From: Eledone cirrhosa
Lineage: Eukaryota
Direction of reading: 5' to 3'
Assembly (NCBI GenBank): GCA_964016885.1
Contig: OZ024745.1
Coordinates: 134,230,001-134,294,000, forward strand
Length of the DNA: 64,000 nt
Part shown: positions 1 through 64,000 of the stretch, piece by piece
Position numbering within the stretch: the first letter of the stretch is position 1
Layout of the letters: every line of letters begins with the position of its first letter
The notes under the pieces: generated by a model
Told to the model about the DNA's origin: nothing
The model's database searches: none
What the model saw: the letters and a program-made list of their open reading frames with translations, nothing else
Translations under genes and position numbers: made by a program

Positions 1-1914
1 ATGTAGCTAGGCAGTTCCTCAACAGCTGCCCACCGGAACCGGCATCCAGGGACTCCAGGCACCGCATTGTCCAGCTTGACATGAGGAATGCCTTCAACTG
101 CCTACGTTGTGACCATCTGCTTGAGGCCTGCTTCAGCCGAGCTCCCGCTGCCTACCCGCTAACCTACCTGTCATATGGAGACCCGAGCATACTCCTTGCT
201 GCTGATACGGTCATACCCTCGGCTACTGGGGTCCAACAGGGTGACCCTTTGGGGCCGGTCTTATTTGCTCTTGGTATAGACTACATTGCTCTGAGTATCA
301 CGGCCCCTCTCAACGTTTGGTACCTGGATAATGCTACGTTGGGTGGGCCCGTAGAGACTGTCTGCCATGCCCTACAATCGATGGTTCCTGCCCTGGCGGG
401 AATCGGCCTCCAGGTCATCTCGTCCAAGCTGGAGGTGGTGAATGTCAATCACGATGCTAAGACCTTTGCAGCCTCAGTCTCGGACGTGCGGTCCATTCTC
501 CACCAGGTACAGGTGACCCCCAAAGAGGATGTACTCATCCTTGGGTCACCGATCCAACCGCCGGCCATCCGCTCCACCATCAGGTCTAGGCTCCATCAAC
601 TCAAGACCCTCACGAGCCGACTGGGCATAATTGACGCCCACCCAACCCTCTTCCTGTTGAGGAACTGCTTCGCCATGCCGAAGCTGTTCTATACTCTTCG
701 CAGCGCTCCGTGCTACAGCCACGCATCTCTCCTCCCTGACCTCGATACTTGTATCCGAGCGGCAGCCGAGGAGATATGCAATGTCAGGTTTGACGACATT
801 GGATGGCAACAGGGCACCTTACCTGTTAGATATGGTGGCCTTGGCCTCTGGTCCCTGATCTCGCTGGCTTTGCCGGCGTTTCTTTAGTTGGTAACCTCAT
901 GCCGTGTCCTCGTCAGCAGGGTTCTCCAAAACAATGGAACCCTCTGTCATCGAGGAACGTGAGGCCACCTACGAGACGTGGGACTGGCTGGGACTTAGCC
1001 CAGTAGACGTCCCTCCTCCTCCCCCTGCTGACGTCAAATTCCCCCAAAGCATTTGGGATGCCATCCAGTGCAGCCTGGCCTCAGACAGGCTCACGCGCCA
1101 GCTCGACCAGCACTACCTTGCCTGTTTTCGCGTGGCCTCCAAACTCCACAGTGGTGCCTGGCTCCCTGCCTTGCCCTCCTTCTCCACTGGCACGCAGCTG
1201 GACAATGGTAGCCTACGCATCGGCGTTTCCCTGAGGCTTGGCCTCCGGATCTGCGAGCCACACAAATGTCGCTGCGGATCCACCGTGGACTCTTTCCGCC
1301 TCCACCCGCTTTCCTGTAGCTACAGTGCCGGCCGCCTTCCACGCCATGTTGCCCTCAACGAGATCATAAAACAAGGCTTGGATCTTGCAGGATTCCCCTC
1401 CCAGCTCGAGCCGGTGGGGCTGAACCAAGGGGACGGCAAAAGGCAAGATGGTATGACCATCTTCCCGTTCCTCGTCTGGGATGCCAATTGCAGCAACACT
1501 TTCTCCAGCTGCAACCTGGTGCACTCTGCGTCTAACCCAGGTTCTGCTGCACTTTGGGCTGAGGAGGGCAAACTCTCCAAGTACCGGTCGCTCTCCGACA
1601 GGTAGTGCCCTTAGCAGTGAAGACGTCTGGTGTCCTTGGCCCTAGGGCTACCTCCCTGCTTACCACTATAGGCGCTGAGCTGGCCAGCCGCAGGTGTGAG
1701 CCTCGCGATGGAATGGCTCTTCCAGAGCATATCCCTTACCATCCTCCGGGGAAATGCCTTCTCCACTCTGTCCGCTGGGGCTGTGAAGCGGCCAGCACGT
1801 GGGACCCCATTTGCTCACCATACAGAGAGATGGGGAGGGCGAGATAGAGGGGGAGATGACAGTGGGAGTTCGGCTCTTCCATGTTCGAACTCACCTGTCA
1901 AGAGTGTATTTTGA
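1..1914 (+). mobile_element. Decayed CRE-clade-like non-LTR retrotransposon (RT + CCHC + restriction-like endonuclease), 5' part outside window
   Basis: ORFs 81-887, 904-1605 and 1605-1914 read as one broken ORF. RT motifs are GVQQGDPLGP and WYLDN (YLDD mutated), followed by LPVRYGGLG, CRCG..H..SC, RH..LNEII and EPVGL..DGKRQDG..VWD (PD..D RLE motif mutated). It ends in FQSISLTILRGNA and has stops and frameshifts. Confidence 0.88.
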
Positions 1915-2465
1915 TTCATTCATTCTTTAATATACATGTTTTTGTAATATATAAAGAAAATTAATTGTCGCAGGAATGCTACCACTTAAAATAAAATTTC
2001 GCCGGAGATAGATTAGCAAATTTAATAAGCGAAGAGAAGGAATATGAGCGGCGGGGGAGTTTATTTAGGACCCGAAAGTATCTAGTGAATAATATTCATA
2101 CTGTACACACACTTGCTTGTTCATTCCGATATACATATCCTGCCTGGCATAGCTTTCAATTCCTGCATTTAAAATACAGTATAATAAAGTATTACCGTAG
2201 ATATGTCCCATATTCACGTTCGAGGAAGTCAGCTAATACATAATAGTTTCACTTTGTCAACCAAAATAACAACTGCTGGTTATCGACATAACTTTGGTTT
2301 AGAAGAAATATTTAAGATGAAAAACTCCAGTTAGATATAGCTCGTGCTTTATGTAATTGTGTTCATATCAACAACTAAATAAAATATAAATCAGTCATCA
2401 ATCAAAAGGACGAGGAAAAGCCTGCCACTTTTATCTCCTTACGGACAACTGACGCTGCACACTAT

Positions 2466-2757
2466 GTCCGAACACAGAAGAGCCGAACTCACATTATCAT
2501 CACCTCCATCTCTCTCGCCCTCCCCATCTCTCTGTATAGTGAGCAAATTGGGTCCCACGCCCCGGCGGACAGAATGGAGAAGGCGTTTCCCCGGAGGATG
2601 GTAAGGGAGATGCGCTGAAAGAGCCATTCCATCGCGAGGCTCACACCTGCGGCTAGCCAGCTCAGCGTCTATGGTGGTAAGTAGGGAGATAGCCTAGAGC
2701 CAAGGACACCAGAAGTCTCTACTGCTGGGGATTGACAGCAAACCTGTCGGAAAGCAC
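2466..2757 (-). mobile_element. 3' fragment of the same CRE-like element, inverted relative to 1590-1890
   Basis: Reverse complement aligns to 1590-1890 (e.g. gagctggc.agccgcaggtgtgagcctcgcgatggaatggctct). Confidence 0.9.
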
Positions 2758-2847
2758 GAGGGAAAATATTTAGTCTTTTTACTCACCCAGGATTGTCAGC
2801 TGTTAAATGAAAGCCTGGATAGGAATAAATATTCGGACTCTTTGTAG

Positions 2848-2960
2848 TCTGAGTTCAAATCCCGCCGAGGTTAACTTTGCCTTTCATCCTTACAGGGTCG
2901 ATAAAATAAAGTACCAGTACTGAGTAATTGCTGGCCTTGTGCCAAAAATAGAAACAATTA
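2848..2960 (+). mobile_element. tRNA-derived SINE family A, 5'-truncated
   Basis: B-box gagttcaaatc, then gcctttcatcc..gggtcgataaaataaagtacc and tail ggccttgtgcc..agaaacaatt; repeated more than 10 times in the window. Confidence 0.85.
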
Positions 2961-3017
2961 TTTTCAGTAATATCTGACATCCAGATCTCCGGCAACACAA
3001 CTGTTATTAATGTGGAT

Positions 3018-3212
3018 GGGCAGTATCGGTATATTTTGCAGCATAGAGTTACAGCCCTTTACATCTTGAGTTCAAATCCTGCCATGGTTAGCTTTGCCTT
3101 TCATCCTTATGGGGTCGATAAAATAAAATAAAATACCAGTCACACACTGGGGTCAATATAATCGACTTTCCCCTCCCCCAAAAGATGTTTGCCTTGTGCC
3201 TAAATCAGACAT
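3018..3212 (+). mobile_element. SINE family A
   Basis: Same head (ggcagtatcggt), B-box and central domain as the other copies. Confidence 0.8.
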
Positions 3213-4224
3213 TTTTATTAATGAAAATGAAGAACGTCTCTGTGACAAAATAACATTATCTTATCCAATTACGCTTTGCCAGCTATCTTTTCTCTGTGTT
3301 GGGTCAGTCATTTCTTGTTCTATATCCTCTACCTTCCTTATCCGCCTTTCTCCCACCAACAGCCACATCCTAATTAGTATTCTCAAGTTGGACAATTGTG
3401 TGGTTAGCTAGTATAAAACAGTAAATGCAGACTGCCTGCTACTATCAACATATATTCCCTGTCTTCACACTAAAACCGTGTCATATATTTTGTCTAAAAT
3501 ATAATTTATTACCACACGGCCGGCGATTTCATTAAGACCAGCTAGGCAGTCGCCTAGGACGATGACCTCAGAGAGGTGTTACTAAACACGAAAGGATCAC
3601 ATTATTAAATTAAATGTATAAGTTTTCTGCGTTTCCCTCGCCGTCCTCAGCCGGGACCCAGGGGTAAGTTAGTTGGTAATGGAGTAAAATCGTTCGTACA
3701 TCACATTCACACCTATTTAAACTGTAGTACACTTGAATGTTTACAAGAGTAGCCATTCCTAGCTCCTGCATATACCCCCTACACACATACCAGTGTCTTA
3801 GCTCGAATGCTTGCGACAATATGGATTCTGGTAAAGGTACCCAATGACCATGTGGTAACGTTGTTCGTGAACCGAATGACAGATTACGTCAACCATCCGC
3901 TTATTATCCTGTTGGGGTTTACACGGTAATGTTAAGGTTTCGATTTTATACCACCACCACTCCGTCACCCCATTATCAATATATTTGAGATTGCGTGCAA
4001 AAAGATATTTGGTATTTGTGAAGGTGAGATGCTAGAGCTTAATAGTATGTAGTTTCCGATAGAGACGTTTCTTTCGTCCCTTCAGCGGTGATACATTAAC
4101 TACATTTTATCGACTTCAACATTCTCCATGTGTGATATTCTGTTAACGTATAAAATTATTGTCAACTTTATTCTAATCTCTCCTTGAAAACATCGTACGA
4201 GAAATTAACTTGTGTGTGTTTGTG

Positions 4225-4255
<31 letters not shown>

Positions 4256-4277
4256 TTGTATGTATATATGTAAACGT

Positions 4278-4420
4278 GGCACAAGGCTAACAATTTAACC
4301 GACCCCGTAAGGGTGAAGGGCAAAGCTAAACCTCGCCGGGATTTGAACTCAGAATATAAAGGACCGTTACTCTATGAAGGGAGTCCGAGGCTCAACCGAT
4401 ACTGCCAATCCAGCGCTACC
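4278..4420 (-). mobile_element. SINE family A, diverged
   Basis: Reverse-complement match (gaccccgtaagg..ggcaaag..gggatttgaactcag..ccgatactgccaat). Confidence 0.75.
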
Positions 4421-4990
4421 AACCACAATAATAAACCATGTATTATGCCCTTCGAGTGATCAAATCTACTTACAAAAGAAATGCTACACTACTACAATAT
4501 TTGTTTACAGTTTGGCTAACGAGTTGTTGTTTTTTCTATTATTTACAAGACACTTGAAGCCTTACTTTGAGAGAGCTGCACAAATATTACAGTAGAAATT
4601 TCTTTTCTTACGTTACACCCGTAAGCAGATGCACTCAGAGCTCTTTGATTTTATAATCGCTTTCAAAACTTTGTATATCGCTTCCATCTTGACAGTTCCT
4701 TAGCCTTTGGCGTAAACAGCTTTCTGAGGACTCAATTAACATAAAGCGTGGGGATGTGTTACTATTCAGTTATCATTAGTATTATTTCAGAAATTATTAT
4801 TATAGCTGTCATCATCAACACTATTATTTGCTCGTGTAGCTATTTTTTCTTACAAAACTGAATAATTACCAGTGCTTTCAACTTCGGCGTAAACATTTTT
4901 TTAATATTTCCCGACTTGTATTTTCTATCTAATTTATCAATTTTAAAGGGAAAATATCACCGAGTGCAAACCATGAAACTACGCGATTGG

Positions 4991-4991
<1 letters not shown>

Positions 4992-5068
<77 letters not shown>

Positions 5069-5073
5069 TGATG

Positions 5074-5153
<80 letters not shown>

Positions 5154-5200
5154 ATGTATATATATATATATATGTATTTATATGTATGTATATATATATG
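4992..5200. repeat. (TA)n/(TG)n/(TATG)n compound microsatellite
   Basis: Directly visible. Confidence 0.97.
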
Positions 5201-5321
5201 TAATCTGAGTTTTTCGAATATTAATAATAACATTCGATTCGCTTGCAATTATGCAAACAACCCTCATTTTTAAAGCCATGTCAGTAGAATGAGCCCCTCA
5301 TTCTTGCTCTTGCGTTGGCAT

Positions 5322-5380
5322 GTAAACAGATCTGCAGACACTAATGTTTCTGGATATCACCCTTCATCAGTACTGTTCAC
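5322..5380 (-). ncRNA. Type I hammerhead ribozyme motif
   Basis: Minus strand: gtgaacagta-CTGATGA-a-gggt(gat)atcc-a-GAA-aca(ttag)tgt-C|tgcagatctgtttac. Stems I (bulged), II and III can all be paired by eye. Confidence 0.7.
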
Positions 5381-6249
5381 CTGCCAACTGTCAAAGCTAG
5401 TGAAAATTTATGATATTTTCTAAAATATACAGTGACTGATCGGCCTGATTTGCATATTAGTAGACTGGCTGATCAGTTAGATCCGCATATTAGCAGATCT
5501 ACTGATCCACCAATCTGCTGATATGCAAATCTGACATTTATGTCGATATATCACGAGAAAAGGAAAGAAAATTAAAATTGTCTGCAACAAAAAATGCATT
5601 TGAAAATGTATTATTTATCAACATGATATATGCTGCTTATGCATAGCAGTGTTTGTTGTTGCGAAAGTCACGGGTAAATGACCTAATTTCAAAATTGTCT
5701 TGAATTAGTAGTTCAACCTGTCTTATAATGAGCCACATCCTATGTGGCACACAGCTTGAAAAAGGATGCCCATGTCTGGTGAAGACTAATGATTCAGACA
5801 GAACCATTTGTCGTTTGTTTTTATTCTCTTTCTAAAGAGTTTGCTCAATTCTTCACCTTAACAACGAACACCTTTAAAATGTATTTCCCCTCCATCTTCT
5901 GATATACCCGTACCGGCTCCTTATTTTTATTTCATTTCCATAATGTAAACTGAACATCAATCAAACTGACTTCTACCAATTTATCTCTACAATTTTCCCT
6001 ACGACGATCTAGAAATTATAATTCTTCGTCTAATTAATGATAATTAATTTTTTAAAGTATTACATTGGTAACACACGTGGCATGTTTATATGAAATATTG
6101 TGCGGAATTGTTTTTTAGAAATCAAGTTTATGCGAGACAAAAGCAAGATTTCAATTCCTGTTTCTTAGGAGAACAATGGGTGTTGACGTCTTAACATCTA
6201 CGGAAATAGTATTGGCGTCAGTTGAAGTATTTAGTTTGCCCCACCTTTC

Positions 6250-6393
6250 ACCTCCACCACCACCACTATACTACTATTACTACTCCACCACCACCATCAC
6301 CATATTACTATTACTACACCACCACCATATTACTATTATTCCACCACCACCATACTACTATTATTCCACCACCACCATACTACTATTACTACT
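6250..6393. repeat. (CAC)/(TAC)/(TAT) trinucleotide compound repeat
   Basis: Directly visible. Confidence 0.9.
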
Positions 6394-7003
6394 CTCAAGT
6401 TGTTATATAGGCATTAAATAAGAACCTATCTGTAGCTTCAGTTTTAATATCCGGTGTATAAGTAGTAAACATGTTATGGTATTGTTATACCATAGATAAT
6501 ACCCGGATGTTCACCTTTTACGTCTTTTTCATTGTTTTGCTTCTGTTTGTTTTTTTCTTCTTTTTGTTATCTATTGGGATCTATCAACAAGCAACAAACA
6601 TCTTTATGTTATCGATTAAACAGATCAATACGTTAGAATATTTTCAACTACCCCCAATTAAAATATTAATATGAAAACATCTTTCATTTTAGATCTTCGT
6701 TGGTTTTGTTTTTGTCCTGTTTATTTTGTTGTTTTCCTTTCTTTATTTTCAGTCTTTTTACAGATTTGCCCAATTTTTCAAAACAGGAATACAATCTGAA
6801 GAATATCATCGTCTTGTGATGATACGGTTCGCTGCAGGGATGGGGGTAGGGATTAAGCTATGGGATTGATACCATATTGTTTCGTGTTTACGTTAGAATG
6901 AAGTACTTTCAGTTTAATATAAACTGTAGATATTTCAACGTTCGTTTTCACAACTAGAATATTCTTGGGGGAGGGGGCTTTTTGTTATATATAATCATTG
7001 GCA

Positions 7004-7329
7004 GGTAAAGTAAAAAGATCCCCTTCGGTCACGAATGACCCATGGGTTTTGCACCGCCGAGGAACAAGTCCAGGGATGTTGTTTATGAAAGACCAACAAT
7101 CACCCATACCAGTCTCCCTCTCCATGCCACCGATGTTGTTCAAGGGAAAGGCAATGACTGATACAACTTGGCACCAGTGACGACGGAACTTATGTCTACA
7201 ACTGAGTAAACTGTAGCAACGTGAAATAAAGTGTCTTGCTCAAGGACACCACGCATCAGCCGGTCCAAGAATCGAACTGACAACCTCATGATTGCAGGCT
7301 CAAAGCTCTAACCAGTAAGTCATGCGCCT
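7004..7329 (-). mobile_element. tRNA-derived SINE family B (CORE-like)
   Basis: Reverse complement has B-box gttcgattc and cttgagcaagacactttatttcac..actcag; homologous to 32020, 60094 and 63101. Confidence 0.75.
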
Positions 7330-8070
7330 ACTGCAGAATAAATCAACAGGATGCTGGATCTGCCGTTCAGAAAGGTTGAGGTTTTCTACCCTGCCACTGG
7401 CATTAAAATATGTTTCTCAATGTTCCAGGTCATTTTAGTAGGTATAAATACTCTCTGTCTGTAAACATCTCATCAACCCGGGCTTTTAAATGTGTGTGTA
7501 TTTGCCGAGTTCTGTTTTCAATGATCCCGTCCGAGATAAGATGCCTGTGTATCTCATGTAACATTCTCGGTCGTCTGCGCATATTTCCGATAGTTGAACG
7601 GGGAGGAGCAGTATTGAGTGCAGTACTCATACACACAACGAAACATCTTCATTGAAACCTGTGAAATAGTGACCTAGTACCATATCTATGTGGTTATTTT
7701 TATTCCACAATAAATACCATGTTTCATCTCAACCGGCGTAAGTAGCGATTTGGTTTTTATTTCATTACCTATGTAAACAGGAATAATCACATCATCAACA
7801 TAATGAACACTGGGTCTCACTTGCACACCCGCAATCTCTGGCCACACTATATCAGTTACATCAATCTCCTTCGCCTATACTCTTCACAAACGTGACCACA
7901 TCACAATCAACAAGTGAACAACGAACCCCAGTTGCAACTAACATCGCCAACTCATTTCCCGCTACAAGTACACTGTGTAACTGACGAGTGTTTAAAGTCT
8001 AATTAAAATTGTTCACAATGTTGCATTAGTGAATAATGGACTCGGTGGGTTTGACATCCCCTTAGATACA

Positions 8071-8297
8071 TTAACCCTTTAGCATTTAAACCGGCCGTAT
8101 CCGGCCAGAATTCTCTCACCCCTTTCTGTTCAAACTGGCCATAACCGGCTGCTCATACTTATGTTAAGGTATTGTTCTCAAAATATATAATATTAAAATC
8201 TCGTAGATTCGATGTTATGTGAGATAATTGTGTGAAATAAAATGCTTACCGTGAAAATACAATAGTAAATATAGAGTAATGTGAAACTAAAGTGTTC
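8071..8297. mobile_element. piggyBac-type MITE, right TIR decayed
   Basis: Starts TTAA-CCCTTTAGCATTTA; high identity to 60988-61214. Confidence 0.8.
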
Positions 8298-9238
8298 ATG
8301 TTTTCCCAACGATTCAAATGTCAGAACAATGCAGTACTACTGGTATATAGATGGTAACAGTGCTACTGTTGCTCCTTGTCAGCAGTACAACACGTCTGGG
8401 TGTCTGACTACTTCTTGTAGTTCTGTTTTTCAACAAAGCTCTGAATTATAATACAATGATGGTGAACTACCGTTACCACTAACGTATTAGATTTATGAGT
8501 TCATTTCCATCCCAAATACATGTACATTAATATGACTGTAAACAATAATGGAGCTTATACTGTGAATATGTGATGGTTTATAAAACAGGATAATTGGGAT
8601 TGAGTGTCTGAGAATTTGTATTCAGTTGTCACTGTTGCTGTTTGCCCCCATGTTAGCCTTGATCCAGCAAACCTATTATCAAACGCATTTGATAAGTATC
8701 ACATCTTATTTTCAGACATAGTATATCTTCGACTACAAATGTCCTTAAGAAATTTGGCTACCATTTTTAGCTGCTTGAGAGACCAGGTATAGGATTCTTC
8801 TTATTGGAGCTTAGATTAGGCTACAATCTTGTCTTCTCACCTTTACTAAGGGCGGCGTTAGGAAGTATTATGTTTGTTGGACTGTAAGTCACTCAATGGA
8901 GAACGAATTTACATAATATACACTAATGGTCAGATTGCGTTGTCTAATTAGTTTCCATAATCAACGAATGTATAATATTGCCATTGTTGAAAACATTGTG
9001 TGAACTTATAAATGGATATAATTAGTTTAATTAACATAGTAATGATGAGCATGAAAAATGTAGAAGACTTCATCAATGTTAAGACATCTAATTGAAGGAT
9101 TGAAGCTTCGTGTCCCGTTAAATACTCTGCTTAGTGTTTATAACCAAAACCTTCAATTCTAAAATTGTCAAAGACACCCAGGTATAACTAGATAGCAGAA
9201 TAGACATTGAACATTTGGCGGGTATAACTAGATAGCAG

Positions 9239-9283
9239 TTTAGGATATTAGTATCAGTGTATATATATTATCAAGAATGACAA
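9239..9283 (-). repeat. 45-bp remnant of the 3' LTR
   Basis: Identical to 13345-13389 and fused directly to integrase sequence (deletion of the IN C-terminus, PPT and most of the LTR). Confidence 0.9.
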
Positions 9284-11987
9284 GGGGCGCAAACGAGATA
9301 CGTAGGAAACAGGGTCCTGGAAAGCAAGATCAACAAGGGCAAGCATTTGCCCAGGCAACGCTAGAGGAGCACCATACAGTAATTCGGCCGGGGAGAACCC
9401 AAGGTCCTCCTTTATTGATGACCGAATTCCTAACAACACAATAGGAAGGTACTCGCTCCAACGTTGAGAGTCTGGATAGGCGCGAAAAGCGGCCTTTAAT
9501 TGGCGGTGGAATCGTTCCACCATTCCGTTTGAAGCAGGATGATAGGCTGTGGTCAGAATCCGTTGAGCGCCAATGATCTTTGTGAGCTCAGAGAAAAGAT
9601 GGGACTCAAATTATCTACCACGGTCTGTGGTGACTGTAGTTGGTACCCCAAAGCGAGTAATCTACCCTGATACCAGGGCACGCGCTACAGTCTCAGCAGT
9701 TATATCTTGTAAGGGGATGGCTTCAGGCCATCTCGAAAAACGATTGACACAGGTTAAGAGGTACGAATATCCACTGCTGAATGGCCAAGGTCCAACGAGG
9801 TCAATGTGTATGTGCTGAAACCGAGCATCAGGAGTACTGAAAGTACCAAGCGGAGTCCGGATGTGTCTGTGGATTTTAGATCTCTGACACTGTGTGCAGG
9901 AACGGCACCAGAGAGTAATTTCTCGCCTCGTATTGGGCCAGTAGCCGTTATAAGCTTTACTGTGGCAGAAATTCCTGGGTGAGAAATGTTGTGCAAAGCA
10001 AGGAACACAATTCGACGGTGAGTTTCAGGAACAAGTGGTCGTGGTGAATCCGTAGATACATCACATAGAATCTGCCTGTCGGTGGTCGACAAGGGCAGAT
10101 ATTTGAAGATACAAGTCGCAAATTCGGCAGAAAGAGTATCCAACGATTGGAGTGCAGGTTGATCTGTAGCTAAACGACCTAAGTCGATCTCGGATGACGA
10201 GATGGAGCTGATTGGCAAACGTGACAATGCGTCTGCAGCTACGTTATGCGAGCCAGCAATGTGCTGGATATCATTTGTAAATTACGAAACGTAGTCCAGG
10301 TGCCTTGTCTCTCTGGGCGAATATCTGTCGCTTTAGCCCTCAAAGCGAAGGTCAGAGGTTTGTGGTCGGTTAAAACTGTAAAATTTCTCCCCTCAAGAAT
10401 ATGAGAGAAATGTTTCACCGACAGATATATGGTTAATAATTCCCGCCCAAACGTGCTGTAACGCGTTTCTGCTGGTTTCAGCTTCCTCGAGAAAAATACC
10501 AAGTTGGTTTCCAGCGTTGAACTGCTGTAAAATGCTCCCACAGCGGTATCAGATGCATCAACTCAAAGTGAAAGCTTGGCATCTGGTACAGGGTTGGCTA
10601 GTAAAGATGAACTAGCGAGTGCTGTCTTGGCAGTCTAGAAGTCTTGAAGCTGTCCTTGTGTCAAGGAAATATCCTCATTCTTCTTACGACGATTTTTCAA
10701 AATGTCAGTAAGGGAAGATAGCAAATTAGCACAATGAGGAAAGAAACGCCTATAGAAATTGATTAGGCCTAAGAAGTGACGCAACTGGTGAAGTGTAGTA
10801 GGCGGAGGTAAATCCTGTATGGCTTGAACTCGCTGAGGGAGCGACCTAATACCTTCCGTGTCGATGAGGTGGCCTAAAAAATTTAGCGAAGTGGAACCGA
10901 AAACACACTTTGCGGGATTCACACGAACGCGGTAATCCTGAAGTCGCCGAAATAAGAGATGCATGTGGCGTATATGCTCTTCCGGAGAGGAACTAGCGAC
11001 GAGAATATTGTCTATGTAAGCATAACGAAGTCCAGACCACGAGTCACTTCGTCTATGAACCGCTGAAAAGTGCTAGTGGCGTTCCTGAGTCCGAAAGGCA
11101 AGGTCAAAAAATTCGAAGGATCCGAAAGGAGTTGTAATCGCCGTTTTCAGAATATCCTCCTTCCTGACCGGAATTTGGTGGTAGGCTTGCACTAAATCTA
11201 GTTTTGAGAAAATTTTACACCCTTGCAGTGAAGATGCGAAATCCTGGAGATGGGGAATAGGATACCTATCCAGGACGGTCATAGCATTTAACCTTCTATA
11301 ATCCCCAGTGGATCTCCAGTCGCCGGAAGTCTTGGGCACCATGTGTAACGGTGAAGCCCAAGGACTCGAAGATGGGCGAATAATGCCCAGCTGTAGCATA
11401 TGGTCGAACTCGGACCGTGCTGCCTTTAATTTGTCCGCCGGTAAGCGGCGTGGACGCGAAAACACTGGAGCACCGGTGGTGGAAACGAAATATTCAGTTG
11501 AGTGTGTTGGCTCAGTGACTCGAAAATTTCCATCGGTGAGCTCCGGGAAAGAACCTAGCAACGAATGGTAGGCGTCTCCAGCGGCAGCGATGAAGAATAT
11601 GGGGCTGACTGTTGGAGCATCAGCTTTCCGGCCACGAATTGAAAAACCGGTGATGTCATCCACCAGGCGTTGGCCACGGACGTCCACAGTCAATGAGAAG
11701 TTGTGGAGGAAATCCGCTCCTAAGATAGGGTATGGCAAATCGGCAACCGTAAAAATCCACTTAAAATCCCTACGAAGATTTAGGAATTTGAGAGGAAGCG
11801 AGATTTGCCCGTACGTCTTTATAGACGAGTGATTAACTGCCTGCAGAGTAACGGCAATGGACCGGCCAAATACTACAGGAGGCTCCTGTATCCACGAGGA
11901 AACCTCTTCCCGACATAAGGTCCTTAATGAAGAAATGGCGGTTTGGTGGCTTTATGTTGAGGTCAACTTCCCCCATCAGCGGACCTC
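9284..11987 (-). pseudogene. pol: Gypsy pol (PR-RT-RNaseH-IN), multiply frameshifted
   Basis: ORF pieces 11073-11738, 10635-10964, 10239-10541, 9754-10227 and 9254-9523 carry successive pol motifs. Confidence 0.92.
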
Positions 11988-12780
11988 TTAGGCGTTTCCC
12001 GCCTTATGAAACGAGCAAGGTTGCACGAAGTTGTTCGCGCTCTCGGCAAATCGCTCATGGTACCAGCATAAAGATGAACCTGGTGACTTGGAACGACATC
12101 TAAAAGATTGCGATATCCCGCGGCTGCGGGGGCGCGAACGGGCACCACACCAGGCCTTCATCTTATGGAGCTCCAGGTTGAGTTCCTGAATGGCCTTCTG
12201 CATCGCCATAATAGCTGAGCTGTCTATAGGCGCTGCCGCGCAGATTCCATGGCCAGGTGTGGCCCGAGCTGGGTGGGAAACAGCGGCAAGGGCTTCGCTG
12301 CCTCCAGCACCCGTCACTTCGAAAACTTTGTCCGCAGAGGCGGCAAGCTGATCCCCCGTGCAAGTATCCCTAATGGGGGCCAAAATTGCCTGTACGTTGG
12401 TCGGTAGGCGCGAGAAGAACAACTGCTTCAGCATGGCAGTTTCTGCTACCGACCCCTCCGTTAGGTCCTTCATTCGCCTTATGAGGTTCGATGGGGTGCC
12501 ATCACCTATATGCTCCAGATGAACTAGAGCCCTAAATCTTTTTTCTGCAGACTGCAGTCCGGCTGAGTATTTCAGCCTTCAGAGACTTGTACGTCGCGTC
12601 GGTGGGTGTCTCTAACACCAGGTCCTTAATCGCTGGGAGAAGTGCCGGCGGAATTGCACTAAGGACCAGAGGACGTTGTTGTGCCTCGTCAACTCTGTTC
12701 GCCTCGAAAAATGCTTCGAGTTGGGCGAACCATAGCCTTACGTCGCCCGTGTACGTAGGTAGAACAGAATGAGATGCCAT
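11988..12780 (-). pseudogene. gag: Gypsy gag, frameshifted
   Basis: MASHSVLPTYTGDVRLWFAQLEAFF.. (within ORF 12532-12864) continues into 11988-12473 (LKQLFFSRLP..CWYHERF..PC). Confidence 0.85.
11994..12000 (-). promoter_or_regulatory. Putative -1 ribosomal frameshift slippery site GGGAAAC at the gag/pol junction
   Basis: G GGA AAC lies in the gag frame one codon before the gag TAA stop. Confidence 0.65.
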
Positions 12781-13328
12781 TGGTATACCGTAGGTAATTT
12801 GCCAAAAAAAAAAAATCGTCTCCGTTTGGAAAAATGTCTCCAACACAACAGAAAAGGAAAACAAAATCGCTTATTTTTCTCTGTCAAACAACTGGACAGG
12901 AAAAAGAATGCATCCGAGACAATATGCAAAGGAGCGACTAACCGAGCGATGTCATTAATAAGGTATAGGCAGGGAACTTAAAACTAAAACCAACATGGCG
13001 GACTATTTCGCGCCAAAAACACTATTGATGGAGAAGAAAGCCGCCATCTTGTCATCCTCAAAATTTTTAGCCAGAGAAAAGAAAAGGAGAAGAAAAAAAC
13101 AAAAACATTCATACAATTGGTGTTTGTTTGTGTGTAAATAACTTTGGGTGTTCGTTTTGCACAGATGAAGAGTTTGATGTTAAGTGTTACAGAGAAATAT
13201 GTTTAGATCGGTCAAGACAGCCATATCAGAATCAAGTGTGTTATTCTGTATTAAATGGGTTTTTTTCTCTATCTCTTTTTTTTATATACACATGGTACTA
13301 TTTCCCATTCTTTTTTTTTTTTTTTTTA

Positions 13329-13343
13329 AACGTCAGGTCACCA
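13329..13343 (-). promoter_or_regulatory. Primer binding site (tRNA-Trp-like)
   Basis: TGGTGACCTGACGTT, 1 nt inside the 5' LTR end; resembles the TGGTGACCCCGACGT Trp PBS. Confidence 0.75.
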
Positions 13344-13344
13344 A

Positions 13345-13849
13345 TTTAGGATATTAGTATCAGTGTATATATATTATCAAGAATGACAATAACTGCAGGT
13401 GAGTGTTGTGACAAGGTTTTACTTCACAGAAGTCAAATAAATTAATATTAATAATTTGTTACCACATGTAGATGTTCAGTTGGTCACAACTCCCAGACTG
13501 GAGTGTGTAGAGAAGAACAGAAATCTTCTCTTGGAGGTGTTCAAGTATTTCTTTAGGCTGCCGGTATTCTTCTTCTTGCGGGCGAAGGAAGTGAGACAGG
13601 AGTCATCTCTTGACAAGGTCTCAGGTATTCTTGTCCCTTCGAAGTTCAGGATGCGAGAGAGGCTTATGCCTTGGCAATCCTCGAATATATAGTCCCCAGG
13701 GGGACGCAACTCCATTTAGTACATGAATCTGCCAATGGGGGTCGCGCCTGTCGCAAAGGGACGTAACTCCTATACGTGCTGAGTTACGAGCGTCGTAAAG
13801 GGACGCAACTCCCATACGTGCTGAGTCACAGCCGTAAGGGGCCGCTACA
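13345..13849 (-). repeat. 5' LTR (505 bp)
   Basis: On the element strand it begins TGTAG and ends CCTAAA; bounded by the TSD and the PBS; internal ~42-bp repeats at about 13700-13830. Confidence 0.88.
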
Positions 13850-14986
13850 GCAGAATAGACATTGAACATTTGGCGGGTATAACTAGATAGCGGAATAGAC
13901 ATTGAACAAATATCCGAATCGATTAGACTATAAACCAAGATATTTGTTCGTATTGTCACCGACGCTAGCAGCTCAATTCACTGAACATAATGAAATTAAT
14001 ATGTATTTGACTAGCTTACTGTTGAGAACCGGGTAGGTTCCACCAAGCTCCTTTGCTTTGATAAATTACATGATGATGATGTCTTCTGTGATATTCCCGC
14101 AAGCTAATGAGTTTTAAATCTCCCCACCTATCATAAGGTAATATTAGAGTAGTAAAACTATAAATATTTCCATCAGTATCAAAAAACCTATTTTTGGTCG
14201 ATTCTTAACGAAACACTATCGCTTTCTTTTAATTAAAAAATATAACTGAAGACTATCTCACTTTTGCTCTCGGATCAGACCAAGTTTATCAATCGTATAC
14301 TAGTTATCACATGAAGCAACATTTAAAGCTTTTTTTTTATGTATATATTAGAAGATTTGACTGATTAATGGGGCGATGTATACATTTTCACTCTATCCAT
14401 GTACGCTTTGTGAGAGAACTTTATGTTTACTATTTGTAATACAAATAACGGTATTTTGACCTATGAAATAAAATAAAAATTAGAAATTATGTCAAGTATG
14501 TATGTTATGATGCTAAGTTAAGACGTTCTCTAAAGCAACCCTTTCTCTTTCGAACTTAAGGTCGATAGAAACAGAAGAGTCTGGATGTCTTAGATAAAAT
14601 AATTGATTTACTTAGACAAGATTTGAACTTTGAATCTTCAATAAGTCGATTTTTACTTTTATCACTCATGTGGCTTTGTATGAGATTAAAAAATCCTCAT
14701 TATCATTATTGTGTGAGTGAGAGTATGTCTATTGTTTCTCAGTGAGTGGGATTAAACCAGTACAAAACCTTTCCTCGCTATAAAAAGCTTCACATACAGG
14801 CCTCACTCGATATCATAGGATCTCTAGATGATGTGAATGACTAACTGTAGCCTTAAAAACTGACCTGATGGTAAAACACCGTATGTCACTTGCAGACCTA
14901 AAAAAAACGTTCACAACAGTCACACCACTCGAATTGATGTCGTCTGATGGCCATACCCGATCACGGGTTGACTGCCATCAGGTATC

Positions 14987-15031
14987 TATAGATATGTGCG
15001 TGTGTGTGTGTATATATATATATTTTGTATA

Positions 15032-15067
<36 letters not shown>

Positions 15068-15266
15068 CATATATATATATAGAGAGAGGGAGAGAGAGAG
15101 AGAGAGGGTGAGGCGGGAGAGAGAAATAGATATTGATAGATATGTATATATGAATGAATATATCTTTATATATATATACGTATGTGTATGTACATGTATA
15201 AATGTGCGATGTGTGTGTGTATTATGCGCATGTATATACGTGTGTGTTTGTGCGCGTGTGCGTATA
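14987..15266. repeat. (TG)/(TA)/(GA) compound microsatellite
   Basis: Directly visible. Confidence 0.9.
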
Positions 15267-16144
15267 TTCAATCGATCACATATGTAAGAATAGATCCTAG
15301 TTGGTCAATAACAGTTGATGTATTGTTGATGGAGACGAGAGGAGACGGAAAGAAGTAAATATTTAGCTTGTAGAATTTGAGACGTTGGTTAACATCAAAC
15401 TCTCAGCTTGACTTCTTTCTCTGCAAACTTTGCCAGAATACTCATTACTGCGAGTCTTTGCATTAATTATCTAAAGGAGACTACATATATATTGACTTTT
15501 ATTTCAAATTCTTCACAACGGGTTTTCGGGAACCACAAAGTATATAGTTAACAATAGAATATACGCAACGGATCTCGTGAATAATAATTGAAAACGGTGG
15601 GTGGATGTGTATATGTATGCGTAAAGCAGAACAAAATATATTTGTTGATTGTATATGTCCTCAGGGTTTCAGAGTGTTATTCTAATTTAAAACCTATAGA
15701 GTGAAGTAGACCGGTAAATCCCTGACGTACTTCAATAAATAATACCTCCGGGAAATGATTCTCTTTTTGGAAAATACATTGTCTTAGATTATCAATTCCT
15801 ATATTTTCTCTTCTTTCGCATAGATGTGATCAACATTGACGGTTTTCCCTTTCGAGAGTGAGAGAAATGAAATAAAATGCATTTAAATATTTATTTATTT
15901 GTCTTGTATTTTGTTGATTGGGTATAAGTCTATGAAAGCTCCAGAAGTCTTGAAAGAATGTAAGCTAATTTATAGACTCTTCTGATTTCAATGCACTTGT
16001 TGTTGTTGTTGTTCACAAACACACAATATATATATATATATTTGTGTGTGTGTGTGTGTAAAAGCTAAACAGAAATAACAACACAATCGGTACAGTATAT
16101 GGAAGGGATATATTAGGTTAACGCTTGATATAGCAGGAAGAGGG

Positions 16145-16180
16145 TCTTAACGTTTCGGACGCTAGTCCTTCATCAGAAGA
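16145..16180 (-). ncRNA. Minimal type I hammerhead ribozyme motif
   Basis: Minus strand: tctt-CTGATGA-a-ggac(tagc)gtcc-GAAAC-GTT|aaga. The palindromic aacgtt stem III is typical of dimer-type Penelope HHRs. Confidence 0.85.
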
Positions 16181-16907
16181 AAGAATGAGAAATAAGATAG
16201 ATTGTGGGAACGGGCGGGATGGAATTGGAAAAAATGTCTTTAGATAAAATTAACAGGTCCAATCATCTCTTATGCGAAGAAATACCAATGATGGCCAGAA
16301 GATCACTGATGACGGATAGTCCTGGTTTCTTGCTCTATTTTTTAATTCATATGTATCACATTCGCAACAACGCAGCACGCCATTTTTCATTCCTATATTT
16401 TTTCCCCTCGCTGTGACCTGTCTTTTTCTATTCCCTTCCTGCTATCCTCTTTCTCTCTCCCCCTTCTCTCTCCTTGTACCACTTACTTTCATTCACCCCC
16501 GCTGCTGGTGACCCTCTCTCGGCTGGCCTCTTCCTCACACTTTCACTCACTCACTCTCTGCTACTCCCCTCTCTCACTTCCTCCCGTCTGACCTGTGTGA
16601 AATCCTTTTCTCGCTTACATTTCGCAGGGTTCGGACGCGTCTTTCGTCTTCTCGTCAATGATTTGCTAGAACTTAAGTTCACATGTATCACTGACTTGTT
16701 TTCTCATTTTCCTCTCTTTACGTTGTCTGACCATTTTTGTTTGTTTACACTTCTCTCTTTCTCCACCCAATTCTTTTTATCCCAATAACTTATTTTAGTT
16801 ATTGTTCGCGCTGGCTTGAGGTATCTGGTCTTTAATGCGAAGAAATACCGATGATGGCCAGAAGATCACTGATGACGTATAGTCTTGGTTTCTTGCTCTA
16901 TTTTTTA

Positions 16908-16951
<44 letters not shown>

Positions 16952-16978
16952 GATAATATACGGGATTTTATATCTACG

Positions 16979-17093
16979 TACTCTGATGTGTTGACCAGAG
17001 GTAAATAATGTATTGGAGATGGAGTGACGCAACTTCAAGCGATTAGCGACCTCTAAACCTAGACTCATCTGATCAACGAAACAAATGTCAGTA
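16979..17093 (+). ncRNA. Hammerhead motif with long stem II, core mutated (CTGATGT)
   Basis: tact-CTGATGT-gttgaccag..ctgatcaac-GAAAC-aaat-GTC|agta; same pLTR family as 48222-48723. Confidence 0.65.
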
Positions 17094-17189
17094 ATTGAAA
17101 TAAAGCCTCTTATTGTACAGCCAACCATGTTACTCTTCATTCTTTCACTATATATATCAAAGAAGAGACATATACCATAAGAGTGAAAG

Positions 17190-17400
17190 AGAAAGAATTA
17201 TGATAAAATATATTAGGTGCCAATAGCCGATGCGAAGTGTGCTCAATACTTAGAGATGCAATGTTAAATATTATAGAAAGGTTAATATTTAATTAGTCAA
17301 TCGCAGAAGGTAAGCAGAGCAGGTATAAGTAAAAATAAATGGAGAAGTCAATATATTCAAAAACAAAATGTCCCCCTTACACAGTGTTTCATCTAGGCAT
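17190..17400 (-). mobile_element. Penelope-like terminal-repeat fragment related to 29262-29470
   Basis: Shares tgccaatagc.atgc..gtgctcaatact..tgttaaatatta..gttaatat..agcagagc with 29320-29450. Only the 3' half of an HHR (GAAACactgtGTA) is visible. Confidence 0.55.
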
Positions 17401-17420
17401 AATTACAATACAACAGGTCT

Positions 17421-17491
17421 TTATATATATATGTGTATGCATATATATATATATATTTATATACATATATGTATAAACATATACATATATG

Positions 17492-17544
<53 letters not shown>

Positions 17545-17781
17545 ATATATATATATGTATATATGTATGTATATATATATATGTATATATGTATGTATAT
17601 ATATATATGTATGTATATATATATATGTATATATGTATGTATATATATATATGTATATATGTATGTATATATATATATGTATATATATATGTATATATGT
17701 ATGTATATATATGTATATATGTATGTATATATGTATGTATATATATATATGTATATATATATATATTAATTTATATATATG
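17421..17781. repeat. (TA)/(TATG) microsatellite
   Basis: Directly visible. Confidence 0.95.
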
Positions 17782-18074
17782 GATTTGTTTCGCAGGGTTT
17801 TTGATATGAAATCGTGTGTTGAAACAAATATTGTTATACTGGGGGGGGGGGGGGTCATATGTTTATAATATTGCCAGAAATAATAACAGAACACACTCAC
17901 TGTTTGGTTGGTTTTCGCTTCTGTATCTTTTATATCTCCATAGTTCATTTTTAGCTGGCAATTAATTTTTATCATTGATTGACCAACAGTTAACAATACA
18001 GATATAAATATATATATACATAGTCTATCAATGTTCTTTCATCACACACCTGTGACATCATCAGTGGTACTATT

Positions 18075-18450
18075 ATGTTTCCTCTCATTATATTGTAATG
18101 TCGTGCCTTGCACCCGTTCGCGCCTCGCCAAATTAGAACAACTCCTCTTCAATTTCTTCTGAAGGGGACATGTTTCGTTGGAGAGGCGGTCAATCTGTTG
18201 CCAGCACCCTATATGCGGAGGGCTGGGCCTGCCGTGGCTAATGATGCGCAAACATAGGCTGAGGCTGCAGCATCTCCAGATATTCTGCCTACACAATGAA
18301 CAGGTGTGGTCGCCATTTGTCAGACGGGACTTTTCACAGCTCGTCTCTTTGACTGAGCTGCAGCCCTGTGTCAAGAAAAGACCCAGACTAGGTGCCTGCA
18401 TCTGGAATGTTGCCAGGCACTCACTGCCCTCTACCAGGCGGGCAATGTGG
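18075..18450 (+). mobile_element. Tx1/L1-type LINE ORF2 fragment (post-RT region)
   Basis: Translation LEQLLFNFF*RGHVSLERRSICCQHPICGGLGLPWL..LRLQHL..W matches the F.W...GGLG.P pattern after L1/Tx1 RT. Confidence 0.65.
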
Positions 18451-20087
18451 TCAGTGGAACAATGTTGGTGTGTGTGTGTGTATAACTGTATACTTGCATA
18501 AGTTCCCGTATTAATATTCCTGCTTATGTGTCTCCTTCTTCGTGTCTACCCATGTTTTTGTATTCGTATTTTTTCTCCAGCCAAGGAACAGTTAATGAAG
18601 TGGGGAGTGGGGGTGATAGAGAATGTAAATTACTTCAAGAGAATTTGTCTTTCTTTTTGTCTTCTACTTCATAATTTAATTGGTGTTTCTGAATTTCTAC
18701 ACGTTTAGAGAGGGGGGGGGGGCTTCTCGGGTGCAAATACAAAAATGTTGCGACTTTGATGAGACTGAAAATTGAACCCCTGCGTTTCATTAGAAAGGAA
18801 ACACGAAAATTCTCTTTCTGCTTACTAGCTATGGCGAAAGAAGTTGTATAGTAAATAAGTCTAAAAGGTTCCAGGGTAGGAAGTTTCCCCTTCAGTCAAA
18901 CCCTCAATAAGAGGAGGGTATGGAGGGAGATTTGCCTTCTAGTTTTTTTTTTGTTTTGTTTTTTTGTTTAATGAAAGATGGATGAGGGCAGCGAGATTAA
19001 CAAGGCTAGACCTACTCAAGGTTTGAACTGGGAAGGTAAAAGGACAAAGAGCAGACGACACTGTATCACTCTGTTCATTACGACTATCTTTTGTGTTACT
19101 GGCCCTAGAAATATAACTTTTAAAACACTATACCATCTCACAACCTTATCGAGAAAGAATGTAGAAAAATCTATTTCTTTAATACGGGGATTTCATCTAG
19201 GTTTTTATCTTCTCAATACCTTTGTCTCGTTGTTATAGCTTTTCTTGATAGTGATGTTGAAGAAGATTATGATGATAGCTTCTTTATTGTTACTGTTGAT
19301 AATGATGATGATGTTTTTTGTTGTTTCTTAATGTTAGTGGCGGCGACGTAATAGAGCTCTTGTTATTTCAAAACTTTTAGGATAGAAAAATAAATAACCT
19401 TCATAAAATGCGTAGAGCATGAACTATGGAACATTATACCTACTTTAACCTTTGTGTTTGTTGTTATAGTTGATGTAGTTGTCATGAGTCATGTTTCTAT
19501 CATTCAGTTTTGTTTTGTTTTAGTTTTCTTTTGTTGTTGTTGTTATTGTTTGTGTTAACTTTTGCGGATATTTTTTTTTATGAAAGAAAATAAATGTTTG
19601 GTATTTTTATTTATACTTGTGTTCTAAATAAAACATCATAATAAAACTTTAGAATTAATAAAACAATGATGGCTTCTAACATAGACACGTGGGTCCAAAT
19701 AACAATATGACTGGGAGAAAATAGCTGAGGAGGGTTAGTATAACGATAGAGTCCCTCTTATGTAAAATTATGAAGTGAAAAAAAAGCCCAATTAGTAGGA
19801 AATCATCAAGCAATTAATAGACAACAACTCCCTCTAGGGGTGTTTGAAATCTGAAAACAAAGGAGATAACTCCAATAAGATTAGTTAATTGAATTTTGTA
19901 GACAAAATAGACAATTTGAGTATCTATTCTTTTAGTAGAAAACATTTCTCTCTTTCTGTTGTCATTCTCGCTGTATAACTTTGGTGTGGGTAATTGTAGC
20001 AGATGGAGTCCATGAGAAATTGTATTTACTCCCGGATCTCGAATAATCGCCGCACAACAGCTTATTAATTTTCCATTATTATTTTCC

Positions 20088-20113
20088 ATATATTATATAT
20101 ATATATAATATAT

Positions 20114-20168
<55 letters not shown>

Positions 20169-20716
20169 TATATATATTATATATATTATATATATATATA
20201 TATTTTATATATATTATATATATATATATTATAGTAATAATATATATATATGTTATAGTAATAATATTTTATATATATTATAGTAATAATATATATATAT
20301 GTTATAGTAATAATATTTTATATATATTATATATATTATATATATATATTTTATATATATTATATATATATATATTATAGTAATAATATATATATATGTT
20401 ATAGTAATAATATTTTATATATATTATATATATTATATATATTATATATATATATATATATTATAGTAATAATATTTTAATAAATATATATATATAATAT
20501 ATATTTTATATATATTATATATATATATATTATATATATATTATATATATATATATATTATATATATATTATATTGTATATATATATATTATATTATATA
20601 TATATATATTATATTATATATATATATATTATATATATATATATATATTATATATATATATATATATTATATTTATATATATTATATATATATATATATA
20701 TTATATATTATATTTA

Positions 20717-20805
<89 letters not shown>

Positions 20806-21383
20806 TATATTTATATATATATATACTATATTTATATATATTATATATATATATATATTATATATATATTATATATATATATATATATTATATATATATA
20901 TTATACATTATTCGCAGTACGGTAGAAGGTCGGACGCCATGCTTTCTACCATAGTTACGTCCCTTTACATTCTGAGTTCAAATCCCGCCGAGGTTAACTT
21001 TGCCTTTCATCCTTATGGGGTCGATAAAATAAAGTACCAGTAATGCACTGGTTAATTCCTGGCCTTGTGCCTAAAGTAGAAACAATTATATATATATATA
21101 TATTATATATATTATATATATATATATTATAAATATATATATATATATATATTATATATAATATATATATTATATATATTATATATATATATATATATAT
21201 ATTATATATTATATATATATATTATATATATATATATTATATATATTATATATTATATATATTATATAAAATATATATATATATATATTATATATTATAT
21301 ATATATATATATATAATATATAATATATAATATACATATAGTATATATATTATAAAATATATATATATATATAGTATATATAT

Positions 21384-21420
<37 letters not shown>
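20088..21420. repeat. Long imperfect (TA)n tract interrupted by a SINE
   Basis: Directly visible. Confidence 0.95.
20911..21088 (+). mobile_element. SINE family A, near full length
   Basis: Head, B-box, central domain and tail all present. Confidence 0.88.
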
Positions 21421-21422
<2 letters not shown>

Positions 21423-21676
21423 GTATGTATACGTACATACATATATGTATACAGACGTACAGTAGTATGTATATATATGTACGTATAAATACTTATATTT
21501 AAGTAACAGCCGTACTAAGAGTGGAAAATGAAATTTCGTTTCATTTTTTTTCGTTTATCGTGTTCGGTGCACCCGGCCGATTAACCCACTCGATATGCAA
21601 ATTAGGCTGATCAGCCGTTAATATGCATAAGGAAAGTATATACTTTCAGACGTTCAATCATCTGGCAAGAAGGTAT

Positions 21677-21719
21677 ACGTTGCTGACGATAGCTAATAAG
21701 CTTGAAACTAGTACAGCGT
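21677..21719 (+). ncRNA. Minimal type I hammerhead ribozyme motif
   Basis: acgttg-CTGACGA-t-agc(taataa)gct-t-GAAAC-ta-GTA|cagcgt. Stem I pairs over 6 bp; stem III is the palindrome actagt. Confidence 0.85.
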
Positions 21720-21723
21720 TCCT

Positions 21724-22923
21724 TTGTCAGTGTTGTCACAATCTAATCACCCTAAATCTATCCTTAAAAACCTTGCATATAATATATCACTTAGAATTTC
21801 TAACCTTTCTTCTAACCAAGATGTATTTGATAAAAATGCGACCTTCTATAACGAAGCTCTAGATAGAAGTGGCCACAAAAATAAAGTAGAGTATATACCT
21901 TCTACTAAAAATACTGAAAGCATACAACATAATATTACCAACAAACACCAAATGAAAAGTACACACCTAAATGCCACCCACACTATACCCCAAAATACCA
22001 AATCTTCTAATATAAAGTATAGTAACTCTCAAAAAACTACTCATCATACAACTCTAATAAATATTAATAATAAAACTCCTAATAAAAAGGATAAAACACC
22101 TAAATCTACAAATATAACTAAAAATAGTCGTGGTGAGATCATTAACATTAATCCTCCTAGTAAAAATCACGATACAACCTATAAAAATAATAAAAATAAT
22201 AAACAACATAGAAACCGTAATAGACGGGTTACTTGGTATAATGCTCCTTTTAATTTACAAGTTAAGGATAATATTGCTAAAAAATTTTTTTATATCCTTG
22301 AGAAAAACTTCCCGCCAAACCACAAATACCATCAAATCTTAAATAGGTCTACAGTTAAATTCTCATACTCTACAACAAATAACATAAAACAAAATATAAG
22401 TGCATATAATGCATATAAATGTAAGAAAACCATAAGTATACCACCAGTACATCAAATTAACCATAATATCTCCTCAAATACAGAATTAACGAAAGGATGT
22501 AACTGTAGAAACAAAGCAAACTGCCCATTAAAAGGGAATTGTCTTGTTAACAACATAGTCTATAAATGTAATGTTAAAACTAAAGATTCTATTTGCTCAT
22601 ATATAGGAGCTACCTCTAACAATTTTAAGACAAGGTTTAATACCCACAAGCATAGTTTTAAAAATGCCGCACTGGCTAATACAACATCTCTAGCTGAAAA
22701 AATCAATAGTTATAAAAATAAGAATATAAAATATGATTTGACCTGGAGTGTGCTCAAAAGAGCCACCCCTTATCAAAATAATAGAAATGAATGTAGATTA
22801 TGTTCCCAAAAACTATTTGAAATAATGAAGTCTAAGGATATCTTATTAAATAAACGACAGGAATTAATTATATCGTGTAATCATAAACTAAAAAAAACAT
22901 TTAAATATTATAAACCTAATTAA
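21724..22923 (+). pseudogene. PLE RT thumb + Cys-rich linker + GIY-YIG endonuclease (N-terminally truncated, frame open for 399 aa)
   Basis: SNHP..ILKNL..RISNLSS..FYNEAL..SG; RRVTWYN.PF; CNCRNKANCPLKGNC; IVYKC..YIGAT..FKTRF..H; CRLC; LNKRQE..CNH. Confidence 0.92.
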
Positions 22924-23394
22924 CAACATTATTTTAGAAATTAATTTAATTTAAATGTTAGTTAACCTATAAATTTAATTTAATTAAAATTTTATTACAG
23001 ATCAGAATATAAAATATTATGTAATCATAAATTGTGAAAAACCTTTAAATATTACTAATATATACTTAGTAATATAATTTATAGATTAATTTTAACTTAT
23101 TTAAACCTTTTATTATTTTTATTATAATTCTTTTACAGATAAAATATAACAAAATAATATCGTGTATCCAACGACAGAGAAATAATTTTTAGTATTATTG
23201 ACCTAATTAATATACATTTTAGAATTATATTTATAATTTGGTTTTAGTTTTAATCAACCTAAAAATTTAATTTTAATTTGCTTAAAATTAATATCCTTAT
23301 ACAGACGAATTGCAGAATGTCATGTAATCATAGAATGGGAAGTGTTTTGGATATATACCTAGTTAATATATTCTATGCAATTTTTTGAAAAAGA

Positions 23395-24600
23395 TATGTA
23401 TATGTATATGTGTATGTGTATGTGTGTGTGTATGTATATGTGTATATATGTATATATATGTATATATATGTGTATGTATATATATGTATATATGTATGTG
23501 TATGTATATGTATATATGTGCGTATTAATTTTGATTTCTATTTGCATATAATTATATTATGCTATTGATGAAATACAATATCTGCTTTATGTATTGTATA
23601 CCTAATTAACATATACTATAGAAATAAATATATAATTTTTAATTTTAGTTAACCTATAATTTATATTCTACTACCAATGTACTACTTTATTTTACTTGTT
23701 TTTTTCCCTATTACTAATTTCATTTCCTAATATTGATACCATAACGTTATTAACTTTAATTTAGTTTTACTGTAATTAATACTCTACTACTATTTAATTT
23801 CAAAATTCCGCTTCAAATATTATAAACCTAACTAATTTACACCTTAGAAATCAATATGTTAACTATCTTTGGTTTAGTTAACATATAATTAATGGTATAC
23901 TTGTTTATTTTGAGATGCATAGATTTTGCCTTAGTTTTTGTTTGTTGTGTTTCCTAACACTGAAAATATGTAAAAACATACATTGGATAAAGATACTGAA
24001 AATATTCTATGTTTCTTGAAACATATATTTACTTTGATCCCCTTCTCCAAACCCCCCCTTTCCCCCATACTATTATCATCTGTATTTGTAAGCGTCTATG
24101 TATGAATATATATGTAGGTAGGTGTCTATATAGGTTTGGGTATTTATATCTAAATATAAAAATACATATATGCGCATGCAAATATGAATGTAAGATTGTG
24201 TGTGTATATATGAGTGTGTGTATGTATGTATATGTGTGTATATATGCATGTATATATGTATGTGTATGTGAATGTGTGTAAGTATATGTGTATGTATATG
24301 TATATATGTGTATATGTATATGTATATGTGTATATATAGGAATATATATATGTATATATATATGTATATATATATATGCGTGTGTATGTATGTGTGTGTA
24401 TGTGTGTTGTATATATATGTATGTCTCTCTATTTATATATTTATATATCTATCTCCGTATCTATGTGATATATGTGTGTGTATGTGCATGTATGCACATA
24501 TATGTGTTTATGTGTATATATGTGTATGTATGTATATATGTGTGTGTGCATGCACACATATATATATATGTGCGTGTGTATATGTGTCTGTGTATATGTA

Positions 24601-24634
<34 letters not shown>

Positions 24635-24696
24635 GGTGTCTATGTGTGAATATATGTCTATATTCATATGTGTGTATAAGTGTATGTATATGTTTG

Positions 24697-24743
<47 letters not shown>

Positions 24744-24752
24744 ATATATATA

Positions 24753-24785
<33 letters not shown>

Positions 24786-24908
24786 TATTTTTTATTATTA
24801 TAATATAACTTATGTGTATGTGTGTATAAGTGAAGTTGTGTATATGTATATAATATATGTATATATAAATGTAAAAAAATATATATATATGTGCATGTCT
24901 GTTTTTTA

Positions 24909-24961
<53 letters not shown>

Positions 24962-25061
24962 GTGTGTATATATATGTATATGTGGGTGTTTGTATGTGTA
25001 TTTATGGTGGTATGAATGTGTGGATATCTATGTATATATATATATATATGTATGTATGAGT

Positions 25062-25127
<66 letters not shown>

Positions 25128-25509
25128 GTGTATGTGTGTATATATATATCTCTATTAATGCGTGTGTGTATGTATATACATATGCCTTTTTATTATTATT
25201 TTTATTTGTATGTCTGAGTTAGGTGAGGTTGTAGTGGTTTTTTATGTATATACGCATATATGGATGCGTATGTATTTGTATATATGAGTATAAGTAAGTG
25301 CATATGTATGTATGATTAAATTTCTAATTCTATGTATGAATATACATGTATATATATGTGTGTATGTAAGTTGTGTGTGTTTGTATGTATATGCCTATGT
25401 GTGTATATATATATATATATATGTATATTGATGTACGTATATGTATGTACATGTATGTCTATATATGTGTGTATGTATGTGTATGTATATTTAGGTGTAT
25501 GTGTATGTG

Positions 25510-25560
<51 letters not shown>

Positions 25561-25812
25561 GTGTGTGTATATATATATGTATATATCTTTATTATTTATT
25601 TTTTATATATATGTGTATGTGTGTATGTGTTGCGTGTGTGTGTGTGTGTGTGTATATATATCTTTATATATGTGTATGTGTATGTTCGTGTAGATGTATA
25701 TGTGTGTGTATGACTTTATATGTATGTGTGTATGTATGTATGCGTAAATATTTCTATATATGTGTGTACATGTATGTATGTGTATATATCTGTATGTGTA
25801 TGTATGTGTATT

Positions 25813-25843
<31 letters not shown>

Positions 25844-25885
25844 GTATATGTATGTTATATATATATATGTATGTATATGAATATA

Positions 25886-25945
<60 letters not shown>

Positions 25946-26502
25946 TTTCTATTTGTATATGTATGTGTGTATAGGTATATACCTTTCTCTTTGTATTTCT
26001 ATGTTGTGTGATAGTGTAGTGGTGTTTGTATGTATATACCAATATATAGATGCGTAAGTATTTGTCTGTATGTATATATGTAAGTCTGTATATATTTATG
26101 TGTATATATAGCTATGTATGTGTATATCTGTATGTATATTAGTATGTAAGTGTTGTATATGTGCATGTATGTGTGTAGTTATATATATCTGTGTCTGTAT
26201 AGTATGTGTGATTATATGTATATGTGTGTGTATATGTACGTGTATATGCATATATATGTATATATATGTGTATATATATATATATATATGTGTGTATATA
26301 TATGTGTATGTGTATTTGTATGTATATGTATGTATGTATGCATGTGTGTATATGTATAGGTTTATATATGTGTATGTATGTATGTTCTTAGTGTGGATGT
26401 GTGTATATGTATGTATGTGTTTATATATGTGTGTATATTTATGTATGGATGTGTGAGTGTCTATGTGTATATATATGTATGTTTTTTTTATATATATATA
26501 TA

Positions 26503-26545
<43 letters not shown>

Positions 26546-26580
26546 ATATATGTGTATGTGTGTATATTTATTTTCTTGAT
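23395..26580. repeat. Degenerate (TG)/(TA)/(TATG) microsatellite region (~3 kb, with an AT-rich gap at about 23550-24100)
   Basis: Directly visible; source of the many spurious Y/I/V/C/M ORFs. Confidence 0.92.
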
Positions 26581-27253
26581 ATATTTCTTTTTTTCTTTTT
26601 TCTTTTTTCTTTTTTCTTTTTTCTTTTTTCTTTTTTCTGTTTTTCTTTCTTTCCTCCTTAATGTTTTATTTATTATATTTTATTTTTTTATTTGTTTATT
26701 TTTCTTAGTTTATAGATACATTTATATTAAGCAGTCTGCTCAGACCGTTGAATACTGACCCCTCCCCCCCCTCCCACCTAATTTCTGTATCTTGATCTGA
26801 AAATGTGTGTGCCAGTGTTTTATGTGAGTGAATTAATATCCATGTGCTTATGATTTTATATCCACATATATAAATGTGAGTGGGGGTGTGTGTGTGTTTG
26901 TATGTTCGTGGTTATGTGTATATTTATGCATATACGCGCGTGTATGTGTGATTGTACGGATGTGTGTGACTATGAAAAAAATATATTTATATACTTAACT
27001 TCATAAGTGTCAATACGCATCTTATTTGTACATTATAAACTCACAGAGACATTAACCTTGAAATTTTGTATTTGCATCCATCCTTTTAGTATGCGTATAC
27101 AAATTATACATACATTTTTGTAAAATATATGTAAGGGTTTTACATGTATATACACACACCGAACTGCATTTAACCCTTTGTGTTTTCATTGGTCAATTTT
27201 TGTTCCCAAACGGACCTGAAATTTTGAATTGTTGTTATTATCAATAAATATAC

Positions 27254-27408
27254 TTCATTATTTCTGAAGACGGCGTATATATGTGTTTGGTATGTATATT
27301 TAATCTTGATAATTTGTATAATTTTGTATAATTTTGTACATAGATCTGTTGAATATGCATACCAACTCTAACACATATATATCCTAGAAACGATCGTTAA
27401 ATAATGAA
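27254..27408 (+). ncRNA. Type I hammerhead with ~115-nt extended stem II
   Basis: ttcattattt-CTGAAGA-[tatatatgtgtt..tggtatgtatatt..aatatgcatacca..aacacatatata]-GAAAC-gatc-GTT|aaataatgaa; perfect 10-bp stem I. Confidence 0.82.
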
Positions 27409-27691
27409 CTTTTTTTGTTTAATATAAGGAATTGTTTATTCATTATTTGTTTAATATTTTATCTTGACTCTGTATACCGTTTATCTTTCACCGAAAGTGG
27501 TTTTTCATTACATCTCTTCTTTCCATGATATCCGGAATACATTGAGTTCTTCATACGGATTGGACACTACCGTAAACTCTTGGTAGATTTATCTACATAT
27601 ATATATTATATATATATTATATATAATATATATATATATAATATATATTAAAATATAAATATTAATAAAATAGATGTTCTTTTGATCAATT

Positions 27692-27747
27692 ACATTTATT
27701 ATACATATTTCGGATGTACAACAGTACGTCCTCATCAGACAAAATAT
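27692..27747 (-). ncRNA. Minimal type I hammerhead, intact core
   Basis: atattttgt-CTGATGA-ggacgtac(tgtt)gtacatcc-GAAA-tatgt-ATA|ataaatgt. Confidence 0.78.
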
Positions 27748-27845
27748 AATGATACATGACATACCCTGAGATGTTAAATGGTTAAGATTTACTACCTTGA
27801 TTAAATCTTAACCATTTAACATCTCAGGGTATGTCATGTATCATT

Positions 27846-27902
27846 ATATTTTGTCTCATGGGGACGTACTGTTGTACATCCGAAATATGTATAATAAAAT
27901 GT
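27846..27902 (+). ncRNA. Hammerhead copy with disrupted core (CTCATGG)
   Basis: Mirror of 27692-27747 with two core substitutions. Confidence 0.65.
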
Positions 27903-28045
27903 AATTGATCAAAAGAACATCTATTTTATTAATATTTATATTTTAATATTAATAACTCCGGAAAATTATTTTTCTTGTAGAGTGCTTCCAATCTACTGTA
28001 AAACTCATTCTTTGACATAATCATTGAATATCGTTTAACACTTTA

Positions 28046-28279
28046 ATATATATATAATATATATATATATAATATGTTATATATATAATATATATATATA
28101 TATATTATATATAATATATATATAATATATAAATATATATATATATATTATATATATTATATATATATTATATATACTGTCCCTGTGTACGCACTTACGC
28201 ATATGTCTGCGCATGTGTATTTTGTAGACATGTACGGTTATAAGTGAGTATTGCATTATTGGTTTATGTATGTGTGTGA

Positions 28280-28319
<40 letters not shown>

Positions 28320-28863
28320 ATACAGAAGAGGTGGGGTATATATATGTGTATATATTATATATATTATATATATATATATGTTATATATATATATATATAA
28401 TATATATATATATATTATATATATAATATATATATATATAATATATATATATATTATATATATAATATATATATATATAATATATATATATATATAATAT
28501 ATATATATATAATATATATAATAATATATAATATATATATAATATATATATATATAATAATATATAATATATATATATATAATATATATATATAATATAT
28601 ATATATATAATATATATATAATATATATATATATAATATATATATATATAATATATATATATAATATATATATATATATAATATATATATATAATATATA
28701 TATATATAATATATATATAATATATATATATAATATATATATATATATAATATATATATATATAATATATATATATATAATATATATATATATATAATAT
28801 ATATATATATAATATATAATATATATATATATATAATATATATATAATATATATATATAATAC

Positions 28864-28895
<32 letters not shown>

Positions 28896-28957
28896 ATACA
28901 TATATATATAATATATATATATATAATATATATATATATATAATATATATATATATA
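28046..28957. repeat. (TA)n/(TG)n microsatellite block
   Basis: Directly visible. Confidence 0.95.
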
Positions 28958-29147
28958 ATTGTTTCTACTATTGGCACAAGGCCAGCAATTATACCAGTGT
29001 ATTACTGGTACTTTATTTTATCGACCCCGTAAGGATGAAAGGCAAAGTTAACCTCGGCGGGATTTGAACTCAGAATGGCAAGGGCCGTAACTCTATGCGT
29101 CAAAGCATGGCGTCCGACCCTCTACCGATACAGCCAATTCACCGTCC
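28957..29147 (-). mobile_element. SINE family A, full length, within (TA)n
   Basis: A-box-like tggctgtatcgg and B-box gagttcaaatc on the minus strand. Confidence 0.88.
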
Positions 29148-29261
29148 TATAATATATATATATATAATACATATATATAATATATATATATATAATATAT
29201 ATATATATAATACATATATATATATAATATATATATATATAATATATATATATATATATAA

Positions 29262-30690
29262 TGTAGAATATTTACGTATCGAGAGAGAGAAGGAGGGATA
29301 GGTGATACATGTAGTTATTTGCCAATAGCGAATGCAGAGGGTGCTCAATACTAGTGCCGGCAGTGTTAAATATTAGAAGTGTTAATATCTAGTGGGCGAG
29401 AGAATTAGCAGAGCGTAAGCACGTGGAGAAATAAATATAGGAGAACAAACCGTTAACACATGTTTATTCAAAATAGCACCTACGTACGTTTCGCCCGAAT
29501 GGGCTTCTCAAGGGCATAAATAACTAAAAAGTGTTCCTTACATCACTTGGAATAAGTTTTTAGAGATGATAAGTTCATGTCAGAGTAAAAAAATCATGTA
29601 TTGATTTTGTAGTAGGTCAAGGGAGATAACCCAGGCCGGTGTTAGGGAAGTCTTTTCCGGACAAATTTTTTATCCGTTGCTAGTATGTGGCTACTACCTT
29701 ACCATTGTTGATACGCACAGGGTCATGTATACAACGTTTGTTTCGAGACGTTTGTTTTCAGCGCCTGGGTCGATTCCTGCCGGGTCTGGGATGCATGGTT
29801 AGTTTCCGGATGTTTTTTGCAGCGCCTGCCCGCCGGGGTGTTAAAGCTTGGTGCAGAGAGACCCGGTTTACGGTTTCACTCCTCGTTCTTATTCCATCTG
29901 GAGTAAGATATTTTTAAGCTGTGTGTACAGGCTATCGTCGTTTCAGCTCTGCTTTTGATGAGCTCGTGGGGTGCCGTTATGATGTGGTAGAGCTCCATGA
30001 GGCAAAGCTCGCACTTCCTCTTGAAGTTGTACGGTGCAGCTCTGCCGACAATTTCCCAGTGCGTGGAGAAGCTGATGTTTGAGTCTTTTAATGATGTGAT
30101 GTAGTTCGCAAGCGAAGTGGAGTGTCTTAGTTTTTTTCGAAAGAGTGGAGATGTGTTCGAAATCTAATTTTGAACGGGCCAGAGGTAGCCCTTATATAAT
30201 GTTTAGCGCTATTATGGCTAATTACGGTGCACCTATATATAACCCTATCAGTCAAGCAGTTCCCCCTAAGGGGGCAGCGTCCCCTGTCGCGGCAGTTGCA
30301 ATTTCGGTCGCGGTCCCTTCTAGTTCTCACGGTAAGGCTATTATTATTGCTATCTACGTTGTTACCTACGCTCCCACACCTGTCATTAGCACCATTATAA
30401 CCTACTTCGTGCGGACTGGTACCATTATTATTCCGCACGCAGCAGCTACTTCTGTTGCCGCCAGGTGACCCGTGCGGGTCACTTGCATATTCCCCAGTCA
30501 TGTCGCGGTTTTGTTGATTGCGTCTGTAGTGACTGTTCCCAGCACTATTGGATGCTGCTAGGGAGTTGTTAAGGCCGATATTGTTGTTGTCAGGTGTAGG
30601 TGCGTCTGCGCTAAGGTGCTGTGTCTTGGTGATCTTACTGTGATTAGTTGTTTCTATGATGTCTGCTAGGTTAGAAGGCTGGGTAGACAC
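29262..30690 (-). mobile_element. 5'-truncated Penelope-like element 2 (GIY-YIG + pLTR with HHR)
   Basis: CNCRDRGRCPLRGNC..VIYRC..YIRAT..FKIRFRTH; a frameshift at the poly-A near 30131 continues STSLANYI..WEIV..CELC..CTH to a stop at 29876; HHR downstream; ends at (TA)n. Confidence 0.88.
29476..29515 (-). ncRNA. Minimal hammerhead with U3:A8 core variant
   Basis: gccc-TTGAGAA-gccc(attc)gggc-GAAAC-gtac-GTA|gg(t)gc. Confidence 0.72.
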
Positions 30691-31249
30691 ACAATAATTA
30701 AAAATATAAATTAAAATGCATATACGCACCTCTATAACTAGATAACATACGCGTACAAATCCAAAGAGATCTTTTTCGCCAGGAAGTTGTTGACTAAAAT
30801 GAAATAGTCTATAGGTCATCAACGCGTGCAAGACTATACATTCCAGACAACTCTAAGAGAATCTAAGACAGCAACACGCAGCAGAGAGATGTGACAGCGT
30901 GCGCAGGGTAGTGAACTAGTGGTATCTGAGTGATGAGCTGCTAGAAAGGGCAGCCCAAAAACCACTCAAAGAAATGTGCTCAACCAAACAGAGAGAGAGG
31001 AAAGACTGTTATAAGGAACGAAATATCACCATAAATTAACGGAGCCATAGACTCTCGTTATTCCCTGTAAATAATGTGCTCAAAGGAAAAGGAATCCTGA
31101 GCTCTTTAAAATACAATATGTTGAAAGGGTAACACACTAGAGAGAGATAGTGTGCCATCAAATATATATATATATATATAAGATTTCGTTTCAAGCATAG
31201 CTTTATAGAAATATGTATAGAAATTTCGTATTTCTAAAGAAACACGGTT

Positions 31250-31390
31250 TTAGGAAGCCGTAGCTATGCAAACACCGGGGCTGACGCCCTCTGGTGGTGT
31301 CCAGCAGAAGCAAGGGGGACAACCGTCTATGCATTTCAGGCTTGACTGGCCTTCTCCTGAGAGGCCAGGTGTTTGCATAGCTACGGCTTC

Positions 31391-31394
<4 letters not shown>
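31250..31394. repeat. Short element with perfect 27-bp inverted repeats
   Basis: ttaggaagccgtagctatgcaaacacc (31250-31276) and its exact reverse complement (31368-31394); abuts (TA)n. Confidence 0.85.
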
Positions 31395-31457
<63 letters not shown>

Positions 31458-31499
31458 TAAAATAACAGATTAAAGTTTAAGCAATTAAAAGATATATGT

Positions 31500-31911
31500 A
31501 TATATAGAGAGAGAGAGAAGGAATCATATATCGTTTGAGAAACACAGTATTTTGTACATATAAAGCACAAATATTTAGGAAAAGATACATACTTTAAGGT
31601 GTGTATGCTTTTGGCCTAACTCTCGGATTCCGACAGATATAAAAGTATTTTATACTCTATTGGAACTTATCCAAAGACGATTCCTCCAATAATTAGTTTC
31701 GAGTTTCCCGTAGCTTTACCAAAATCGATTTCTTAGATAGATTTTTGTTACGGTTTAAGTACTATGAAATGTTACCATAAGGAAAATAAGAACTTTTGCA
31801 CCTTAAACTTTGTATTTTTTCCTAAATATTAAATGCTTTATATATATGTACAAAATACTATGTTTTTCTCAAACGATATATGGCTCTTTCTCTCTTTCTC
31901 TCTATATATAT
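31500..31911. repeat. Foldback/MITE-like element with ~100-bp imperfect inverted arms
   Basis: catatatcgtttgagaaa..agtattttgtacatata..tatttagg..tttaaggtg is mirrored at 31799-31911. Confidence 0.75.
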
Positions 31912-32019
31912 CTTTTAATTTGAATTATTGATGCTCTGAGCAAATGGCCATTGAGCTTTTCTTCTGAGAAATATAATTATCATACATATATATGTTAATG
32001 ACACCTTAGAAAATGATTT

Positions 32020-32452
32020 GCGCCTAGAAAGTTTCCCTCTAAGGCACAAGTCCGGGCAAGGTTGTTTGTGGAAGACCAGCAGTCGCTCATGCATACCAGT
32101 CTCCTCTCTACATGCCACTGATGATGTCCAAGGGGAAGGCAAAGGCCGATACAGCTTGGCACCAGTGACGTCGCAACTCATTTCTACAGCTGAGTAAACT
32201 GAAGCAATGTGAAATAAATGTTTCTACTATTGGCACAAGGCCAGCAATTACCCAGTGCATTACTGGTACTTTATTTTATCGACCCCGTAAGGATGTAAGG
32301 CAAAGTTAACCTCGGCGGGATTTGAACTCTGAATGGCAAGGGCCGTAACTCTATGCGTCAAAGCATGGCGTCCGACCCACTACTGATACTGCCAATGTGA
32401 AATAATGTGTCTTGCTCAAGGACACAACACACCGCTTGGTCACGAAATCGAA
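32020..32452 (-). mobile_element. SINE family B interrupted by a SINE family A copy (32218-32392)
   Basis: Family B sequence resumes after a 13-bp duplication, caatgtgaaataa (32205-32217 and 32393-32405). Confidence 0.85.
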
Positions 32453-32489
32453 AGTATATATATATGTAACACCCTCTTCCTGCTATATA

Positions 32490-32525
<36 letters not shown>

Positions 32526-32557
32526 AGCAGATTAAAATTTAAGCAAAGAATCGCTGC

Positions 32558-33630
32558 GGTGGTTTGTACCGTGATGACGGTATTTTGACCATGACAAAGT
32601 GCGGCCCTTGTGCTTGCGACAGGTTCAGAAAAGAACTTACAGCCTTCTTTAAAGGCTTCAACCTCTCCATACAGATTGAGACCAACCTTTCGGTCGTTAA
32701 TTACCTCGACGTTACCCTCAATTTGTCGAATGGCTTGCACTACCCGTATAGAAAGCCGAATGATACGCTTAATTACATAAGTAACCATCCTGCCAGCATA
32801 ACCAAGAAACGTTTCTTTGAGGCTTTCCCGTCTATCTACAAACGAGCATATTTTCAACGACCATTCCACATATTACAATGAAGCTCTTGCTCGGAGTGGA
32901 TTTGTCGATAAGGTAGCTTATACAGAGTACGAGAATAGACCTAGGAAAAATAGATCCCGACGCATTATATGGTATAACCCACGATATAATTTGGAGGTGG
33001 CCACACCATTAACTAAGATCTTTCTCTCCCTTATTATGAAGCATTTCCCCCCAGCACATAAATATAGTAAAATGTTTAATAGAAATACCATTAAAATTTC
33101 TTACTCTACGACTCCTAACCTTGCACATAACATCACAGCTTCAAATTTAGCTAAATTACCTAGCCGTAGGAACACGTGCAACCCTGTAGCTAGTACTAAC
33201 TGTAATTGTAGGAATCGGGTTGACTGCCCCCTATCCGGGAAATGCCTCTCTAGAAAAATTGTCTACAAATGTAAGGTTGAAACACCCACGCCCCGTAGGG
33301 CCTACATAGGGTTAACCGCCAATAGATTCAAGCAGCGTCTTTACATGCATACCCATTCTTTTCTTAACCCTTTAAGAAGGAATATGACGTCACTTTCAGC
33401 TTATATCTGGAGTCTAAAAGACAACCACACCCAATATAAGTTACACTGGGAGATCCTAGCTAAGGCGAGATCGTATAACGGAAGTAAAAGACCATGTGAC
33501 CTCTGCGCCGCTGAGGCCCTGGAAATACTCTACGCCAAAGACCACATCTTAAACAAAAAATCTGAGGCAGGCAATTGCGGCTTGTAAACATAAATTGCAC
33601 AAAACTTTCCTGTATTACAGCCCCACATTA
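32558..33630 (+). pseudogene. PLE RT (GLYRDD, VNYLDV, PYRKP, SNHP) + GIY-YIG (IVYKC..YIGLT..FKQR), frameshifted
   Basis: ORFs 32564-32881 and 32817-33587; CNCRNRVDCPLSGKC linker, CDLC, LNKKSE. Confidence 0.92.
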
Positions 33631-34685
33631 TACCCTAACGGATAGTACGAACTATACGCGAATATTTTACGTCTTCATGTGGTAGCTAAGTATGTGTTAT
33701 GTTTATACCATTACTTATTTGTATAGATAAGTATATATTATCTGTATGTTTTGTGAAGGTACGTATACTTTCTCGTACGTATACTTGCTTGTATATGTTA
33801 TGGCGTATATATTATATATACTGGTACATGTGCATTTGGTTATGTGTATACGTGAGTTTGCGTCCGTGTGAGTATGCGGGTTCGTACGTATGTAGGGTGT
33901 GTGTATATGTGTACTTTGTGTTTTGGTTGACGTACGTCCGCGAACATATGTGTATTTACATGTAGGTATGTGTGCGCGCGTTATATACGTATTTATGTGT
34001 GTATATATTATGTATACACGCACACACACACACATATATATATATATTTTTTTTATATATATATTTTTTTATGTGTATTTGGTGTATACGTTCGTATGTG
34101 TGCGGGTACAGGCGTTGTGTGGGTTCTGTATGTGCGTGCGTGTTTTTTTGTTTTGTTTTTTTTTGTGTACGTGCTTGTATTTGCATACCCATGGCGAGTG
34201 TTTTCGCGTATGCTTGTGTACGTACGTATATGGATGCGTGTATGTATATATTTAATTTCAATTACCTCTGTATTTTATTTACTTTATTCTGAACTCTGAA
34301 GCCGAGAATCATTCGGTTTCCTAGTTAGAATTTTAGTCTACGACTTCAGTTATACCATGGTTTACGTGGTTTTGTCTTTGCATGTAATTATTCTCAACGC
34401 ACCACATAATGACGTATTATCTTCGTTTTTTCCGTTCATTGCCAGAGAACGTCTCCATGAACACCTAATAGAATATTAGTCTACGACTTCTTTTATACCA
34501 TAAACGTGGTTTTGTCTTTGCGTGTAATTGTTTTCACCGCACCAAATTATAATGTATTATCTTCGGTTTTTTTTTCGTTCTTTGCCAGGGAACGTTTCCA
34601 CGAACCAAAGTATCGTCTTACTGTCTTCCTCCGGTTGCAACGTTTTTTGAAATATTCACTTCTGCGTTCACAGATTGAATTTGTT

Positions 34686-34736
34686 AGTTTCAGAAGATCC
34701 CGTTAAGGGTGAAAGCAGCGATTCTTTGCTTAAACT
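34686..34736 (+). ncRNA. Hammerhead motif with mutated core (CAGAAGA)
   Basis: agttt-CAGAAGA-t-ccc(gttaa)ggg-t-GAAA-gca(gcgattctt)tgc-TT|aaact. Confidence 0.68.
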
Positions 34737-35003
34737 TTAATCTGTTATTTTAATAAATATTTGCTCTACGGTTCTTATATATCTGATATATATTTATCCT
34801 TATCGAGCCCTCTTTGGATTTTAGTCTTCAAATTTATTATTATTACTATATATATATATATATAATGTAAAAGGTAAACAGAAATAACAACACAATCGGT
34901 ACAGTATATGGAAGGGATATATTAGGTTAATGCTATATATATATATATATATATATTAAAATAACAGATTAAAATTTAAGCAAAGAATCGCATTTATTAT
35001 TAT

Positions 35004-35052
<49 letters not shown>

Positions 35053-35197
35053 TTATGGTAGCTAGGATGCGTCCGTCCATAGGCGGTATGCTCCGATATC
35101 AATAGACATGTCTGAGGAACCTGCGAATCCAGAGTCAGGTTCGATCCACACACAGATCGCACCTCGAGCTGTTCGTTGGGGAAACAATTGTAATACG

Positions 35198-35305
35198 TAG
35201 TGAAAGAGTGAAGAATAACATGGTCGGCTGTACAAAAAGGGTTTTATTTACAGTTTTAACAATTGGTTCATTGATCAGGTGAGTCTAAAGGCCACTGGTT
35301 ACCTA
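35198..35305 (-). mobile_element. PLE terminal-repeat fragment, same family as 48222-48723
   Basis: tagtgaaagagtgaag..ggtgagtctaaaggcc is nearly identical to 48223-48318. Confidence 0.85.
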
Positions 35306-35607
35306 AAATGATAACTTGTTATCCCATATATATATCTCTATATCTAGGGCAGGTAAAATTCCCGAGATCCATGGACGAGTTCTCTCCAACGGTCTCTGTC
35401 CCTCATTATTGTTGCCATGTCCTGCGTCTCTAACAGACCAGTGTCTGTTCTTAGGGCATCAACATACGTTAACCTTGGTCTTCCTCTTCCAGTGTGTCCA
35501 TGTAGGGGCTCCTACAGGAGCACTGAGTGCAATGTCAACTCTGGGTGTCGGTGAGCATGTCCAACTAACCTCAGTCTCCTCTGTGTATATATATATATGT
35601 ATGTATG

Positions 35608-35666
<59 letters not shown>

Positions 35667-35676
35667 GCACACACAC

Positions 35677-35711
<35 letters not shown>

Positions 35712-37439
35712 TATCGGGGACTACATTATCCAACTTTTTCTTTCATTATTTGAGACAGTATGGTCTAATTTGAGGTGCCCCGTAGTTCAAGCGACCATGC
35801 ATGTAGTGAGATCCCTTTGTTGGTGACTTGTTTTTCTGTGTCCTCTTTTATTAAACGTGCTTTTCAAAGAAGATAGAAGAAAGCCGGTCATATAAACCAT
35901 CTTATTTTCCATCTTATTTTCATTCTATTTAATTGTTTGTTTTATTCTGTTCCTATAGTTCCTCACTAATACACATTTTCTTTCGTTATATTAATTATCT
36001 ACTAGTTCATTCACTTTCAATTGTTTCTACATAAAAATGTGCCTCTTTATCTTCTATTTAATCTCTAGAATTTGATTGCATTCGCCTTCTTATCAGAACA
36101 ATTTCGAATGCTATTCTTGAAGCAATATTCAATTTGAAATGTTATCTAGGATCTCAACTCCGGTTTAACAAAACATCAATTAATTAGAGAAATACTCGTA
36201 AGTGTATCTGTGAGTGTGGGGAGGGGACGGTTTCTTTTACTGCATGGGAGATACACAAAACAGCTGAACAATTAAAAAAAAAGTTTTAAAAATAATGAAT
36301 ACAAGCAGGGTGCTTAGGAAAAAAGAAATATTTAATCTCCTATCTTATTGGTATTAAATGGGAAGCTAGAAATTTCTAGAAACGTATCCCAATTTATCGG
36401 TTTCTCAACCATGATTGTATCTCATGTCATTTTAAAGGTTTTCAACCCTGATTGGCTTTAATCTTAATTTCATAAAATTAGATACCAGCATTTTTCTTAA
36501 GAGCCGACAGATTGTGTATTACATCAAAACATCACATTTCTAAAGAAATCTTTTAAAGAAATAAGAATTGACATTGGTTTCTTTTGATTAGCCAGAAACT
36601 AATGCCCTAAATTTTAGGAAAAAGAGAAATGCATAATTGTTTGTTTCCTCGGAGAATGTCTAAAACTTCTTTTATAGAAATAACCCCATTATAAACTTCA
36701 AATTACATAGTCTTTCATTAGCCACCCCCACCTGCGTTTTCAGTCCTTGTCATGCCTAACAAACTTTGTGTTTTACCCTTGTATTGCCGATAAATCAGTG
36801 AAATGTAAGCACCACCTTTCCCTAAAATTTACCGTCTTCTGCCAATGTTAGGTTTTTTTTTTATGACTTTTTTTTTTTTTTTTTGCAAATGTACCCCTAT
36901 AACAAAACAGTAGACGATGTTACATTACACAAATGTTATACACCCGACTACGCACCTTTTTACATTTACTGTTATCATTAACGTTTTAACATTCAAAAAG
37001 CTTTAACTTTCATCCCAGTCCGTCGATAAAACTGAGCACCAATTATATATTGATATTAAAAGTAAAGACTATACCACTTCCATTTACAAAGATGTTGTAC
37101 AAAGATATTTGGCTCAAAAATAGCTATCTACCATTTGTTAAAGACGAAATAGAAGTTTAGGGGCCGAGGCTAATTTAGAAGTTTCTTCCTAATTCAGTAA
37201 CGATAAACGCACGTAATGTTCCTAGAGAGAGCTACCACCGACCACACCCGGCACATCCCAGGATTTCTTATTATTCACGAATATTTATGATTTCTGTATA
37301 AACAACCTCGCCTATCTTTACACCTTTACCCTCTTCTCTTGAAGTAACTTCTCTACCATCGCTTCAAACTAATCACACACAAACACACACACAGGCACGC
37401 ACGAACAAACACACAGGTACGTGCACACAAATGTTCAGC

Positions 37440-39932
37440 GACACAGCAATAGACAGCCATACACAGCCATAGACAGCAATAGACAGATATACACATTCAT
37501 AGACAGACATAGACAGCCATAGACAGACATACACAGCCATAGACAGATATACACAGCAATAGACAGATATACACAGCAATAGACAGACATACACAGCCAT
37601 AGACAGACATACACAGTAATAGACAGACATACACAGCAATAGACAGACATACACAGCAATAGACAGACATACACAGCAATAGACATACATACACAGCAAT
37701 AGACAGACATACACAGCCATAGACAGATATACACAGCAATAGACAGACATACACAGCAATAGACAGACATACACAGCAATAGACAGACATACACAGCCAT
37801 AGACAGACATACACAGCCATAGACAGACATACACAGCCATAGACAGACATACACAGCCATAGACAGACATACACAGCCATAGACAGACATACACAGCAAT
37901 AGACAGATATACACAGCAATAGACAGACATACACAGCAATAGACAGACATACACAGCCATAGACAGACATACACAGCAATAGACAGCCACAGACAGACAT
38001 AGACAGACATACACAGCCATAGACAGATATACACAGCAATAGACAGCCATAGACAGACATCCACAGCCATAGACAGACATACACAGCAATAGACAGACAT
38101 ACACAGCAATAGACAGACATACACAGCCATAGACAGATATACACAGCAATAGACAGACATCCACAGCAATAGACAGACATGCACAGCAATAGACAGACAT
38201 ACACAGCAATAGACAGCCATAGACAGACATAGACAGACATACACAGCAATAGACAGACATACTCAGCAATAGACAGACATACACAGCAATAGACAGACAT
38301 ACACAGCCATAGACAGACATACACAGTAATAGACAGACATACACAGCAATAGACAGACATACACAGCAATAGACAGACATACACAGCCATAGACAGACAT
38401 ACACAGTAATAGACAGACATACACAGCAATAGACAGACATGCACAGCAATAGACAGACATACACAGCAATAGACAGCCATAGACAGACATAGACAGACAT
38501 ACACAGCAATAGACAGCCACAGACAGACATAGACAGACATACACAGCCATAGACAGACATACACAGCCATAGACAGCAATAGACAGATATACACAGCCAT
38601 TGACAGACATACACAGCAATAGACAGCCATAGACAGACATAGACAGACATACACAGCCATAGACAGACATACACAGCAATAGACAGACATACACAGCCAT
38701 AGACAGACATACACAGCAATAGACAGACATACACAGCAATAGACAGATATACACAGCCATAGACAGACATACACAGCAATAGACAGACATACACAGCAAT
38801 AGACAGACATAGACAGACATACACAGCCATAGACAGACATACACAGCAATAGACAGACATAGACAGACATACACAGCCATAGACAGCCATAGACAGCCAT
38901 AGACAGATATACACAGCAATAGACAGACATACACAGCAATAGACAGATATACACAGCCATAGACAGACATACACAGCAATAGACAGACATACACAGCAAT
39001 AGACAGACATGCACAGCTATAGACAGACATAGACAGACATACACAGCCATAGACAGACATACACAGCAATAGACAGACATACACAGCAATAGACAGACAT
39101 ACACAGCAATAGACAGACATACACAGCCATAGATAGCAATAGACAGACATACACAGCAATAGACAGACATACACAGCAATAGACAGACATACACAGCCAT
39201 AGACAGACATACACAGCCATAGACAGACATACACAGCCATAGACAGACATACACAGCAATAGATAGCAATAGACAGACATCCACAGCCATAGACAGATAT
39301 ACACAGCAATAGACAGACATACACAGCAATAGACAGACATACACAGCCATAGACAGACATACACAGTAATAGACAGACATACACAGCAATAGACAGACAT
39401 ACACAGCCATAGATAGATATACACAGCAATAGACAGACATCCACAGCAATAGACAGACATGCACAGCAATAGACAGACATACACAGCAATAGACAGCCAT
39501 AGACAGACATAGACAGACATACACAGCAATAGACAGACATACACAGTAATAGACAGACATACACAGCAATAGACAGACATGCACAGCCATAGACAGACAT
39601 ACACAGCAATAGACAGCCACAGACAGACATAGACAGACATACACAGCCATAGACAGACATACACAGCCATAGACAGCAATAGACAGATATACACAGCAAT
39701 AGACAGATATACACAGCCATAGACAGACATACACAGCTATAGACAGCCATAGACAGACATAGACAGACATACACAACCATAGACAGACATACACAACCAT
39801 AGACAGCAATAGACAGATATACACAGCCATAGACAGCAATCGACAGATATACACAGTCATAGACAGCAATCGACAGATATACACAGCCATAGACAGCAAT
39901 CGACAGATATACACAGCAATAGACAGACATAC
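37440..39932. repeat. Satellite of 10-bp units (agacagacat / acacagc[a/c]at) with a 20-bp dimer period, ~2.5 kb
   Basis: Directly visible; the 10-bp register is kept throughout. Confidence 0.97.
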
Positions 39933-40107
39933 AAAGACAGATTAGTTGCTAGATATGTTGGTTTACTGATTGGCTTCTCTGTTGTGGGAAAGTTGTTGAG
40001 CAAGGCATCTGCCATAAGCAACATCTCATTAGTCTCTTCCAGCAACTTCCACGTAAACCACTTTATTAGACTTATCCGATGATCAAACAATGAACGATCG
40101 AATCAAT

Positions 40108-40336
40108 CTATATGTGTGTGTGTGTGTGTGTGTGTATATAAATATATATATATATAATTAAATATATATATATAATTATACATGTGTATATGTATATATA
40201 AATATGTATATATGTTTAAATATGTATGTATATATATATATATATACATATGTATAAATATGTATATATATATATATGTATATATGTTTAAATATGTATA
40301 TATATATGTATATATGTACATATATGTATGTATGTA

Positions 40337-40390
<54 letters not shown>
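40108..40390. repeat. (TG)/(TA) microsatellite
   Basis: Directly visible. Confidence 0.93.
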
Positions 40391-40394
<4 letters not shown>

Positions 40395-40640
40395 CTTTCA
40401 AAGTAAAGGGTGTCATGAAGGATACAAAATCAAACATATATCTTGTCTCTAAAAACAGCTCAAGATAGAATTCAGAGAATAAAATTGAGCCTTAATCATT
40501 ATAAGTGAATGAAATATATTCATCCACAGATAAGTGTGCACTAAGACATATCAAAAGTTAAGACTGGTTGGTGTTAGGAAGGGCATCCAGCCATAGAAAA
40601 ATATTGCAAAATACACTATATATACATTCATATATATATC

Positions 40641-41400
40641 ATTGTGTGCAGAGGATATACGCAGACTAGAGAGAAACGAAGCTTGCATGCTCCGCTGGAT
40701 GTGTAATAGTAATATACGTGAACGACAAAGCATAAACGAACTAAGGAAAAAATTAGAAATAAGAGGGATCAGATGTTGTTTACTAGAGAGAAGGCTACGT
40801 TGGTATGGTCACGTGATGCGCATGGAGGACGATAGCTGTATAACAAAGTGCAGGGCAATAAAGATAGACGGTAGCCACAGAATAGGCAGACCCAGAAAAA
40901 CCTGGGACGAGCTGATAAACTCCGACCTCACACACTTACACCTCACCAAGACAATGTCACTGGACCGAGACCTTTGGCGGTACTCAGTAATAGAGAAGAC
41001 CCGCCTTACCTAAATACAAAGTAAAACCTACTACAGTCAGTAGGCATCTCTAACAAAATACACCCCCGTCCCACCACCCCCACCCTATCCACACCGCCCC
41101 CTTCTATGTAAAGTTATGTTGGTGCCACACCATCCAGGCCGAAACAAATGAGATCGTGTAGGTGTCACGACAAAAAAACACACAGTCCACGCTGTAATGT
41201 GGCCGTGTAGGCAACACGGTAAAAACCTCCCAGACCCACACTGTAAATGTGGTTGGTGTTAGGAAGGGCATCCAACTGTAGAAAACCTGCCAGACAGTCC
41301 TATGCGAGCAAGACAATCACTCTTGCCTCAAGTGGAAAAACCCCCGTCCAAACCCATGCAAGCGTGGAACACGGACGTTAAACGTGATGATGATGATGAT
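40641..41400 (+). mobile_element. 5'-truncated RTE-clade LINE (ORF C-terminus + 3' UTR + (GAT)n tail)
   Basis: LERNE..MLRWMC..ELRKKL..RRLRWYGHVMRM..GRPRKTW..DRDLWR; ends aacgt(gat)n. Confidence 0.9.
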
Positions 41401-41935
41401 CGCTATTTCAGAGCACCAATTCTAATTTTCAATTTTTGCTGGACAGGCAACCGCTCTGTATAATCAGTTTCTGTTTATTACTGGAATTCTATAAGAATCT
41501 AACATTCATAATTTTCAGCAAACAAGGGAAGTGCTAGGCTTTGATAAGTACCAACAGAGCTCTGTCAGCTTATCTCCCCTTGTTTGCTGAAAATAGAAGT
41601 AAGTGACATAGTCATTTCTTTAAAACAATAGCGCAAGGTCTTCAAAATGCTTTTAATTAAGCATACAGTGTATTGCAAAATACACTATATATACATTCAT
41701 AAAATATATCGCTATTTCAGAGCACCAATTCTAATTATATATATATATATACTCATATAGTAGGCAAACTTCAGTAAAGCCACCAGGTTTTGATATTTTG
41801 TTTGTAGCTATTTCACTTTATTTACATTACCTGTATGGAGTCCTTTGTGCTTATATAAAAATTATTTTTTGGTCGCAGAAACAAACTAACTTTGAATAAC
41901 AAAATGATTCTTTTTTTTTTCTACAATTCTTTCAG

Positions 41936-42272
41936 CTGGTTGGCAAGTGCCAAGAAAACGATACTCACGAAGATACCGACACAGAAGCACCCTGGACGAC
42001 CTCGAAGAACTGATAGCACCAACCATGAGTTGCAGTAGCTACTACAGTGGTGGTGATGAAGCGAATGATTTACACGAGGAGGAAGAAGGACTGGTCGATA
42101 ACACTTTTCATTCAGAAGATGAAGATGATAACCACCATGCAAATATAATGGGAAGAGAATCTATAGACAGGCAGTTTCTACAACGGGAACTGCACAACAT
42201 GAGAGTGGAGTTAGAGCAAGCTAAGGAAACAATCCACAAGCTTCAAGACAGGGAAAAGCAACTACGTGACAG
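41936..42272 (+). CDS. MIEAP/SPATA18-like gene, first visible exon (acidic + coiled coil); possible start ATG at 42025
   Basis: Acceptor tttcag|, donor ag|gtatt (phase 2); LQRELHNMRVELEQAKETIHKLQDREKQLRDR joins in frame to the next exon. Confidence 0.8.
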
Positions 42273-43219
42273 GTATTATTTCTTTCTTGAAATTCTTGTT
42301 GTTGTTGCTGCAGGAACCTGGGTAAACACTAATAATAATTCTGTCAGGAGTTGCGACTAGCAGATAGTATCAGCAATGGAAAAACCAATAGAAACAGTTT
42401 CCTTTGTTCAAACTGAAGATTGAATCTTCTCCTTGAACAGGTCAAAAGACTACAACCTCTCTCATTACCCTCAACAACTTCTGTTTTATCGCTAGGTATC
42501 GTTTGTAGAGATTCTTAACTTTTATAGACATCGTAAATGTCTGTGTACCAGCAATAGTAAAGCCTGTTCTTTTCTTTTAGGAGTGTATTTAATTTTTTTA
42601 AAGTATTTATTTAATATATAGGTTGAACAATAAAATGCAAAGATGAGGTTTAATGCTTTATTCATTTCAAAATGTGGTATGAACCATGCTATCGTGAGAC
42701 TGATCATTAGCAGTTATGTAACTATTGAAGGCCGTGAAGTAGCAGAGTCATCATTAGAATGTCGGATAGAATGTTTTGTGGTATTGGTTTCAGCTTTCTG
42801 TGTTCAAATCTGCTGTATTTAGACCCAGAGAAGAGATGGGCTCTGCCAGGTTTTTAAAATGATGTAGAAGTGCTGTATGTTAATACAGCTCTTCTACAAT
42901 TCCATGCCGAGTTACGGGGCAAAGAAAACTCCTTATTATTAGCTTTGATAAAACATATCCATCCCACAGTATTTCTCATATTTTTAAGGAAGATGTATTA
43001 TATACATTTTGAAAATAAAACAAATTATAATTTCTTAAACAATCAACATGAATTTAAGTATTTCTGCATTTGTGGGCAAAACATTTAACTCTACATTGCC
43101 TTCACCTGGTTCTTGGGAATATATACCAGATCAGGAATGTTACCTATGGTAGATTGATGTCATATATAATGGGCAGGTTTATTTATCCCTTGCATCATCT
43201 GCTGTAACGAGTCTTAACA

Positions 43220-43458
43220 TTAACCCTTTAGTTACCAACCCAGCCAAAACCAGCTCTGGTTCTATGAAATAAAACCACCCATTTTGAAGGTTTCCAATTT
43301 AAATTAAAATCTTCCAACGTAATTTTATATAAAAACCTACATTAAATTACAATCTTAGTAATGAAATAATTAATAATTTTAGTAATTCCCTCAAAATTCT
43401 TAATTAATTAATTGAAATAGAGTGTATTTGATTAGCAATGCAGTCATGAAAGGATTAA
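43220..43458. mobile_element. piggyBac-type MITE, second subfamily, decayed (related inverted copy about 51870-52096)
   Basis: TTAA-CCCTTTAG start and aaaggattaa end; body matches the reverse complement of 51900-52096. Confidence 0.65.
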
Positions 43459-44515
43459 GACATGAAATAGAGACTCGCCTGAATGATAATGGTGGAAGCA
43501 GTTATGCGTTGCCATTAGTACTGTACCATATCCATGAATAAGTCACCTAAATCTTATTTGCTCAAGCTATCTCACATGATTGGATGTAACTCCTGAGGGA
43601 GCACCATATTGACATACAGTGTTTCTCGGACATGTTTGGAACCTGACAGAGCCCATCTCCAGGAACACAGAGTGAAAGATAATGAAAGTGTTGACTGGTA
43701 CATTATTTTAGCAACCTCAAAAGGATGAAAGGCAATGTTGATCTTGGTGGGATTTGAACTCAGAGAGCAGAGAGTGGAAATGAATACTGCAAAGCATTCT
43801 ATTCAACGTTCGAACAAATCTGCCAATTCGTCACCTTTTTTGCCATGAATGGGTTTAATACAAAATTTTAGGAAGTTGGGTGTGGTATAATTAAGAAATG
43901 TTTGATAGCTTACAATGTTGAATTCAAGTGGTTTATGTAGGTCTGGCCAGAGGAAACTACTCCTGTATATCCTCCTTCAATGTTTCTTAAAATTAGCAGG
44001 ATTACTAAGAGACCAATCTGTTTTCAACATCATTAAAAAGTGTAGTGCTGTTAAGAATGAAGAGTATTGGATGATAGAGTATTCCGGAGGGTATCGTGAA
44101 AAGGTGGAGAATATCTTTTAAAAAATTAAGGTCCTCGTTAATTTATCAACTAAATTATTCTAAAGATGAATATCATCATCATCATCATTATCATTATCAT
44201 CATCATTTTTACATCTGCTTTTCCACACTTGTATGGGTTGGATGGGGTCAGCACAGCATCTCTCCACTCATCATCCCTTGATCCCCCAACAGTTCATTAT
44301 ATTTAGGCAGCAGCTATGAGAGGACTTCAGCATGTAAATCTTTCTAGGTCCAGACAAGAAACTAATGAAATGTAGTGCCCTATTTTTAAAAAAAAAAAAA
44401 ATCTTCTGCTCCTTTCACTTCTACATCGAAGTGATAAGAAACTGTAATGGCTAACTGTGATTTTAACGGTTTTCTTTGATTTTATAGCTTAGTGTTTATT
44501 TTATTTTTATTGAAG

Positions 44516-44726
44516 ATTATCAGAACAAGCCCAGAAACAATTTACCCTCACAAACAGTCATTTTGAAGATTTGTCTTTAAACGAAAAACGACCAACAGAA
44601 CTTATCCGTCTCTATGGTAACCTGTACAGTGAAACAAGAGTGGAAGCAGCTGATGACCTTGATTCTATTCCAGAAATATCTCAATATGATAATCTCAAGA
44701 CGAAAATTCTATTCTCTGTTGTTGTA
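44516..44726 (+). CDS. MIEAP-like gene exon
   Basis: ttgaag|A TTA TCA..; LSEQAQKQF..FEDLSLNEKRPTELIRLYGNLYSETRVEAADDLD..KILFSVVV|gtaagt (phase 0). Confidence 0.88.
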
Positions 44727-44952
44727 GTAAGTATTATGGTCATTCAGTTGCGACTTTCTTAGAAATATAGTTTCATTATTGTATACTTTGCTTTTAAAAA
44801 ACTTTTACTGTAGGCATAGTTATATATATATATATATATACATACATACATATACACACACACACACACATAGATACATACATGATGGCTGCCCCCTCGT
44901 TATCAAGTATGGTCATTGCCCGATATACCATTATTAATAATTATCAATTAAT

Positions 44953-45137
44953 TGTTTCTACTTTAGGCACAAGGCCAGCAATTACTCAGTGCATTACTGG
45001 TACTTTATTTTATCGACCCCGTAAGGATGAAAGGCAAAGTCAACCTCAGCGGGATTTGAACTCGGATCGTAAAGGGACATAACTATGCTAGAAAGCATGG
45101 CGTCCGACCCTCTACCGATACTGCCAATCCACCGCCC
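44953..45137 (-). mobile_element. SINE family A, full length, with 14-bp TSD
   Basis: TSD aattatcaattaat at 44939-44952 and 45138-45151; A-box tggcagtatcgg and B-box gagttcaaatc. Confidence 0.92.
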
Positions 45138-47175
45138 AATTATCAATTAATGCCATCATGCAATGCATGTGATTGAAGATTTTTTTTAAGTGAGGAAAGA
45201 CTGTGCACTGAGCCAATCTCACTCTCTGAACGACAGTAGCTATAACCCGAAAAGAAGAAAAGATCATCACCATCGATAACTACCGAGCCACAGGTTTCAT
45301 GTTGGAGTTATCCCAGTTTCCTGAGTTGCCTTCGCCTAGAAGATGCCTTAACAAAGGCTAGGGGTCCTTCACTCCCAGTGGTTTAACAACGTGATCAGAT
45401 ATCCAGCCTGATTATTTCTATGTCCCCGCACATATATATACACATGCACCCATGTATATACATATTTACACATTTTTGGATGGCTGTTGACTCTTATCAG
45501 TTCTTCCAAGAGTAAAGAAAATATGGTCATCAGAACTCTGCATATACACTTGTACAGATACAAAGCATATGCACATGCACACATACAACTCAAAACATCC
45601 ACATCTACACATACAATAACATCCATATCTGCACACACATGCCTGCAGACATGCATACATATCTACCTAGTTGATGTTGTGTAAATTCCAATGAGAGAGT
45701 CTTGTGTCTATGTTAGAAACCGACTCTCTCTTTATTGACAAAAATTTGTGAAATTATAAAACCAGAAGAACATACATACACATACACACACATACACATA
45801 TATGCATACATACACATACACACATACATACATACATACACACATACAGCAGTGTATAACAATGTGAGTTAATGATTAAGTTCTTCATATTAATGAGATA
45901 ATTAAATGAAGCATTAACAACAGGTTTGTGGAAGTTGTAAAATGACATTTCTCAGCATTGTAGGTCTAAATTATGCCTTCTTCCATTATTATTGCTGAAA
46001 CAATCTGAGAGAAACTTAAGACATGTTCCCGAATACTTCCCTAATTGCATCAGTATAAGTATTTCACACTAACAAACGCAGATTTCTTGACAGATTAATG
46101 ATATCAGGGAAGCCTTTTCTTTTCCCATGTAAGGACAACTTGTTCTCCAACAACTATCATTGACCAGTGTGTTTGTGTTAGTCAACACCATTCAAACTTC
46201 ATCAGTTAAACCTGTTTTGTTAATTCCTATATTCATTACTTCATTGGTTTCCCCTCTGTCATCACTAACTACCATTACTTATCTTCAGTCCTTTCAGTCT
46301 TTCCTCCAAGCTACCAACAACCAAATTTCTTACTTAAATCTTTATCTACTCTCCTCAACATCTTCTTCCCCATCTACGTATTTGCCATTAGTTTTATTTC
46401 TTTTAAAGTTCCGAAGACTATTTCAACACAGCTCTAATAAGAACTGCATTAGAATTATCCTTAACATCATCAGATTGAATACAGTTGATCTCTAATGATA
46501 TCTATGGTTAACTATGAGTGTGTACATGGCTCCATTCCGAACCCATCAATTGTAGCTAGCTCAGCATGAACACAACGAATCCTCTCCAGTACTCTAACAA
46601 TTCAACTAGCCCACAGTCATAGACTGGTACATGATTTATCAACCCCATAACCATGGTTGGATTTGAACTCAGAACACAAGCAACTGAAATAAATAGCATA
46701 AACACATTTACTAACTTGCTGCTTTATTAGAATACTAATAATATACCCAGTGTTGCAGCTATACACAAAAGTCATCTTAAACTTCAGTCTTCTCTACAAA
46801 AAACCATCCAACATATTGGTAAAAATTCACTGACCAACCTGCTAACTACTGCCTTACAGACACACTATTTCTTTTCTCTGACTTTTACAACTCTGTTGGT
46901 TTCTAATTGAAACTACCGCAGCTTATCTGCTACACTCACCTTCCTTCCTCTAAGAAAGCAGGGTATGACTTCAGAGAAATCTAGCAGACCAGCAACCACA
47001 TAAAGGCTCCCTAGATGTTGACCTCCAGAATATCAAACTAACCAGTCTGCTGGAGTCTGTGAGGGTCATGGACATTGAACTTCTGACAAAATTGTAAAAA
47101 GATATCAGACCTCTTCAAATTTTCCCAGTCCTACTTTCATCATCATCACCACCACCATCACCATCATCACCTTTT

Positions 47176-47435
47176 TCTTCTTCCTGAGAGGGTCATGGAG
47201 GTAGATTCCTCAAATACTGCCTCCAGCAGGTCCTGTCAGAAGCAACTGTCTCTAACTAGTCCGGCTAGATCCCTGGGCGAGACCAGCCAAACTCATGGAT
47301 GTTAATCAACCATCTTGTTCAGGGTTTATCTATGGGTATCCTGTCAGTTGGTTTTGCTCATAAAATCTGTCCAGCAATTCTTTCCTGAGACATTCTAACC
47401 AGAGGCCCATAGTATCGGAGCTGTGATCTCTCTCT
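47176..47435 (-). mobile_element. RTE (Expander/Rex3-like) LINE 3' fragment
   Basis: Minus translation KP*TRWL..GWSRPGI..LETVASDRTCWR..LPP*P, (GAA)n end; related pieces at about 51215-51280 and 57655-57800. Confidence 0.65.
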
Positions 47436-47539
47436 CCAACTTTCATAATCCCTACTTTCATAATCCCTAATATTCAGGGCAGTCACATTCATTTATACTT
47501 TAAACTGTATTTGAAAGATGGTACCTCCTTATTTTGCAG

Positions 47540-47725
47540 CTGGCTTTTCGCTCAACACTCAACTCATTACTGGATTTAAAAAGTAAAGTCCGAGATTTAC
47601 TTCGTATTCAAGTGAGTGATATTAACAACCAAAGTAATGACCTGCCATCTTTAACTCTGGAAGCTGAGATTGATGACTATATAAGGAAGACTGTTGATCG
47701 TTATGATTGTTCAGTTAATGCTGAG
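47540..47725 (+). CDS. MIEAP-like gene exon
   Basis: tttgcag|LAFRSTL..IDDYIRKTVDRYDCSVNAE|gtaatt; 186 nt, phase 0/0. Confidence 0.88.
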
Positions 47726-48018
47726 GTAATTTAACAGCCATTTCACAATGTTTATTGACATTTCCTGGGTCTCTTCATAAATGTTTGCTAGCTTTCTCAC
47801 TTTTCAGGTTATTTATTCTACACTAGACAAACTTCTACAAGGTTGTTTAATCAGATAAGAATAGCAGCTAAACCTCCCTCACATTACAACTTACTATCTT
47901 AAAAAGGAAATACACAATGAATAATGTTATCCAAAATACTGTGTTTCAGAACTGGAGATAAACAACAACTATATTAGATTCACTGGCAACTGTATATTTC
48001 TCATTAGTTATATATATA

Positions 48019-48174
48019 TCATCATCATCGTTTAACATCCATCTTCCACGCTTGCATGGGTTTGGATGGGAATTTTCCCATTTGAGGCAAGATTGGTTTT
48101 CTTGCTCGTATAGGACTGTCTGGCGGGTTTTCTACGGCTGGATGCCCTTCCTAACACCAACCACGTTTACAGTG

Positions 48175-48175
<1 letters not shown>
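48019..48175 (-). mobile_element. 3' UTR fragment of the RTE family at 40641-41400
   Basis: Reverse complement of about 41240-41400 including the (gat)n tail. Confidence 0.85.
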
Positions 48176-48207
<32 letters not shown>

Positions 48208-48274
48208 ATACATACATACATATAGTGAAAGAGTGAAGAGTAACATAGTCGGCTGTACAAAAAGGTTTTATTTA

Positions 48275-48388
48275 CAGTATTAACAATTGTTTCATTGATC
48301 AGGTGAGTCTAAAGGCCGCTGATTACTCGAGGTTGTGTCACTTGACCTTAAATACAGTGTGGTCTCTGATCAAATCATCAGAATACTG
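48275..48388 (-). ncRNA. Type I hammerhead, intact core, long stem II loop
   Basis: cagtatt-CTGATGA-t-ttgatcag..(~60 nt)..ctgatcaa-t-GAAAC-aatt-GTT|aatactg; perfect 7-bp stem I. Confidence 0.85.
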
Positions 48389-48556
48389 GAGGGTGTAACA
48401 TATGGCATTAGTATTTATAGATACATCAGAGAATCAAGTAAATAAAAACAATAACATCATAATAAAAATATTATCTTTTATTATTGATGTTATTGTTTTC
48501 ATTTACTTGATTCTCTGATGTAATCTATAAATACCAATGCCATATGTTACACCCTC

Positions 48557-48670
48557 CAGTATTCCGATGATTTGATCAGAGACCACACTGTATTTAAGGT
48601 CAAGTGACATAACCTCGAGTAATCAGCGGCCTTTAGACTCACCTGATCAATGAAACAATTGTTAGTACTG
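48557..48670 (+). ncRNA. Hammerhead copy with U4C core change (CCGATGA)
   Basis: Mirror of 48275-48388. Confidence 0.7.
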
Positions 48671-49245
48671 TAAATAAAACCTTTTTGTACAGCCGACCAT
48701 GTTATTCTTCACTCTTTCACTATCATTACTCCAAGAATAACCTGCATGAGAATTCTCGCAAACTCGCCACCTAACTAAGGAAACCTTTTGTTGAGTCAAA
48801 CAATGCCGTACGTTAAAACTATCCACTGTACAGAGTACTCACAACCTCTAACTGGATTACCTAAAATTATACCTTGTATCCTATATATATATATGTATAT
48901 ATGTATAAGATAAACAGAAATAACAAAACAATTGCCTTCCCATCCGACCCTGCCCTCAAACAACAAATATAAGCTATTTTGCCAGATGGTGCTATTAAGT
49001 TAGACATGGCCTGGGCCACTACTGGTCGAAACCTATCAAAGTTATCTGTGGCGTATTGAGGATTTCATCCAACAATAAATCAATAGCTGAATGGAAATGG
49101 TAATCAATACAACTAGACCAGTGTCAACAGAATTGCGTAGAAATCCTATATAACATTGCTTCTATATAACACTGTATGTCATAAATATATATAAATACAC
49201 ACTTGTGCCACTTATATAATTTCATATATCGTTACTATTTTGCAG

Positions 49246-49530
49246 GAAGTTTGCTCCCAAATATATTTGACATTATATGATTATCCATGTCTTCGCCAAA
49301 GTTCTGGTCTACGAATGTACATTGAAGAATGTGTTCGAGTTTCCTGGGCACTGAATGTCCAAAATCCACGCTACGTCATCAGTTATGATTCACGGACTTT
49401 CAATCCAAACTTTCATTCACGCTTCCATACATCAGATTCAACAAGTGATGACATTTTGGAATTTCTCTGGCCTACACTTTTGGAAAGAAATAGTACCAGT
49501 TGTGTTTTTAAAGGTGTTGTCTTAACATGA
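49246..49530 (+). CDS. MIEAP-like gene, last coding exon (mitochondria-eating protein C-terminal-like domain)
   Basis: tttgcag|EVCSQIY..YIEECVRVSWALNVQNP..FNPNFHSRFH..LWPTL..VFKGVVLT*; motif pattern recalled from the SPATA18/MIEAP family. Confidence 0.88.
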   Translation, partial: EVCSQIYLTLYDYPCLRQSSGLRMYIEECVRVSWALNVQNPRYVISYDSRTFNPNFHSRFHTSDSTSDDILEFLWPTLLERNSTSCVFKGVVLT

Positions 49531-50222
49531 TTTTCCCATATATATTCTCTCTTCTTATGAAGAGAGCTTTAGAGCAAACCATTTGACAAACCTACCACAT
49601 AAATTGATAATTGGGTGCTTTATGTTTGGTCATTTTATTTTATAGAAAAATAAGTGCAAAATAACTATGAACCAAAATTTGGAATGTTTTAATCTTGTGT
49701 GTAAAGAATAATGTTCTTTTTTGAAAATCAAAATGAAGACAGTAGTAGGTTTTAAATACACTATTGTATGAAAAAGTAGCTAACCATCTCTTATTCATAA
49801 TAATATGACCTCCATGTGATATTTTGACTATATGAAGGATTGTAATATGTTAATGAAGACTAAAGACAATTATAATGGTAGTTTTCCTAATATGCTTATA
49901 ATCACAGAATTTTCTTACATCTGTCTTCAAACCAATTCTTTGGTATGATAGTTTCTCATACAACTCACATCTACATTTTTATAGATGTTTCATTTTTTTT
50001 CTCAAGAAACTCTGCCAAGACTCTCAGGTTTAATATACCATAATATTTTACTTTCAATTCACTGTACGAAAATCAAAACCAGAAACGGTTGAATAGTTTT
50101 TAATTCTGTTGTGATTCCTTCAACTGTGCAATTTTTCTCTGCCTCCCACCACTAAGGTATACCTATAAATAAATTGCTTTATCTATTTACATACACATAC
50201 AAAATAAGCAAAAACAAAATCT

Positions 50223-50228
50223 AATAAA
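50223..50228 (+). terminator. Candidate polyadenylation signal of the MIEAP-like gene (another AATAAA at 50168)
   Basis: AATAAA ~700 nt after the stop, followed by GT/T-rich sequence; weak evidence in AT-rich DNA. Confidence 0.35.
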
Positions 50229-51518
50229 ATGTTTGTATAGCCAAAATTGTTTTAGGAAATATAAATAAAACCAAAATTTGTTTACTAAGTCAATTTAAAG
50301 CAACTAACAAATATAGTTTGAAATGTAAACTTCTTAGCATGTCTGAGATAGTGATATTAGCCTAGCTACATAAGAACTGTAAAATATTGTCCCGAATCAG
50401 TCTAAGATCTTGAGGAAGTAAATTGTTTTGTACAATTAATGAGTAGTTATGTGATCAGATATAGAAACAAAGACAAGGTCAACTTTGCCTTTCATCCATT
50501 CAAGGTCGATAAAAAAAGTAGCAGTCAAATATTAATCCTCTATATCTCTATATCTCTTTCTCACTTCTTTTTTCTCACTCTCTATCCTTCTCTGGAGAAA
50601 ATATGCTGCATTCAGACCAAATGAGGAGATGGGCTCTGCCAAGTTTTAAAAAATTTGCCCTAGAAATGTTGTATGTCAATAGGACCCCCTGAGAAGTTAT
50701 AGAACCATACATATATAGAAACAAAGAAGACTTTGTGAATGTTCAACCTACTGGAAATAACAGCCAAATCTCTCACAAATTGCACCTAAAGAAAGGACAA
50801 GAAAGATAATACAGTCCTAAATGCCTCTAAAAAGATAGGATAGAGAGTGAGAAAAACGAAGTGTGAAAGAGATATAAAGGAAGAATCAACCCCAGTGGTA
50901 CATTTTTTATTAACCTCAAATGGATGAAAGGCAAAGTTGATCTGGGGCTGAACAACATTGCAGAGTTTTGTTAAATAGGTGTAGAACTATTAACCTCATG
51001 ACAATGTGTTGAAACATGATAACTATAGCTTGCTACATGTCTTTACCGACCCGTTGGATTGGTTTCATGGGTAGGTAGGTTGTTTTCTTTAGCCCATGAG
51101 AACCTCAGGTGACTATAGCAATGAGATATGCTGTATAATCCGCAGATGTATCAAGTTTGTATCCTGATATCAACTCTGTATTCTATCCTTGGTCAAGACA
51201 CTTCTTCTTTACCCATATATTCCTGAGAGGGTGATAGGGGCAGAGTCCTCAAACACTCCTTCCAGCAAGTCCTGTCAGAGGCAATCTTCGTGCACACCAC
51301 CCAGGGCAAGTCGCAGGCCCATTACCAGTTTATACGGCATGAAATGGAGGCTGCAATATATTTTTTTAACAGGCCCCTCTACCAGTGTCTGGACAAGACA
51401 ACTCTTAAAACTCCAATCTGTGAGGAGGGACCAATTTCCACAGAATTTGTTGCTATTAAAGTAGTGTGGAGTTGAGATATTGAGATTCCAGTCCCACTTT
51501 TGAGTTTCAGTCATGTCA

Positions 51519-51721
51519 ATTGTTTCTACATTTGGTACAAGGCCAGCAATTTAAAGGGAAGGGGAAAGTCGACTAAAATTGATCCAATGCATTACTGGTA
51601 CTTTATTTTATCGACCCCATAAGGATGAAAGGCAAAGCTTACCTCAGCGAGATTTGAACTCAGAATCACTAAATACTAAATACTGCAAAGCATTTTGTCC
51701 AATGCTCTACCGATTCTGCCA
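51519..51721 (-). mobile_element. SINE family A
   Basis: Reverse-complement match to the family consensus. Confidence 0.8.
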
Positions 51722-51948
51722 GGGTAAGATGCCAGCAAACTCAGTCTAATGGTTCTAATTCTGTTTGAAGCCATAAACTAAGATTGCTAACTCTTTCAAG
51801 AAAGAAATGAATGCATGTCCTCAAAAACTTATTTTATCCTTCCCTTCCTCTCTAAGTTCGAATGACTATTTCATGATCATATTTCTAATGAAACACACTC
51901 TATTTCAATTAGTTAATGAAGAATTTTGAGGGATTTACTAAAATTATT

Positions 51949-52489
51949 AATTATTTCATTACTAAAATTGTAACTTAATGTAAGGTTATTATATAAAATT
52001 GTGTTGGAAGATTTTAATTTAAATTGGAAACCTTAAAATGGTTGGTTTTGTTTCATAGAATCCGAGCCAGTTTTGGTCAGGTTGATAATTAAAGGGAACC
52101 TTGTAAATGTAGTGGAGTGGTAACACATTCCATTCAGTGTTCTACCATTTCTACAATATTAAATTTCACATATGGAATGTGCAAGTGAGATATGATCTCT
52201 TATCCATCTAGGAAAGCAAATTATTTCATTACTAAAATTGTAACTTAATGTAAGGTTATTATATAAAATTGTGTTGGAAGATTTTAATTTAAATTGGAAA
52301 CCTTAAAATGGTTGGTTTTGTTTCATAGAATCCGAGCCAGTTTTGGTCAGGTTGATAATTAAAGGGAACCTTGTAAATGTAGTGGAGTGGTAACACATTC
52401 CATTCAGTGTTCTACCATTTCTACAATATTAAATTTCACATATGGAATGTGCAAGTGAGATATGATCTCTTATCCATCTAGGAAAGCAA
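51949..52489. repeat. 270-bp tandem duplication (2 apparently identical copies)
   Basis: 51949-52218 is repeated at 52219-52489. Confidence 0.93.
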
Positions 52490-52694
52490 TATATTTGAAT
52501 AAGAACTGACTTGAATTGTCACAGCCAACACCAAAATAGTAAAGCAGATATAATACAATGAATCTTGTGATGATGAGTTCTGAGTTCAAATTCCTGCATA
52601 GCCAAATTTGTGTTGATAAAATAAGTGGTATTGTGAAGCCAATATAATTAAGTACACGCATCCCTTATAAATAGTCTTGTGCAATACAGAGTTA

Positions 52695-52783
52695 TCAGAC
52701 CATCTGATAGAGTGGTAGAGTGGTCAGACCATCTGATAGAGTGGCCAGACCATCTGATAGAGTGCTACAAATCATCAGACCAT
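52695..52783. repeat. ~21-bp minisatellite cagaccatctgatagagtgg
   Basis: 3-4 copies visible. Confidence 0.8.
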
Positions 52784-53979
52784 CGAGAACTTTATAGTAT
52801 TTGTTCTGACTCTCTGCTCTGTGTTTAAATACCTCTGAAGTCAACTTTACCTTCCATCCATTCAAGATTAATAAAAAAAGTACCAGTCAAGTACTGGGGT
52901 CGATTCTTCCTCTATATCTCTTTCTCACTTCCTTTCTCTCACTCTCCTTCTCTGAAAGAAATATGCTGTATTCAGACCTGGAGAGGAGATGCTCTAGAAA
53001 CAGTATATGGCGCCCTTTCAACTCTCTTGGGAGTTATGGGTCCATTTGTGATTTCATTGTGTATCTGTTCTATTAATGCCCTAGAGGTGTCATATATCAA
53101 TATGACACCTATACAACTCCTCCAGGAGTTACGGGACAATGCATACAAACATAGAAAATCAATACTGTTAACCTGATAAACCTTTTTATTATGTAAACAA
53201 ACAATATTATAAACTTTAGAAAATCTTAGAAATAGCTGAGACAGTAGTTATGTCAGATTTCAAAACAATAGTCTTTAGTTTTAACCTTAAGGTTATATGT
53301 TCAAATCTCACTGAATTCAACATTACTTTTTGATCCCTCTAACAACTAGTTAATATATATTTATATTTAACATTTATTCTTCCCTTCAGAAAATTTACAT
53401 CTGTTCCTCAGTAAGAAACCAATATCCAATTCCTTTATTCTCTTAAATGATCTCTTTTTGTCTATCTCGCTATCTATAAAGTTGTCGATGTGTTGTTTAT
53501 CCTTTATATATATATATATATATATATATATCTCACTCCCACTACATCTTTCTTTCCATATATATTTAGCAATATTGTTCTGGTTTGTTTGATCACATCA
53601 GGGTCACCATTTTTAGTACAGATTGGTTAGTTGGTGTGATATTGTGTTGATTGAATGTCATGTGTGGAATGGATTTGGTGGAAATTGTGAGACTAAATTC
53701 ATGAATGCAGAGAGGTTAAGAAATTATACAGCTTCTGTTTGTGCTTGGTTTGAAACAAGTGGAAAAGTGAGTGAATGTTTGAATTTGAAGATATATATAT
53801 TTACTAACTTACATTGGCAATGGCTTGACTGAAGTCACCAAACATCAAGAGAGAGTGAACCTGAGAAGAGTCGGCCTTGATATACTCCTAGGTGTCATCA
53901 TCACTGTTTTTGGCAATGAAGTCATTGCTATTTTAGTTTAGTGGACATGGGGCATGTTTGTAAAGAGAAAATTTTACCC

Positions 53980-54252
53980 CAGCAGCTCTCCACCTCCAAC
54001 TTAGTCACTTCGGCCACAGACCCTAGTACTGCGGTCCGCAGGAAGACTATCAAATACCAAGGCTTGTCCGGCCTCTTTGCACTGGTTGCCATGGAGATCT
54101 CAGGCATCCTCAGACTCTATTCTGCCAAGCTCCTCCACAAAATGTCAGCAACCCATCTGAGGAAAAAGACTCACAAAGTGGAGTGGCAGCGGGTGTCACT
54201 GGCCATTGTCCATGGAAATGGCTTTGCAGTGTTGTCCGCGGAGTGCAGCTGA
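53980..54252 (+). mobile_element. Old CRE-like C-terminal fragment
   Basis: SNLVTSATDP..KYQGLS..AMEISG..QRVSLAIVHGN aligns to the C-terminus of the element at 1500-1770. Confidence 0.7.
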
Positions 54253-54789
54253 AACACCACCCCACCCTAAGCCCATCACCCTCTCTTCTTCCCCTCTCCC
54301 TTCTGTGACCCAAGAGTTCTTGCTCTTTCCCTCCTTTTCCTCTCATTTATGGCATTTATAGTCCTCTCCTCTATTTTCCCAAACAGCCAGATCTGTCCTT
54401 CTTTACCCCTTCCCCCTTTTTCTCATTACTTAATTTTGCTTTAATCTTTCATTTTCATATTTATGTAATTATCAATGGTTTTTAAGCCAACTTTGTGAAT
54501 AATTTAGCAATATATATGGAAGGAAAAATATGGCACAAGTGAGAAGAAGCTACATCAAACTTGTTAGGCTGTTCATACATCTTTATCTTTGTGTATCACC
54601 ATTGTTCATACAATCATCAAATATACCCTATAGACAGATATATGCATAAGAAAGTTGGCTAAATCATTCAAATAAAATGATTTGATATCTATTTTTATAA
54701 ATAAACATATTTTCACATTTCATTGATATTTTTAGTTTGCTTTTATTTGATACTTTACATTTGTTTTCTAATTTGTTTTTCATCCCAGT

Positions 54790-55112
54790 GGAATGTAAGT
54801 GTGAGAGAAAGGCAGAGCTTGGATGAACTGAGGGAAAAACTGGGTTTAATAGGAATCCTAGGTAGTGTGCAGGAGAGAAGACTGCATTGGTATGGACATG
54901 TGATGCACAGACAATGATCATTGGGAAGGAAGCCGCAGTAGACTAAGAAAGACCTAGGCAGAGGTTGACAGAGCTGACCTCAAATCACTGTCATTCACTG
55001 AGGAAATGACAAAGGAATGTGATGAATGGAGAGATGCCATGTTGAGGACCCATTGAACCCATGCAAGCATGGAAAAACAGACATAAAAACGATGATGATG
55101 ATGATGATGATG
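54790..55112 (+). mobile_element. RTE LINE 3' fragment, decayed
   Basis: RERQSLDELREKLG..ERRLHWYGHVM; (GAT)n tail. Confidence 0.8.
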
Positions 55113-56242
55113 TCTGAGAAAACTGATCACTTTACCAGGATTTAGACTATAAAATTGTACCTGTGGCTTAATTGTGTATAGTTTATTTAATAATTGTTTC
55201 TACTTTAGGCACAAGGCCAGCAATTACCCAGTGCATTACTGGTACTTTATTTTATCGACCCCGTAAGTTTATTTAATAATGAGTTGAAAAATGCTGATTA
55301 ACTGAGATGATCTATACAATGAAGTTGAAAACAAGAAAGATAACTCTAATAAGATGAGCTAATCAAAATGTTTGGAAAATAAAGATGATGCAGACAGGAT
55401 GTTGTCTTTAAAGTCAAGTGAGAACCAAAGACAGGCACACCTAGAATCAAAGCCACTCTTTATAAATAAAACTGTCCAATGTTTTCAAGACTGTAAAGTG
55501 TGGTTTGAGATAGTTTAATAATCTCATAGAGCTCTCAATAGTTTGACCATAAATTTGTAAGGTAAGATAAGTGATACTATAAAATTAATCCTATATTTAA
55601 GATTCCATACTGATTATGAAACCACTTATTTTATGATCAGATTCCTGTTGTTTATCAAGTGTTGTACGTTTGAACAAGATGAATCTGTATTGAGGATAAT
55701 CTAAAGGCTGGTGCTTATCTCAGTTTCATGGCATGAAGTGACTGAGAGTGCAAGACTCTTCCCTGGATACTAGTCCAGGGTTAAACCCCCAGCTGGTAAT
55801 CATGTCATAAAGTGTTTAGTTCAAGAACACAACACAAAACTCAGCCCAGGAATTGAACCCACAGCATTATGATCGTAAGACCAACACCCTTACCACTAGA
55901 CCACGCTCACCTTTTACCAGGTGAGGATAATGGAGAGAAAAAATATGATTGTCAGTAACAGTATATAGTATATAAGCCAGTATATTCAATTTCTAATAAA
56001 TGCTTACTAAAGGTAGAAAACTCTGAAGAAGTAATATTTCGACCTTTATAAAACAATATAGGCATTGAAAGTTGTTTTGTTCTTGTTTTTTCAACCCAAA
56101 TCATCTTTTTTGTAGGGAAAAATAGTTAATTACTTTGACTACATTTTATTACTGGTACTCATTCAGCTCCCTCACACTATCAATATTCAATAAAGCATTG
56201 AAGTAGATACCATACAGAAATTATTCCAACATCAGTAACAGA

Positions 56243-56626
56243 AAAGACCCGCCTTGCCAGTAGGCATCTCTAACAAACTACACCCCGTCCCGCCACCACC
56301 CCCACCCCATCCACACCACCCCGTTCTATGTAAAGTTATGTTGGTGCCGCGCCATCCAGGCCGAAACAAATGAGATCGTGTAGGTGTCACGACAAAAAAA
56401 CACACAGTCCACGCTGTAATGTGGCCGTGTAGGCAACACGGTAAAAACCTCCCAGACCCACACTGTAAATGTGGTTGGTGTTAGGAAGGGCATCCAACTG
56501 TAGAAAACCTGCCAGACAGTCCTATGCGAGCAAGACAATCACTCTTGCCTCAAGTGGGACTACCCCCGTCCAAACCCATGCAAGCGTGGAACACGGACGT
56601 TAAACGTTGATGATGATGATGATGAT
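56243..56626 (+). mobile_element. RTE LINE 3' UTR copy
   Basis: Nearly identical to 40995-41400; (GAT)n tail. Confidence 0.9.
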
Positions 56627-59134
56627 ACTAAATCTTCAACATCGTCCCTACAATAGAAGATAGATTCTAGTGTTTTAACCATTATAATCTAAGCTGAAAA
56701 TCTATTGGAAAAAACATGGCTTTACATCATTTGGGGAATTAATAAAATAATTATTAGGCATTATCTTCAATTTAGTATTCGTACCAACCCTTATATGGTC
56801 ATGAATCTTAGGTAATTACCCAAAGAATATGATTGCAAATACAAGCAGCCAAAATGGGGTCTTCTGAGTAATATTTCTCAATAGAGTGCATAGCCTGTTA
56901 ATAAGAGAGTCACTCCAGGTAGAGCTGTTACTTCTCCAAATTGAGAGATCACAGCTCTGATACTATAGTTAAAATATCGCAGGATAACATACATGAGTTT
57001 AGCTGGTCTCACCCATGCTAGCAGGGAAGATGGACATTAAACAATGATGATGATACTATAGTTAAAATATCTCAGGATAACATACATCAGTTTAGCTGGT
57101 CTCACCCAGTGTGGAAGATGGACGTTAAACAATGATGATATACTAAAAGTTGATTCGATAAACTAAACTATTTACAAATTCTTTGCTCTAACCAACATAA
57201 GAAAATGAATAATCAATAAAAGCATGACCCTATTATTGACAATGTCTCTCTCTCTCTTCCCATCCTCATTGCTGGATGTCAGACTGGATATAATAGGGGG
57301 GGGGGGGGGGCTATTGCCCCAGTCTCCCTGCAGTGAGGGCTCCCACCAGTGACAGCTGTAGCAATTTATTTGTGCCCTCTGCTGGACTTTCTAGTTTTAG
57401 GATGATTAGGTTTTTTAAATCTAACACTTGTATGTACTTTTCGATTCCAATTACTTTCAACAAGCTGACTTTGATAGGAAAAAATTGGGAGGTTTGCTGT
57501 GTATTCTAATTTCTTTTTTGTATGAGGAGCACCCCATGGTCTAATTCCAGCCCAGGGGTAAGGGACCATAGACAATAGCACCATGTATCTTACCTCTCAG
57601 TTTCAAGTTCAAACTTCTGCTGCTATGGTTTCCTTTCTCTTCTTCCTCGACTATTTATTCCTGAGAGGTGGGGGCAGAGTCATCAAACACTCCCTCCAGC
57701 AGGTCCTGTCAAAAGTAACCATCTCCAACTGATCCAGTTGGATCCCCAAACGAGACCAGCCAAGCTCATGGATGTTATCCAACCATCTTGCTCAGGGTGG
57801 ATGGTTGGAATCAAGCATGTGAATGTGTAGGAAAACGATCAGAGTTATCTTTTGTCTTTGCAGGCATGAATTGGCCTCTCCACATCACGTGACAAAGGGG
57901 AAGATTATGTGTGTGAGAAGAATGACGTATTATTTATGTTGTGGTAAACTACAAATGAACCACGTTCAGTTTAAATTTGGCTGATAAATATTTCATTTAT
58001 AGAAGTAACATGACATCAATAAATCCAAGACCTTTACCATCAACACCACAATCATTTTACCTGTCAAAGCTGACAGGTATTACAGTCATAACCAAGTCAA
58101 TTCTTTAGCAGAATTACAAGTCAGGAACCACATCTCATTCAAACATTCCCTTCTTAATATTTTCTATGACTGAATGCCCTACTTGGTGTATGGGGCGTCA
58201 TTTATTATGATATCATTAGAGAGGTTGTCATAAGTGTTACATAGTAAAATTGTGCATTAAGATACGTTTTAATACTCTATGACCATTACAATAGTTTGAT
58301 CAAATAGGTTCTAGAATTACCTCCCTTGTTTATAGCCCAAGGCTGTTGTTAAAGGTCGAAGGGAGATAAACATTTTATTGAATTCTATTTCTAGTATTTA
58401 ATTTTAAATCTCTATGATAGCAATAGCGGTGTGGTTAAGAAGTTTGCTATCACATTATTTCAGGTTTCAAGTGATCAGCAATTTGAGATAGTGTTTTCAA
58501 CTATGAACGGAATTCCTGTTCGTATATGTGTGGCATCAAAAAAATGTAATCTCGGGTCCCAAATACTGAGTTGGAATAAGCGACAGGATTGGAAAATCGG
58601 TAAATTTTCTAAGTTGTCTCCCTTGATTGCTTAAAAACCAGGATTAGTCGTTTAGTTTACATATTGAGACCCCAACCCAACCTATATATTTTATAACATA
58701 TGGGATTTCTTGTAATGTTTTTTTTTTGTCAGTTATAATGTTTTTTAATGTATAAAGACAATTGTCGCAGGAATGCTACCACTTAAAATAAAATTTCGCC
58801 AGAGATAGATTAGATTTAATAAGAGCTGATGGGGTTAGAAAAAATCTGAAAAATTAATAAGAGGGGGGAGGAAACAATTATTCGAGACCTGAGTGTAGCC
58901 ATTTACTAAATATAGATTGATAAAGTAGTGGGATAGATAGGATCATCTAAACCTTTGAGGGTGGTGCTTAAGCATGGCTGCAGTACAATGGCTGAAACTA
59001 ATAAAAGAATAAGAAATAAACAAAAGCTAAACTGACTAACTTGTACCATATATCAGATATCTATTGCAGGGTATATGACAAGTACCCTCACACAAATCTA
59101 ACTTTTATTTCAACAGTACAACTTATCTCTCTGA

Positions 59135-59365
59135 AGGTGTGTGGCTATGTGGTTTGGGTGTTGGACTAATGGTCATGTCATAGGTTAAATTCTTGGACTA
59201 TGTAGTCTGTTGTGTCCTTGAGCAAGACATTTTATTTCATGTTACTCCAGTCCACTCAGCTGGCAAAAATAAGTTGTGCCTGTAATTTGAAGGGCCAGCC
59301 TTGTCACATGCGGTGTGATGCTGAATCTCCCTGAGAACTGTTAAGTGTACTCATGTGTGGAATGC
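59135..59365 (+). mobile_element. SINE family B-related (CORE-like), + strand
   Basis: tRNA-like head, then gtgtccttgagcaagacattttatttca..actcagctg; an inverted related copy lies at about 59460-59660. Confidence 0.65.
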
Positions 59366-60093
59366 TCAGCCACTTGCATGATGTTGTAACCAATGGCGTA
59401 CCAGTCATATTGACCCCTGACCTCTGGTTGGTGTAGTAGTAGCACTAGTGTAGTAGTGTTCCAGTTGATACAATCAATAGAACAGCCTGCTCATGAAATT
59501 AACGTGCAGGTGGCTGAGCATTCCACAAACATGCGTACTCTTAACATAGTTCTCGGGGAGATTCAGCATGACATGGGTACAACTCATTTTAGCCAACTGA
59601 GTGTCTGAGCAACTTGAAATAGAAGACACCACCGAGAATCAAACTGACGATCATGAGCAGAACACTGTACAAAGCCTTAACAAAAGTTTAGTAAGACCCC
59701 CCCCCCCCCCAACGTATAGCTCCTGACCAGAATCTCAGCCACCACTAGGCCACCAACATGACTACAGTGCAGTAGGAGAGATTACATTTTATATACATTC
59801 ATCACCGTTTCACGTCCATTCTTCCATGCTAGCATGGGTTAGACAGGTTGTCCTGTTGTGGGGAGTGTCCAGCCAGCTGACCTTGTCTTGCTTCTACTGG
59901 AACTAATTCTGGCTTGATTTCTACAGCTGGATGCCCTTCCTAACACCAACTTCATTTACAGTGAGTGCTGGGTGCTTTTTTGCCGTGGCGCCTACACTTC
60001 CACTTTACAGTGTGGGCTGGGTGTTTTTTTTTTTTGTCCTGGCACCTCCACGACCACTTTGCAGTGGAATGATATGGGCCCCAGTCCTATCAT

Positions 60094-60236
60094 CTCATTT
60101 CTACAGCTGAGTAAACTGGAGCAATGTGAAATAAAGTGTCTTATTCAAGGAAACAACACATCACCCGGTCCGAGTATTGAACTCACAACCTTTCAATTGC
60201 AAGCCCAATGCTCTAACTACTAAGCCATGCGCTTTC
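60094..60236 (-). mobile_element. SINE family B 5' part
   Basis: ctcatttctacagctgagtaaactggagcaatgtgaaataaagtgtc..attgaactcacaacc. Confidence 0.75.
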
Positions 60237-60987
60237 ACATGGCTACATTATCTATACTAATGTCCAACATGAATAAAATTGCTGAAAATCTTAATCTATT
60301 AAATAAGATATTATACGCACCAATTTGAGAAATAAACTCAGTCAGGACTCACACAATATATCTTTACTTGTTAAGTAACCACCATATTGATTTCATGAGG
60401 TGTATGGAGCTGGTTGTGATTCTCACTTGGCTAAATCTTGCTCCAGCAAGGAAAAAAACGGACTTAAAATGATTTTTTCATTTTTTTTTTTTTTAGCTAT
60501 ATAAACAGAAAATGAATAGAAATTACTTCCTGTTTCAAAATGGAAATTGTGCATTGCATATAAGCAATTAGCCTGAATATGTTATTTAGATGTAACATAT
60601 CCACACAGGATGGACCCATAACTCCAGAGGGTGCCATAAGGGCACCATATTAACATACTGCATTTCTAGGGCATTTTAAAATTTGGCAGAGCTCAAACCT
60701 CTCCAGGTCTGAATAGAGCAGATTTCTTCAAGAGAAGGATAGAGAGAGTGAGAGAATGGAAGTGAGGAAGAGACACAGAGGGGGAATTTGCCCCAGTACT
60801 AGACTGATACTTTTTCATCGACCTGGAAAAGATAAAAGACAAAGTTGACCTTGGTGGGATTTGAACTCGGAGAGCAAAAAACCGAAATAAATACCACAAA
60901 GCATTCCATATGACAATCTAACAACTCTGCTAATCACTGCCGAACATGTAATATATATCCACCAGGATATAATATATTAAAAATTTA

Positions 60988-61214
60988 TTAACCCTTTAGC
61001 ATTTAAACCGGCCATATCCGGCCAGAAATCCCTCACCTATTTCTGTTCAAACTGGCTGTAACCAGCTGCTCATACTGATGTTATGGTATTGTTTTCAAAA
61101 TAAATAACATCAAAATCTCATCGATTTGATATTATGTGAGATAATTGTGGGGTAAAGTCTTTACTGTGAAAATACAATAGTATATATAGAGTAATGTAAA
61201 TGCTAAAGGGTTAA
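60988..61214. mobile_element. piggyBac-type MITE, intact
   Basis: TTAA|CCCTTTAGCATTTA ... TAAATGCTAAAGGG|TTAA: 14-bp TIRs and TTAA TSD. Confidence 0.92.
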
Positions 61215-61568
61215 ATTTGATATGTTAACACAGTTTCAATGCGAGAGGAATTTGACTAAATTTAATGTCTACTTCTGCTAGCCTAACGAAAGAGTATTCT
61301 TTGTATGTGAAAATTATTAAGATAATATTTCAGCTATTAGAGATCAGCAAGTCTTTGAAAATATATAAGAATTGAGTACATTGATATGGCAACACAGGTG
61401 CTGGGTTTTCAACAAACTCCTTGACAAAAACACCTGTTGGTGCTCCAGTCCACCATACTGCAGTGGTGTAAAAGTGCTGTTCCCAGCAGGTGGGGTTTCT
61501 ATCGGAATTCTTCAGCTGTATTCAAATTATCCAGAAGGCAACAGGATATGATTCCAGTAAATTATCCA

Positions 61569-61852
61569 TTAACCCTTTAGCATTTAAACTAGCCATATCC
61601 GGCCAGAATTCTCTCACCTCTTTCTGTTCAAACCAGCCATATCCAGCCAGAATTCTCTCACCTCTTTCTATTCAAACCAGCCATATCTGGCCAGAATTCT
61701 TTCACCTCCTTCTGTTCAAACCGTCCGTAACTGGCTACTCATACCGATGTTAAGGTATTGTTCTCAAAATCTTGTAGTTTCAATATTATGTGAGATTATC
61801 CCTTGACTGCAGAAATACAATAGTAAATATAATGTAAATATTAAAGCGTTAA
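61569..61852. mobile_element. piggyBac-type MITE with internal ~44-bp triplication
   Basis: TTAA ends; gccatatccggccagaattctctcacctctttctgttcaaacc occurs three times. Confidence 0.85.
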
Positions 61853-62024
61853 ATCTCCACATGAGGATGTTCCAATAATGACAAGAACAACTGTTTTCCA
61901 GGTTGTCATTCATTCAACATATCTCAATATAAAAGCTGTTTAAAGTTATAAATTTTATAACAGTTATCAGAATAGATAATCAAGTTATTAAAAAATAAGA
62001 CAAATCTAAAATTGTTTTCAATAA

Positions 62025-62420
62025 CGATTTCTAGTTTAGGCACAAGGCCAGCAATTTGGGAGAGGGGAAAGTCAATTAAATGGCTCCCAGTATTTTACTG
62101 GTATTTTATTGACCACAGAGGGATGAAAGACAAAGTTGACCGTGGCAGAATTTGAACAGACAACACACAGAACCAAAACATGCTACAAATGATTTTGCCA
62201 ATCCATCAATTTTTTTAATAATTGTTTCTGATTTAGATACATGGCAAACGATTTGGGGGAAGGGTAAATTTGATTAAATTGAGCCCAGTGCATTACTGGT
62301 ACTTTATTTTATCGACCCTGTAAGGATAAAAGGCAAAACTAACCTCGGTGGGATTTAAACTCAGAACATAAATGCAGTAAAGCATGTTGCTCACTCTACC
62401 AATACTGCCCATCTACCACC
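62025..62420 (-). mobile_element. Two tandem SINE family A copies
   Basis: 62025-62160 and 62219-62420 each match the family reverse complement. Confidence 0.75.
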
Positions 62421-63100
62421 CTCCCACCATTTTAAACAATGGAAACACTCTTTTATGTTTAAAATTAATGAATTTATTATAATATATTACATTATATATA
62501 CTTTCCAACTGATGTTCTGGACATACAAATATTGATTAAATAAAAAAAACAAACAAATGGAACGTCTTTAAAGATAAATAATTCATCAGACAAAAGTTTT
62601 GTTTTTATATGACAGTTCCTGATCAACTCAAGAATGAGTTCAGTACCCCTCATGTGGCATTGACATTTTGCTTGAAGTTTACAGAATATGAACCAGATTG
62701 GGGATCCTTTTGCATTTGAAAATTTTCAGTTGAGAGGCCAAATGGTTTGAGAATCATGTTTCCAAGATCTTTAAGTTTACCTTTAGAAGAATAGAATTTA
62801 CAGAAAATAAGGGTCTTGTGTAACAACAATATTACCTCTTAATAACTCATGCAAATATCCTAATTTTCAAAATTATTCTGATTGAAAATAAAATACTCTT
62901 TATCTGAAGTCTATTAAGATTATATTTCAGTGATTAACAAGTATTCATAAATATATAAGAAAGGAGTAATCAAGAAATATTATTTACTGCCAGTGGCAGA
63001 GCAGCATGAAGGCAAGCATGACGTTAGGATGGTGTTAAGTATCAGAAGAAAAGATATATAGAAGACGCAGAATTTAAGTCACTAATTAGAGTTTTCTTAG

Positions 63101-63370
63101 GGTAAAGACTCCCTTCGGTCACAAATGACCATGCAATTTGCACCTAGAAAATTCCCTTCCGAGGCACAAGTCTAGGCAAATTGGTTTGTGACCCCTCTCC
63201 ATGCCACCAATGTTGTCCAATACAACTTGGCACCAGTGACGTTGCAACCCACTTCTACAACTGGAGCAATGTGAAATAAAGTGTTTTGCTCAAGTGTTTT
63301 GGTTCAGGAATCGAACTCACAACCTCATGAGTGTAAGTTCGAAGTTCTAACCATTAATTTATGCACCTTC
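63101..63370 (-). mobile_element. SINE family B
   Basis: Aligns with 7004-7329 (ggtaaaga..cccttcggtcac..cttggcaccagtgacg..gaatcgaact). Confidence 0.8.
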
Positions 63371-64000
63371 ACTATAGTTTTCTTACAGGGAAATTTATTA
63401 TATCAAAAGGTGATTTCAAAGGATTCCAACTAAGAACAGACAGTGGCAACTAAATACTGCAAGGTATTTTACTCTAGTGTGCCACAATAGAATACACCTA
63501 GTACACTCTAAAATAACTGCTGTTAGAAATGGTATCCAGTTATAGAAAGCATACCAAAAACACAACATACAAACGAGATGAGGTTTTTTAACCCATCCAG
63601 TCACAAAATGTGACAACTCATTGAACCCATGCCAAAATAGAAAGTGGATGTATGAAGATGAGTTCCTTTTAAGACTATGGTAGCACCTTTTGGATGGAAC
63701 GTGGTTCAATGGTTGAGAAGTTTGCTTCACAATCATATCATAAATACCCAGGTTAGATCCTACTGAACAGTATCTTGAGCATATCTCATTTATCATAACT
63801 TTGGATTAACATAACCAAGCTTTGTGAGTGGAATTGAGTAGATGGAAATTGTTTGGAAGCCAGTCAGCTGGACTAGTCTTGTCACACATGCAATTTTCCT
63901 GAGAATTACATTAAAGATATAAATGTCCATGGAATGCTCAACTAAGTGTATGTTAATTTCATGAGCAGGCTATTGTCAAACAACTGGAAGACACAATGTC

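Follow-up and report, generated by a model that had tools for sequence, protein, structure and literature searches.

Probable neutral decay of one of two opposed hammerhead motifs in a palindromic Penelope-like element stub of Eledone cirrhosa, and a possible route of its insertion

Within the window, the 64-kb stretch of Eledone cirrhosa DNA analysed here, two copies of a hammerhead-like motif face each other in a near-perfect palindrome, one with an intact and the other with an altered catalytic core. This raises two questions: was one core inactivated in a non-random manner, and how does such a palindrome arise? All coordinates are positions within the window, and element positions (q) equal the window position minus 27791. 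The layout suggested by the sequence-only reading—(TA)n, inverted arm, 10-nt loop, direct arm, tail, (TA)n—was borne out. The left (TA)n target tract (27597–27648; detected by TRF), which is shared with the 3′ terminus of a neighbouring, younger Penelope-like element (PLE) family, is followed by the tail-less inverted arm (27645–27791, minus strand; q11–q158), which ends at an AT-rich site at q158, the end of 135 out of 186 inverted arms in a survey of sibling palindromes. At the junction (27791–27801, plus strand), the 10-nt loop (27792–27801) consists of the first bases of the tailed arm, and the A at 27791, i.e. q0, is common to both arms. This A belongs to a TCACT motif and represents a putative +1, where most arms stop and where the focal tailed arm starts. 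The direct arm (27802–27949, plus strand; q11–q158), a 96-nt tail (27950–28045, plus strand) and the right (TA)n target tract (28046–28176; TRF) complete the locus. With (TA)n on either side, no TSD is discernible. The palindrome itself is far beyond chance expectation.

Exact alignment of the two arms (147 and 148 bp; 148 columns) agreed with what had been seen by eye: in total, the arms differ by two substitutions, both within the 7-nt core, and by a 1-nt indel in stem I. The substitutions reside in the tailed arm, where 27857 (G>C) and 27861 (A>G) convert CTGATGA into CTCATGG (27855–27861), and since the unmutated state is that of the family majority, the tailed arm is the mutated one. The indel, the lack of one A from the 3′ strand of stem I, sits in the arm with the intact core. 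We take the substitutions to be G5C and A9G in standard hammerhead numbering; G5 and A9 have a catalytic role in the hammerhead core.

The inverted arm contains a putative type I hammerhead (27690–27749, minus strand) with the core CTGATGA (27738–27732), GAAA, a minimal palindromic stem III and a stem I that is short of one A; its putative counterpart in the direct arm (27844–27904, plus strand) combines the mutated core with a perfect stem I and a predicted cut after 27893. By hand, stem I could be paired over 11 bp and stem II with a single mismatch; stem III comprises 1–2 bp and a self-complementary loop. Thus the combination of CUGANGA, GAAA, NUH and three stems is present in the inverted arm, while the focal tailed arm departs from it in the core. 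No Rfam hammerhead matched the focal element at either the gathering threshold or E ≤ 10, and the ribozyme assignment therefore derives from motifs, hand-paired stems and sibling alignment. MIR9408, an Rfam family scoring 65 bits against a cut-off of 90, was discarded, as the match merely reflects the hairpin shape. Diverged pLTR relatives (72–82% identity; L002:1–215, L022:556–726, L250:7–197) have the same core and a stem II that is longer by ~12 nt with pairing retained, and variants at the level of the source copies mostly spare the invariant positions (2 of 51 distinct variants; p = 0.058). According to the available part of PMC4209133, minimal type I PLE hammerheads likewise have a CUGANGA/GAAA core, a long stem II and a 1–2 bp stem III with a palindromic loop; the long stem I (11 bp) of the present motif sets it apart from them.

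In silico, the whole element folds into a single hairpin (−233 kcal/mol; z = −32; matched by 0 of 100 shuffles). The intact ribozyme stretch alone has a predicted MFE of −11.9 kcal/mol, and its MFE structure differs from the hammerhead fold. The earlier suggestion that ~147 bp of dsRNA compete with ribozyme folding agrees with these predictions for a read-through transcript, in which the ribozyme would be buried. Such a read-through RNA would form the long hairpin regardless of the core variant. As the two hammerhead copies lie on opposite strands, they are never both in sense orientation in one transcript, and a cis dimer is impossible.

The direct arm and tail match a family of high copy number, with 1738 candidates at first look, among which the best 40 are 96–100% identical to the query, and a 34-nt core pattern has 1985 exact matches in the genome. 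Paired patterns retrieved 277 palindromes of the same family, with 162 and 132 tail-oriented matches as compared to 0 for the reversed controls. The focal palindrome is thus one of hundreds of head-to-head PLE stubs in this genome. Upstream of sibling pLTRs lies a long non-coding stretch preceded by disrupted ORFs that encode RT motifs and, at the C-terminal end, a region resembling an endonuclease; reading by eye, in broken copies only, identified the RT-like motifs DITSYYSSI, ITMGASDS and YRDD, followed by an endonuclease (EN)-like VYKC..YIG..FK.RF..H, and Pfam returned 0 matches for five ORF fragments. Among 30 loci with an ORF start, 19 carry the repeat upstream in direct orientation and continuing into the ORF, and in these ORF-linked copies the tail proceeds via a short internal (TA) run and a ~60-nt leader to the ATG. 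It is this continuity of tail and ORF in 19 of 30 loci that assigns q0–q254 to the pLTR/5′UTR of a Penelope-like element.

Three features of EN+ PLEs were found, namely a single ORF with RT plus, at its C terminus, a GIY-YIG-type EN, a pLTR derived from a partial tandem, and an inverted 5′-truncated copy with a one-sided tail. Siblings further contain the Hydra-clade motifs RWR (LRWRAF) and DKT (KSDKTN), i.e. RWK-like and with DKG changed to DKT, together with the Hydra-clade linker CxCX5C (CNCRNKTNC), CxxC (CPLCTME) and CxH (NKKSELFSSCLH), the last two beside conserved E and N residues; CCHH was absent from the sibling EN as judged by eye alone. Insertion occurred into (TA)n, as most flanks are TA-rich among the 49 of 50 palindromes whose flanks were displayed. 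Judged by these motifs, the parent is a Penelope-like element bearing Hydra-clade motifs, and the interpretation of the locus as a PLE inverted-pLTR insertion is upheld by the family match, the ORF with RT and EN, and the 19 of 30 loci whose tail continues as far as the ORF. In the available text of PMC8557442, the Hydra clade, which includes Hydra-1_Obim according to its supplement, shares the RWR (RWK-like) and DKT motifs, CxCX5C, CxxC, CxH, a hammerhead and the (TA)n target; this likeness is one of motifs, and the unit here is estimated at ~4 kb with a 3′UTR of ~1.7–1.9 kb, as compared to the "generally <3 kb" given there for the clade. A non-LTR retrozyme, described in the accessible part of 10.64898/2026.07.22.740005 as head-to-tail tandem repeats with a hammerhead in each, was ruled out because the copies here are arranged head to head on opposite strands.

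Several neighbouring features of the window deserve mention. The left flank of the focal element (27035–27597) constitutes the 3′ terminus of another, much younger family of PLEs, for which 942 candidates were found and 40 of 40 scored copies were ~100% identical over 271 nt, and which has a type I hammerhead-like motif of its own (~27254–27408) with a stem II of ~110 nt. ORF fragments representing the endonuclease end of PLEs, with the CxCX5C linker, occur at 21712–22923, 30127–30852 and 32802–33587, two of which were aligned; the sibling locus L278 carries an ORF nearly identical to the first. A second palindrome (48222–48723) belongs to another family (1961 candidates); its arms differ by seven substitutions and two indels and have a long stem II, and the paired-pattern search with this family matched that locus only. 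Its 28 nearest relatives are mostly non-canonical, with CCGATGA as the common core (23 of 31 cores, a count biased towards the query), so that this family may be spreading a hammerhead whose core bears the non-canonical U4C. Further along, there is a 2.5-kb tandem array of a 20-nt unit in 127 copies (37449–39933) and an exon, probably of the host, that codes for an acidic stretch resembling a coiled coil (41908–42360). Broken frames at 9662–12578 (minus strand) are, going by their motifs, presumably gag/pol of an LTR-retrotransposon-like element.

The sibling palindromes allowed the fate of the core to be assessed across the family. We retrieved 90 loci from each of the two sets of tail-oriented matches (162 and 132), skipping four with rearranged-looking letters and two that were already in the set. 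From 225 loci examined, 22 without an inverted arm, nine duplicates, five without a full tailed arm and three whose inverted arm ended short of the ribozyme were excluded, leaving 186 distinct two-arm pairs. Differences between arms were counted over q48–q143, leaving out the search anchor. Both 7-nt cores were intact in 161 of the 186 palindromes. Core positions differed in 29 of 1287 comparisons against 414 of 16288 in the background (p = 0.58; 37.1 expected after base-class adjustment), and the 11 invariant positions in 53 of 2026 against 390 of 15549 (p = 0.76). At the level of whole ribozymes, 138 loci had both copies intact, 39 had one damaged (20 in the tailed, 19 in the tail-less arm) and nine had both damaged, while independence would predict 48.3 one-arm and 4.4 both-arm loci. 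The sequence-only reading had proposed that core inactivation is non-random, and had itself named randomly placed differences in other palindromes as the outcome that would contradict it. The 186 siblings displayed neither enrichment in the core nor preference for an arm, and this claim fell.

Since sister palindromes have no excess of core changes, the broken core at the focal locus most likely reflects chance mutation: the two core substitutions are very probably neutral and were acquired by one arm once the insertion had taken place, in a head-to-head pLTR/5′UTR stub within (TA)n. Against this reading stand the mild clustering of arm differences noted below and the rarity of the focal pattern: that two of two substitutions hit the core has an a priori probability of 0.0016 and was expected at 0.056 of the 186 loci; it was seen at the focal locus only, which had been chosen for precisely this pattern. 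The focal locus is a single outlier with no trend behind it.

Two other accounts of the substitutions fare poorly. The first, which we regard as improbable, takes the G>C change to be a templated quasi-palindrome correction at a local mutation hotspot. This change does yield a perfect 8-bp palindrome, directly visible in the sequence, and arm differences are mildly clustered (80 close pairs versus 67 ± 6, p = 0.028; in 6 of 186 loci, all differences fall inside some 7-nt window). However, G5 variants among ~2000 near-identical copies (C in 6, A in 18, T in 3) mark no clear hotspot for G5C, and the second change, A>G, disrupts the palindrome. Weaker still, and hardly credible, is selection or targeted mutation that kills one hammerhead to create a strand-specific RNA switch or a dsRNA source: to the low a priori probability of the double core hit it adds the single core-base difference within the second palindrome of the window, but aside from the sibling counts, the stem I deletion lies in the "intact" arm, minimal type I PLE hammerheads are reported in the accessible part of PMC4209133 to be inactive as monomers, the non-canonical base of the second palindrome is the common state in its family (in the query-biased count above) and the difference there is therefore not an inactivation, and arm differences exhibit no A-to-I-like sense-strand excess of A>G (39 on 36 A versus 51 T>C on 37 T).

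While neutral decay accounts for the core, the second question concerns the origin of the palindrome, on which the siblings left a characteristic footprint. In a tail-unbiased set of 50 palindromes, 40 had one tail, two had two and two had none, with an interrupted arm in five and one unresolved case; exactly one tail was therefore present in 40 of 44 classifiable loci (p = 1.7e-8), as well as in all 11 long inversions for which both ends could be seen. The two arms of a locus are closely related: the haplotype at eight sites was identical in both arms at 116 of 186 loci (29.1 expected), and 35 locus-private variants were common to both arms (1.4 expected). Either arm may be the longer one. 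By an ungapped parse, which is imprecise for indel-bearing arms, 95 of 157 short palindromes had a tail-less arm extending further 5′ than the tailed one; this also held for 10 of 11 long inversions, and two of these 11 had a tail-only inverted stub. Among the 116 arms reaching q0, 86 ended exactly there, in a sample of palindromes selected for junctions near q0, and q0 lies ~26–31 nt below a TATA-like box. A cap-derived excess of G at q0 was not seen (20 of 86 versus 50 of 135 in a rough control). As none of the 19 ORF-linked upstream pLTRs begins at q0, its use as a transcription start is unseen in long copies. The focal junction recurs with different flanks in 10 of 186 loci, in four and six of them in the one and the other orientation. 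A 7-nt overlap was present at 13 of 182 junctions, and the loop region is flanked by an inverted repeat of 7 bp.

Some loci depart from this scheme. In L078 and L044, the arms come from different subfamilies (differing at six and four of eight diagnostic sites, respectively), reflecting either two templates or later conversion. L257 and L062 are tail/tail palindromes; the mirror image in L257 extends past the TA run into the flank, which points to a secondary fold-back or an assembly effect. L102 and L103 (contig C2) share the same unusual junction filler and are possibly a duplicated or re-transposed palindrome.

On balance, we favour a twin-priming route, in which both cut target strands would prime on the 5′UTR of one RNA. 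The endonuclease would cut both strands of a TA tract, and each cut end would then prime reverse transcription on the same uncleaved RNA, the one at q254 (the tail end) and the other at q158, 96 nt upstream, both of which are TTTAATAT-like sites in the 5′UTR. Both cDNAs would extend to, or near, the RNA 5′ end (q0) and be joined head to head through 0–9 nt of microhomology or short filler. The resulting stub is without the TATA-like box and the ORF, and is therefore predicted to be inert.

Twin priming is known from L1, where priming by the second target strand takes place at an internal position of the same RNA and produces an inversion joined by microhomology, and where the two parts barely overlap. 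In contrast, the internal site here appears fixed and the cDNAs usually overlap by 100–150 nt, which gives a palindrome. The closest biochemical parallel is Poseidon PAc of Anolis, for which in vitro work demonstrated that both strands can be cleaved and extended, that two internal RT starts flank the tail, and that uncleaved RNA is used (PMC11167929). As in PAc, the ends here are set by two sites flanking the tail and both target strands seem extendable, and the arms span the ribozyme cut site, consistent with use of uncleaved RNA. A point against the proposed route is that the starts of PAc occupy an AC-rich stem-loop within the ORF and have no homology to the target (PMC11167929), unlike the two ends described here, which are in the 5′UTR and resemble the target. 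Priming on one RNA alone is further challenged by the 2 of 186 loci with mixed-subfamily arms and the 4 of 44 tail/tail or none/none palindromes, and the shared haplotypes do not distinguish between one RNA, two RNAs of one source locus, and later conversion from arm to arm. The more specific statement, i.e. that the short palindromes form as a defined by-product when PLEs transpose, by twin priming at two fixed 5′UTR sites of one mRNA with run-off at +1, is plausible, if a little short of an even chance. We found no description of twin priming in PLEs, or of this family, in the literature searched, which mostly excluded subscription papers.

The most serious alternative to twin priming involves the same element and the same neutral mutations, but attributes the mirror image to fold-back and self-priming, perhaps with an antisense template, while endonuclease cuts would determine the two ends (see the accessible text of PMC3846280). 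It would account for the shared haplotypes and private variants, and the 7-bp inverted repeat by the loop is indeed used at some junctions (the 13 of 182 with a 7-nt overlap). However, if a cDNA started at the tail and then folded back, the tailed arm should always extend furthest 5′, which was true in only 62 of 157 short palindromes and in one of the 11 long inversions; inverted stubs that comprise the tail only and show no overlap (L252, L270) cannot be fold-back copies; and the focal junction was found in both orientations. The antisense version would be compatible with the counts of arm length, stubs and junction orientation. Overall, we consider self-priming unlikely, yet a contender. 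An assembly or chimeric-read artefact, such as a fold-back read, is a very unlikely origin of the palindrome: the locus is known from assembly sequence only and sits between long microsatellites, and the sibling L257 mirrors flanking DNA as well, but the arms differ at three places, unlike those of a fold-back read, hundreds of loci have junctions and flanks of their own, and the arm ends correspond to two different sites family-wide.

Many elements of the favoured twin-priming account have precedents. Inverted pLTRs, one-sided tails, TA targeting and pLTR hammerheads have all been published, as far as the available portions of PMC3846280, PMC8557442 and PMC4209133 extend. EN+ PLE insertions in the first two resemble the focal element in their head-to-head inverted pLTR, tail at one end, microsatellite target and short junction overlap, and also in having, ~20 nt upstream of a TCACT Inr-like motif, a TATA-like box; this TATA/TCACT layout is described by the former for a rotifer pLTR. 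Relative to the insertions described in these portions, the focal tail is longer (96 versus 30–40 nt) and lies within the 5′UTR, short of the ORF; ORF or internal sequence between the arms is lacking, and a TSD is indiscernible in the (TA)n.

The focal locus itself is ordinary, i.e. a transposon stub, predicted to be inert, with chance mutations. What is of value is the footprint seen across the family: each insertion usually has a single tail, both arms mostly share one template, the longer arm can be either of the two, and there is a hard stop at a putative +1. The hundreds of ~150-bp perfect hairpins would constitute a possible source of dsRNA in the host. If the twin-priming account is true, the process is recorded in hundreds of stubs across the genome, which also map +1 to the base, and the origin of the long-unexplained combination of an inverted pLTR with a one-sided tail would be settled. 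The footprint gives sharp predictions on how PLEs make tandem and inverted insertions.

Follow-up and report, generated by a model that had tools for sequence, protein, structure and literature searches.

What is a palindrome with a hammerhead motif in each arm doing inside an intron of a cephalopod gene, and how did it come to be there? Such a structure lies at 48222-48882 of the window, by which we mean the whole 64,000-nucleotide stretch of the Eledone cirrhosa genome that was analysed. We read it as a 5'-truncated Penelope-like element (PLE) insertion in an intronic (TA)n tract, in which the hammerhead-bearing end of the element is present twice, once inverted and once direct; it was likely laid down by two reverse transcription events at a single target and likely has no host function. 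We hold this reading with a probability of about 0.86.

The palindrome and its intron

The palindrome is confirmed to be real and built as the first-pass annotation had described it. Its arms, 48222-48467 and 48476-48723, are 96.4% identical in the arm alignment and enclose an 8-nt loop at 48468-48475, in agreement with the ~250-bp arms and tiny loop reported there. The tail, given as 160 nt, measures 159 nt (48724-48882, plus strand), and the TA-rich flanks are a (TA)n/(TACA)n microsatellite on the left (48175-48221) and a (TA)n tract on the right (48882-48905). (TA)n on both sides would hide a target-site duplication, and none can be read at the hairpin. Aligned to the family, the left arm is an inverted, 5'-truncated PLE end on the minus strand (family positions 8-255), which stops at the family's internal 3' end (…CTCTTTCACTA). 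The direct end on the plus strand (48469-48723, positions 1-255) includes the right arm, and the loop is, by fold and family alignment, the junction of both copies at positions 8 and 1. Outside the loop, global alignment finds seven substitutions and two one-base indels between the arms; all seven substitutions are transitions, where a majority had been claimed. As plus-strand RNA they would form three G-U pairs and four A-C mismatches, and the whole plus-strand hairpin folds to a minimum free energy of -423 kcal/mol (z -45 against 20 shuffles); taken singly, the arms show no excess stability over shuffled sequence (z 0.49 and -0.37).

The host gene was identified by three plus-strand reading frames that match MIEAP (PF16026) and by four exons between 41926 and 49527 that align with an Argonauta protein. 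The last coding exon is 90% identical to that protein and 69% identical to a cuttlefish protein, in keeping with the coleoid host that had been suspected, which by these matches is probably an octopod. In run X4, 47725 and 49246 are adjacent in a contig of 2214 nt, which fixes the intron at 47726-49245, and the hairpin indeed lies within an intron of the host gene. Upstream is an exon at 47541-47725 (plus strand; start approximate, from Pfam and the X4 contig), followed by a GT donor at 47726; downstream, X4 and the protein alignment place the last coding exon at 49246-49530, with an AG acceptor at 49244-49245 and a stop at 49528-49530. The "last exon" of the earlier description thus stands as the last coding exon, the X4 contig being colinear to at least 49700, and the distance of ~520 nt to it fits the end of the right arm (522 nt) but not the end of the tail (363 nt). 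X4, a run whose type is not on record, yielded this spliced contig and zero depth in the unique intron bins, and the changes in its contigs are balanced transitions (A>G at 7 places, T>C at 12, C>T at 11 and G>A at 7, counted in contigs only). The unique flanks had no coverage in the RAD runs X6 and X7 or in run X5, which comes from another organism. Two further high-copy repeats, with very high read depth, occupy 48020-48165 and 48978-49046 of the same intron. Elsewhere in the window are a long minisatellite array of 10/20-nt units (37303-40000), a broken gag-pol remnant resembling an LTR retrotransposon on the minus strand (9662-12578, judged from translations alone) and, by eye, a short element with ~27-nt terminal inverted repeats adjoining a (TA)n tract (31263-31397).

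The parent element and its hammerhead-bearing end

The hairpin is shown to be the 3' end of a PLE of the family that combines a reverse transcriptase (RT) with a GIY-YIG endonuclease: in longer copies the unit is continuous with an ORF for both enzymes, which bears out the PLE origin first proposed. A search of the species' own 3.0-Gb genome returned 4343 first-look candidates; in almost all top matches among the best 40, which were scored, arm and tail stand alone. Other copies carry RT-thumb and GIY-YIG sequence upstream of the unit, with staggered break-off points. The longer loci that bear the unit downstream of RT and endonuclease (L112-L123) were assigned by motifs. In 11 of them the parent is one ORF with a YRDD-type RT and a C-terminal YIG-type endonuclease, broken in all 11 long loci read; a Pfam scan of this ORF gave no significant families. 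RWK and DKT motifs (RIRWKA, ADKTS) are found in L119 and L123, and CxCX5C, CxxC and CxH motifs (CNCHLPDKC, CRLC, CRH) in L112; family copies sit in (TA)n, with 596 exact end-plus-TA matches genome-wide. Judged by these motifs and by its (TA)n target, the parent appears to carry the marks of the Hydra clade. The tail represents the 5' leader of the next unit, as in other PLEs, since in L119 and L123 it passes into the beginning of the RT-endonuclease ORF. L123 has a repeat period of ~3.3 kb, with a long T-rich 3' region, against generally less than 3 kb in the Hydra clade. Family copies differ from the family majority sequence by 1.4-6.7%.

How does this family relate to known PLEs? Octopus bimaculoides harbours a Hydra-clade element, Hydra-1_Obim, described in PMC8557442. 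It shares with our family the RWK, DKT, CxCX5C, CxxC and CxH motifs, the C-terminal GIY-YIG domain, the (TA)n target and a hammerhead near the 3' end. It differs in length (2507 bp against the ~3.3 kb of L123) and in its hammerhead, whose core is CTGAAGA, where ours has CCGATGA, a GUU site and a long loop II. By eye, from unaligned protein and hammerhead rows, we regard the two as distinct. The layout itself is already published: an inverted, truncated pLTR copy plus a tail is known from endonuclease-positive PLEs (PMC8557442, PMC3846280). Like those units, the present one has an inverted truncated copy abutting a direct one, a one-ended tail and a microsatellite target, as well as TATA and initiator-like motifs, which PMC3846280 reports in the pLTR. 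Unlike them it retains no ORF, and its near-symmetric junction gives 246-bp arms. In the literature listings and passages covered, which lay outside subscription journals, Repbase and most supplements, neither this PLE family nor its 159-nt tail or C4 core is described.

The hammerhead motifs are those of a minimal type-I fold, of the dimer-type architecture known from PLE hammerheads (PMC4209133), with stems I and II, a GAAA box, a short palindromic stem III and an NUH site. Of three hammerhead-like folds that a two-strand motif scan picked out in the window, these arms hold two. On the minus strand (48275-48388) the core is CTGATGA (48381), with GAAA at 48293 and a predicted cut after 48282 (GUU); on the plus strand (48557-48670) the core is CCGATGA (48564), as had been noted for the sense arm, with GAAA at 48652 and a predicted cut after 48663 (GUU). 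Both have a 7-bp stem I, an 8-bp stem II round a long loop and GAAAC-AATT-GTT, and the right-arm motif has one private A>G in stem I (48665). The CUGANGA box is present in the left arm only. The "perfect" hammerhead that had been seen in the antisense arm thus has its CUGANGA and GAAA boxes, but its stem III is only 2 bp and its cut site GUU, as in both hairpin motifs. In each arm the minimum-energy fold is 3.5-4.1 kcal/mol more stable than the hammerhead fold. Rfam, searched over the window at E<=1, gave 101 matches; most were miRNA models drawn in by microsatellites, and none was a hammerhead.

Which of the two cores is the original? The first-pass annotation had taken CTGATGA as intact and CCGATGA as damaged, and the family reverses this. 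Its fragments have CCGATGA in 57 of 80 cases and CTGATGA in 9, and genome-wide the same 23-mer has 332 exact matches with C against 57 with T. The core C sits in a CpG. Because its C>T rate (11/79) matches that of the other 12 CpGs pooled (p 0.72), CpG decay of the family CCGATGA most likely gave rise to the left arm's canonical core. A sister subfamily keeps CTGATGA with GUC (L114, L119). As for catalysis, Lünse et al. reportedly observed dimer cleavage of small PLE hammerheads. A natural U4C hammerhead variant is cited as strongly reduced in activity in vitro but still viable when carried by a viroid (PMC3088659). The minimal PLE hammerheads described in PMC4209133 include opposite-strand pairs 100-700 bp apart in Schistosoma, and they resemble ours in being type I with a 7-8-bp stem II, an extra base after the core and a short palindromic stem III; here, in contrast, the majority core has C at position 4 and stem II encloses ~63 nt.

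Several relatives of these ends are found nearby. An older, 77% similar relative of the same PLE end, with a CTGATGT core and a GTC site, lies between TA tracts at 16978-17164. PLE remnants with C-terminal GIY-YIG sequence, 30-49% like the parent ORF, occupy 21683-22923, 29894-30303 (minus strand) and 32549-33587, and the inverted 5' piece of the first holds a compact hammerhead-like CTGACGA…GAAA at 21683. The element at 27645-28045, likened earlier to the present one in architecture though not in sequence, does contain a real palindrome (27645-27949) with arms 95.4% alike, a tail and TA flanks; its best match to 48222-48882 has an E of 0.48, its minus strand reads CTGATGA…GAAA and its plus arm has a degenerate core. 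It has the same layout but belongs to another family. At G000:C1:73305751-73305965 there are four CTGATGA hammerhead 5' boxes, three head-to-tail at 56-nt spacing and one inverted.

Both arms also keep a TATA/initiator-like pair facing outwards. TATAAA (48419) and an initiator-like CCAGT (A at 48387) lie 32 nt apart on the minus strand, antisense to the host, and the same pair is found in sense at 48526 and 48558, again 32 nt apart; both are predicted promoters from the motif scan. In 25 of 53 listed hammerhead rows the 5' edge of stem I has an initiator-like CA with a TATA box 31-32 nt ahead of it, and the spacing is kept across subfamilies that differ in the letters between. The 5' ends of family copies pile up at the same place: 21 of the 68 ends between positions 60 and 225 fall at 87-94 (rough p 5e-12; ends hand-called once those that are mere continuations of another subfamily had been set aside), three of these abutting (TA)n directly, and a further 8 of 68 fall at 192-198, near the cut site. 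The pile-up fits cDNA synthesis that would run off at a transcription start, and stem I pairing may add to it. A splice acceptor at 88-91 was considered instead of a start site and rejected, as copies beginning there have no common upstream exon.

Insertion layout and the origin of the inversion

The insertion layout was followed across the family. Among 134 fragments taken from 88 loci, 45 have their end at positions 255-259 and 66 at 410-415, the loci having been chosen on those same ends; independently of that choice, 179 raw reads of run X6, from another study, break at 48723 into (AT)n. Exact end patterns number 596 genome-wide for the internal end plus TA, and the tail junction has 145. 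Layout was read within 1.5 kb. Of 30 internal-end loci fetched, 27 were left after removal of 3 near-identical repeats; they comprise 6 hairpins, 2 spacer inverted repeats, 6 non-overlapping inversions and 13 partnerless copies. The 25 tail loci (30 fetched, 5 overlapping loci already present dropped) comprise 7 hairpins, 1 spacer inverted repeat, 1 non-overlapping inversion and 16 partnerless copies. The 28 top DNA matches contain 1 hairpin, 4 spacer inverted repeats, no non-overlapping inversion and 23 partnerless copies. Inverted and direct pieces meet at variable points across loci. A shape that had been singled out as special is thus made routinely by this PLE family, and scaling 6/27 to the 596 exact matches gives an estimate of at least 130 such hairpins genome-wide. 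The window holds a second copy of the same family at 35190-35324, an inversion without overlap (inverted positions 157-262 plus the last 32 nt of the tail) with (TA)n on its right. In L061, L067 and L083, positions 88-89 are joined to 196, that is, both strands of hammerhead stem I meet, as if stem I had served as joining homology. Near-identical family insertions ~100-140 kb apart are seen in L057-L060 (G000:C1:217.3-217.6 Mb) and at G000:C4:203.86-204.60 Mb, suggesting large tandem segmental duplications.

The inversions without overlap favour twin priming. The endonuclease would nick both strands of the (TA)n target; one nick would prime cDNA at the tail end and the other at the internal site, with TA-like letters at both sites helping. 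Both cDNAs would stop early and be joined at their ends, so that cDNAs that overlap, as they would have here, give a palindrome, and those that do not give a plain inversion. Overlapping arms would need an RNA that was copied twice, or two RNAs. An experimental parallel is PAc, the Poseidon element of the green anole, in which, in vitro, RT starts at two sites that bound the tail and both strands are nicked (PMC11167929). The two systems share an AT-rich target and a tail that is part of the 5' part of the next unit. PAc belongs to another clade, however, and its ORF starts inside the hammerhead, where ours starts after the tail. Other points speak against the model. PAc primes at RNA without homology to the cut DNA, whereas TA-like letters are found at both ends here, and published PLE tails are 30-40 nt long against 159 nt in this family (such tails are described as typical and optional, and the length is compatible with membership among these PLEs).

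Several other origins have to be weighed against two target-primed cDNAs. Palindromes can arise during library preparation, and no single read or contig was seen across the complete element 48222-48882. Even so, a fold-back chimera in the assembly is barely credible: of the nine places where the arms differ, most have the family state in one arm, and the end of the inverted arm coincides exactly with the internal end of the family. Runs X1 and X2 moreover each contain the centre, without a difference, as an 83-nt contig (48414-48496) whose depth of 9.8 and 8.6 is that of single-copy sequence (11.5 and 7.5 for the unique flank), although X1 and X2 are one sample, possibly the assembly's own source, and the contig, reaching fewer than 31 letters to the right of the palindrome centre, gives support short of a bridging standard. 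An independent non-autonomous hairpin element, a MITE or retrozyme that spreads as a 660-bp unit, would account for the long inverted arms, TA flanks and hammerhead motifs, and we consider it just as extremely improbable. The unit is continuous with the RT-endonuclease ORF, its junction is unique among the loci read, the top genome matches are arm plus tail only, and, where a MITE or fold-back DNA transposon is concerned, the tail lies outside the repeat and the junctions vary among loci. Non-LTR retrozymes (bioRxiv 10.64898/2026.07.22.740005) are likewise non-coding, PLE-derived and equipped with a type-I hammerhead, but they consist of head-to-tail repeats, whereas a single head-to-head pair is found here.

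The more serious competitor is self-priming, in which a single cDNA folds back and primes its own second strand, as proposed in PMC3846280. The copies meet almost symmetrically at positions 8 and 1, as they also do in L031, L050, L066 and L089, and one template copied onto itself would explain the changes common to both arms. We nevertheless regard it as rather unlikely, since every inverted piece has its stop at one internal site, and since the direct piece does not contain the inverted one, an outcome impossible by fold-back, in 6 of 27 internal-end loci, in 1 of 25 tail loci and in the copy at 35190-35324.

The shared changes deserve attention under the preferred twin-priming reading as well. 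Both arms have in common 8 substitutions over 239 sites that are absent from the nearest relatives, against 7 differences between the arms, and a 26-nt haplotype common to both is exclusive to this locus. Because of these family-absent substitutions, something beyond simple insertion and decay is needed; arm-to-arm conversion or an aged source copy would explain them. Counting rare changes, long abutting arms have 12 shared against 34 private, and other pairs 18 against 70 (p 0.51); without L112, which belongs to another subfamily, the conversion test gives p 0.002, an exclusion chosen after seeing the data. L061, 54 kb away, was rejected as a local source copy, having a few of the subfamily bases in common but not those private to the arms. 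Editing of the template RNA was also rejected as the source of arm differences, only 1 of the 7 being A/G in the element's sense, and the changes shared between the arms are C>T, G>A and T>C. The arms last matched roughly 4 million years ago, and the copy stands some 12-16 million years from the family majority; both figures are rough and use a rate from another species (distance 0.09 for 25 million years; PMC13282606).

Double-stranded RNA, regulation and wider meaning

Could the hairpin work as a regulatory RNA, with host pre-mRNA forming dsRNA that is edited or diced, thereby tuning the host gene or acting in trans to silence the PLE family? Part of the premise stands. Folding of the plus strand predicts the ~250-bp duplex that had been claimed for the pre-mRNA, which may be edited by ADAR as any young inverted repeat might be; the host gene is spliced in X4, and the host is a coleoid. 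In transgenic Drosophila, siRNAs matching Penelope arose from inverted copies of it (PMC3681739), and editing targets young repeats across animals, an octopus being among those sampled (PMC9989829). The arms share more private changes than those of other loci, and conversion, which would explain this, would also prolong the duplex.

Masking of a ribozyme, the other half of the earlier proposal, fares less well. Host pre-mRNA carries only the C4 motif, and as its complement lies upstream in the same pre-mRNA, this motif would be buried in the duplex. The canonical core is a minority state, and since it lies on the strand absent from the pre-mRNA, that RNA has no canonical ribozyme to be masked; the U4 motif needs antisense transcription. 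Hammerhead cleavage is not needed for insertion of the anole element in vitro (PMC11167929). With at least about 130 such hairpins estimated genome-wide, this one is not a special source of dsRNA, and in an aged family, with copies as far from the majority as given above and every long ORF read broken, there is perhaps little left to silence. Nothing singles out the present copy for function, and a working regulatory RNA is, in our view, improbable. We give equally little credence to a more elaborate scheme, in which the arms would be intact promoter-plus-ribozyme modules placed head-to-head and kept alike by conversion, an antisense RNA would begin with a CpG-restored, unmasked hammerhead, and an edited duplex would lie near the last 3' splice site, all together tuning the host gene or the PLE family.

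The single locus, one of probably more than 100 such stumps, therefore matters little. Should intronic PLE hairpins in octopods turn out to undergo heavy editing, they would contribute, as other repeats do, to the load of dsRNA that derives from repeats. The hundreds of family junctions, by contrast, record how a PLE integrates, a mode that is still open (PMC8557442, PMC11167929). For PLE specialists they may be of use through a pair of fixed 3' ends separated by 159 nt, inversions of both the overlapping and the non-overlapping kind, the spread of a C4 core, and 5' ends that pile up at the hammerhead edge, where transcription is predicted to start.
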